A DNA stretch of 64,000 nucleotides from Prasinococcaceae sp. CCMP 1430 (GCA_013416795.1 RQSC01001332.1:1-64000), one strand, 5' to 3'. Positions 1-64,000 are shown, counted from the first letter of the stretch. Numbers and translations are program-made. Notes: generated by a model from the sequence alone, not told the origin.

Positions 1-914
1 GCCCCGACGCCCGCGCCGCCGCGCGCGCCAATCGCGCAGCGTCGGGCGGCGACGGCGCTTGCGCGGCGACCTCCGTCGAGTCGGCCCGCGCGCGCATCCT
101 CACGCACAACAGCTTGCTGCAGGCCGCGTTCGAGGAGGTCGGCGGGAAGAGGCTGCGCTACAGCTGAGCGCGCGCGCCGTCGGTAGGGTGGGGTGGGGTG
201 GCGCGGGCGCTCGGACGCGCCCGCGCTCTGTATACTCGCATGTACACGTACGAAGGCGCCGGGGACCGCCAGCCCGCGCGACCACGCGCACGCGCACAGG
301 CGCGCCGAGACGCGGGCGCGCTCGCGCAAGAGAGCGCGCCACGCACGCCGCGGCCGTGCACCGTGGGAGGGGTGGTGGAATACCGAAAAAAAGTGGCGGA
401 GCCTTAACGCGCGCGCGGCCCCCTAGACAGGGGGGGCGAGATTGGCGGCGCGCTCACACCCACTACGAGAGCGCGCGAGAGAGAGCGGGAGAGCGAGCGA
501 GCAGTCAGCACCGGTGCGGCCGCGCGAGCGAGCGCGCCCATCGCCGCGGCCGCGAGGGAGGCGGCGACGAGCGCCGCCTGCCCTCGCGTCGCGCGTGTGT
601 GTGTGTGTGTGTGGGGGGGGTGCTCCGCACGCGGAGGGCGGTGTGGCGCAGGATGGCTCCTGTGGTCTGCCACGTCGTTCCATGCCAGCGATTGGTGCTG
701 TGAATTTTTTTGGTGTTATGATGATGGCAAACATCGGGGCGAGCGACTGCCAGCCCAACCGGCAGGCACGCCCGCGCGTGCGCCCTCCTTGCCTACCTGG
801 CGCCGCCCCCTCTAACCCCATCCCCTCTCCCGCGCGCGCGGCAGGCTCGTTGGGCGGCGGTGGTTCGTACATATTACAGGGCGCGGCGGGCGCCGGGCGC
901 CGTCGGTGGGCGCG

Positions 915-2082
915 TCAGCCGAGCTTCTTGATCGCGAGCACCAACATCATGAGTATGCAGAGGGCCGCGAGCAGCATGATGCACAGGAACATCTTCGAAG
1001 CCTTCTGGTGCTTCTCGGCCTTCTCGAGTTGGACGACGCCTTGCTCGATCTGCGTGGCGGCCTCGGTCATGTTGTAATCGATGCGGTCAAGGATGGTGCC
1101 CTGGTCGATGACCAGGACGCTGAGGTCGCGCATGACCTGCGCGAGGTCGTTGACCGACTGCAGGATGGACGTGATCTCCGACTCGCGCTCGGCGACCTGC
1201 CCCTCTTGCTCGCGCATCGCAAGCATCTGGTCATCGGTGAACCCGGGGTCGTCGTCGAAGAAGCCCCCGCCGTTTCCGCTGCTGGGCGCCGCGCCGAAGC
1301 CCAGGTCGATCCCCGAGAGCCCGGACGCGGGGCCGGCCTGCTGCTGGCGCAGCTTGCCCAGGTAGCTCTTCTGCGCGGAGCGAAAGTCCTGCGACAGCGC
1401 CTGCAGGTCGCCCGCGAGCGACACGAGCACGTTCTTGCGCATCTTCGCGTCCTTCTCCGAGCCGTCACGCACGGCGCCCAGCTGCTTCAGCCCCGATTCA
1501 GCGCGCTTGAACAGTCGGCTGACCTCCTGCGTGAGAATTTCGACGGCGTGCTCGTCCGACGACACGTCGTCGAACGTCGGCAGCAGCGCCTGCGCGTGCG
1601 CGCGCCCGAGCTCGGCGACCTGTGTTGTGTGGTTTGAGGGGAGGGAAAGAGAAGGTGGACCGGGGGGAAAGGGGGGGAGCGGGGTGGAGTTGGGCGAACG
1701 CGGGGGGCGCGCACGAACGCAGACGGGTCAGCGCCGGGGAGACTCGCGCCGCCGCGGGCTCTTCGCGGACGCGCCGTCCTCGCCGCACCCGCGAGGCGCG
1801 GCGCGCGCCGCGCACCTTCTGCTTGATGCGCTCCATGTCGGCCTGGACCCCTTCGCTGATGTCGACCCACGCAGGCGGCAGCGCCCCCCCGGGCCCGATG
1901 TGTATGCGCGTCGCGCCCGCCATCCCGTCCGGATCCGACGACGACGAGATCGCCGCGGAGAGCAGCGACGACTCCGCCGCCCCCCCGTGCAAGCCGCCGG
2001 CGCCCCCTCGCCGCCCGGCCGAGTGCGCGCGCGCCGACTCGCGGTAGCGCATGAACGCCGCGGTGCGATTGCGCGAACTCAT
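915..2082 (-). CDS. SYP4: Qa-SNARE, syntaxin-16/Tlg2 (plant SYP4) family; 2 exons (about 2082-1818 and 1619-915)
   Basis: Begins MSSRNRTAAFMRYR, followed by LPPAWVDISE, the Habc region, the SNARE motif (RESEITSILQSVNDLAQVMRDLSVLVIDQGTILDRIDYN) and a C-terminal TM helix. Intron AAG|GTGCGC...ACAG. TGTAA at 878-874 downstream of the stop. Confidence 0.93.
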
Positions 2083-2127
2083 CGTGAAAGCGACGAGCGG
2101 GAGGAAGGGGGGGGGAGCTCGCCGCTC

Positions 2128-2748
2128 NNNNNNNNNNNNNNNNNNNNNNNNNNNNNNNNNNNNNNNNNNNNNNNNNNNNNNNNNNNNNNNNNNNNNNNNN
2201 NNNNNNNNNNNNNNNNNNNNNNNNNNNNNNNNNNNNNNNNNNNNNNNNNNNNNNNNNNNNNNNNNNNNNNNNNNNNNNNNNNNNNNNNNNNNNNNNNNNN
2301 NNNNNNNNNNNNNNNNNNNNNNNNNNNNNNNNNNNNNNNNNNNNNNNNNNNNNNNNNNNNNNNNNNNNNNNNNNNNNNNNNNNNNNNNNNNNNNNNNNNN
2401 NNNNNNNNNNNNNNNNNNNNNNNNNNNNNNNNNNNNNNNNNNNNNNNNNNNNNNNNNNNNNNNNNNNNNNNNNNNNNNNNNNNNNNNNNNNNNNNNNNNN
2501 NNNNNNNNNNNNNNNNNNNNNNNNNNNNNNNNNNNNNNNNNNNNNNNNNNNNNNNNNNNNNNNNNNNNNNNNNNNNNNNNNNNNNNNNNNNNNNNNNNNN
2601 NNNNNNNNNNNNNNNNNNNNNNNNNNNNNNNNNNNNNNNNNNNNNNNNNNNNNNNNNNNNNNNNNNNNNNNNNNNNNNNNNNNNNNNNNNNNNNNNNNNN
2701 NNNNNNNNNNNNNNNNNNNNNNNNNNNNNNNNNNNNNNNNNNNNNNNN
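2128..2748. other. Assembly gap (others: 6680-6963, 13201-13621, 20327-20496, 33958-33974, 47539-48190; single n at 12607, 15692, 16835, 28116, 31001, 56177, 56688)
   Basis: N characters in the sequence. The n at 56177 interrupts UTP21 where a conserved segment is absent, so single n's can hide real sequence. Confidence 0.98.
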
Positions 2749-2762
2749 CCGCTCGCGCGGCC

Positions 2763-5606
2763 GTGCGCCCGTCGCTGGCGCGGCAGTGGCCGCTGGCCTT
2801 CGACCCGCTCGCGCCGCCGCCGCCGCCGCAGCAGCAGCAGCCGGATGCGAGTGCCGGCGACGAAGGCGGCGAGGGCCGTCGGGCGGCCAAGCGCGCGCGC
2901 AAGGAGGGGCTTCGCAAGAAGAAAGAGCTTCGGGCGGCCGAGAGAGTTTTGCGGCGCACAGACGGCGCGCGGGTGGCGAGCTTCCCTCGCACGTTCGCCG
3001 GCGGGACCGACCGATTCTACGCGGACGTGCTGGGCCTGGACTACGCGATCGCGCGCGCGCGCGCGCGGCGGAAGCAGTCGCTCCCGCCGGCGCCAGGGAC
3101 GGCCCCCCTGGTGGGAGGTAGCACGAGGTACTCGTGCGTGCAGCAGTGGGCCGAGGCCTGCCACGCCCTCGCGATGGCCGAAGCGCGCGCGGAGGTGAGC
3201 AGAGCGGTCCGCGAGGGAGTGGGGATTGTGAGGAAGTGTGAGCTCGTGTCGGTCGATCGGTCAAGTGCGAAGAGGAGGGAAGGGAAGGGAAGTGGTGGTG
3301 GTGGGGGGATGGACGTGGAGTTGGCTACGATCGTGCTGAGGCTGTGTGAGCGTAGCGCTAAATTGATGGAGACGACGGAGTGGCGGCCGGGGAGCCTGTG
3401 CCTGCTTTCGGCGTGCGACGATGTAAGCAAGGGGGAGGAGGAGGGGGAGGGGGAGGAGGGGGAGAAGGAGAAGGGCGGGGATGGGGGAAGGGGGAGCGAC
3501 GAGGGGAAGAGGCGAGGAAGGGATGATGAGAGGGACGGTGAGGAGTTTTGTGCGTCGATGGGGGGCTGTGGCCGGTGGTGGCTGGCGTCACCGCTCGTCG
3601 CGCAGCCGGCGAAGAACGGGGAGCTGGCGCTGTCGCTGAGGGTGAGCGCGCAGGCCGCGGGGGCGTTGGATGCCGCAGGCTGCCAGTTCGTGGCCGTCTC
3701 GAGCCTCGGCAGCGCGCGCCTGCTCGCGCACCAGCGCATGGCGGCCGCGGCGCACGCGTGCGCTTCCAGGACGGGCGGGATGATCGACGCGAAGCTGGCG
3801 TTCGCTCTGGCCGGGCTGAAGCGACCCGAGCATAGGAGGTTTGATGACGACGACAAATTCCGGGATTGTGATTCTTCTCTTTTTGGGGGGGGGGAGGTCG
3901 ATGCGGAAGGAAGTTTTTGGGGGGGTGGAGTTGATGGCGAGGATGCCTGTTTAGAGGGGGAGGAGGGCATGATTGAGGACCCCCACGGCGCCGCGCGCGC
4001 GGCCGCGGTGAGCGCGCTCAACGCGTCGCAGCTGCTGGCGCTGCGTCGGTTCGAGCGTTTGTTCGACGGATGGGAGATTGGTCGTGGTTGGGACTGCGAT
4101 GATGTGCCGAAGAAGACATGTGACGACGCGCCCCTCCAGCTCGTGCACGGGCCGCCCGGCTGCGGCAAGACCGTGCTGCTCTCCGCGGCGCTCTTCGCGG
4201 CTCCGCGCGGCGCGTCGATCCTGTGTGCCGCTCCGTCCAACGCGGCGGTGCTCTCCGCCTTCGGCGCGTACAGGCGGTATGCGGGAAGGGGGGGGGTGGA
4301 TGAATGTGACGCTGTGCTGGTGGGCGACGCGGAGGCGCTCGGCGCGAGGATGGGGGGGGTGGATGATGTGTCGCAGGCCTATGCGGGCTTTGTGGCGCAC
4401 CACGCGGCAGGTATTGTGAAGGGGTGTTGCGCGGAGTTGATGGGGTTGGTAAAGGGGGGTTGGGGGGAAGGAGGAGGGGGGTCGGTGGGGGATGGTGTGG
4501 CGTTGGTTGTTGAGAGGATGAGGGAGGATCTGCGTTGTTCTTCGAGGTTGGGCCCCTCGACGCTGCGGAGGTGCGAGGAGGAGGTGGAGGTCGTGGTTGA
4601 GATGATGGCTGGTGGGAAAACGGGGTGTGTGAAGGAGGTGTGCAAAAGTTTGGAGGGGCTCGCCGCGCAGCTGCGCGCGGAGAGCGAGCAGGTGGCGCTC
4701 GAGGCGGTGAGCGCGGCGCGCGTGGTCTTCTGCACGCTCGCCTCCAGCGGGCAGAAGGTCGTGCGCGGAGTCGCGCCGTTCGACGCGCTGGTCGTGGACG
4801 AGGCCGCCCAGGCGATCGAGGCGGAGATTCTGCTGGGATGCGCCGCGAGCGGCGCGCGGCGCTGCGTGCTGGTGGGCGACCCGCGGCAGCTCCCCGCCAT
4901 TGTGGTAAGTGAGGAGGCGGTGAGGATGGGATTGGAGGGCTCGATCATGGCGAGGCTGATGGATGGGTGCGGCGTGGAAGCGAGCGTGCTGGAGATACAG
5001 CATAGGATGCACCCACAAATCTCGAGGCTGCCGTGTAGAATTTTTTATGGGGGGCGGGTGAGGGACGCGGATTTCGTGGAGGGGAGGAGCGTGCCGTGGG
5101 GTGGGGATGGAGAAGATGGCGTGGGGAGACGTTTTCTTTTTCAAAGAAAGAGGCTGTGGGTGGTGGACGTGGCCTCCGGCGCGGAGCGCAGGGCGCTTTC
5201 GGGCAGTGTGTGTAATGCGAGGGAGGCGACGCTGGCACGATGGCTGGTGGAGGGGTTGAAGAGGGAGAAAGAGATGGAGGGTGCGAGCATCGCCGTGATA
5301 ACGCCGTACGCGGCGCAGGCCGCGCTGATCGGCCACGGCGCGCGCACCGTCGACGGCTGGCAGGGCGGCGAGGCGGACGTCGTGGTGGTGTCGCTGACGA
5401 GGGCGAGCGGGGGGAAAGGGGCGGGGTTTGCGGCGGATGAGAGAAGGCTCAACGTGGCGCTCACGCGCGCGCGCCATGGAATGGTGGTCCTGTGCCACGC
5501 GCGGACGATGAGGAGGGCTGGGGGCGCGCTCAAGGAGGTGGTGGAGGATGCGAGGAGGAGGGGGTTGCTGGTGAGCGAGGAGGAGTTGCGGAGGAGCTTT
5601 TCTTGA
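2763..5606 (+). CDS. Superfamily-1 helicase of the UPF1/SEN1/DNA2 group; 5' end may lie in the N gap
   Basis: GPPGCGKT (Walker A), APSNAAV, VVDEAAQ, VGDPRQL, QHRMHPQI, VITPYAAQ, TVDGWQGGE, DERRLNVALTRAR. TGTAA at 5675-5679. Confidence 0.9.
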   Translation: MRPSLARQWPLAFDPLAPPPPPQQQQPDASAGDEGGEGRRAAKRARKEGLRKKKELRAAERVLRRTDGARVASFPRTFAGGTDRFYADVLGLDYAIARARARRKQSLPPAPGTAPLVGGSTRYSCVQQWAEACHALAMAEARAEVSRAVREGVGIVRKCELVSVDRSSAKRREGKGSGGGGGMDVELATIVLRLCERSAKLMETTEWRPGSLCLLSACDDVSKGEEEGEGEEGEKEKGGDGGRGSDEGKRRGRDDERDGEEFCASMGGCGRWWLASPLVAQPAKNGELALSLRVSAQAAGALDAAGCQFVAVSSLGSARLLAHQRMAAAAHACASRTGGMIDAKLAFALAGLKRPEHRRFDDDDKFRDCDSSLFGGGEVDAEGSFWGGGVDGEDACLEGEEGMIEDPHGAARAAAVSALNASQLLALRRFERLFDGWEIGRGWDCDDVPKKTCDDAPLQLVHGPPGCGKTVLLSAALFAAPRGASILCAAPSNAAVLSAFGAYRRYAGRGGVDECDAVLVGDAEALGARMGGVDDVSQAYAGFVAHHAAGIVKGCCAELMGLVKGGWGEGGGGSVGDGVALVVERMREDLRCSSRLGPSTLRRCEEEVEVVVEMMAGGKTGCVKEVCKSLEGLAAQLRAESEQVALEAVSAARVVFCTLASSGQKVVRGVAPFDALVVDEAAQAIEAEILLGCAASGARRCVLVGDPRQLPAIVVSEEAVRMGLEGSIMARLMDGCGVEASVLEIQHRMHPQISRLPCRIFYGGRVRDADFVEGRSVPWGGDGEDGVGRRFLFQRKRLWVVDVASGAERRALSGSVCNAREATLARWLVEGLKREKEMEGASIAVITPYAAQAALIGHGARTVDGWQGGEADVVVVSLTRASGGKGAGFAADERRLNVALTRARHGMVVLCHARTMRRAGGALKEVVEDARRRGLLVSEEELRRSFS

Positions 5607-5762
5607 GGTAGTCTAGTGGTGATAATTTGGGTAGATAAAGTAGGGTCTGTATATATTCTGTGGTGTGATGTGTGTGTAATGCAGGTTCGCTTTCGGTGCT
5701 TCGTCTCGCCGCGCGCCCGCGCGTGCAAAAAAAAAATTGCGTGCGCATGCGCATGCGCATGC

Positions 5763-5767
5763 AAAAA
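5763..5767 (-). terminator. Pol III oligo-T terminator of tRNA-Leu
   Basis: TTTTT on the minus strand a few nt after the tRNA 3' end. Confidence 0.75.
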
Positions 5768-5771
5768 GATG

Positions 5772-5851
5772 TGACATCGGCAGGATTCGAACCTGCGCTC
5801 TTTCGAACTAGCACCTGAAGCTAGCGCCTTAGACCGCTCGGCCACGATGTC
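5772..5851 (-). tRNA. trnL-CAG: tRNA-Leu (anticodon CAG), intronless, with long variable arm
   Basis: Reverse complement reads GACATCGTGGCCGAGCGGTCTAAGGCG CTAGC TT CAG GT GCTAG TTCGAAAGAGCGCAGGTTCGAATCCTGCCGATGTCA. The acceptor stem pairs, and A and B boxes are present. Confidence 0.96.
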
Positions 5852-6041
5852 ATCACGGCTGCTGTCACAAAATGGAAACATATATAGGTACAATACAACG
5901 GAACGTCCGCGCCTATCAAAACGCACCAATTGCCAATTCCGAAATCGGCGCGGAACCGTCACTTCCTTCCCGCGCGCCCGGCGAGCCCCCCCGGTTCCCC
6001 CCCACACACACCCTCCCCCTCCCCCCTGTCACCCCTCTATT

Positions 6042-6679
6042 TTACCCCTCCTCCCGCCGCGCGGCCTCGACCAGCCTCACGAGCGCCGCCTCCCACATTC
6101 CGAACGACGCCGGCACCAGCCTGGGGTGCTTGAGCACTGCGGCGCGTCGGCCCTGCTCGCGCAGCCGCTGTCGCATCGCGTCGAACGCCCCGTCGCCGGA
6201 CACGAGCACGATGGGCGCGCCGGCGGGCAGCACGAGGTGCAGGTGCTGGGCTGTCATCGCGCACACCACGTCGGCGCCGTCCTTGGCGAGCGGGCAGCCG
6301 CGCACGAGCAGCGCGCCCGAGCGCTTGAGCGCCTCCCAGCGGCGCGCCTCCGACTGCATCGGGCTCTCGCACCCGCGGTAGAAGAAGGCGACCATCGCGC
6401 CCTCCTGCGGCGCGGCGTCGCGTCAGCGCGCGGCGGGCGCCCGCGCGCGCGCAAACACACGCACGCGCGCACGCACGTCCGCGAGAGCGTGGGCCCAATC
6501 GCTGGACTTGAGCACGTACGCCGCGTTGTCGAGGTCGACGATGACCACGGCGCTCGGCGCGCCGCTCGCGGCGCGCGCGAGCCACGCGGCCTCCCGCACG
6601 GGCACCTTGCTCGGCAGGGGCGCCTGCGCGCAACACCCCTCGGCCGCCGCGCCGCCATCCGACTCCTGCGACGCCGTCA
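6042..6679 (-). CDS. PIN/NYN-like nuclease-fold protein resembling the ZNF451 C-terminal PIN-like domain; 5' part lies in the gap; intron 6476-6405
   Basis: Spliced frame gives VVIVDLDNAAY...ALAD|EGAMVAFF...KDGADVVCAM...LPAGAPIVLVSGDGAF. The DxxN, KDxAD and SGD acidic motifs are typical of PIN-like folds. The intron has GTGCGT, GCTGAC and CAG. Confidence 0.7.
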
Positions 6680-7181
6680 NNNNNNNNNNNNNNNNNNNNN
6701 NNNNNNNNNNNNNNNNNNNNNNNNNNNNNNNNNNNNNNNNNNNNNNNNNNNNNNNNNNNNNNNNNNNNNNNNNNNNNNNNNNNNNNNNNNNNNNNNNNNN
6801 NNNNNNNNNNNNNNNNNNNNNNNNNNNNNNNNNNNNNNNNNNNNNNNNNNNNNNNNNNNNNNNNNNNNNNNNNNNNNNNNNNNNNNNNNNNNNNNNNNNN
6901 NNNNNNNNNNNNNNNNNNNNNNNNNNNNNNNNNNNNNNNNNNNNNNNNNNNNNNNNNNNNNNNGGGGGGGCACGTTCGGGGGAGGGGCGCGGGAGCCGCC
7001 AGCGGCGCGCGGAGCCGACCGACCGACACTCGGCAACCGCAGCTAGGGGGTCCGGCCGGTGTCCAGCCAGTGTCCGCACGCGCGGTGTCACACACCCATC
7101 CATCGTTGCGCAAAAAGAAAAGTTACACGCGCGCTCTTGGCGAGGGACGACGAATCTGTGGGGAGGAGCACCCGCTCGGGC

Positions 7182-9510
7182 CTACAGGAGGCCGTACACG
7201 ACGCCGAGCGCGCCCGCGGCGGACATCGCTGCGCTGGCGAGCGCGGCGGTGAGCTGCGCCGACTCGGTCGCGACGACGCCCGCCTTGGCCACGCGCAGGA
7301 TGAGCTTGTGCGAGTACTCGTTGGGCTCGATGCCGCGCTGCTGCATCTTGTTGTAAATGTAGATCGCCTTCTCCCACTCGGCGTGCTTGGCGCACGCGCG
7401 GATGACGGCGTTGAAGGTGTGCACGCTCTCGCCCGCGCCCATCTCGGCCATGCGGCGCGCCGCCTCGAGCGCGTTGCGCGCGCCCTTCGACCCGTTGGCG
7501 TGCGCGGTGATGAGCGCGCTGGCCGCGTAGTCAGACACCGTCACGCCGGCGTCGACCATCTCGCTGATGACCTCCTCGGCCATCGCGGGCTGGCCGCCGG
7601 CCGCGAGCGCGTACAGCAGCGAGTTGAACGTGTACGCGTCGGGGCGCAGCGCGGCGGCGCCGGTCGCGCCGGCGACGGCGTCCGGGCCGCCCTCGCGGCC
7701 GTCGCACAGCGCCGCGGCGCGCTCGCGCATGTCGTCCTTCATCTCGTCGAAGATCTCCACGGCCATCTCCCAGTCGGCTGACACGCCGCACGCGCGAATG
7801 GCCAGGTTGTACGCCTGCGTGTCGAGCAGGTCGGGATACGTCGAGCGCAGGTGGCGCAGCAGCTCGCACGCGAAGCCGCCCTCGCCGTGGGTCACGCACG
7901 CGCGCAGCACCACCGAGTACACCTGAATGGGAAGAGGCTCGGAGGGGGCGTTGCGCTCGCTCCCAGGCTTCGAGCCGGCCCGCGTGGGCCGCAGCAGCAG
8001 GTTGGCGATGCGCCCGAAGTTTCCGTCGGACGCGGCCTTGGATATGGCGGCGATGCGCTGCGCCTCCGCGCCCCGCCGCCTGGCGGCCTCCGCGCGCAGG
8101 GCCGCGGCGGCCGCCGCCGCGGCGACACCCCCGTCGCCCTCGCCGTCGTCGCCGCCGATGGACGCGGCGTCGGCGCGCGCCGCTCTGTCCCGGCGCGCGC
8201 TCTGCTCCTGCCAGCGCAGCATCAGCTCGCGCACGTCGTCGATCCGCGCGGTGGCCTTGTCTCCCGCCTCGGCGGCGGCCTTCAGGAGCGAGTTGAAGAT
8301 GGCCTCGTTGGGCGTCACCCCCGTCCCGGACACGAGCGCCTCGACAACTCCAAGGGCGCGGTCCCACTGGTTCGTCTTGAGGCATGCTGCCACCACCGCG
8401 CCGTACGTGGCCACGTCGGGCGGGGGCCCGGCGCGCTGCATCGCCATCACGGCGCGCAGCGCGCGCTCCACCTGGCCTGAGCTGGCGTACGCCGCGAGCA
8501 ACGCGTTGTGCGCATCCGGCGAGTCCAGCACGCGCTCCAGCGGGGGGCGACCGGCGGCCTCCGCAATGTCCGCGCGCAACCGCCGCGCGCGCTGGAAGGC
8601 GGCCTGCGCCTTTCGCCAGTCGCCGCTGGCGCCCGCCCACGTGCTCACGTATGCAGAGCAGGTGGCGGCGTTTGGCACCACCGAGTTGTCGCGCATCCAG
8701 CGCAGCACGTCATTCGCACGCTCGGGCTCGTTGGCCACGCCGCACGCCGACACAAGCGCGGAGCACACGTAGTTGTTGGGGGTGACGCCGCGGGCCTGCA
8801 TATCGCCGAAGGCCTCGAAGGCGCGAGAGAGCTCGCCGCACGAGCCATACGCGCCGATGAGCGCTGAGAAGCACTGCACATCAGGCGCCACGCCGCGCGA
8901 GAGCATCTCGCGCCACGCGGTGTCCGCACGCTTCCACTCGCCCGCCTCGCTGTACGCTGCGAGCAGCTGGGTGTACGTCTTGGGGTGGGCGGCGAACGTC
9001 CCGGGTAATCGCCGCATGCGCGCGTCGACGCGGATCACCGCCTCCAGCGCGCGTTCGCGCCGGGCGCGGCGCAGGGCGGCGAAACACAGCCGCGAGACGC
9101 CGTCCTCGCCGAATGCGCGCAGCGCGATGGCACCGCCGTCACGGCCCAGCGCGAGCTCCGCCGCACGCACGCCCTCACGCCACCGGGGGCCCCGCAGCCC
9201 AGCGAGTAGCCGGTCAAGAATCAGCCGGTCGCCCTCCGCTGCGCCGCCACCGCGGTGCGGTCTAGCAACGGGAGGGGAGCCGCCGGTAGCCTCGGGCACC
9301 TTGGCGGGACGCACCAGCTCGGCGGAGTTGGTCGCCTTGCCGCGCCCCGGCGCGGCCAGCGCCGCCCCCGCCGCAGCCAGGGCCGCCTCCTCGGCGCTGA
9401 GCGCGTCCCGTGCCGCCCTCACGCCGCCGAGAGTCGTCGTGGTCACGCCTCCGCCGCCGTCGCCGCCTCCGTCATCGACGCCGTCCCCGCCGTCCACTTC
9501 ACCTCCCCCT
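7182..9510 (-). CDS. Pentatricopeptide repeat (PPR) protein; no ATG found, 5' end missing
   Basis: Multiple 35-aa PPR units (TYTQLLAAYSEAGEWKRA...GVAPDVQCFSALIGAYGSCGELSRA...GVTPNNYVCSALVSAC; YTFNSLL; HTFNAVI). TGTAA at 7127-7123. Confidence 0.9.
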
Positions 9511-9546
9511 CCGTCGCCCCGAGCACGCGCGCGCGCGCTCCCCGGA

Positions 9547-10228
9547 CGGCCGCGTCTTCTGCGGCCGCGAGTGCCTTCGAGCGGCCGCGCGCGAGTTCCT
9601 GTGGCCCGACGCCCTCGACAAAAGCAGCAGCCTGCTCGCGGACGCGCGCCGGCGCCTCGAGCGGCACTGCGAGGCGCGCGGCTCGGTGTACCCGCTGGTC
9701 GCGCTGCGGCTGGCGGCCTCGGCCGTCCTCAGCGGAGGAGCCTCGCGCCGCAAGGCGCTCCTGCGGCCGCTGTGCTACGCCAACCTCGGCGCGGGCGCGC
9801 GCGCCGCGCTGCGCGAGGAGCACGCCGCGTTCTTCGCGGCCGCGCTCCCCTCGGCCGTGCGCGGCGACTTCGGCGCGGAGTGGTACGAGGGGGTGATGGC
9901 GCGCCTCCACCTGAACGCCTTCAAGGTGCAGCCGCCCAACCTGGCCGACCTCGCCAGCGCCGCCGCCAGCGGCTCGGCCGCGCTGCCGGCGGCCGCGATG
10001 CTGCAGCACTCGTGCGCCCCCAACCTCGCGCTCGTGTTCCCCGAGGCCGACGCGCGCTTCGAGTTCGTCGCCGCGCGCCCGCTGGAGGACGGCGAGGAGC
10101 TCTTCGTCTCGTACGTCGACGAGACGCTGCCCGTGCGCGAGCGGCGGCGCGCGCTGCGCCGCGGCTACGGCTTCGAGTGCCGCTGCGAGGCGTGCGTCGC
10201 CGACCTGCGGGAGGAGGGGGGCGCATAG
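9547..10228 (+). CDS. SET-domain (SMYD/ATXR4-like) lysine methyltransferase, C-terminal part only
   Basis: End of a MYND-like motif (VFCGREC), ARLHLNAF, MLQHSCAPN, LEDGEELFVSY and post-SET GFECRCEAC. The N-terminal SET half and the ATG are absent. Confidence 0.8.
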
Positions 10229-10607
10229 CCGCCCTAGGGATCCGATCCGATCGGCGGCGGCCTACTAATAATAAGCGAGAGCTGCCCGCGCTCGCTGCCC
10301 GCGCTCGCTGCCCGCGCGCTCTCTCGCCTCCTCGTCCGCAACGCGCTCCTCGCTCTTCGTCTCGTACGTCGACGAGACGCTGCCCGTGCGCGAGCGGCGG
10401 CGCGCGCTGCGCCGCGGCTACGGCTTCGAGTGCCGCTGCGAGGCGTGCGTCGCGGACCTGCGGGAGGAGGGGGGCGAATAGCCGCCCCAGGGGTCCGATC
10501 GGTGGCGGCCTGCTACTAATAAGCGAGAGCTGCCCGCGCTCGCTGCCTGCGCTCGCTGCCCGCGCTCGCTCCCCGTGCGCTCTCTCGCCTCCTCGTCCGT
10601 AACGCGC
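10099..10607 (+). repeat. Diverged tandem duplication (about 250 bp) of the SET gene 3' end plus UTR
   Basis: 10099-10346 is repeated at 10352-10607 with substitutions (e.g. GGCGCATAG vs GGCGAATAG) and small indels. Confidence 0.9.
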
Positions 10608-10725
10608 ATTAATAAGGCCCCACCGCAAAACCGAGCAGCACTCGGTCCTCCTCTCCTCGCCCCCCCCCCACCACCACACCTCATCGCGCACCCCATCCAT
10701 CGTCATCGTCATCGCCAGAAGATCG

Positions 10726-22014: not shown

Positions 22015-22528
22015 GCAGCGGAGCGAGGCCGCTGCGCGGGCCGCTGGGCAGGATGCCGCCCGACATCTACCTCCACCAGCCGGCTTGCGAGGCAGGCGAG
22101 TTGGTGCGCGGGAGTGGGGATGCGCGAAGGGGGTGGAGAGGCGCGTAGGGCTGGCAACGGGCGGCGCTGGTGCCCCTCAGCAGCGGTGCCCACAGCAGCG
22201 ACGCCGCGCCCGCAGCGGCGCTGACCTCGAGACCACCCGCCATCGGGCTCCCTCGTCCATCGGCCGCGGTAATTTTTTGGCGCATTTGTACACAACACGT
22301 CTCTCGGTGCGCCCTCGCCTAGCATCCCCTCACGCATCACCACGCACGCGGCCCTTGCGCGTCGCCCCCTGCGAGCGCCGCCTTGTGCCGTCGTCGCTGT
22401 CGCAGGCGCGCGCCGCGCGTCGACGCTGTGTCGTGCAAATGATGGCGCCCCTCCCGAGATTTACCTTGGCGCATCGAATGGTTCCGCGCGCGTGCCGCAC
22501 CTGCGGAGCGCGGAGGCTGCCCCGCGCC

Positions 22529-23424
22529 TCACAGCGACACTCGGCCCTCCATGACGTCCAACGCATAGATCTCGAACCTCTCCAGGTCAGCCTTGATCAC
22601 AGACTCAAGCACGGGCTTCACGAGCGGCTCCACGGCGGAGAGGCCGTCGGGCACCTTCGGTGCGAGCGCAGCGGTCGCCCGAGTCGAGCGACGCCGGTCA
22701 GCACGCAGGTTTGGCTGGCCGCCCCGGGGGCGCGCGGTGCGCCCACGCGCTCGGCGTCGCGCGGGGCGCCGGGCGCGGGGACGAAGCAGGTCGGTGGGTG
22801 GCCGATCGACCCGCACGCGCCGCTGCGCCGCGCGTGCGTACCTCATACGAGATGCTCATCTTGAGCACGCAGCCTTCACCGGCATCGTCCTCGTAGAAGC
22901 GCACGGCACCGCGGTTGGGGTAACCATCGATCGCCTGCGAGGCGCAAAGCGCCGCGAGGCCACGCCAAGGCGCGTCAGAGCGCGCTCAACGCGCACGTCG
23001 CGCGAGGCGCGCACCCTTCGCGCGGTCCTTGCGGCTCACTCACCTTCCAGTGGATCTTCTGCCCGGGCACGGCGGCGAGGTTCCTCGCCGTCCAGCTGTA
23101 CTGCAAACGCTGGCCCAGCTGGTCGAGCACTGCACGCATCGGGGTCGAGTCTGTCGAGAGCGTCCACTTGGAGTTGCGGTCGTCCGCCTCATCGACGACG
23201 ACGCTCGTGACCCACGGCATCCACTGGGGGATGAGCTCGCGGCGCGACCACAGGTCCCACGCGACGGCGAGCGGCACGCGCGTGCACCGCACGCTCACCT
23301 CCGACTCCAGCCACGTGGCTGCGTGCACGGTCGTGCGCCGCGCCAACGGACGTGGTCGCCGGTGCAACGGTGCGCTCCGAGCCACGCGCGCCGGGCCGCG
23401 CGCTACAGCGCTCGCAGCCACCAT
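22529..23424 (-). CDS. START/SRPBCC (polyketide cyclase/dehydrase-like) protein, probably plastid-targeted; 3 exons
   Basis: Transit-like N-terminus; AWDLWS...IPQWMPWVTSV...SKWTL...YSWTARNL...QKIHWK | AIDGYPNRGAVRF...SISYE | VPDGL...ADLERF. Splice sites and GCTGAC branch points are present. Confidence 0.85.
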
Positions 23425-23551
23425 TGCTGTCACTGCGCGGCGCAGCGCCGCGGCACGCGCAGCGCGGTTGCCGCCCGCGCGCCGTGTGGCACACCGGATT
23501 CGGTGGTTGGCGCGGCGCGAACGAGTGCGCCGGGCAGCCAGAGCGCGCGCG

Positions 23552-24295
23552 ATGGGCGCCGCCAATGGCGCCGGCGTCGAGGTGCTGGTGGACGACGCAG
23601 TGCGTGGGGCACGCTGCGAGTACCACGCGCACGCGCTCGACGCGCGCTCCGCCGACGGGCTGCTCGCGGAGCTGCTCGCGGCGCCCGTGGCCGGGGGCAC
23701 AGGCCGGGCTGGTGCGGGCGCCGCCAGCGGGCGCGTCGTTTGGCGCACGCACGTGGACGACTTCGGCCCGCAGGACCGGCTGACGGCGTACTGGGGCGAC
23801 GCTGGAACGGCCTTCTGGTTCGTTGGGCTGCGGCTGGAGCCTGAGGCGTGGCCACGCTCTCCACTCCTCGCAGCGGCGCGTGCCGCTGCGCAGCGCGCCG
23901 CCGGTGATGGCGTCGCACTCACAGCATGCCTCGCGAACCGCTACGACGCGGGTGAAGGTTTCATCGCGCCTCACGGCGACGAGGTGCGCGCCCACGGACC
24001 GGAGCCCGTCATTTGCACGCTGTCGCTGGGTGGCCCGCGTGAGATCGTGCTCATGGAGCGCGAGGGGTGTGAGGGCGCCGCCGGCGAGCGGCGCCAGGTG
24101 CGGCGGCGGCTCGAGCCCGGCTCGGTGCTCGTCATGCGCGGCCGCGCGATGCAGGACGAGTGGCGGCACGAGCTGCCGCTCGCATCGGGCGGCGCCGGTG
24201 CCAACCCGGTGCGCATCGCGCTCACGTTTCGCTCCATCGTGCCCGGGTACGAGGACAGCCTCGCCGCCACCAGAACCGCCGCCGGACACGCGTGA
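23552..24295 (+). CDS. AlkB-family 2OG-Fe(II) dioxygenase (ALKBH2/3-like)
   Basis: CLANRY, IAPHGDE (HxD), ICTLSLG, GSVLVM, WRHEL, RIALTFR. Confidence 0.88.
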   Translation: MGAANGAGVEVLVDDAVRGARCEYHAHALDARSADGLLAELLAAPVAGGTGRAGAGAASGRVVWRTHVDDFGPQDRLTAYWGDAGTAFWFVGLRLEPEAWPRSPLLAAARAAAQRAAGDGVALTACLANRYDAGEGFIAPHGDEVRAHGPEPVICTLSLGGPREIVLMEREGCEGAAGERRQVRRRLEPGSVLVMRGRAMQDEWRHELPLASGGAGANPVRIALTFRSIVPGYEDSLAATRTAAGHA

Positions 24296-24971
24296 TGAAG
24301 AGGCGGCAGCAGAGCACCCTGCGCCCCGCAGCGCCCCTTGTAGAGGTAGCTACTGTAGCCAGCTCTGGATAGCTATAGAGAGGTAGAGATGGACGCTCGC
24401 GTACATACGGTTGGTCCCGTTGTGACAGGAGGACCTCGTGCTCACAGAGCTCTGTCGGCGCCCCCCGTCTCACGGCACCGCTGGTGGGTACACGCACGCA
24501 CCCGGATGCACCCCCACGAGCTTGGTCAGACGTCCCACCTGCATGAGCAGACGCACTCGTGGCCTCGCTGCGTTGCGCGCGCCCGCCCCGACCCTCAGGG
24601 TCGCGGAGCCCGGCGCGCTCGCCTATCTCGGTCGGCGCGCTCTGCAGGTCCTCGCGCATGGGGGGCATCTCAGCTGTCGAGCGCGTCCCGGACGCGCCTG
24701 CGCCAGCATTGACAGCAACAACTCATGCGTGACGGAGGAGACGCAAATGTTGTTATCAATGTTCGGCATGGGACACATTTTCGCCAGAATATTCCTCGCA
24801 GCGCACATGTGTGCTCAACACCTGCGACGTGGCCCGGCGGGTGGTGGGGGGGTGCCACACCGGCGGCGGCGGGCGCAAGCAGAGGGGGCCTCGGCGCGCG
24901 CTGGCTGGTCCCGGCGACGGCGGTGGCAGCGGGTCGCGTCGCGGTGCAAGCGCGCACTGTGAAGCGCGATC

Positions 24972-26336
24972 ATGGCGGTGGCGAGCGCGCCTAGCGCGCC
25001 GCCGCCACCACCGCCCGGTGCAGTGCGCCTCGCGACGGTGAACGTGCGCTCCGTGTGCGACCGCTGGATGCAGCGCCGCCCGCTCCTGCGCGCGCGGCTC
25101 GCTGAGCTCGACGCGGATGTACTCGCCATGCAGGAGGTGCTCACTGGATCGTACGGCCAGGATCGGGCGCTGCTACAAGTGGGGGCCCACGACCTTCGCA
25201 CGCACGGGCAGGAAAGGTCGCGGGAAACGGCGAAGGCCGACAGTGGCGAAGTTGGTCGCGCGAAGAGTGAGAGCAGCGACCACGGCGAACTAGACGAGGT
25301 GCGCGCTCGAACTGCAGGCCGAGGCTCCGACTCGGTGACGGGGTATCAGACTGTGCTCGGATGCCGCGCGGCGCTGCATGCGCTCCGCGCCGAGAAGCGC
25401 TGGTACTGGGTGATAATTGCAGGACCCTACGGCCTGGTACAGCTCATTGGCTCCGCGGTCATGAGGCCGTTGCCCGCCGCCATCGAGATTCTGCGCGAGA
25501 GGCTCGCAGCAGGCAGCGGGCGAATGTGCGGTAGGCTTTTGGCCGAGCTCCTGCTCCCTCTGAGGCAGATCGTGTTTCTGCCGTGGTACGGCAACTCGAT
25601 CGCTGTGCGCGGCGCCGAGCTTGTGCCAGATGGTTCCTCATTGGAGCCACTTGCAAGTGCAGGCCAGCGAATCGCAGAGGACGGCGAGGTGGATGGGCCG
25701 GCCGTCGTGCGTCCAGTGGTCGGCACGCATGACTTGCTAAGCATAGGCCACATGCGCAGCGCGCACCGAGTGCTCTGCGTTGTGCCGGACGACCGAGTAG
25801 CGCGCACCGAAAAGCGCGCCCATGACCGGTCGCCGGGCGTCAGCAATGTCGCCGGGCGAGGAGTCGAGCGTCCGCAGCAGGACGCCTCGGCCTCGGCTGG
25901 TACGAGTCATCCCCGGCGCATGTGGGTGGTGAATTGCCACCTGCATCATGACAGCGATGCGCCAGAGGTGCGCGTGCGTCAGCTGCAGAGCGTACTGGAC
26001 TGGCTGGACGCCGCCGAGCACGAGCAGCCCTCCGACGCCACGGTGCTGATGGGTGACCTCAACGCCTCGCCTGACGAGCCTGCGCTCGCGCTGCTGCGCG
26101 ACGCGGGATTCTGGTCGGCGCATGCGGCCGCCAACAACGGCCACGAGCCGAAGGCTACATACCCATCTGGCATCGAGGCCCCGCTCACAGACCAGGACCC
26201 GCCCGCGACGATCGACTACATTTTCGTTCGCGGCGCGGCGCGCTGCGTCGGCGCGCATGTGGTACTTACGCGCCCTGACGACGACGACCCGACGCTGTTT
26301 GCTTCCGACCACTTCGGCATCATGGCAGGTGCGTGA
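24972..26336 (+). CDS. Endonuclease/exonuclease/phosphatase (EEP) superfamily protein; the 3' end may be spliced at about 26329
   Basis: LATVNV, DADVLAMQEV, VVNCHL, LMGDLNA, TIDYIFV, SDHFGI. Confidence 0.88.
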   Translation: MAVASAPSAPPPPPPGAVRLATVNVRSVCDRWMQRRPLLRARLAELDADVLAMQEVLTGSYGQDRALLQVGAHDLRTHGQERSRETAKADSGEVGRAKSESSDHGELDEVRARTAGRGSDSVTGYQTVLGCRAALHALRAEKRWYWVIIAGPYGLVQLIGSAVMRPLPAAIEILRERLAAGSGRMCGRLLAELLLPLRQIVFLPWYGNSIAVRGAELVPDGSSLEPLASAGQRIAEDGEVDGPAVVRPVVGTHDLLSIGHMRSAHRVLCVVPDDRVARTEKRAHDRSPGVSNVAGRGVERPQQDASASAGTSHPRRMWVVNCHLHHDSDAPEVRVRQLQSVLDWLDAAEHEQPSDATVLMGDLNASPDEPALALLRDAGFWSAHAAANNGHEPKATYPSGIEAPLTDQDPPATIDYIFVRGAARCVGAHVVLTRPDDDDPTLFASDHFGIMAGA

Positions 26337-26604
26337 GCGCGCGCGCGAACGTGTCTGACACGCACCCGTACGTAGCGGCGCTGTCGATGCTGACAGCGCG
26401 CGCCCTGCTGCAATTCTCGTCGGATGCGCCGTCGCAATACACAAGACATTGAGATGCGCACCCCAGATCTGTGATCTGCACATCCTTTGCTGCTGCGATG
26501 CGTGCGTGATGCAGTGAAGTGCTGGTATGAGAACAGATTACTGTACAACAATAGAGGCCAGCAACGCGCGCGCGCGCGCGCGCCTCTCAGCGGCCCGAGG
26601 CGGC

Positions 26605-28010
26605 TCAGCCCGCCAAGTCCCCTAGCATGTCGAGCACACCCGCGAACTGCTCGCGAGCCTCAGCCTTGGTCCGATCGCCTTCAACAGCGTCTGCGACGTC
26701 ATTACCGTCGCTCCCGCTATCAGAGCCGATGCCTCCCTTCCTATCGCTGCCATGAATGACGTCAGCGGCGCCATCAGAGCCGTCGGTTTCTCCTCCGGCG
26801 TGGACGGTGGGCAACGGTGGCGCATGCGACTGCTCCCGTGCCGCCGCCGGATGCGCGTCCCCTACTCTCCATGGTGGCGGAGGCAGGCCCTCGTCGGGGA
26901 CGTCGCCCAGGGCGCGTGGCTCCCACGAGTCGCAGAGGGTCCATGGGCCGTGTGACGTTGGCGGCTGCCGTTTGCGCTTCTTGCCTTTTGCACCACTCTG
27001 CGAGCGAGCGCGCGCAGCGGCGAGAAGACGCGCATGCGCCTGCTCGGCCGCTGCGAGCGCGTCGCCACTGTCGCCATCTCCGTTGCCTCCGCCCGCCTCA
27101 CCCGCAACGGTCTGAGCCGACCCTCCCGCGTCGAGTCGCTCCGCCGCTGCCGCCGCCGCCTCCAGAGCGTCCGCCTCGGCCTTCCGGTCGGCGTCAAAGT
27201 GCGCATCGGCCGCCGCGCGCAGCTGCGCAGCCCACCGCGAACTGCGCGCGCGGCCAGCGCCGATGGCCCCGCAGCGGCCTTCTAGCAACGCCTGTGCCCA
27301 CCACGCGAGCTCTGCGACATCCGACTGGGTGGATGCCTCGGCTGCGGCGACGGGGTCCGCGGCGAGCGCCACGGCCTCCTCGGCGAGGCAGGGAACAAGC
27401 TGCGGTCGTCGCACGGCCGCTGCACGCAACGCAGCGACGAGGCCCTCCGTCTCGCTACCTGAGGGTACTAGGCCGTCACGGGCAAGAAGCGCACGCGCGG
27501 CGAAACGCCCGTCCGCCCCGATGGCCTCGGCGAGCGCGCTCGCGTCCACGTCTGCACCCGCGTCCGCGTCTGCGCCGCGGTCGCCCGCAGCGGCGGCGGC
27601 CGCGCGCAGCTCGGAGCGCAGCTTGCTGCCGGCGGCGCGCAACGCCGCGAGCTGCTCACCCCAGTACCGCTCGGCGAGCCACACCATTGCCTGGCGCGCG
27701 GCATCCTCGAGCTGCGCCGTGCCAGGCAGCACGTTGTGCGTCGCCTCGTGGCGTACGTCCACGACAGCGCGCGGGAGCCCTGCGGCAGCCGCGAGCGCTG
27801 CGACGGGTTGCGCGTGCCGCCGCGTCTGCTGCGCGTCGGCGACGGCATTGGCGAGGCGCGCGAGCGCCATGGCGGTGGCGAGCCGCCACGAATGCGCGCT
27901 CGCCGCACTCGCGTGCCCGGTGGCGCGCTCCGTGAGTAGCGTGGCGAGCGCGGCCGTCGCCTCGGCGGCAGCGGGCACGCGGCCCCTTGCGCGCCACGCG
28001 GCGGCGATCA
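26605..28010 (-). CDS. LAS1: LAS1 pre-rRNA endonuclease; first roughly 40 aa missing
   Basis: AWRARGRVPAAAEATA; RLATAMALARLANAVAD; AGLPRAVVDVRHEATHNVLP (HEPN RxxxxH motif); WLAERYWGEQ. Confidence 0.88.
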
Positions 28011-28011
28011 C

Positions 28012-28116
28012 ATGTGGGCCGAGAGGCCCAAGAGGTTCGACGAGCTCGACGGCCGCATGCCCAGGCTCAAGCACGGCTGGAAGCTCGAGTCGAACCGCTT
28101 CCCGATGGTCCCCTAN
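28012..28116 (+). other. Orphan coding-like fragment ending at a probable stop (TAn)
   Basis: WAERPKRFDELDGRMPRLKHGWKLESNRFPMVP with typical codon usage, lying between truncated LAS1 and the n join. Confidence 0.4.
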
Positions 28117-29446
28117 GGCTTCGACGCGGTGGCGGCGTGCGCGGCGGATGACGCGTGGCTCGCTGCGCGCCACCCGTCGCTCGCGCCGCTCGTCGCGAGC
28201 GGCGCGCTGCACTGCGTGCGCCGGCCCGACACCGTGCCGGGAGCGGGCCCCGACGCCTACGTCGAGCGGCGCACCGATGGCTACGTCGAGCCGGAGCTCG
28301 TGGTCGTGCTCGGCTCCAGCCACCTCTCCGAGCGCAGCGCTGAGCACGCCGACGCCGTCGTGCGGGCTCTCGAACCGCAGAGCGTGGTCGTTGAGGTCTG
28401 CCGCTCGCGTGCGGCGCTGCTCGACGACGAGAGCGACGCTGGTGATCTCTCCATCTCGGGCCGCGACGGGGCAGTCGGCACCGCGGCGATGGCGGTCGCG
28501 CGGTCGCTGCGGCTCGGCGGCTCCGCGGCAATGCTCATGCGCGTGGCGATGGCGTCGAGTGCTGACGCGCTCGCCGAAGGCGCGGGTCAGCGCGCTGGGG
28601 GCGAGTTCCGCGCGGCCGCACGCGCGGCCGAAGCGGTTGGCGCGGAGGTCGTGCTGGGCGATAGGCCGCTGGAGATCACCCTGCAGCGCGCCTTCGCTGC
28701 GCTCTCGCCGCTCGACAGGCTTCGCTTCGCAGCCAAGATGGCGGGTGCGTTGCAGCAGGCGCGGTGGACGAGCCCATGTGCGCGCGCGCGCTAAGCCTGG
28801 TGCCCCGCCCGCGCGTGCTGACTCGCGCGCAAAACGCCACCGCGAGCGCAGCGTCTGCCGCCGAGGCCCGCCGCGCCGGCAGCGAGGCAGTGCGGGAGGC
28901 AATCGAGGCCGCGCGCACTGAGGACAGCGTTCTGGACGCCGCCGTTGCGGAGCTCCAGTCCTCCTTTCCGGCCATCCTGCGGCCCCTCGTGTGGGAGCGC
29001 GACGTGTACCTCGCGTGGTCGCTCAAGAGGAGCAAAGCAGTGTGCGGCACAAAGGCCGTGGTGGGCGTCGTGGGGAAGGGGCATCTGCGCGGCGTTGTGC
29101 ACGCGCTCAAGGCGGACCACGGGGACCTCAGATTCAAGGACCTGACCGGGGGTGCGGTAAGTGCACTGCGCAATCTCCTCTGCGGCGCCAGCGTGCGCAC
29201 GCGCTGCGTGTGCTGCTCGCCCACGCGCGCACGTGCGCATGGAATCGGCCGCGTGTGCAGTAGCGATGCTGACGACGTGGCCCATCTCGTCGCTAAATCG
29301 TGCGGGCGCCTCGCCTCTCGCAGCGCTCGCGGCTGAAGCCGCCGTCCAAGCGTGAGGTCGCGGCGCGGCTCGCCCGCGAAGCGGCGCTACTCGCAGGCTG
29401 CTACGCCCTGTGGGAGGCCCTGCGTCCCGTCCTGGCGATGGGCTGA
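28117..29446 (+). CDS. TraB-domain protein (plant plastid type); 5' end missing; 2 introns
   Basis: VVVLGSSHLS, VVVEVCRSR, GGEFRAAARAAE...VVLGDRPLEITLQRA, PLVWERDVYLAWSLKRSKAV, VVGVVGKGHLRGV. Last exon ends in a TM segment. TGTAA at 29456-29460. Confidence 0.9.
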
Positions 29447-29699
29447 TCGCGCACTTGTAAAGTACGCCCACCACATTTGGGGGGGATTCACCATGGCGAG
29501 CGGGCAGCGCTTTCACGCGCACACTGTGGGAGCAGCAGAAGGGCATTGCGCGAGTGAGGGCTCGTGCCACAGCCCACGGGTGCCACATACGAAGCGAGTT
29601 CTTATGACAGCATGTGAGGCGGGGCGGAGTATGATGATGAGTCGGAAGGCCGTGCGGCTACGCGCGGCTGCGTGTCGGTGGTGCCAGAGCGCTGGCTGC

Positions 29700-30487
29700 T
29701 CACTGAGCGAGGAGGAAGGCGCCTGCGGCGGTGACCACGGCCATGAGCACCTCGGGCACTGGTGCGTGCGAGCCAAGCGCGGGAGTCGCACGCGCGCACG
29801 GCATCTCAGCGTCAGCGGCCGACGAGGCGTGGGATTGCAAGGCCAGCGGCACGCGGGCGCCCACGGGCGCGCACGTAACGCACCATAGTGCATCGGATAC
29901 TTGATGGGGAGCTTCTCGCCGATGAGGTTGAACTTCGCGTTGTACGGGTAGAGCACCGCGATGGCCGCGGAGCACGCCGCGCAGATGGGGAGCGCGGCCT
30001 CGGTGTTCAGCTTCGACACGCAGTAGATCAGACCTGGAAAGGATGCTCGCGCGCGTCAGTGCATGCGAGCGCAGCGCTCGCAATAGTCGGAGACGCGCAC
30101 GTGCTCCCACACGTGCGCACGCTCACGCGCGCCGCATGCTGCAACCCCATGTGCTCGCGCGCGTCGCACCGAGCAGGGACACCGACTGGCCGCGGACCCA
30201 GAACGTCAGGAGCGGGGTCGCCGGCGCCTCGAAGTGGTCCGTGATCATCTTGGCGGGGACGGCGAGCATCTGCACACCGTAGATCCCGAAGATCCAGCTC
30301 CAGGCCTTGCAGTACAGCTGGAGCGGGGGCGCGGCGCGCACGGTCAGCTCCCGCGGCCCGCGCGGCGGCGGGCGCAACGCAAGCCAGGGTGCGCGCGGAC
30401 GCCGGGGAGGGGGGCAGGGTGGGTGGGTGGGGAGGAGGAGGACGGGCTGGCGCCGCGCGCGCGCACCTCGGGCGTCAGGAACGACAT
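29700..30487 (-). CDS. Small (about 125 aa) multi-pass membrane protein of unknown function; 4 exons
   Basis: Clean spliced model: MSFLTPE|LYCKAWSWIFGIYGVQMLAVPAKMITDHF...FWVRGQSVSLLG|LIYCVSK...YPYNAKF...KYPMHY|VPEVLMAVVTAAGAFLLAQ. All junction phases are consistent. Confidence 0.8.
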
Positions 30488-31001
30488 GGCTCCTCGGCGA
30501 TCGGGTTGGGGGCGGGGTTAGCGATCGTCGGTGTAGGCTGAGTGGCGCGCGCCCCCGCGCGTCCGCGGGTCTGCGCGCGCGCGCCACGCGGGCGCTCGGG
30601 GGAACCCAAGGTTCCAAATACGCACAGATACCCTCTAAAAATTCAAAGTAAGGAATCCATCCCCGATATTTTTAGTATATTTATAATTTACATCAGCCGG
30701 GAGGTCAGCGTGGATTCCAAATCTTCGAGGGGTCAAAGCAGGGCGGGTTCCCGCTCCGTTCCCCCGCGCGCGCGCATTTCGAGCGCGCGCGCGCGCCTGC
30801 AGCGGGGCACGTGGCACGTGGGAGGCCCCCAGGGCGAGGCCAGCGGGCCGTGGCCCCGCAGGCGCGAGGGGGCCGGGGAGGTGGCCCGCGTCCCCCTCCT
30901 CCTCTCTGCCTCTCCCTCCCTCCCTCCCTCTCTCTCGCGCGCGCTCTCTCGCGCGCGGCTGTGGGCGCGGGCGCGCGCGCGGTCTCGGCGCGGGCGCCGC
31001 N

Positions 31002-31253
31002 ATAGAAGCCGTTGATGAAACCCTCTTTGCTGGCGATGGTCACCAGAGCGTTGCCCATGCTGCTGTACGTGTTGCCCGCCATCTGCATCCTCCTCCGCAC
31101 CGTATCGAGGGGATAGCACACCGTAGTGGCCACCGTCCCCGCCGCCGCCGCCGCCGCCGCCGCCACGCGCGCGCCATGCGTGCGCCTCGAGATTCTCGCC
31201 GAGCGCGGCGCGCGGGCGCGGCCGCGCGCAGAGGGCGCGGCCGCAGCTCTCAT
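31002..31253 (-). CDS. Fragment of a mitochondrial-carrier-family protein (thylakoid ADP/ATP carrier-like); internally deleted and cut at n 31001
   Basis: Transit-like MRAAAAPSARG... runs through a (GCG)n tract straight into AGTVATTVCYPLDTVRRRMQMAG...KEGFINGFY, which carries the Px[DE]xx[KR]xR signature and resembles the third repeat. Confidence 0.7.
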
Positions 31254-31692
31254 CCGTGCGTCAGTCGGTCGGGGAACCGCGGCGCGCTCGGTCGGCCGGG
31301 GGAAACCCGCCGGCGGGGGGGGAGCAAAATTCGGAATCCCAATCGTATCGTCGGTGCATTGTGTTTGTCGCGACACCGCTGTGCACGTCGGAATTTAATA
31401 ACAGAAATCTGCCAACGGCCGCACCGACCGACCGACGGTGCAACGGCAACGACGGGGACACGTCAGGGGGAACACGCCAGCCAATTTCAGCGCCGCGTCC
31501 CGCGTTGGAGTATGGCTGGCGTCAACCTTTCCAGAAAATTGGGGGAGCAGTCATGTTTTTTGTGTGGGGGGGGGGCGGCAGCGGGGCTCGGACCGCTCGA
31601 TGCGGGGCGCCGCGGCGCGCCAACGGGGGAACAGTCGCCGTGGATGGCGTGCGCGCATACGTTGCGTGTGTGCGTGTGCGTGCATGTGCGCG

Positions 31693-32100
31693 TGATGGAC
31701 GACGTGCAGGGCGCCGTTTGCGGGGTCAGCACCTCCGACGGGGTGATGCGCGCGGCGCTGCGCTCCGTGCGACGCTGCTGCGAGACGCTCGAGGCGCTGC
31801 GCGAGGCGCCCGTCGAGGCGCTGTGCGAGGCGCTGCGCTTCGAGTAAGCCAGGGCAAACTCGACCTCGACCTCGCGTCGGTCTTGTCCATGCTAAAAGGG
31901 GCGCTGTGCCGTCGACGTGGCGGCGCCACCGCGTCCAGCCTTCGCTCGGAGTTGGGGACCCCCAACTGGGCCCCGAGCGCCAGACGGGCTCCACGCGCGA
32001 GCGGATCGCCGCGCTGAAGCACGAGGGGCGCAGGCCTCGCGCGCCGCAGGCGGATGCTGGCCGACGCGCCGCGGAAGCGCTCGAGCTGCAGCGGCGGCGA
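31693..32100 (+). CDS. Possible hypothetical gene; structure unresolved
   Basis: MDDVQGAVCG...LEALREAPVEALCEALRF followed by a GTAAGC donor-like site. Downstream exon not determined. Confidence 0.25.
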
Positions 32101-34115
32101 TAGCACGAGCAGCTGGCCATTGCATCGCTCCGGCCCTCCGAGGGCGTGCATGGGTGCTTTACCAATCGGCGGGCCTCGACGGCCGGCCGCGAGGCGCCGC
32201 CGCGGAAAGGAGTGCTGTCTGTACTGCACATGCTCGCTCACGCGATCGAGCGCCAGCCGGCGTCCATCTCCGCGCTCGCGCTGCCCGCGGGACGCGAGGG
32301 CGCGAGCTCGCGAGAGCGTGGAGCGCTACTCCCCGCGTCGTGCCGCGAGTCGCATCGAGCCGTCGAGCTGCGTGTTAAAGGGTCGATGATCCATCCGCGC
32401 ACGCCCTCGACGGCGCGCCTGACACCTGACACCCGCGCTCCGCTCGCCAACTTCCGTCCGAGTCCCTCCAGGGCGCGGGGCACCGCGTGCGCGCCAGGAG
32501 CGCGCGCCTCGGCCGCCGAGTCGGCGCCCAGCGTGGGCTGCCGGGTATCGGGCCGCCCCGCACTGTTGCCATCCCACCCACCTCTCGAAACCGTCTCGAT
32601 CGCCCTCTTCCTTTTTCCGTTTCAATGGCTTGCTTGAACGTGCTCTCTCGGAGAGTGCGGCGCGCGAATCAATGGCACTCACTGGTCGCACAGCCGCAAA
32701 TCGACGCCCATCATTTCTGCGCCTCGAAACACGTCGCTAAAAAAACGAAGATGGGCGCGGTCGGTTCCGACCCTGGGCGCAAACCCACCGGGGGGCGCCA
32801 GTTCGCGGCCACGATCAGCGCGCCCGCGCAGAAAATACAGTGAGACACATCCGCAGCGCAAAAAAAAGATAAAAAAGTTGGGCGGATCCCTCGCAGATCC
32901 GCGTTCCGTCCCGTCGGTGGTCCCACTTCGCCGCCAACGGTCCCACAGCGCCCCCCCGGCACCCCATCTTGGGGCCCGCGGCGCCTCCGCGCGCGTGTCC
33001 ACGCGGCCACCCAACAGTCTCCGGCGCGCGCCGGCCGTCGGTTTCGCGCAACCCGCGCGGCGCGCGCGCCGGCGGCAATCTCTGCCGGGCCTCAGACGCG
33101 CCGCAGCGTGCGCGTGCTGTTACGTTTGGCGAGGCGGGCGCGCAGGCCCGCGCATGCACGCGCACATGGCACATGCGCGCACACGCGCCGTGCGCCCGCA
33201 CACAGAGGCACACACACACACGCACACACACGCATGCACACGCACACAGTCACACACACACAGTCACACACACACAACACAGCACACACACGCACGCAGC
33301 AGTGGAGGCAGGTGCGCACGCGCGCGCGCGCCGCACACACAGCGCGCGCGCGCAGATCGCCCCTGCTCCTCTGTCACGCGGCGCTTCCGCTCCGGCGCGC
33401 CGCGCCTTTTTTTTTTTTTCCTGCCGGAGCCGATCGGAGGCGGAACCGGAACCGAACCGAACCCGAGCCGCCGCGGAGCTGTGGCCGGCCGGGGGGCGCC
33501 CGCCCGCGCCCGCGGCTCCGCGCTCCCCCGGATCGGATCCGTTCCCTGGTCTGGCGCGCCGCGCGCGCGCGCGCGCCCGCGTTCCGACCGACGCCCGCCC
33601 ACCCCCACCCCAACCCCAACCCCAGAGCTTCCATCCCACGTACCGGTACCAGGTACCTAGGTACCATCGCTCTGTTACAAAAAAATAGTACTACTGTAGA
33701 CTACTGTACAGTAACGACTCGTTCGTTTTGATAAGCAAATAGGGTCTGACCCCAATGTCGCGTACATTCGTCTGCGATACGTCACTTCGAATCTGTTTGG
33801 GTTAGGGTTACGCCGCCGCGACCGGCCGCGGCCGCGGCCGAAAAGCCGAGTCGCCGACCGCGCAACCGACTCTGCGGCGACGCGATCGATCCGATCGCCC
33901 GCCGGTTAAAAAAAAAAAAAAAGACCGGCGACGCGCGGGTGCGCGCGCGCACGCGGCNNNNNNNNNNNNNNNNNGGGGGTGCTTCGTTCTTGGTGCGCGG
34001 CGCGAGGGGACGCTGACGCGCCGCGCGCCCACGCACGCCCCGCTCGCGGCCGGCGGTGGCAGTCGGCAGCGCGCCGCGCGGGGCCTCGCCGCCGCTCAGG
34101 CGAGGGAGGGGGTTG

Positions 34116-36491
34116 ATGGACGGGACGGCGGCGTTCGCCTCGACCGACCCCGCCCTCGCCGCAGTGCCCGCGCACCAGGCGTCGCCGAAGCTGATCTCGT
34201 TGCTCAACGGCGACCTGCCATCGCAGAGCGCGCCCGCGGCGCGCGAGGCCGGAGAGGCGGGCGCGAGGGCGGGGCCGAACAGCGTCGTGCTGCTCGACTC
34301 GAGACTGGAGCTGCCCATGCCCCTCTCCTCCCCGGGGGTCGACGCGCCGGCGAACGACGGCGGTGCGCTGCCGCAGGGCGCCGCGGCGCAGCTCGGACCC
34401 GAGGCGCAGTGCCAGCAGCCGATCAATCCGGCCACGCCCGGCACCTCGCTCGAGGGCACCCTCGAGCACCCCAGCCCGGACCGCAGCCCCTCCGTTCCGA
34501 CGTCGGAGGAGCGCGCGCGGGAGGACGAGCGCCCTGCCTCCGCGGGCCCGGCGCCAGCTGCTGCACCCCATCCTAGGGAGGACGACAAGCACCCTTCGTC
34601 CGCCGACGAGACCCACCAGGAGCTGGTCGGCGGGGGCACGGCGCCGGCTCCCGCCGCGACCCACGCCGCGCCCTCCGCGCCCGACACGACGATCGTTGTT
34701 TCGAGCATCGAGGCGGTGCACAGCCTGGTCGGCGGCAGCGCCTGTCCAGACGGCGACGACGACGCTTTCGCCTTCGACGCCTCGTCCGGCGTGGAGCTGC
34801 ATCTTGGTCGGCCTGAGGAGCCCGACGAGGTGAGGCGGCGCCACTTGGAATCCGAGTGCGCGCTGGCGCACGCACCCGCCCTTCCGGACGGATCCCTGGC
34901 CGCGGCGGTGTGCGGAACAACTCCGACCCTGGTCGACATGCAGGCCGGCACGGTCGCGCTGGAGGAGCACCGGGCGCGACAACGGGGGCAGGAGGAGCGC
35001 GACGGCGGCGGCGGCGGCGGCGCGGCGGATGACCGGTCCGGACATGAGCACGCGCCGGGCGGCGGCGCGCCGCCTGCAGGTGCCGACGGTGGCGGCAAGC
35101 AGCCTCCCCAGCCCAACGACGACAAGGATGGCGGCGAGGGTGCCGACACGCAGCGCCATGAAGTGCGCTGCATCAACCCGGCCCATCGGTCGGCCGCTTC
35201 CCTGGAGGCCGGCGGGCGCACCTGGTTCTGCACGAAGTGCCGCCCCGCGCCAGCCCTGGAGGAAGAAAAGGCCTACGAGCTCGTGGGCGACCCCGGCCTC
35301 AAGAATGGGGAGAAGAAGCTGCGCGCGCGCATTCTGCGCACGCCAGAGTGGGAGAGCCACGACACGCGCACGGCGCTCGCAGACGAGCTCGACGCCGCGT
35401 CGCCCGACCCGGGGAGCTCCGACGCCAGGCTGGCGCGTGCCCTGCGCAAGAAGGACGTGCCGTCGCTCCGCAAGGCGCACTTGCTCGCGCTCGCGCGCCG
35501 CTGGGGCATCGCGTCGGACATCTGGCTGAAGAAGGGCGAGGCCACGCGGCGCAGGTCCGTAGCCGCCAAGAAGAGGGTGCGTGGGCCCAAGGCCAAGGGC
35601 AGGGGCGCCAAGGGCACTGCCATGCCTGGCAACGCGAGCGGCGGCGCGGCGGCGGCGCTGCCCTTCGCGTCGATGGGCGCCATCGGACAGGCCACGGCCC
35701 AGGGCGCCGGGCCTTCCGCGAGGGGCTTCGAGGACTACAGCCCCAGGGCCCAGGACGGCAGCGGCGCGCGCCCGCGTCGCAACGCGGTGTCCGCGAAGAG
35801 GCGCAGGGGGCCCTACGGCGACGACTTCGAGTACGGGGCCGTCGCCATGGGTGCAAAGCCCCCACCTGGCGCCAAGCGCGCCCGTGTCACCAGCCGGGCG
35901 GGCAAGGCGAGGGCGGGAGGCGCGGGCCGCGGCGCGGTCGCAAACATCGGGAACATGATGGCTCCGCCGGCGGGTCCCTTCTACGCCGCGCACTCTCCTG
36001 TCTTTTCGTGGGACGTGATGCTGATGTCAGGCAGCGCAGACCCCCCGGCGCCGTCCCTCAGAGCGGTCGGCGGCGGCGGTGGGACCTTGGGTGCCACAGG
36101 CGGGAGCAACACCGCCGGCATCCCGGCGGAGGGAATGGTGGGGCTCGACATGCAGTTCTATCACAACGCGCCGGCAGGCATCCCCGGCCAGCTCTCGCCG
36201 GCCCTGTCCTTCCCCGTGGGGAACATGATGCCGCCGGCGCTGCCGATGGGGACGCTGCCCCCCAACCCCAGCTCCCACCAGTCGCATCTCGAGCAACCCA
36301 CCGCCCCTCGCGGCGGCACGTACCCACCGCCTGCTCAGATCGACGACAACGTCGTCTTTGCTCCGACGCCGCACGCTGCGGCCACCGGTGTGGACACTTC
36401 CAGCGCGCCGCTCTCGTCGGCGGCGTGGCTGAACACGGAGATATGGACTGACATCCTCCAGGGCGGGCTCCCTGCCGGCCGTGGCCTGTAG
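34116..36491 (+). CDS. Large low-complexity protein, probably nuclear, with a partial PHD-like zinc-finger motif and a helix-extension-helix-like segment
   Basis: Long open frame with coding-like codon use; HEVRCINP...WFCTKC; LRKAHLLALARRWGI; K/R-rich NLS-like stretches. Start uncertain (gap at 33958-33974). Confidence 0.6.
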   Translation: MDGTAAFASTDPALAAVPAHQASPKLISLLNGDLPSQSAPAAREAGEAGARAGPNSVVLLDSRLELPMPLSSPGVDAPANDGGALPQGAAAQLGPEAQCQQPINPATPGTSLEGTLEHPSPDRSPSVPTSEERAREDERPASAGPAPAAAPHPREDDKHPSSADETHQELVGGGTAPAPAATHAAPSAPDTTIVVSSIEAVHSLVGGSACPDGDDDAFAFDASSGVELHLGRPEEPDEVRRRHLESECALAHAPALPDGSLAAAVCGTTPTLVDMQAGTVALEEHRARQRGQEERDGGGGGGAADDRSGHEHAPGGGAPPAGADGGGKQPPQPNDDKDGGEGADTQRHEVRCINPAHRSAASLEAGGRTWFCTKCRPAPALEEEKAYELVGDPGLKNGEKKLRARILRTPEWESHDTRTALADELDAASPDPGSSDARLARALRKKDVPSLRKAHLLALARRWGIASDIWLKKGEATRRRSVAAKKRVRGPKAKGRGAKGTAMPGNASGGAAAALPFASMGAIGQATAQGAGPSARGFEDYSPRAQDGSGARPRRNAVSAKRRRGPYGDDFEYGAVAMGAKPPPGAKRARVTSRAGKARAGGAGRGAVANIGNMMAPPAGPFYAAHSPVFSWDVMLMSGSADPPAPSLRAVGGGGGTLGATGGSNTAGIPAEGMVGLDMQFYHNAPAGIPGQLSPALSFPVGNMMPPALPMGTLPPNPSSHQSHLEQPTAPRGGTYPPPAQIDDNVVFAPTPHAAATGVDTSSAPLSSAAWLNTEIWTDILQGGLPAGRGL

Positions 36492-37135
36492 ACTACTATT
36501 CATGATGGGCCGCGCCAACACGGCGCGGCGACCGCCGAGACGGCATGTGGCATATGCACACTGCTTTTGCTGACTGCGTGTTTGCTCTCGCCCGTATACT
36601 ACTACTCAACAATTGGTCGCACCTTACAGATACTTCGAAGCAAGTCGGACGCAGCATAGTTTGCCTCCTCTCTCCGCGAGTATGCCAGCGCTACGTGCGA
36701 AGGATGCCCGAGTGAACCCAGAGACTGGAGGAGGGAAGGGCGAGGGGAAACGCGCGCCGTCAAACCACTAAGCGTAACACCAATGTTTAGCACTGTCAGA
36801 CTGTGTGTCACCGACCACAGGAGGCCAATGCTGGGCGGCGGACAGTCAGAGACGAGCGAGGCCCAGTGCTGGCCGCTACCTTACGCGTCGTTGGTCGTAG
36901 CGGCCAGGACATGGCCGGGCGCGCCTAGCGGAGCCGCCGCGCTCAGCACTTCTCGCCGCGCCCCCGGTTTCAACAGCCTCCCGTGCGCGCTTCGGTACTC
37001 GTTTGATGCGCGGGAAATATAGCAGGGTGGTTGGTGTTTGAGGGGATGCCACAGCGCGCGCGGCCTCGCCGCGGTGGCGGCCGGCCACCGCGTGCTCATC
37101 GAGCTCGTGGTGTGTCGGTCGCCGCGCGCGCCGCG

Positions 37136-38258
37136 ATGGGGTGGTTTTCGTCCTCTTCTCCTGCCACGCCCGCGGGCGCTGCCGCCGCCTCGGGCGAGGC
37201 TGAGCCCTCCAGCGCGGCAGGCGGAGCGCCCGGGGAGAGCCCCGACTCGCCGACCCCCGAGGCGGCCGCAGCGGCGGCCGCGGCGGCCTCAGCGGCGACC
37301 GCCGCAGCCGCGACCGCTGCGGTCGGGGCGATGGTCGGCAAGGCGGAGCCGGAGGGCGCAGCCAAGAAGGGCGGCGGCTGGACCTCGTACGTTGAAAAGC
37401 AGCTCGGCCTCAAAAGCGCCGAGGAGCTCCGGAGTGAGAAGGCGGCCGCGCCAGAGAAGGAGCGCACCGAGGCCGAAGGGGAGGCGGCGCCGGACTTGAC
37501 GCGCTTTCCGTTCCGCCCATTTGGCTGCTGCACCACGGCGTACGCAGTGCCGACGTTTGCGCCGCTGTCGTTGACCAACCCTGCCTGCCTCGTCGGCCAG
37601 CACGTTTCGCTGATGACCGGTGAAGACTATCACTGCGGCTCGTGCTTTCCGCTCGGTGCGGGCGCGCCCGCCAAAGTGCGCACGCTCCCGCTGGAAGTCC
37701 TATGCGTGTTACTGACAGTGCCCAAATGTACATGCGCGCGCGCGCGCGCACACACACACACACACAGAGGATGGGCCGTGCGCGAGCTGCAACCGCTGTT
37801 GCGCCAATAGAGTGTGCCGGATGGGCACGAAAGGCTGGGCGGTCTGCGCTTGCTTCAGCTGGCTGGACTTTCTTCCGTGCTGCTCATGCCCGCCCGTCGG
37901 CTGGTTCTTCTGCGTGCCGCACTTTTCTATGTCCGCGGCTGCCGCTACATATCTCCTCCGCCAACGCATCATCTTCGCGCACGACGTGAAGCTCGATCCG
38001 CCCGGCGCCAAAGGCAAGGTAGAGGGCATGGGAACCGACCGCATGGGAGCGGGCGCGCCACACTGCTGCTACTGCTGCCTGCTCACGCAGCAGGTGGCCT
38101 TTCTGGAGGCCGTCACTGGGAAGGACGCGAGGATGCGCGCGCGCGAGGCCAGCCTGAGGGAGCGGAAGGCGGCGGCCGACGCCAGCGCTGCTGCTGCCGC
38201 CGATGAGGAGGCCGCGCCGCAACAGGAGCAGATGGCGAAGACGTCCAAGGACGACTGA
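37136..38258 (+). CDS. PLAC8-like Cys-rich protein with an N-terminal MG motif; intron 37677-37769
   Basis: FGCCTT, NPACLVGQHV, LLRQRIIFAHDV, HCCYCCLLTQQVAFL. The spliced frame is continuous if the second AG of CAGAG is used. Confidence 0.75.
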
Positions 38259-38456
38259 GGAGCGGAGCATGCGTGGGCGCGGCGCGCTGCTCGTGCGCTC
38301 ACATGCAACCTCTGCGCGCGCGCGCGCGCGCGCGCGCCGTGGCCGCCGCAACGCACGGCGCTCGCGCCAGGCGACGCGGACGAACGTAGGAGCGAACATA
38401 GTAAGGGGGCCCCACACATTTTGCTAGCTAGCTAGAGGCCGGACGACGCGTGCCGT

Positions 38457-39655
38457 CTACTCTTCGGAGAGTCGCTTGTCGATGGCCTCGCGCAGCCGCC
38501 CACGCAGAACTGCGACCTTGCCCGCCGTGGGCACGCCAAGAGCTTTGAGATACGCACGCAGCTCCGTTTTCTCCAGTGAGTCCACATCCAACGCCTGCAG
38601 GTTCACCACCTCAGCACCTAGGCCAGGGCCCTTCTCCTGTGCGCCGGCCGCCTCCTGCGCTCCACCCTCCAGCTGCTCGCCTCCCGCCGCCGCCGCTGCC
38701 TCATCTGCCTCCCTGTTCTCCTCATTGATGTAGAACGACGTCCGCAGCTTGCCTTTTGAGTCCTCAAGGATCTTCTCGAGCTGCGCGTACGTCGGCCGCT
38801 CGGCGAACTCGTCCACGAACTTGGCGTCCCGGCCCGTCATCAAGTAGAGCGAGTAGACCTTGTCTGGATACGCCCTGAGCAGGCGAAAGACTGCGCCCTG
38901 GACCCCGTCGAGGCCGCTCTCACCAGGCAGGATGCTTCCGATGCGCACCTCCTCGAGCGCGAAGACCAGCTCAAAGCCGTCAACGAACTTCTCGTTCGCT
39001 GCGCGCCAGGGACCAACGCCGAAGTCGCTCAACAGATTGCCACTGGTCACCCACTGGGGATTGAGGAGCGTCAGCGGCCGCTCGGTCTTCTCGGCATACC
39101 TCTTGAGCAGTGGGAGGTTGTCGGCGCCAGGGTCTATGTGAGGTTGTCAGAGCCTTGCAGAGCAACACGTGCGCGCGCGCTGGGTGGGGGGGTGGCGCGC
39201 GCCTCCTGAGGGGGCCAAGACCGCTGGCGTCACGCACATACGACCGTCACTCGGTCCCGACTCTCCGTGGGATACAGCACGGCCGCATTGTCGCCATCGA
39301 GGCCGCCGTCGCCGATGCGCTCCACGCTCAGATCCTCGTCGCCGTCGCTGACGCTTCGCGCGAGCGTCTTCCCAGCGTCGAGCGCGATCCTGAACTCTTC
39401 GGACGCGCTGCAGGGATAGTCCAGCGCTTCCGTATTGCAATACTGCCCGGGGCCTGCCCGCTGGTTGACGGGCATGAGCACCTGAACGCGCTGGCGAACG
39501 ATGCCATCTGCGAGGGCCGCGCGCGATGCTGTCGCCGCCGCGGCGAGGGCCTCGGCGGCCGACTGCGGCAGCGCGGCCGCGGATGCCGCGGCAACGGCCA
39601 AACGCTGCTGTGCCCCCCCCCCCTTTCCCCACCCCCGCCACCACTCTGGTGCCAT
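38457..39655 (-). CDS. DUF1995 (LPA3-like) plastid-type protein with a C-terminal SAP domain; one intron at about 39236-39136; start uncertain
   Basis: LPQS...ASRAALADGIVRQRVQVLMP; VVYPG; LLNPQW...SDFGVGPWR...RLLRAYP...ERPTYAQLEKIL; SAP-like LEKTELRAYLKALGVPTAGKVAVLRGRL. Confidence 0.75.
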
Positions 39656-40378
39656 CGCTCGTGGCGCCGCACTCCCTCCCGGCGCGCACCGGCACGGCAC
39701 CGCCGCAATCTGCGCGTCGCGTCCAGATAAGGTAAACCCTAAACCCGAAGACTGCCCCCAGACAGCCCGGGTCCAATACCCAAAACGTCGTCGCCCTCGC
39801 CAGGCGGATTTACGCCCGGCCAAAAATAGTTCCAGCGCGCGCCGCTTGGCCGGTGCGCGCGGGTTTACCCAGGATTTTCATAGGGAGATTCCCGGCCGCA
39901 TGCGTTCCTTCCGTTTCGGCCGTTTCTACATACGGTTGGAGTCGGTGCCGCAGTCTAACCGCTGTGCTCCCCGTTTTGGCGCGCGGGGACAGGGCGCGCG
40001 CCGCCCTCGCGCCGACGCGCGCTGCGGCTGCCACACGGAACGCGGGGAGGAGGGGCGGCGGGGAGGGGAGGGAAGGAGGGGTGAGGGGGTCGGGGGTGGG
40101 GGGGTGGGGAGGTGGCGCCAGGCCGCCAGGATGGCGCCCCGCTGCACGCAGCCCCCTCCATCAAACAGCACGCGCGCGCGTTTTACACCCACGGGAGAGT
40201 TCATCGTACGTCAAAGCGAACCCGCGATTCTCCGAGTCGGATTCGATGCGTTTTCCTCTGGTGTTTTTTTTGTTTTGTTTTGTTTTTGGCGGGAGCGCTC
40301 GCGGATGGCGTTGTGGATAAGCTTGCAGGGGGTCGCGGGGTCGCCGATGGGGGGCGCCACACGCGGCGCGCGGGGAGT

Positions 40379-40412
<34 letters not shown>

Positions 40413-40564
40413 GGAGGCGTTGCAGCGGTGCGTAGGGGCGAGATGGTTTCGGCCGCGCTGGGGTCCGCCCGCGCGGCGGCGGCGCAGCGGCGCGGCGGCT
40501 CCTGGTCGTCGTACAGCGCGCGCGCGGTGGCGAGCAAGGTGAGGCGCTGCCCCGAGAGAGCGAA

Positions 40565-43500
40565 ATGGCGCCGCGCGCGTCGGCATCCGAGCTGCCGCCC
40601 GAGGGCCACCAGGGCGACAGTGGCGGCGGCGCGAATGGGGGAGCATACGCCGGCGCGGGTGCGCACCACGCCACGGGGGGGCGTATGGCATCGCGTACTC
40701 TCGGCGGCAGCGGTGGTGGGTACACGAACCGTCTGGCAGCGGCCGCTGCCAGCTCGGACCGCCGCGCGCACAGCCAAGCCAGACCCCAGCAGCAGCGACG
40801 CCCGCAACACCTGCGGTCGCTCGCGACGGGTGGTACGCATGAGCGCGCGCTTGCGGCGCAGGCCAGCGACAGGGCGCGCGCGCACGCGAGCGAAGGGCTC
40901 GGTCGAAGCCTCGGAGGCGCGCATGGCAGCGGCGATGGGCCCCGCGCCTACAGCGGTAAGGGCGCGCACGGGGCACGCGGCGAGAAGGTCGTTGGCAGTG
41001 GCCGTGCGTTCGGCGACGGCGCGATCGAGCGCTCGCCGGGGGTGGCGGGCCTCGCATTGCTGAGCGACCTGGACTTGCCGCCGGAGCTCGACGAGCCGCT
41101 CACGCGCCAAGCGCTCTCGCGCGACGAGCTCGATGACTGGCTCGAGCGCCATACCGGCGGGGCGGAGCGCTTCGCGTCGGTGGCGCTCTACTGTGAGCTT
41201 CGACTGCGCGCGTCCCAGCGCGCCACGGTGGCACTGCCGTCTCCCAACACGACGCGTACGCTCGTGGCCGCGGAGCTCCTCGCCGCGCTCGTCACCAAGT
41301 CGCTCACGCGGCTGCCCATTCTGATCGAGCTCCTTCGCGAGGTGTTCTCGGCGCTCTTCGTCGACCCCGACGAGGCATCGCCGCAGCCATACTTTGTGGC
41401 GTACGCCGAGGGCATGGAGGAGCTCTCGCGCTTGCGCGCCGACCTCGCCGAGGCGCACCGAGCGGCGGGCTTTTGGCAGCGCAACGCCGAGAATCGCCTG
41501 GCCTCGTACTCGCGCGCAATGACGATGCTCTTCGCGAGCGTCGCGCACGAAAAGTTTCACTTGTGGCGGACCTCTGTGGTGCAGCGGAAGATGACGCGCC
41601 AGAAGCTCGACCTGGCCGTCACTAAGTTCAAGCGCCGCGCCGAGCTCATGCGCGCTTTCTCGCACTGGCGCGACGCTCTGCTGCAAAGCAAGCTTGACGT
41701 GATGTCAACAACCGCGGATGAGCTTCGGCAGACCACGGTCACGCAGGCCGAGCGCATACGCGAGCTCGAGGGGCTGCTCCAGGCGGAGCAAGACGCCCAC
41801 AGCGAGACCAAGATGGAGATGCAGAGACTCAAGGACCGGCTGGCTGAAGGCGACAATATCATCAAGGAGCAGGCTGAAGAGATCGAGCGCCTCAAGGCGA
41901 AGTTGCTCGCCATGGAGGAGGAGAGTGCGATGGGCGCCCGCTACGCGGCCGAGGTGCGGCGAGGGCGGCGCGCGCTCGCCGCGCTCGCCGCGGACGAGGA
42001 GGCCGAGCTGCGCGCGCGAATGAAGGCCCTTGTCGATGGCACCTTCCAGGACTGCTCCGTGCTTCTCAAGCAAGACGAGGATACACAGTCACTGCTGGAG
42101 GTCGACCCCAGCCAGATCATGCTGCGTTGGGCCAACTTCCACCTGCAGCGACAGGGCTTGGACACCATCCGCAACTTTGGCGCCGACCTGGCGGATGCCA
42201 AGGAGCTCGTACCACTGCTCAGAGCTGCCCTGCCGGACTCGGTAGACGCGAAGCTCGCGGATGAGGTGGACCCACTGCTCATTGCGCAGAAGTGCTTGGG
42301 CGTCATGCGCCAGCGCATCGACCTGCCCGAGGACGTGATTTTGCCCGCCGAGGTTCTGGACAAGACAACGGCCGATTTGGTGTACGTGGCTCTCGAGCAA
42401 CTGTTCAGCTTCGACGCGGGCCTAGACCTCGACCGCGTGAGCCAGGCACCGACCGAGCACATCGACACCGTGGTGGTTCGAGCTAGGGAATCGCTGGCAC
42501 AATCGCCGCTGATCCACATGGATGAGCCCGGCGAGGACGACGACGAGTGCATCGGCGCCGGGGCTCGGTCCCTCCTCGAGGCGATGCGAGATGCGCGACG
42601 CATGGTGAAACGCGAGGAGGAGAGCATGTGGGGACTGCACGCCACCTATATGGATGCGCGCCGTCGAGCGGCCAACCTGAGCAAGGAGTGCCTGGCGGCG
42701 CGCGCGCGAGGCAACGTGCGTGAGATGGTGGACGACAGCGCGGAGGACATGCAGGTGGCCTACACGCAGCTCGTGCCAGCACGTGTGATGGACATCATTC
42801 CCGAGGGCCCAGGCCAGGCCGAGGCGCTCGACATGGTGAGCTGCGTGCTTGGGAAGCACTACAAGGACCTGAAGCGCATTTTCGTCTTCTACTCGGCGGG
42901 CGGCTTCATGTCGAGCGCCGAGTACTGGAAGCTAATGAAGGATGCAAAGATTCCCACCAAAAAGTTCGGCTCGGCCAGGATCGATCTGGTGTTCCTCAAG
43001 GCCAATAAAGAATACACGGACCGCGAGGCCGCAGGCGGCGTCGCAAGTGAAGACAACCCTGATACGGAGCTGATGCCTGCCGAGTACGTCGAGGCGATCG
43101 TGCGGCTTGCGTGGGGGCGCGCAGGGGAGAAGGGCGAGCTGCACGAGGTCGTGGAAAAGTTCATCGAGCAGCAGATCCTGCCCAACGCGTGCAAGAGCGA
43201 CGCCGAGCAGTTCCGACGCATGCTGAAAGAGCCGGACTTCGCCGCCGTGCTGGCCACGCACCGCCCCGCACTACGCAAGATCTTCAGAAAGTACAGCGGC
43301 GCCGACGCGAGCGACGCGGACGGCCTCACCATGAATATGAAGGAGGTGGCGCAGCTCTTCAAGGACTCGCTGCAGATCTCCGGGGGGTTCACGCACCACG
43401 ACGTGAAGAAAATCTTTGGGAACGTCCAGGATGCGGAAGGCAATCACGGCGACGGCGCGGACGACGACGACGAGCTCGTCTTTACCGAGTTCATTGAGCT

Positions 43501-43624
43501 GCTCGTCTGCACGTGCGTGTACCGCGACCCGAATCCGTTCATGCCCCTCGACAAGCGCTTCAGCGCGTATGTGACGAAAGACCTCGTGAAGCCGTTGAAG
43601 GCCGCAAAGAAGGTGAAGTTCTAA
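40565..43624 (+). CDS. 1019-aa intronless protein: coiled coil, fimbrin-type calponin-homology domain and EF-hand-like C-terminus (cytoskeletal/flagellar-type)
   Basis: PSQIMLRWANFHLQRQGLDTIRNFGADLAD is CH-like; heptad-rich 41700-41920; LMPAEYVEAIVRLA and ELVFTEFIELLV are EF-like. Confidence 0.8.
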   Translation: MAPRASASELPPEGHQGDSGGGANGGAYAGAGAHHATGGRMASRTLGGSGGGYTNRLAAAAASSDRRAHSQARPQQQRRPQHLRSLATGGTHERALAAQASDRARAHASEGLGRSLGGAHGSGDGPRAYSGKGAHGARGEKVVGSGRAFGDGAIERSPGVAGLALLSDLDLPPELDEPLTRQALSRDELDDWLERHTGGAERFASVALYCELRLRASQRATVALPSPNTTRTLVAAELLAALVTKSLTRLPILIELLREVFSALFVDPDEASPQPYFVAYAEGMEELSRLRADLAEAHRAAGFWQRNAENRLASYSRAMTMLFASVAHEKFHLWRTSVVQRKMTRQKLDLAVTKFKRRAELMRAFSHWRDALLQSKLDVMSTTADELRQTTVTQAERIRELEGLLQAEQDAHSETKMEMQRLKDRLAEGDNIIKEQAEEIERLKAKLLAMEEESAMGARYAAEVRRGRRALAALAADEEAELRARMKALVDGTFQDCSVLLKQDEDTQSLLEVDPSQIMLRWANFHLQRQGLDTIRNFGADLADAKELVPLLRAALPDSVDAKLADEVDPLLIAQKCLGVMRQRIDLPEDVILPAEVLDKTTADLVYVALEQLFSFDAGLDLDRVSQAPTEHIDTVVVRARESLAQSPLIHMDEPGEDDDECIGAGARSLLEAMRDARRMVKREEESMWGLHATYMDARRRAANLSKECLAARARGNVREMVDDSAEDMQVAYTQLVPARVMDIIPEGPGQAEALDMVSCVLGKHYKDLKRIFVFYSAGGFMSSAEYWKLMKDAKIPTKKFGSARIDLVFLKANKEYTDREAAGGVASEDNPDTELMPAEYVEAIVRLAWGRAGEKGELHEVVEKFIEQQILPNACKSDAEQFRRMLKEPDFAAVLATHRPALRKIFRKYSGADASDADGLTMNMKEVAQLFKDSLQISGGFTHHDVKKIFGNVQDAEGNHGDGADDDDELVFTEFIELLVCTCVYRDPNPFMPLDKRFSAYVTKDLVKPLKAAKKVKF

Positions 43625-43983
43625 AGAGCGCCCCTCTGAGCGGGCCCGTGCGCCTGAGCCGGAGCGCATGCATCCGCAAGGAAAACCAACGTGCTGGTAC
43701 GCAAACTTTAATATCAGCCATTGTGCGAGTGGCGGTGACCTACCCAGAAGGGAAGGCCTTGTGCAGATGGGTCGCTCTGGTGAAGATTGGCTTGGCGGTA
43801 TCAATCTGTGCTTCAATCCTTGCGCACTTGAGGTTGCTTCGCGAATCGCTTTGCCAGCGAATGTGCGTGCGCGCGTGCACGAGTCAAAGTGGCGCGAGGC
43901 GCGCTCGAATGGTCCGAAGCCGCGATGGTCACGGTCCTGCGCGCTCCGTGGCACGGGCAGCGGCCTTCTGTGCGCGGTCGGCG

Positions 43984-44952
43984 CTACTCAGCGGCGTCCA
44001 TGTGCTCACGCACGTGCGCATCGCCTCCTTCGCAGTCTGCCTGCGCGTACTCGTTGATGTCTTGCACGGCCTTCAGCGCGGCAATAGTGGCATCCGAGTC
44101 GTCGCCTCCGTGCTCGAAGACGCTCGCGACTTCAGTCAGGAACACGTGGACCGACGGGCCGACAAATCTGGCGTTCTGCTGCTCGGCTGCGCGGCGCAGA
44201 TCTTTCGCGCGCTCGGCTCTTTTCTGGACCTCGCTTAGCGTTGCTGCTAGGCGGACGTGAGCCCTGCTTGTTTGTGCGTAAGCGCAGCCGAAGTTCTTCT
44301 TCAGGTCGCGCAGCATAAGTACGAGAATCTCCATGACAGTGTTGGCGATTTGCTGCATCGCCTCGTCGTGCTCCTCGAGCCGCAGGTCCGACGAGCTGTT
44401 GATTTCGTGCAGAATCTCTAGCATTTTCTCGATTTCGTTCTGTGCAGTGTCCATGACGTCAGGCTGATCATCTCCATCACCCTCGTTGAGACTCTTTTCG
44501 AGAATGGTTCTCGCCTGGTCCATCTGGAGCTCCGATACTTCTGGGACTGAGATCGCATACGCAGCCGCGCCACCGTTGCCCGTTGGAGGTGCTCCATCCT
44601 CGCCCTCGTCAACCACTTCTTCTCCTGCAGGCAGCGGCGGGGCCTCGGTGTCATCAGCGTCGCCGCCCTGCAGCTGCTCATTGCGAGGCGCTCCTTCATG
44701 CCCGTCCGTAGCAGCGCCGTCTGCATGCGCGCTCGCCAAGACAGCGATCGACGATAGCCCAGAGCGATCCTCGACGGAGGCCAGAGCGATGGGAGGCGCC
44801 AACTCTGCCGCTGGGGCGGCGGCGGCAGCGGCCCCGTCGACCGGCCTACTTTCGCTCCTCGCGCGCTTGTGCGGCAGGTCCGAGTAGTCGGGGCCCACTA
44901 CCACGAGGGGCACCGCCTGCTGCGGCGCTGTGCCACCGCCGTCGCCGGACAT
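43984..44952 (-). CDS. Hypothetical acidic coiled-coil protein (322 aa)
   Basis: ATG-to-stop ORF with helical acidic composition, convergent with the CH protein. Family not recognised. Confidence 0.65.
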   Translation of the reverse strand: MSGDGGGTAPQQAVPLVVVGPDYSDLPHKRARSESRPVDGAAAAAAPAAELAPPIALASVEDRSGLSSIAVLASAHADGAATDGHEGAPRNEQLQGGDADDTEAPPLPAGEEVVDEGEDGAPPTGNGGAAAYAISVPEVSELQMDQARTILEKSLNEGDGDDQPDVMDTAQNEIEKMLEILHEINSSSDLRLEEHDEAMQQIANTVMEILVLMLRDLKKNFGCAYAQTSRAHVRLAATLSEVQKRAERAKDLRRAAEQQNARFVGPSVHVFLTEVASVFEHGGDDSDATIAALKAVQDINEYAQADCEGGDAHVREHMDAAE

Positions 44953-45539
44953 CTCCGACGGTGGACGGGGACGGAATTTAAAACGCGCACGTCAGTCGTG
45001 GCGCCCGCGGTCGCTCGGTGGACTGTGCGAGCGACCAATGAAGGCGATGAGAAGGCGCGGCGAGGGCGGGCGCGCGGGCGCGATGAGCAAGGCGGGGCTG
45101 GTTTTAGGGCGGAGAGGGAAGGCACTCGGGCAGCGGGCCCGTGCGCGCCGCGCGCGTGGAGTGGCGCCCTGCCTGCCAGCACACATCGAACACAAAAAAA
45201 CCAAACCAAAACAAGCGCGCGCGGCCAACCCGTGGGGGGTGTCGCCCAAATCACCCGGGAAAACCATCCGGAATCCGCGCGAGCCTCGCAAGATCGTGCC
45301 ACAGCCGCGCCCTGCGCATCCCCCGGAACAAACGGGAGATTTCGTCGGGTACGCGCTCCAAACGACCGACCACCAACCAAATGAATCTTTCCCGTTTTTT
45401 TTTTTTTTTCCAACCGCGGCGGCCATTTCTTGCTGACATTCTGAATGCGCCAATGTATGTATATTGATGGCGAGGATGTGACACGTCAGCACGCACACCA
45501 GCGAGGCGGAGGCGGAGGCGGGGGAGGAGGCGAGGGCGG

Positions 45540-45777
45540 AGGCCGCGCTGCGCCTTGAGCGACTCCGCCTCGAGCATGCACAGCGCGCACACGGGCATCA
45601 CGCGCGTCGCGTGCCGCGTGCGCTGCGCGCCGGAGTCGAGCGCGTCGGCCACGCACGCCGCAGCCAGGCGCGCAGCGGAGAGCTGGCGCGCAACCGCGTC
45701 GCCCCCCGCGGGCTTCTTTGTGTGTGTGTGTGTGTCAAGTGTTTGTGTGTGTGTGTGTGTGTGTGTGCGTGTGCGAG

Positions 45778-45811
<34 letters not shown>

Positions 45812-46600
45812 CCGTGTGCGTGTGTGCGTGTGTGTGTGTGCGTGTGCGTGTGTGAGTGTGTGCGCGCACGCGTCAGTGTACATTCGCTCAGGCACGCGCA
45901 CACGCCCATGTACACGCGCGCACACGCAGTCAAGCCCGCGAGGGCGATGACGCGTGCGCGCGCGCACACACACTAACACACACACACACATAGACACACA
46001 CACACACACACACAGACACGCACACACACACACACACACACGCACACACGCACCTCGCCCTGCTCCCCCCCGAGGCCGAGCCTGAGCAGCACGATGCCGC
46101 GGCCGAGCACGCGCGCGGGCGCCAGCGAGAAGGCGCCCTCCGCCGCGCCCGCGCGCGCCGCCAGCAGCGGGCTGAGGAGCCTGACGATCTCCTTGGTGGC
46201 GGAGATCTCGCGGCCCATCGCGCAGAAGACCAAGAAGCCCGCGAAGCCCGACAGGTCGTTCACGGCGGAGTAGTCGTACCTGCGCGGGCGAGCTCGTGCG
46301 CGTGAGCGTGTGCGTGTGTACGCGTGCACGCGCAAGTTTGTACACGTGCGCGCAAACACGTACGCACACACACACACACACACACACAAAAACATACACA
46401 CACCACCACACACACATACACACACACACACACACACACAGGCACACGCTCACGACGGCGCGTACGCCCACGCACCTGGTCCGGTTGCCCTCCTTGGCGC
46501 CCTCGTCGACCTTGAAGACCTTGCCGGTGTTGTAGTCGAACTCGAGGCCGCCGCCCTCGCCGCCGCCGCCCTCGCCGCCGTCGCGCGCGCGCTTCGACAT
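45540..46600 (-). CDS. THUMP-domain tRNA-modification-type protein, N-terminal part; introns 46475-46280 and 46053-45716; 3' part not found
   Basis: GFLVFCAMGREISATKEIVRLL and TRHATRVMPVCALC resemble THUMPD1/Tan1-family motifs. Splice phases are consistent. Confidence 0.65.
45716..46475. repeat. (TG)n/(CA)n microsatellite tracts filling the THUMP gene introns
   Basis: Directly visible. Similar tracts occur at 593-612, 33200-33300, 37745-37767 and 46710-46760. Confidence 0.95.
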
Positions 46601-46710
46601 GGCCCCGAGCTTGGCGTCGCCGCCACGACCGCCGCGCGCGCGCGCGCGGCCTCGTGTGGCGCCCGGAGAGGGCTCGCGCCGCCTCCCGCCCTCTCGCACG
46701 CGTGTGTGCG

Positions 46711-46741
<31 letters not shown>

Positions 46742-46911
46742 GCGCAGCCGCACACACACCACGTAAGCACACACGCTTTTAAACCTCAACATGCCACAAT
46801 ATTTAGGGTTACATGTACTTTCACGTTGGTGTACTTACGTGTCATCATATTATCAAATGTACCATCAAACAGGTACTACGGATCTAGGGTTTACAAAAAT
46901 ACTGTACATGA

Positions 46912-46988
46912 AGTCTCCCGTGGGTACATAATCTTAGTATTTGAATCAACAGTTCACCTAAATACTTTACAGTCTCCCGTGGGTACAT
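46912..46988 (+). repeat. 18-bp direct repeat AGTCTCCCGTGGGTACAT x2 flanking a small inverted repeat
   Basis: Copies at 46912-46929 and 46971-46988; AGTATTT (46936) / AAATACT (46960) between them. Confidence 0.85.
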
Positions 46989-47221
46989 GACCGGATTACT
47001 TGCATAAACCAAACCGCCCTGCAACGGTTTCGAGCGATGCGCCGGCTTTTCCTTCCCCAGTGCGTTCATTTTGATATGTTATTTCAGTTAAGGCATATCA
47101 ATTTGAATGAGGGATGTTGCGCGGTAGGTGCCGGCGGGGCGCCACACACCGCGCGCGTGGCGCTCCCCCCTCCCCCCTCCTCACACCTCCGCCGCCCCTC
47201 TCCCCCACCCCAACCCGCGCC

Positions 47222-50200
47222 ATGAGCGCGGGTGGGGCGCCGGCGGAGGCCTCGGACGGCGCGGCGTCGGCGTCGGGGGGCGGCGGCGGCGGCGCGGCCT
47301 CGGCGTCGGGCGGCGGCGCATGGAGGAGCTGGCTGCCGTACGGCGGCAGCGGCAAGCCCGCCGAGCTGAGGGTGGAGCTCGACTACGAGGTGGGCGCCGA
47401 GGGGGATGGCGGCGACGATCGCGCAACCGTGACGCTGCGCGAGAGCCTGTTCTCCGACGACGCGAGCGCGGCGCGGGCGCGCGACTCGCTCGTGGCGGCG
47501 CTCGACGCCGCGACGTCGGGGTCGCGGCGGCCGCGGCTNNNNNNNNNNNNNNNNNNNNNNNNNNNNNNNNNNNNNNNNNNNNNNNNNNNNNNNNNNNNNN
47601 NNNNNNNNNNNNNNNNNNNNNNNNNNNNNNNNNNNNNNNNNNNNNNNNNNNNNNNNNNNNNNNNNNNNNNNNNNNNNNNNNNNNNNNNNNNNNNNNNNNN
47701 NNNNNNNNNNNNNNNNNNNNNNNNNNNNNNNNNNNNNNNNNNNNNNNNNNNNNNNNNNNNNNNNNNNNNNNNNNNNNNNNNNNNNNNNNNNNNNNNNNNN
47801 NNNNNNNNNNNNNNNNNNNNNNNNNNNNNNNNNNNNNNNNNNNNNNNNNNNNNNNNNNNNNNNNNNNNNNNNNNNNNNNNNNNNNNNNNNNNNNNNNNNN
47901 NNNNNNNNNNNNNNNNNNNNNNNNNNNNNNNNNNNNNNNNNNNNNNNNNNNNNNNNNNNNNNNNNNNNNNNNNNNNNNNNNNNNNNNNNNNNNNNNNNNN
48001 NNNNNNNNNNNNNNNNNNNNNNNNNNNNNNNNNNNNNNNNNNNNNNNNNNNNNNNNNNNNNNNNNNNNNNNNNNNNNNNNNNNNNNNNNNNNNNNNNNNN
48101 NNNNNNNNNNNNNNNNNNNNNNNNNNNNNNNNNNNNNNNNNNNNNNNNNNNNNNNNNNNNNNNNNNNNNNNNNNNNNNNNNNNNNNNNNNGCGGCGCTGG
48201 CGCGCGCCCCCGGTGCCGTGCAGCAGCTGCTCGCCGCGGCGCTCAGCGGCAGCGCGCACGCCATCGAGGAGGGCTGCGGGGCGCTCGGCGCGCTCGCCGA
48301 GAGGGGCGGCGCGCCGCTGGCGTGGTTCGGGGGCGGTGCGGACGAGGAAAAGGGTGGTGGTGGTGGCGATGGTGCTGGAGGAGGAGGCACCGCCGGTGGC
48401 GGCGCTGGTGGCGGCACCGTCGCGGCAGCGAGCCTCCTGCCGATGCTCGCGCCCGGCGTATGCGACGCCAGCCTGGTGAGCGCGCTGCGGATGCTCGCAG
48501 CGGTGTGCCTCGCGTCGCGCAGCGCGGCCGAGGCGCTTATGGTGGGAAACGAGGTTGTCGGCGAGGGCCTCATTGATGAGTTCGGAGAGGGCTTCGAGGG
48601 CGATGAGGTGCACCGCCGAGTGGAACGTGGCGCCGTCGGGAACGCTGGGGAAGGCGACGGAAGCAGCGGTGACAGAAGTGGCGGCGGGACGCTGCGTGCC
48701 GATCCGCCGGCGTCGCCCTGCGCCGAGCTCTACTTGCGCGTGCTCGCGCTCTGCCGCGCCGGGGACGATTTGGGCACCGCAGGTCTTAGGAAAGAGCGCG
48801 CGCCGGCGGTGCGGAGGCACGCGCTCCTATGCCTGGGCAACGCCGCGCTGGCGCCGCGCGTGCGGGCGCGCGTGCTGGGGGACGCGCGCGCGATGGGTGC
48901 GCTCGCCGACGCCGCGGCCGTTGGCGGTGCCACCGAGCGCGTGCGCGCGCGAGGAGCAGCGCCACGCGTGCCGCTGCTGCCGCGGCCGCCGCAGCCGCGG
49001 CTGCCGCGGCAGACGGCGCGGCGCGTGACCCTTCTGGAGGCGGCGGAGGCAGCCTGCCTTCGACGCCCACGGCGTCCACCCCAACGCTCACCAAGGCCCA
49101 CAAAGCGCTCAGCGGGCTGCTGCGGGGATTTTTCTCCGCGTCGACTCCCGACGTGCGTGACCCTGAGGGCGATGGTGACGATGGCATTGCAGAGGAGAGC
49201 ACGCCATCGCCGTCAGCTGCGGTATTCGCGGTGTCCGAAGAGGCCGAAGCCGCCGATGCGGTGGGCGCGACGGACGGGGGTGAGGACGTGAGCATCGTTA
49301 CAGGCATGGACACGCAGCAGGCGCAGCCACCACAACCAAGCGATACGGGAGGTGCCGATAGCCCCCGCAGAGCAAACGATACCACGCCGCCCCACGACGA
49401 CGCGCGGACGCCACAGCAAACACCCGAAAATGTACTCAGCAGCCACCTTGGCACTAGTGCCGACGGTGAGGAAAGCAACGAGGAGGGTGATTCTAGTGGC
49501 GACGCCCTCGTCTCGCCGCCGACGACTCAACCCAGCCAGCTGGCGGACCCGCTGTCGCCCGCCGCGGCGAGCCCTGCGAGCCCCTCGCCCGCCGCTCTCG
49601 GCCGTCTGGTGCACTCGCCGCCGCGCACGATCCGGAGCAGTGCGACCACAGGCGCGAGCCCGAGCCCGCTGCGCAGCGCCAGCCTCGAGGCGCGCTCGCC
49701 CGCGCGGGTGGTGGTCGGTGGCGCGGGCGGCAGCGTGCGGGGCGGCACGCCTGCCGTCTCCACACCCGCGCCGCCCTCGCCGGCGGCCATTCTGGAGGCC
49801 GAGGCCGGCGAGGGCGCGGAGCTGGCCAGGGAGGCCGTGCGCCTGGCGTCCGTTCGCGCGCTAGCGATCCTCGGCTGCAACGAGCGCGTCGCTCGCTGCG
49901 TGGGGCAGCGCTCGCGCGCCGAGATGACTCGCACCGGCGTGCGCGTGCTCAGCCTCGACGGGGGCGGGATGAAGGGCCTCGCGACGATCGCGCAGCTCAA
50001 GGCGATCGAGGCTGCGGCGGGCAAGCCCATCCAGGAGCTCTTCGACCTCATCGTGGGCACGAGCATCGGCGGGCTCCTCGCGGTCGCGCTGGTCCTCAAG
50101 CGCATGACGCTCGACCAAGTCGAGACCGAGGTCTTCATGCGCATGTCCAAGCAGGTCTTCAACGACGCCAACGACGGCGCCGACGCCGCGAGCGGCGACG

Positions 50201-51705
50201 GGGCGGCCGACGGGGGCACGGGGGGAAGCACGCAGGAGACGTGGCTCGCTGGCCTGGGCACGCTGGGCTCGGGGCTCGTCAAGCGCGGCACCAGCCAGGT
50301 GGCGATGCTGCTCAGGGGCGTCAAATACAAGAGCAATCTCCTCGAGGCCTTCCTGAAGGAGTACGACTTCAAGGCGACCATACCCGACGACGAGCTCGGC
50401 TTTCCGCAGCACCTGCTCGCGACGATCGACGGCGAGAGCGTCGAGCACTCGAGCTACCACAGGATGATCGACACCAGCGTGTGCGGCGGTCCCAAGGTGG
50501 CGACCGTCGCGACGCACACGCGCTACTCCCCCGCGCGCCCCTTCGTCTTTCGCAACTACAACCTGCCGCCGGGCACCGCCGAGGCGCTGGACTCGCCGGC
50601 CGACCCGCGCGGCGGCGGCGCGAACGGCACGGCCGGCGGGCGCGCCGACCAGCGCGCGTCGCGCGCGCGCGCGCGCGCCTTGCTCGGCAGCGCGAACTTC
50701 TCGACGTGGGAGGCCGTGCGCGCGAGCAGCGCCGGGCCCTACTACTTCTCCGAGTTCACCGTCGGCGCCGACCGGTGGCACGACGGCGCGTGCATCGCCA
50801 ACAACCCCGCGCTGCTCGCGTGCCGCGAGGCGCAGTGCCTGTGGCCCGGCGTGCCCGTCGGCGTGCTGGTGTCGGTGGGCACGGGGCGCGAGCCCACCAA
50901 GCCGCGCGAGCGCGCGGGCAACTGGATCGTCGACGGCGGGACGACGCTCGTCGAGATCGCCGCGGGCACGCACGAGCAGGACGACGTGCTGCGGGCGCTC
51001 CTGCACGGCGTCAACGGCGTTGGTGAGGAGCGGGGTGGGCGCGCGGGATCGGGGGCGGGAAGCGCGCCGGCCTACTTCCGCTTCCAGCCGACGGCCGACG
51101 TGTACGGCTGCGAGATCGACGACACCGACGACGCCAAGCTCGCGCGCGTCGCCCGCGCGGCCGAGGAGTACGTGGCGGCGCACGCGGACGCCGTGAAGGA
51201 GCTCGTGCGGTTGCTTAGCGACGACGGCGGAAATGTCGGTGAGGTGGGTGGCGGGAGGGCGGGAGAGGGTGATGGTGGTGATTTGGATGATGGTGGGGAA
51301 GGCGAGGGCGGTGGTGACGTCCTTGATGCTCGCAGTGGCGAGGGTGATGACGAGGTGGATGCCCATGTCAGCGACGGTGCTATCAATGAAGTCGGGAGCG
51401 GTGAAGAGGCCATAACGCGCGGGGTGCAGGGCGCGGACGTAGCCGCAGCGCATCGCCCTCACAGCGGAAAGACTGCGGACCGCACGGCAGCTGTGCACGA
51501 CGCACGCGTGCGCTCTGCCGAATCTCTTGGCGGCGTAGTAGGAGGCTGGGCAAACGAGCGCGTAGAATGTGGTGCGCCTGAAGGGAGCGCCGCTAACGCT
51601 GGTGGCGACATGGACGCCCGCATGAACAAGCTCGAGCGCAAGCTCGACATGGTGCTCAACGCGCTCGTGGGCCGGCCCGACAGCGGCGGTGCGGGTCAGG
51701 GGTGA
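47222..51705 (+). CDS. Patatin-like phospholipase of the plant PLA-I/iPLA2 type (ARM region plus patatin domain); gap at 47539-48190; frameshift near 48941-48952
   Basis: LRVELDYEVG N-terminal motif; RRHALLCLGNAAL; RALAILGCNE; LSLDGGGMKG; GTSIGG (catalytic Ser); DGACIANNP (catalytic Asp); YFRFQP. TGTAA at 51810-51814. Confidence 0.9.
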
Positions 51706-51851
51706 GGACCGTCGGGTGGTGGCATTTGGTAGCACGGTTGCTGGCGGCGCTGGTGTTGGTGGCGTGGACGGTAGCGCTGCTGGCGGCGGTGCGCGTAGCG
51801 ATGAAATGGTGTAATGCAGTGGTGATTGTGGCTCGGACGTTGAGCAGAGGC

Positions 51852-52560
51852 TTACAACAAAAGCTCCTTGATGGAGCCGAGGGCCTCGCGGAGGGCTGTT
51901 TTGCCCTCGGCGCTGATGCCGTTGCTCCGGAGGTTGAGCGACTTCAGCGCCGTGTTGGAGCCAAGGCCCTCGCCGATCGCCGCGGCGCCCTCGGCGCCGA
52001 TGTTATTCTCGCTGAGGTTGAGCGACTGCAGCGTCGTGTTGGAGCCGAGGCCGTTGCCGATCGCCGCGGCGCCCTCGGCGCCGATGTTATTCTCGCTGAG
52101 GTTGAGCGACTGCAGCGTCGTGTTGGAGCCGAGGCCGTTGCCGATCGCCGCGGCGCCCTTGTTGCAGATAGCGTTGCCGCCGAGATCGAGTGACTGCAGC
52201 GTCACGTTGGAGCGTAGAGCCTCGCCGATCTTCGTGGCACCCTCAGCGCCGATGGAATTGCCACCGAGGTAGAGTGACTGCAGCGTCGTGTTTGAGCGCA
52301 GGGCGTCGCCGATCTTCTCGGCACCAGCAGCGCCGATGGAGTTGACGTAGAGGTGTAACGACTTTAGCGCTTTGTCGGACTTCAGGCCGTTGGCAATCGC
52401 CTTGGCCCCCTTGTTGCCAATGTAGTTGCTCCCGAGGTTTAGGGACTGGAGTGTCGTGTTGGAGCCGAGGTCCTTGCCGATCGCCACGGCGCCCGCGGCC
52501 CTGATGTGGTTAGTGCTGAGGTTGAGTGACTGCAATGAAGGCTCGAAGGCGCCTTGGAGC
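51852..52560 (-). CDS. Ribonuclease-inhibitor/NLRC3-like LRR array (about 8 x 28 aa); no ATG found, so a last exon or relic
   Basis: Repeats of NTTLQSLNLSENNIGAEGAAAIGNGLGS are encoded as 84-bp DNA repeats, two of them virtually identical (about 52000-52160). An in-frame stop lies upstream at about 52610 with no ATG between. Confidence 0.75.
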
Positions 52561-52874
52561 AGCTGAATCTGAATGCTAGCAGGCAGGCAGAAAGGTCGTC
52601 GATGGAGGGGTCAGGAATCGATGCGAAGGAGGTCGAGGCCTTGAAAGAGGCGGTGATCGCTGCCATCGGCGAGGCGACGAGGGAGCTCTCCGATAAGGCG
52701 ACCAGGAGGAGCATGCGGGTTAAGAATCAGCGTGTCACAAGCAAGGGCAACAGCACCGCCGTTGGCAATAACTTTGGCAACCTGGAGGTGAACCACGGCA
52801 AAGTCAAGAAGAAGAAGAAAGAAAAGAAGGAGAACAAGAAGAAGGGCGCACGCAATGAGGGGTGGAGAGGTTGA
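52554..52874 (+). CDS. Short ORF with a Lys-rich tail; function unknown
   Basis: EVEALKEAVIAAIGEATREL...VKKKKKEKKENKKK. Lies between two duplicated blocks. Confidence 0.3.
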   Translation: MEQLNLNASRQAERSSMEGSGIDAKEVEALKEAVIAAIGEATRELSDKATRRSMRVKNQRVTSKGNSTAVGNNFGNLEVNHGKVKKKKKEKKENKKKGARNEGWRG

Positions 52875-53024
52875 CTGAACTTCGTAGAAAGAGATCTAAA
52901 CAGAGCGAAGAATATCACTAGAAGGGCACAGAATAAATGAACATCATCGCTCGAGGCTTGCCCGCGCGCGCTCGCGCAGGTCGCCGAATGAAGAATGCCG
53001 CGCGCGCGCGCCCAACCACCACCC

Positions 53025-53435
53025 CACAGCGGAGGGCCTGCGGAGAGCACGGCTGCTGTGCACGACGCACGCCTGCGCTCTGCCGATTCTCTTGACGGCG
53101 TAGCAGGCAGGAGGCTGGCAAAACGAGCGCGTAGAACTCGTCGTGCCTGAAAGGAGCGCCGGTACCGCTGGCGGAGACATGCAAGCCCGCATGAACAAGC
53201 TCGAACGCAAGCTCGACATGGTGCTCGCCGCCCTCGTTAGCCGGCCGGGTAGCGGCGGTGCGGGCCAGGAAGGTAACAGTCAAGCGGGGGCGTCTAGTGG
53301 CGCTGTCGCTGACGGCGCTGGCTTCGGTGCCGTGGACGGTAGCGCTGCTGGCGGCGGTGCGCGTAGCGAGGAGGCTGTGTACGGCAGCGCTGACTGTGGC
53401 TTAGGCGTTCAGTTGAGGCTTACAACAAAAGCTTC
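53025..53435 (+). repeat. Diverged direct duplicate of 51460-51866 (patatin C-terminal tail, intergenic spacer and LRR stop region)
   Basis: Shared blocks CACAGCGGA..., CGCATGAACAAGCTCGA.CGCAAGCTCGACATGGTGCTC, GTGGACGGTAGCGCTGCTGGCGGCGGTGCGCGTAGCGA and GAGGCTTACAACAAAAGCT. Offset about 1565 bp. Confidence 0.9.
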
Positions 53436-53655
53436 GCGTTGGTACCGAGGCCCTTAGGTTGAGCGACTGCAGCGCCGTGTTAGAGCCGAGCCCCTTGCAG
53501 ATTGTCGCGATACCCTTGATGCTTATGCGGTTTTTGCTCATGTTGAGCGACTGCATTGTCGAGTTGATGCCGAGAACCGTGCCGGTTGTTGCGGCGCCAA
53601 CGGCGCCGATCTTTTTTCGCTTAGGTCGAGCGACTGCAGTGTCGTGTTGGATCCG
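53423..53655 (-). pseudogene. Degenerate second copy of the LRR array
   Basis: GTTGAGCGACTGCAGCGCCGTGTT-type LRR cores recur, but with deletions and frameshifts before the copied stop codon. Confidence 0.75.
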
Positions 53656-53842
53656 CGCGAAAGCTACGGACGGTCTCGCGTCCGTGGATGGGTTTCCCCC
53701 CCCCCCCGTCGAGCAAAAGGTGAGACTATCTCTCTCTCTCTGTCTCTCGTGCTCTCAGGCAGCACGCGCGCGCGCGCGCGCTCACGCCCCGACGCCGCGC
53801 TGTACGGCAGCCAAGCCGGAGGAGCCTTCTCAATCGGTACTT

Positions 53843-56600
53843 TTACGACGTGGTAAAAAAGCCCGCCATGCACAGCACGCCGTCCATGAGCTCACCCACG
53901 CGCCCCCACGCGCTCGCCGTCGCTCCGTGCAGCTCGCCGCACGCCTCGCGCAGGTCGGCGCGGCTCCCCAACACCTCGGCGTGCGTGGCCAGTAGGCGCG
54001 CGAGCAGCGCCTGCACAAGCTCGAAGTTGCCGCCGCGCTCCGTCTCGCGGCGCAGCATCGCCAGCACGGTGCCGAGCGCCTCGCGCGTGGCGACGTCGTC
54101 GCCCACCACCTCCAGCTCGGCGATGGCCGCGTCGAGCTCCCCCGGCGAGAGCGCCCGCAGCTCCTCCAGCGCCTCGCCGCCGTCCGCCTCGTGTGCGCGC
54201 GCGAGCGCCGCCAGCCGCAGCGCGCCCGCGCCCTCGACGCCCGGCGCGACCCTCCGCACGCGCTTGTTGGCCGGCGCCGGGTCAGTATCGTCCTCGTCCT
54301 CCATATCGCCGTCGCCGTTCTGGTCCGCCCCCCCCACACCAAAGAAGCTCACCGCCGCGTCCACCGCTCCCGCCGCGTTGCCGCTGGTGGCCTTTTCCAG
54401 GTCGCCAAGCCCCGGCAGGAAAAAGGGCGCGCTCTCCGGCTTGGACACGGCCTCGGCGGGCTTGGAGCGCGCGCGGATCTCGTCGAGGCGCACGAGCCCC
54501 TGCCACTTCGCCTTGGCGAGCATGCCGAGCGTGACGGCGCCGCCCTCCAGCGGCTCGGGCCCGGCGCCTTCGTTGGCGTTCGCCCCCCCGAGCTCGGCCT
54601 CGGCGGCGTCGAGGATGGCGCGGCCGTCCAGGGCGTCCTCGTCGTCGGCGCCGTCCACCTCCACGCCGTCGCTGTCACTCCCAGGGTCGCCGGCCAGCCC
54701 GAGCGCCTCGTCGTCGGAGTCGAGCGCCACGCCGTCCGTGCGCGCCCACCCGGACTCGCCCGCGGCGTCGTCGCCCCCCTCCTCGCCGTCGTCCTCGCCC
54801 GCGCCCACCTCGGGCATGGCCACGCGCCGCCGCATCCTCGCGCTCGCCCCCTCGCCGCCGCCGTACACCTCCGAGTTCGCCCACAGGTAGACGGCGCGCT
54901 GCTCCGAGTGGGCGGTGGCCATCGCCGCGCCGTTGGGCGAGAGCGCCACGGCGACGGCGGGGCTCGCCAGCCGCATGACGTCCCTGCACGACGAGGCCTG
55001 CACGTCCCACACGCGCACGGTGGCGTCCATGGCGGCGCTCACCACCAGCCGCGCGTCGGCGGAGAAGGCCAGCGCCGTGGGCCTGTCAACGTGGCCGCCG
55101 AAGCGCCGCACCACGCGCGGCGCGTGCGGGGCGGCGTCCACCACGCGCACGTCCAGGTCGGCGCACGCCACCGCCAGCAGCCGCGCCGACGCGTGCCACG
55201 CCGTGCACACGGGCGCCGCGGGCAGCGGCAGCAGCGCGCGCAGCCGTCGCGATCGGAAGGCCCACACCTTCACCTCCCCCCCCACGCCGGCGCCGCCGGC
55301 CTCGCCCGCGCACACCGCCACCGACGCCGCCACGCGGTTGGCGGCGCACGCGTGCACGCCGACCACCGCGCCGGCGTGCGCCGCGTTGTCCGTCCCCAGC
55401 CGCGCGTCGGCGTACGAGCCGCGGTGCGCGCCGCTCTGCACGTTGAAGCGCTCCACGCGCCCGCCCTCGGTGCCCAGCAGCGCGTAGTTGCCGCACGCGC
55501 TCATGCACACGCAGCTCACGGGCCGCAGCCTGAGTTTTTGGAGAAAGAAGGTGCGTGTGTGTCAGTGCAGCAGTCTTCGTCAGCATCACAGACGCACACC
55601 GACATGTTCCTCAGCGCGACATTCGCGCGCACTCGCGCGCATTCGCGCACCTCTTGCCCGGGGGCGTGAGCACGTGCTCGCCCACCGCCAGCTTGTCCAG
55701 CCGCCAGGTGTACGCCGACGTGGCCCCCTTGTGCGCGGTGACGCAGCTCGCCCAGTCGCGCTCGCGCGCGGCGCACGCGGCGAGCGCGCGCACGGGCGGC
55801 AGGCGCAGCTCGGCCTCGGAGACGCCCAGCTTGCGCGCGCGCGCCGTGACGCCGCCCTGCGACACCTCGCGCGACTGGTGGTCCTGGAAGGTGGAGAGCG
55901 CGCGCAGCGTGCGGTCGTCGCCAGCCGAGAGCAGCCAGCGCCCCTCGATGCCGTGGTACGCCAGGTGGCGCGGCGGCGCGGCGTGGCCGCAGCGCGAGCG
56001 CAGCAGGCGCGCCGCGGCGCCGTGCGCGGCGTCGGCCTGCGTGCTCCCGAAGGCCCACTCGCGCAGCGCGTTGTCGCTCCCCGCCGACAGCAGCATGCAC
56101 TCGGCGGCGGCGCCCGACGCGGCGCGCAGCGCGTGCAGCGCCGTCACGGCGCCGTCGTGCGCCTCCTTGATGACTCNGTCGTGCAGCGCCACGCGCCCGT
56201 CGGCGAGCCCCGCGGCCACCACGTCGAGCGCGGGCGCCGCCACGAGCGCGCGCACGCCCGCGCCGCCGAAGGCGTCGAAGGTGTACAGCTTTCGCCGCGT
56301 GGCGACGTTCCACAGCTGCATGGCGCCGTCGGCGCCGCCCACCAGCACCTTGTTCAGGTACGTGGGCGGGTGGCACAGCGCCGTCGGGACCATGCCGCCC
56401 AGGTCGATGACGAACTCCGGCTCGATTTCGGTCGGGGGCGACTTGCGCGGTGCGCCGGCGCCGTCGCCCGGCGCGGGCGCGCGCGGCACCGCCCACGCGA
56501 GCAGGCTTCCGTCCCTCGCCGCGCCGAGCAGCATGTCCGCATCCACTCCTCGACCTTCATCGAGGCGATGCCAGCGCCGGCTGCGAGGGCGCCTGCGGTG
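53843..56600 (-). CDS. UTP21: WD40 SSU-processome subunit UTP21/WDR36; intron 55650-55530; 5' part and an internal segment (n 56177) missing
   Basis: ALCHPPTYLNKVLVG, LWNVATRRKLYTF, APALDVVAAGLADG, LLSAGSDNALREWAF, RSRCGHAAPP, CGNYALLG, FGGHVDRPTALAFSADARLVVSAAMD, KPESAPFFLP, NFELVQA. Confidence 0.92.
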
Positions 56601-57608
56601 AGCAGCGCGCCCGAGGGGCTCCCAAGTGGCGCGCTGAGCACATCCGCCGCCCCGCCGCCGCCCGCTGCGCGCGCCGCCGCGCCACCCNATACGTACATTT
56701 GAAGGCACACGCACACACATGCATTTCAAACTCATCGACATCTGCATTCACACTGGCCAAGATAGAAACATTTAATTTGGATTGACCAAGATCTGGTGAA
56801 GGTCATAATGAATGTCCTTTGTGTTTGTAATGGAGTTTGATATGGGGTTTGTACGCGCATTAGCATTAGGGCACGCCGCGCGAGGCGGGCCTGGGGCCCC
56901 GCCAGGCGCGGGCTCGGCAGGGGAGGAGGGTGTGGGTGTGTATGCCGGCGTACGGCACACTGCGCGCGGCGAGCAGGCGAGCGGGCAGGCGGGCGGCGTC
57001 GCGCCGCTCGCCGGCCGCGTCCTTCGCCTTCCCTTGCCTCGCTGGCCGCTCGTTCCTGCGACCGCGGGCGCGGGCGAGAGGTGCGCGCGCGAGAGAGGGG
57101 AGCGGCGGCTGCGGCGGCTGCGCTCGCGCCGGGGGTCTGCGTGCGCTGCCGCCGTGCGTGCGCCCTCCTCTGCCTCGCGGCTGCCGCCGCCGCAGCGACG
57201 CGCGGGGGGCTCGCGTGCGCGCTGAGCTTGGCGCCCTCGCGCCGTGGCGCCCACGCGCCGTCTTTCCTTTTCATTTTGCGACCTCTCCGAGACGTGATGT
57301 TGCGTTGCTGCAAGCAATGCTGGCACCAGACTCGAGTCGCGGGCACCAACAACAACAACACGCCCGCGGCGGTGACGATCAACTTTGGCTGACTGATCCC
57401 GGACGTCGACGAACTCGACGCGCCCCGCGCGCGGGCCGCCGCGCGCGACGCGTGAAATGAGCGCGCGTGGCCGCACCGCCGCGCGTGCGATGCAGCCACT
57501 CCCCGGCGAGCCCGGCGCTGACTCGCCGCGCTCACCACGCGCACGCGCGCGCGCACGCACACGCGCGCTTCTTCCCCGTCGCACATCACGTTGCCAGCCA
57601 GCGCAGCC

Positions 57609-57845
57609 ATGGGCTGCGCGCGCGACGAGCTCGAGGGCACCTCCACGGTGTCCGAGCTCCGCAAGCACGTCGACGACTTCCGCAAGGCGTCGATGGAAGA
57701 GCACACCAAGTGACTCAAGGACACGCTGGGCTCGCTCTTCGGCGCGCTCGGCGGCGGCTCGGCCGCGACGTCCGACAAATCGGCGACCGCTGCCGCTGGC
57801 ACCGTGGCCCTGGACCTGCGCGCCAACGCACCGCCCGGGGCGTAG
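57609..57845 (+). CDS. Candidate small selenoprotein, 78 aa with an in-frame TGA (codon 35, 57711-57713) read as Sec
   Basis: GCCATGG start. Translation: MGCARDELEGTSTVSELRKHVDDFRKASMEEHTK-TGA-LKDTLGSLFGALGGGSAATSDKSATAAAGTVALDLRANAPPGA-TAG. Coding-type codon usage continues after the TGA, and there is a SECIS-like hairpin downstream. A short upstream exon (57457-57484) is possible. Confidence 0.7.
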
Positions 57846-57974
57846 GAAGCGCGGGCGCCGACGGCGCTCCTGCAGCACATGCGCACGTATTCGTCCGCAG
57901 GGCCACGCACGCACAAAGACGCAGGCGCACGCGCGAACGCGCCCGCATCCGCCGACCGCCAAGCAGCACGACGC

Positions 57975-58033
57975 ATGACGGGAGCTCTTCGCACAGAGCC
58001 GGCTCGCATCGAGCCGGCGGCGGGCCCCCCGAG
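57975..58033 (+). promoter_or_regulatory. Candidate SECIS element (type-II-like, non-canonical apical bulge)
   Basis: ATGAC core 5' strand (57975-57979) and CGAG 3' strand (58030-58033). A 13-position helix 57980-57992/58017-58029 has 11 pairs including 2 G-U. Unpaired ACAGAG, then a mini-stem CGGCTCG/CGAGCCG with a CAT loop. Confidence 0.6.
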
Positions 58034-59311
58034 CGACCGCCGGCCGACTCCTATCGCCACACCGCGAGAGTCGCCGGCGGGTGTGCCCGACGCCGAGGCA
58101 CGGCGGCGCCCCTTCGCTCCAAGGCATGCGTGCGCGTCGTGGGAGGAGAAATGAGCGCGTGCGCCATTCAGGGCTGTGCGCCCTCTCCGTGGGAAGGTGC
58201 GGACGCGAGCTCGCGCGCGTGCGCGTCCCCAACGCGTTGGGCATCGTGCGGGCGGGCGGGGAAGGGTGTGCTCGGGGTGCTGCAGCACACGCCGGCGCAG
58301 GATGGGACTTGTGCGTGCGTGTGCGCGTGTGTGAGGCCGCTCTCGCGCTGCTCGCGCGCGCGCGCAAGCCCGTTGTCACGCCGGTCGACCTTCTTCCCAC
58401 GGTCGTCTCGGCCCTCAAACTTTGTTATTTGGGCGAGAGCGAAGGGGGGCGCTAACTAAGCTTCGGTGCGGTTGGGGCCGCGGCAGGTGCCGCGCGCCCC
58501 GGGCCGTCCGCACACGTTGCGTGCCAATGTGTCCACACTCTTGACTCCCTCTTCTTCCTTGGGAGGCGCGCCCCAGCCGTGTGCGTGCGAGCGTTTGCTT
58601 CCGCCCTTGTCGCTGGCCGTCGGCTGACCGCACCGCCTCGATCGCGCGCGCGCAGGGCGCGCAGCCACCACCGCCGGCGCGAGCTCCTCTCCGCCTCGCG
58701 CCCACCACTCGAAGTTGTAACGTTTTGTACCCTACTACTACGACGTGCGCGCGTCCCTCTGCGCGCTGTGTGTTGTTGTGTCTTCTTCTCTGGGTGTGTG
58801 TCAGCGTTTGTGTGGTCGCAGGGCACAATCGCAGCCGTACCGTTGTGCTGACTGGAGTCCCAGGTCTGCCGCTTTGGAGGGCATCATGGAGGCGCGGGCG
58901 TGCCACATCGCGCACGCGCGCGATCGAGGGGCGGTCTGGCGCGCGCGCGCGCGTGCGTGCGGGCTGGCGGGGCGCTGCGGCCGGGCAGCACGCACGCCAA
59001 GATCGCGGTCGCGCGTGGAAGTTGCTGGCGAACGCCTGTTGGTGCCACATTATGCGCGCCACGCACGCGCGGAGGAGTGTCTCGAGGGTGGGGTAGGGGG
59101 GCTCTCTTCGCCGAGCCGCGCGCTGGCGTGCTGCTCGCAGGCACGCGAGCGCTCGTGCTGCGCGCAGCGCTCGTGCGCGAGGACGGACACACGTGTGTGC
59201 ACACACGCGCCCCCCAGAGCATCCCTGTCTCTCTCGCGCGCGTGCGCAAGCGAGCCCCCCCGCGCGCGCGCCGAGCTTGACGTGTGGTCTTAGAATAGGG
59301 TCGATCCTCAC

Positions 59312-59316
59312 TTACA
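59312..59316 (-). promoter_or_regulatory. Chlorophyte-type poly(A) signal TGTAA (example; others at 874, 5675, 7123, 11741, 29456, 51810)
   Basis: TGTAA on the coding strand roughly 10-110 nt downstream of the stop codon of several genes. Confidence 0.65.
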
Positions 59317-59373
59317 GGGCCGCGATCGCGGCGACAAGGCAGGGGCGTTTCGCGCTGTGAGCAATCTCTGCGC

Positions 59374-60417
59374 TTAGAACATCTCCTCCTCCTGGTGGGT
59401 CATGATGGTGCAGTCCGACGAGGGGTACGCCACGCAGGTGAGCACGAAGCCCTCGCCCATCTGGTCGTCGTCAAGGAACGACTGGTCCGACTGGTCGATC
59501 TCGCCGGCGGTGACCTTGCCCGCGCACGACGAGCAGGCGCCCGCGCGGCACGAGTAGGGGAGGTCGATGCCCTCCTCCTCGGCCTTGTCGAGGATGTACA
59601 TGTCCTCGGGGCACTCGATGGTCTGTTAAGCGTGTGCAGAAGAGGAAGGCCGGCCGTCAGCGCGCGCTCGCACAGAGGCGGAGAGGTGCGCGCAAGACGT
59701 GGCGCTCGCGCCTGGGGACTCGACGCGAGGGGTGCCTGCGCCGGGGGGCGCCGACAGCGGCGCGCGGCGCGAGCGAGGCGCCGCGCGGCGGCGGAGCGGC
59801 GGCGGCCGCCGGCGAGGGTTTCTCCCGCGGGGTTTTGCGCGCGCGCGCGCGCGGCCCCGATCGGTTCGGAGTGCAGGGCACCTCCCCACCCAACGCGATC
59901 GCGATCGCGATCGAGGGCCTCGCGAGCACCGCGGCGCCCTCCGCGAGGACCCTGATCCCCCCCGAGACCGCGCGCGATCGCCGCCCGCGCGCGCGCCTGC
60001 GCGCGCGCCCCCGCGCCCGAGATCCCGCCGCCCAAGCGCATCACCGAGGCGGCGACGAGCTCCGCCCTAGGCATGGCCCACGACGCGAAACCCATCACCC
60101 CACTCCCCACGCGCGGCGCGTCGCACGCCATCCCCGACATCTCCCCTCCCCCCTTACGAGCGCACACAAGCACCCCGCTCCCCCCACAGCCACCAGCGGC
60201 CGCTCGCGCGGGCGCTCCCCGCGCTCGCCGCGCTCCCCGCCGCGCTCTCCGCGCCCCTCACCTGCTCGCCGTCGGGCGTCACCAGCGTCACGGTGTACAT
60301 GGCCGTCACCGAGCGCGCGTTCACCGGCTTGAGGCCGAAGCGCGCCGAGGCGCGCGGCGCGCGGAGCGCCACGGGGCGGGCGGCGAGCGACATCGAGGAG
60401 AGCTGGGCGGCGGCCAT
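59374..60417 (-). CDS. PETF: Plastid [2Fe-2S] ferredoxin; intron 60261-59623
   Basis: Transit peptide, [13 protein letters not shown]|[37 protein letters not shown]...[13 protein letters not shown] at 59316-59312. Confidence 0.97.
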
Positions 60418-60995
60418 TGTGTGTGGAGGGTGTGTGTGTGCGTGTGGTGAGGTGTGGCGCGTGCTCGCCACGCGCCACTCACGTCACCCGCGCGTGGCAC
60501 ACACACGCTCCCTCGCCATCCCCGAAACCCCTTTGAAATTACTGACGTAAAATCCATGATATGCATACGCATGCGTAATCAGAGAAAAAACGCGGTTGAG
60601 GAGTGACGAATTCGCGGCTTCCGCGGGGCGCGCGCCGCCCCCGCCCACGCGCGCGCGCACGCGAGCACACACACATACAATCGATGATGAGCAGCTTGAG
60701 CGACTTGGCGCGCGCGCGCCCCGCTCGGATCATAATCGCGGTTTAATTTCAAGTATGCAAAAACCGCTGAATGCGTCCCTAAAAATATATAATAACATGT
60801 ACATGAAGGTGTGCGTTTTTAGTATTTCAGAGTGCCATTCCGTCGATCACGTGGCCACCCCTGGCGCCGGCCCGGCCGGCCGCCGCGGGCCACACGCGCC
60901 ACCGAAACATCGGATTGGATTTGAAAACGAAATTACAGCGTGAAACAGACGCATGTAAGGTCTAAGCATGAGACAATGCCGGCGGGCGGGGGTGC

Positions 60996-61317
60996 ATTTG
61001 GAGCGCGTTCCTCCGCGAAGCGCACGCCCGCGCGCGCGCGCGCGACGCGCGCCAAAACCGCAGTTCGGTTTCAAGATGTACATAACGCCGTTAAAATCTT
61101 GACTTCGAAATGCATTATGAACTTCCATTGCGACAAGCGGAGGTGGATTTGGACGGCCGCCCTCCGCGAAGCGGCGCGCGCGCGCGCCGTCGTCGCGAAA
61201 CCCGCAGAACGATTTTAGGAGCTTCAAAACTTCGTGAAAATCACGAGCCCAAAATGCATTAAGACCTTGACTTGCGTGCAGCTGAGGCTTATTTGGAGCC
61301 GAGCGCTCCGCGAAGCG
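60996..61317 (+). repeat. Three copies of ATTTGGA-N8-CTCCGCGAAGCG
   Basis: Copies start at 60996, 61147 and 61291. Confidence 0.85.
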
Positions 61318-62289
61318 GCTCGTTTAGCGGATGAGGCTCGGCGGCTCGCGCGCCGCACCGCGGTCTCGCGCGACGACATTAAGGGTACGGATACAGGGTT
61401 TATATGATTCATCAGATCGCATTGGAAAGCTGCGAGGTTTTGAGGGAGAGTTTGGGGGCGCGTGGCGCAGCAGCGAGCCTCGCCCGCGGCCGGGGCCCCG
61501 GAGGGCGGAGCCCCCGTCCGGCCCTGCTCTGCTCTCGCCGGCTGAGGGCCCCCCCGCCCGCGTGGCGCCGGCTGCCGCGTGCGCGTGTTTTGTTTTCGTT
61601 TGCGCGTGGGCGTGGGCGAACGTGCGGCGACGGCGCGGCTCAAGGCGACGAGGCTCGCTGCCCTCTGCTCCGCGCTGGCACCGCGCCACACGCAGTCACG
61701 CACGCATGGACGTGAGTGACATGAATGTGCTGTGCCCACGCGACTTTTTATCCGCGTTAACTATATTTATGTATGCAAAATAGATGCATATTCGACGGTT
61801 CCTTAAGAATTGGGTTGCGCTACAATGTGTTTATTATTTCTCCGTGAAACCCTCGGATGGGAATGTTGAGAATGAAAAGTGTATACAAACACACATATTC
61901 GACGGTTCGTAATTTTTCGACGTCTCTAACGCGAATTGGCTCGGGGCCCGCCTCGGCGTGCGCCCGCCCGCAGGGGAGTCCCTCGGCGGCGCGCGTGCGG
62001 ACGTTGAGGTTATGCGTTTGGGGTTTGTGTGCGCGTGCGTCGAAAGGGTCCACGAAAAGGCGGATTACACACTCGAATTTCAAACCGCGATATGTGGCGT
62101 GGTCCGAAATACGTGCATGTGTATATCAGGGGCGACAATGGAATCCATTTTTATACGGAATATATATTTGTCAAAAATTCTTCGAACTCCGAGATACAAA
62201 CACGTTTGATTATGGAATTTATTGAATGGAGTCCACGGCAATGTCACGGAACCCAAAAGCGGATCGCGCGCATGTGGCGCGAGTGCGCG

Positions 62290-64000
<1,711 letters not shown>

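Follow-up and report, generated by a model that had tools for sequence, protein, structure and literature searches.

A probable selenoprotein gene with a SECIS-like 3′ hairpin in a prasinodermophyte-like marine picoalga

On the plus strand of the stretch of DNA analysed here (64,000 nucleotides, hereafter the window), an ATG at position 57609 opens a short reading frame that meets a TGA after 34 codons and then continues. Does translation end at this TGA, or is the UGA read through, and if so, is it read as selenocysteine (Sec)? The features on which the answer depends are as follows; L003 and L004 are contigs of a diverged lineage, introduced below.

57609–57845, plus strand: coding sequence, intronless, 78 codons including the proposed Sec (codon bias, alignment to L003, dN/dS)
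57711–57713, plus strand: in-frame TGA, proposed Sec codon, codon 35 in the context AAG-TGA-CTC, the same codon in five assemblies
57843–57845, plus strand: true stop codon TAG, beyond which near-identical strains diverge by 14% and the sequence is unalignable to L003
57970–58037, plus strand: SECIS-like type II hairpin (ATGA...GA scan, constrained folds, covariance model, cross-lineage pairing)
58365–58451, plus strand: colinear conserved block 3′ of the hairpin, 67% identical to L003 1478–1567 and L004 1185–1274

The ATG lies in the context gcagccATGg, and 43 further codons separate the TGA from the TAG. The initial annotation had described this frame from ATG to TAG, and its coordinates were borne out exactly. 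It had also held that the ORF track missed the gene, and the mechanical ORF list indeed contains only a 40-aa piece up to the TGA, beneath spurious minus-strand ORFs of more than 500 codons. The window is approximately 70% GC and contains runs of N. Its real genes have GC3 values of 0.84–0.97, those nearest the frame 0.91–0.97, with GC2 well under GC3, and spurious ORFs are flat at about 0.7–0.75. GC1/2/3 values before the TGA are 0.62/0.41/0.97, indistinguishable from those of the neighbouring ferredoxin exon (0.57/0.41/0.97), and after the TGA they are 0.72/0.67/0.91; the claim that the same codon bias continues past the TGA thus agrees with GC3 values of 0.97 and 0.91 on its two sides. Seven neighbouring genes served to train a codon log-likelihood model, under which they themselves score 0.36–0.88 bits per codon. 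The part of the frame preceding the TGA scored 0.77 bits per codon and the part following it 0.53, with 0.92 for the first 12 codons of the latter. This signal fades at the TAG, and none of the other five frames rises appreciably above zero (−1.40 to +0.15).

TGA is absent within neighbouring genes over hundreds of codons, and is therefore not a general sense codon here. The stops of the six neighbouring ORFs checked were TAA in three, TAG in two and TGA in one. An intron with its donor GT overlapping the TGA (CAA/GTGACT) and its acceptor at the TAG was ruled out, as the resulting frame is without codon bias and the orthologue retains an uninterrupted frame. The sole tRNA within the 64-kb window is a tRNA-Leu. 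Both flanking genes are on the minus strand: a UTP21/WDR36-like WD40 gene at 53843–56747, split near 55520–55610 by an N run or an intron, and an exon of a plant-type [2Fe-2S] ferredoxin at 59374–59601. The space between them suffices for a small plus-strand gene.

Five independent assemblies were compared. Lineage A comprises the window together with L001 and L002, marine metagenome contigs approximately 97% identical to it; the diverged lineage B comprises L003, a 4.7 kb contig, and L004, a Tara scaffold. L001 and L002 carry P0001, the single match obtained in a word-indexed protein search with the read-through sequence (X at the TGA). P0002 (34 aa, 88% identical), recovered when the 34-aa N-terminal piece was searched exhaustively by phmmer, is encoded on L003 and L004. 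The TGA is present at codon 35 in all five assemblies. As these derive from different samples, a base-calling or assembly error is ruled out; the initial annotation had allowed that the TGA might be a misread TGC or TGT, and neither codon occurs at this position in any of the five.

The window and L003 coding sequences are 74% identical (26% of positions differ), and the lineage B frame in L003 has 90 codons. The ORF is the sole strongly alignable stretch between the two sequences (E = 3e-46). The alignment begins 8 nt 5′ of the ATG and runs without gaps through the conserved core; a gapped GC-rich tail extends about 27 nt beyond the window TAG, and nothing aligns further. The coding sequence diverges by 3.4% between the window and L001, with five synonymous and three non-synonymous changes; the corresponding values are 10.5% for the 195 nt that precede it and 14% for the first 100 nt past the TAG. 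Divergence from L001 then falls to 2.3% in the 130 nt that hold the hairpin, so that within lineage A the coding sequence and the hairpin block are conserved islands amid UTR at 10.5–14% divergence. The first 32 nt of the coding sequence are identical in the window (57609–57640) and L003 (595–626), including about ten synonymous sites, which hints at nucleotide-level constraint near the start codon. The gene neighbouring the L003 frame is a different one, a cupin and triose-phosphate-isomerase fusion gene on the minus strand (2829–4208), and synteny is therefore not kept.

The 15 residues that follow the TGA are L-K-D-T-L-G-S-L-F-G-A-L-G-G-G in the window and L-K-N-T-L-G-S-L-F-G-A-L-G-G-G in L003, 14 of the 15 being kept. 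Five of these codons have changed, four of them silently, and one of the changes is from TCG to AGC. This switch of codon family within a kept residue is explicable only by selection for serine. If the same stretch is read in the two alternative frames, 4–5 of 14 residues change. After the TGA, 7 of the 11 substitutions between the window and L003 are at third positions. The Gly/Ala/Ser linker differs in length by exactly one codon, after which the motif V-x-L-D-L-R-A realigns in frame. Nei-Gojobori dN/dS for the window and L003 is 0.31 before the TGA and 0.24–0.35 after it. The initial annotation had looked to dN/dS downstream of the TGA and to homologues aligning beyond it: dN/dS between the two lineages is about 0.3 on both sides, and L003 aligns in frame with a TGA in the same column.

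The serine codon switch also abolishes the only hairpin that the window forms just 3′ of the UGA. Conservation just past the UGA therefore acts on the protein and not on RNA structure. A Sec-redefinition hairpin immediately after the UGA was rejected, the window copy not being kept in L003. Positions 57609–57845 on the plus strand are a genuine, unannotated protein-coding gene. Judged from these patterns of substitution, purifying selection on the protein evidently continues beyond the UGA, and the UGA is evidently translated through.

In the 3′ flank, an ATGA is located at 57975, exactly 130 nt after the TAG, with a partner GA at 58031–58032. From its 5′ side, the window hairpin has a 3-bp helix 1 followed by the AUGA and an N.N position. 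A 7-bp helix is then separated by a CUU bulge from 3 bp, and one further base pair follows a 1-nt bulge; beyond these come an unpaired AGA, a mini-stem of 9 bp closed by a CAU loop and, on the 3′ side, the GA. Helix 2 is 11–12 bp long across both lineages, and the hairpin lies 262–620 nt from the UGA across lineages. A scan of both strands of the window (128 kb) gave five ATGA...GA elements with 10 or more helix-2 pairs. Folded by itself, the window copy has an MFE structure other than this hairpin, no better than those of shuffles (z = −0.6); support for the hairpin is therefore comparative, not thermodynamic. L003 and L004 have an ATGA...GA element 400–450 nt after their own TAG. The MFE fold of this element in L003 has a textbook SECIS outline, with helix 1, an AUGA/GA internal loop, a 10+1 bp helix 2, an unpaired AGA, a mini-stem and a GAAA apical loop, and its MFE z-score is unremarkable. 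The hairpin is the best ATGA...GA element in the 3′ flanks of both lineages, and the UTR surrounding it is unalignable between them.

A covariance model (R1) was built from the window and L001 only, with the proposed structure. R1 detected the L003 and L004 elements end to end (25.6 bits, E = 3e-4), the best non-self match in 143 kb. In the R1-guided alignment, 92.5% of cells are standard pairs, compared with 37–50% when the partners are slid, and there are five double-sided pair changes, three of them in helix 2 and the other two in the mini-stem, compared with 0–1 in the slid controls; this alignment is fitted to the model and spans two lineages with one deep split. It replaced a plain MAFFT and RNAalifold alignment, which had mis-registered the two lineages. 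Two arm substitutions, A to G and G to C, distinguish the window and L001 copies; through a one-base register shift they leave the hairpin in place and improve it. The covariation evidence is good but not overwhelming, and points to a hairpin conserved with compensatory changes. The AUGA/GA core placed 130 nt past the TAG in the initial annotation was thus found there, and is kept in lineage B.

No SECIS family was matched in Rfam searches of the whole window at the gathering threshold or of 2-kb and 150-nt slices at E ≤ 10, and Rfam SECIS gave no match to the L003 hairpin on a 150-nt slice at E ≤ 10. The element deviates from the canonical form in having an unpaired AGA (C-AGA-G) in both lineages where canonical SECIS has AA(R); the apical loop happens to be GAAA in L003 and is CAU in the window. 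In the consensus for the SECIS core, the 5′ arm reads UGAN and the 3′ arm KGAW (PMC3753652). The 5′ core, AUGAC, fits UGAN. At the 3′ core, the window and L001 have CGAG, and L003 and L004 have UGAG, so that the W of KGAW is lacking in both lineages and the K is present in lineage B only. Helix 2 of the window copy requires a 3-nt bulge (CUU) and an A.C mismatch. SECISearch3 misses some prasinophyte selenoprotein genes (PMC6627142), which makes a lineage-specific flavour of SECIS plausible. A second ATGA...GA candidate at 58151–58208 was rejected, being weaker, with 8 pairs and no L003 counterpart. A crude SECIS scan also gave ATGA...GA hairpins elsewhere in the window, at 22806–22846 (minus strand) and 18213–18267 (plus strand), with 11–13 helix-2 pairs.

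Between the stop codon and the hairpin, L003 contains a perfect 52-nt tandem duplication (909–1013, 2.0 copies), present as a single copy in L004. Its length is not a multiple of 3 and it breaks any frame, and the stretch from stop to hairpin is therefore non-coding UTR. The duplication is a recent strain-level polymorphism. The conserved block 3′ of the hairpin keeps its strand and order in L003 and L004, the UTRs being otherwise unalignable, and has the core CAAGCCCGTTGTCACGC ... GGCCCTCA ... TTGTT. It may be the 3′-end processing region of the same transcript or another UTR element, and its membership of the gene is uncertain. Transcript contigs were sought by exact look-ups of the ORFs likely to be called over the locus, which returned no record.

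A further block, at 57250–57413 on the plus strand, precedes the ATG by 200–360 nt. It shares 98.8% identity with L001 and L002, and the next 195 nt diverge by 10.5%. It contains box C/D-like motifs, TGATGT ... TGACGA ... CTGACTGA, at 57294–57395, and a T-rich motif, TCTTTCCTTTTCATTTTGCGA, that recurs 25–45 nt upstream of the ATG in L003. Rfam gave nothing credible on this block, which could be a promoter, a 5′ UTR element or a small RNA.

The conserved core of the protein, with U at the UGA, is M-G-C-A-R-D-E-L-E-G-T-S-T...L-R-K-H-V-D-D-F-R..E-E-H-T-x-U-L-K-x-T-L-G-S-L-F-G-A-L-G-G-G, followed by the variable Gly/Ala/Ser linker and the V-x-L-D-L-R-A motif. Within this, the blocks M-G-C-A-R-D-E-L-E-G-T-S-T, L-R-K-H-V-D-D-F-R, E-E-H-T, U-L-K, T-L-G-S-L-F-G-A-L-G-G-G and L-D-L-R-A are invariant across the lineages. 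The proposed Sec is flanked as E-E-H-T-K-U-L-K-D in the window and H-T-A-U-L-K-N in L003, and the sole Cys is residue 3. The helical hydrophobic moment is 0.44–0.54 over residues 10–30, and one continuous helix would align Val14, Leu17, Val21, Phe24, Ser28, His32, Sec35 and Thr39 on one face. No segment is sufficiently hydrophobic to span a membrane, the maximum 18-residue mean hydrophobicity being 0.32.

With the read-through sequence as query (X at the TGA), neither Pfam nor the PDB yielded a match, even at E ≤ 10. This agrees with the initial annotation, in which the protein was not recognised among the known selenoprotein families (GPx, TrxR, MsrA, the Sel families and others). When the 34-aa N-terminal query was run by phmmer against 1.84 billion representatives, only the algal orthologue cluster and two repeat artefacts were returned. 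A word-indexed search with the full read-through, at lengths of 43–136 aa, gave P0001 only, and one with the 40-aa ORF gave no candidates. Scans of JGI metagenomes and IMG/VR yielded pattern matches and no confirmed relative. P0003 and P0004 were rejected as homologues: their significance comes from summed tandem repeats of about 24 bits each, and the similarity does not reach the Sec column, which in P0003 is occupied by Ala. P0004 belongs to the ankyrin-repeat proteins. P0003, a metagenomic protein of 677 aa, is made up of some ten tandem repeats of 52 residues, after which comes a C-terminal part rich in Cys. Each of its repeats resembles residues 5–28 in the N-terminal helix of the candidate (R-x-x-L-E...L-[KR]-[KR]-x-V-D-D-x-[KR]-K-A-S, 12 of 25 identical). 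This likeness was judged to be a repeat-inflated chance match, although the recurrence of the motif is curious.

Four other readings of the locus were weighed. That there is no gene, but a chance ORF in 70% GC DNA or a TGA created by an assembly error, is effectively refuted. The long spurious minus-strand ORFs that cross the region and the unremarkable MFE z-scores are what such a reading would lead one to expect. The similarity to L003, ungapped through the core from 8 nt before the ATG at E = 3e-46, is not, nor are a dN/dS of about 0.3, a TGA shared by five assemblies from different samples, and minus-strand frames that score about zero or below in the codon model. Alternatively, the TGA might be a real stop that ends a 34-residue micropeptide, the downstream conservation reflecting an RNA-level function of the proximal 3′ UTR. 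Metagenome gene callers terminate the ORF at the TGA in both P0001 and P0002, and the strongest conservation (the first 32 nt, residues 1–13) precedes it. Against this, the third-position bias, the serine codon-family switch, the one-codon indel and the motif that realigns 30 codons on all follow the frame of the ATG, GC3 remains at 0.91 up to the TAG, the hairpin that the window forms after the UGA is lost in L003, and divergence rises only past the TAG. We regard a micropeptide as very unlikely.

If the UGA is translated, it might still be read other than as Sec, by a near-cognate tRNA or by programmed read-through, giving products of 34 and 78 aa beside an unrelated conserved structure in the 3′ UTR. 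The hairpin fails every Rfam SECIS model and is without the AA motif, the UGA is followed by C, a leaky stop context, and no Cys homologue marks the position as one requiring a thiol or selenol. Such read-through would nevertheless leave unexplained an AUGA/GA core, a helix-2 length and a purine internal loop in the exact SECIS layout in both lineages. The hairpin is 262–620 nt from the UGA, beyond the reach of known read-through stimulators, and there is no conserved structure directly 3′ of the UGA. Retention of UGA across 26% nucleotide divergence would be needless if a sense codon sufficed, and the genome, reportedly that of Prasinoderma coloniale (69.8% GC, in keeping with the green-alga premise of the initial annotation), is rich in selenoproteins, with a large selenoproteome (PMC7455551). 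Read-through without Sec is therefore considered unlikely. The remaining reading accepts Sec and places the protein in a broader helical family whose land-plant members would have Cys. It stems from the initial annotation, which likened the core to a land-plant protein motif of the form RRHIDEF..ASMDEHKTC..., and plant relatives are conceivable for an organism that is reportedly an early-diverging green alga. No such protein was found by phmmer (34-aa query, limited reach), by the word-indexed search (43–136 aa), in Pfam at E ≤ 10 or in the PDB. A land-plant Cys homologue is accordingly unlikely, the short 34-aa query limiting the sensitivity of this comparison, and membership of a wider family of this kind is very unlikely.

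It is thus probable that the UGA at codon 35 is decoded as selenocysteine, directed by the type-II-like SECIS at 57970–58037, in a genuine gene of 78 residues. In the proposed mechanism, codon 35 of the plus-strand mRNA from 57609–57845 would be read as selenocysteine. Decoding would be directed by the hairpin in the 3′ UTR, with its AUGA/GA kink-turn core, helix 2 of 11–12 bp and AGA, on which SBP2 and eEFSec would presumably act to insert the amino acid.

As to function, we offer the tentative suggestion that a selenol on the face of an amphipathic helix forms a single redox-active or metal-binding site. A long amphipathic helix (approximately residues 10–47) would place Sec35 on the same face as His32, Ser28, Phe24 and Val21. 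Resolution of the selenol might then fall to Cys3, which is invariant, or to another copy of the helix; alternatively, the selenol might bind a soft metal. The role of Cys3 as a redox partner is pure conjecture; Cys3 is conserved, but together with the entire N-terminus. The protein begins with an invariant Met-Gly-Cys, which may signify a lipid anchor, through acylation of Gly2-Cys3. Asp6 is unfavourable for this: N-myristoyltransferase disfavours Asp at position 6, where the PROSITE pattern prefers a small residue.

The candidate probably represents a lineage-restricted selenoprotein family, its observed range being this alga and a single diverged marine relative. On balance we favour, with rather less assurance than the decoding itself, the view that it is an undescribed eukaryotic selenoprotein family, so far of prasinodermophyte-like marine picoalgae, with no Cys relatives and no thioredoxin fold, in which Sec occupies a central position in an amphipathic helix, a single turn beyond a conserved His, and the SECIS has AGA in place of AA. 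If this is true, a family without Cys relatives and with an AGA-type SECIS would have been missed by surveys based on profiles and SECIS models.

The mechanism is the known eukaryotic system of Sec recoding. The protein family and the AGA-type SECIS appear to be undescribed in the literature and databases searched; an earlier label of "hypothetical selenoprotein" is possible. To our knowledge, nearly all known eukaryotic selenoproteins are thioredoxin-fold proteins or otherwise recognisable enzymes with Cys homologues. A helical mini-protein without a Cys form, accompanied by a SECIS without AA, would imply that selenoproteomes are under-counted by profile and SECIS-model methods, and that the apical motif requirements of SECIS are looser in early-diverging green algae than models assume. 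With an ORF of 78 codons and an element of 68 nt, the locus would also provide a compact natural test case for SECIS recognition. Algal selenoproteome surveys rely on known-family profiles or canonical SECIS models (PMC6627142, PMC7539508), and surveys of this clade would miss the candidate because known-family profiles were used (PMC6627142, PMC7455551, PMC7539508).

Compared with canonical genes with a type II SECIS (Rfam SECIS_1 RF00031; PMC3753652), the locus has in common an in-frame UGA with a stem-loop downstream, here at 262–620 nt, a core of tandem sheared pairs formed by the 5′ AUGA and 3′ GA, a helix 2 of 11–12 bp, and a purine internal loop on the 5′ side followed by a mini-stem and apical loop. 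It differs in having AGA and not AA(A/G), a 3′ core of CGAG or UGAG and not KGAW, and no covariance-model match; the window copy differs further in its 9-bp mini-stem with a 3-nt loop and in the CUU bulge in helix 2. Like selenoproteins K and S, the candidate is small, has a single Sec without a CxxU or UxxC partner motif, and contains a Gly/Ala/Ser-rich low-complexity segment. In those proteins, however, Sec is the penultimate or antepenultimate residue and there is an N-terminal transmembrane helix, whereas in the candidate Sec would be residue 35 of 78 in a predicted amphipathic helix, with no membrane span and no Pfam match.

Algal selenoproteomes are dominated by thioredoxin-fold selenoproteins (PMC7539508, PMC6627142). 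With this group (SelW/H/T/M, Sep15, GPx, PDI-like and Prx-like proteins) the candidate would share the recoding mechanism and, reportedly, the genome; it is without CxxU, UxxC or U-G-H-C motifs, a beta-alpha-beta signature or a profile match. Novel lineage-restricted selenoprotein families are also known from algae, such as SymSEP, PDI_e and AhpC_b (PMC7539508). Their domains are thioredoxin-like or AhpC, and Cys homologues exist for most of them, whereas the candidate has neither; it resembles them in its narrow distribution, in its occurrence in marine microalgae and in having been found by comparative sequence analysis.
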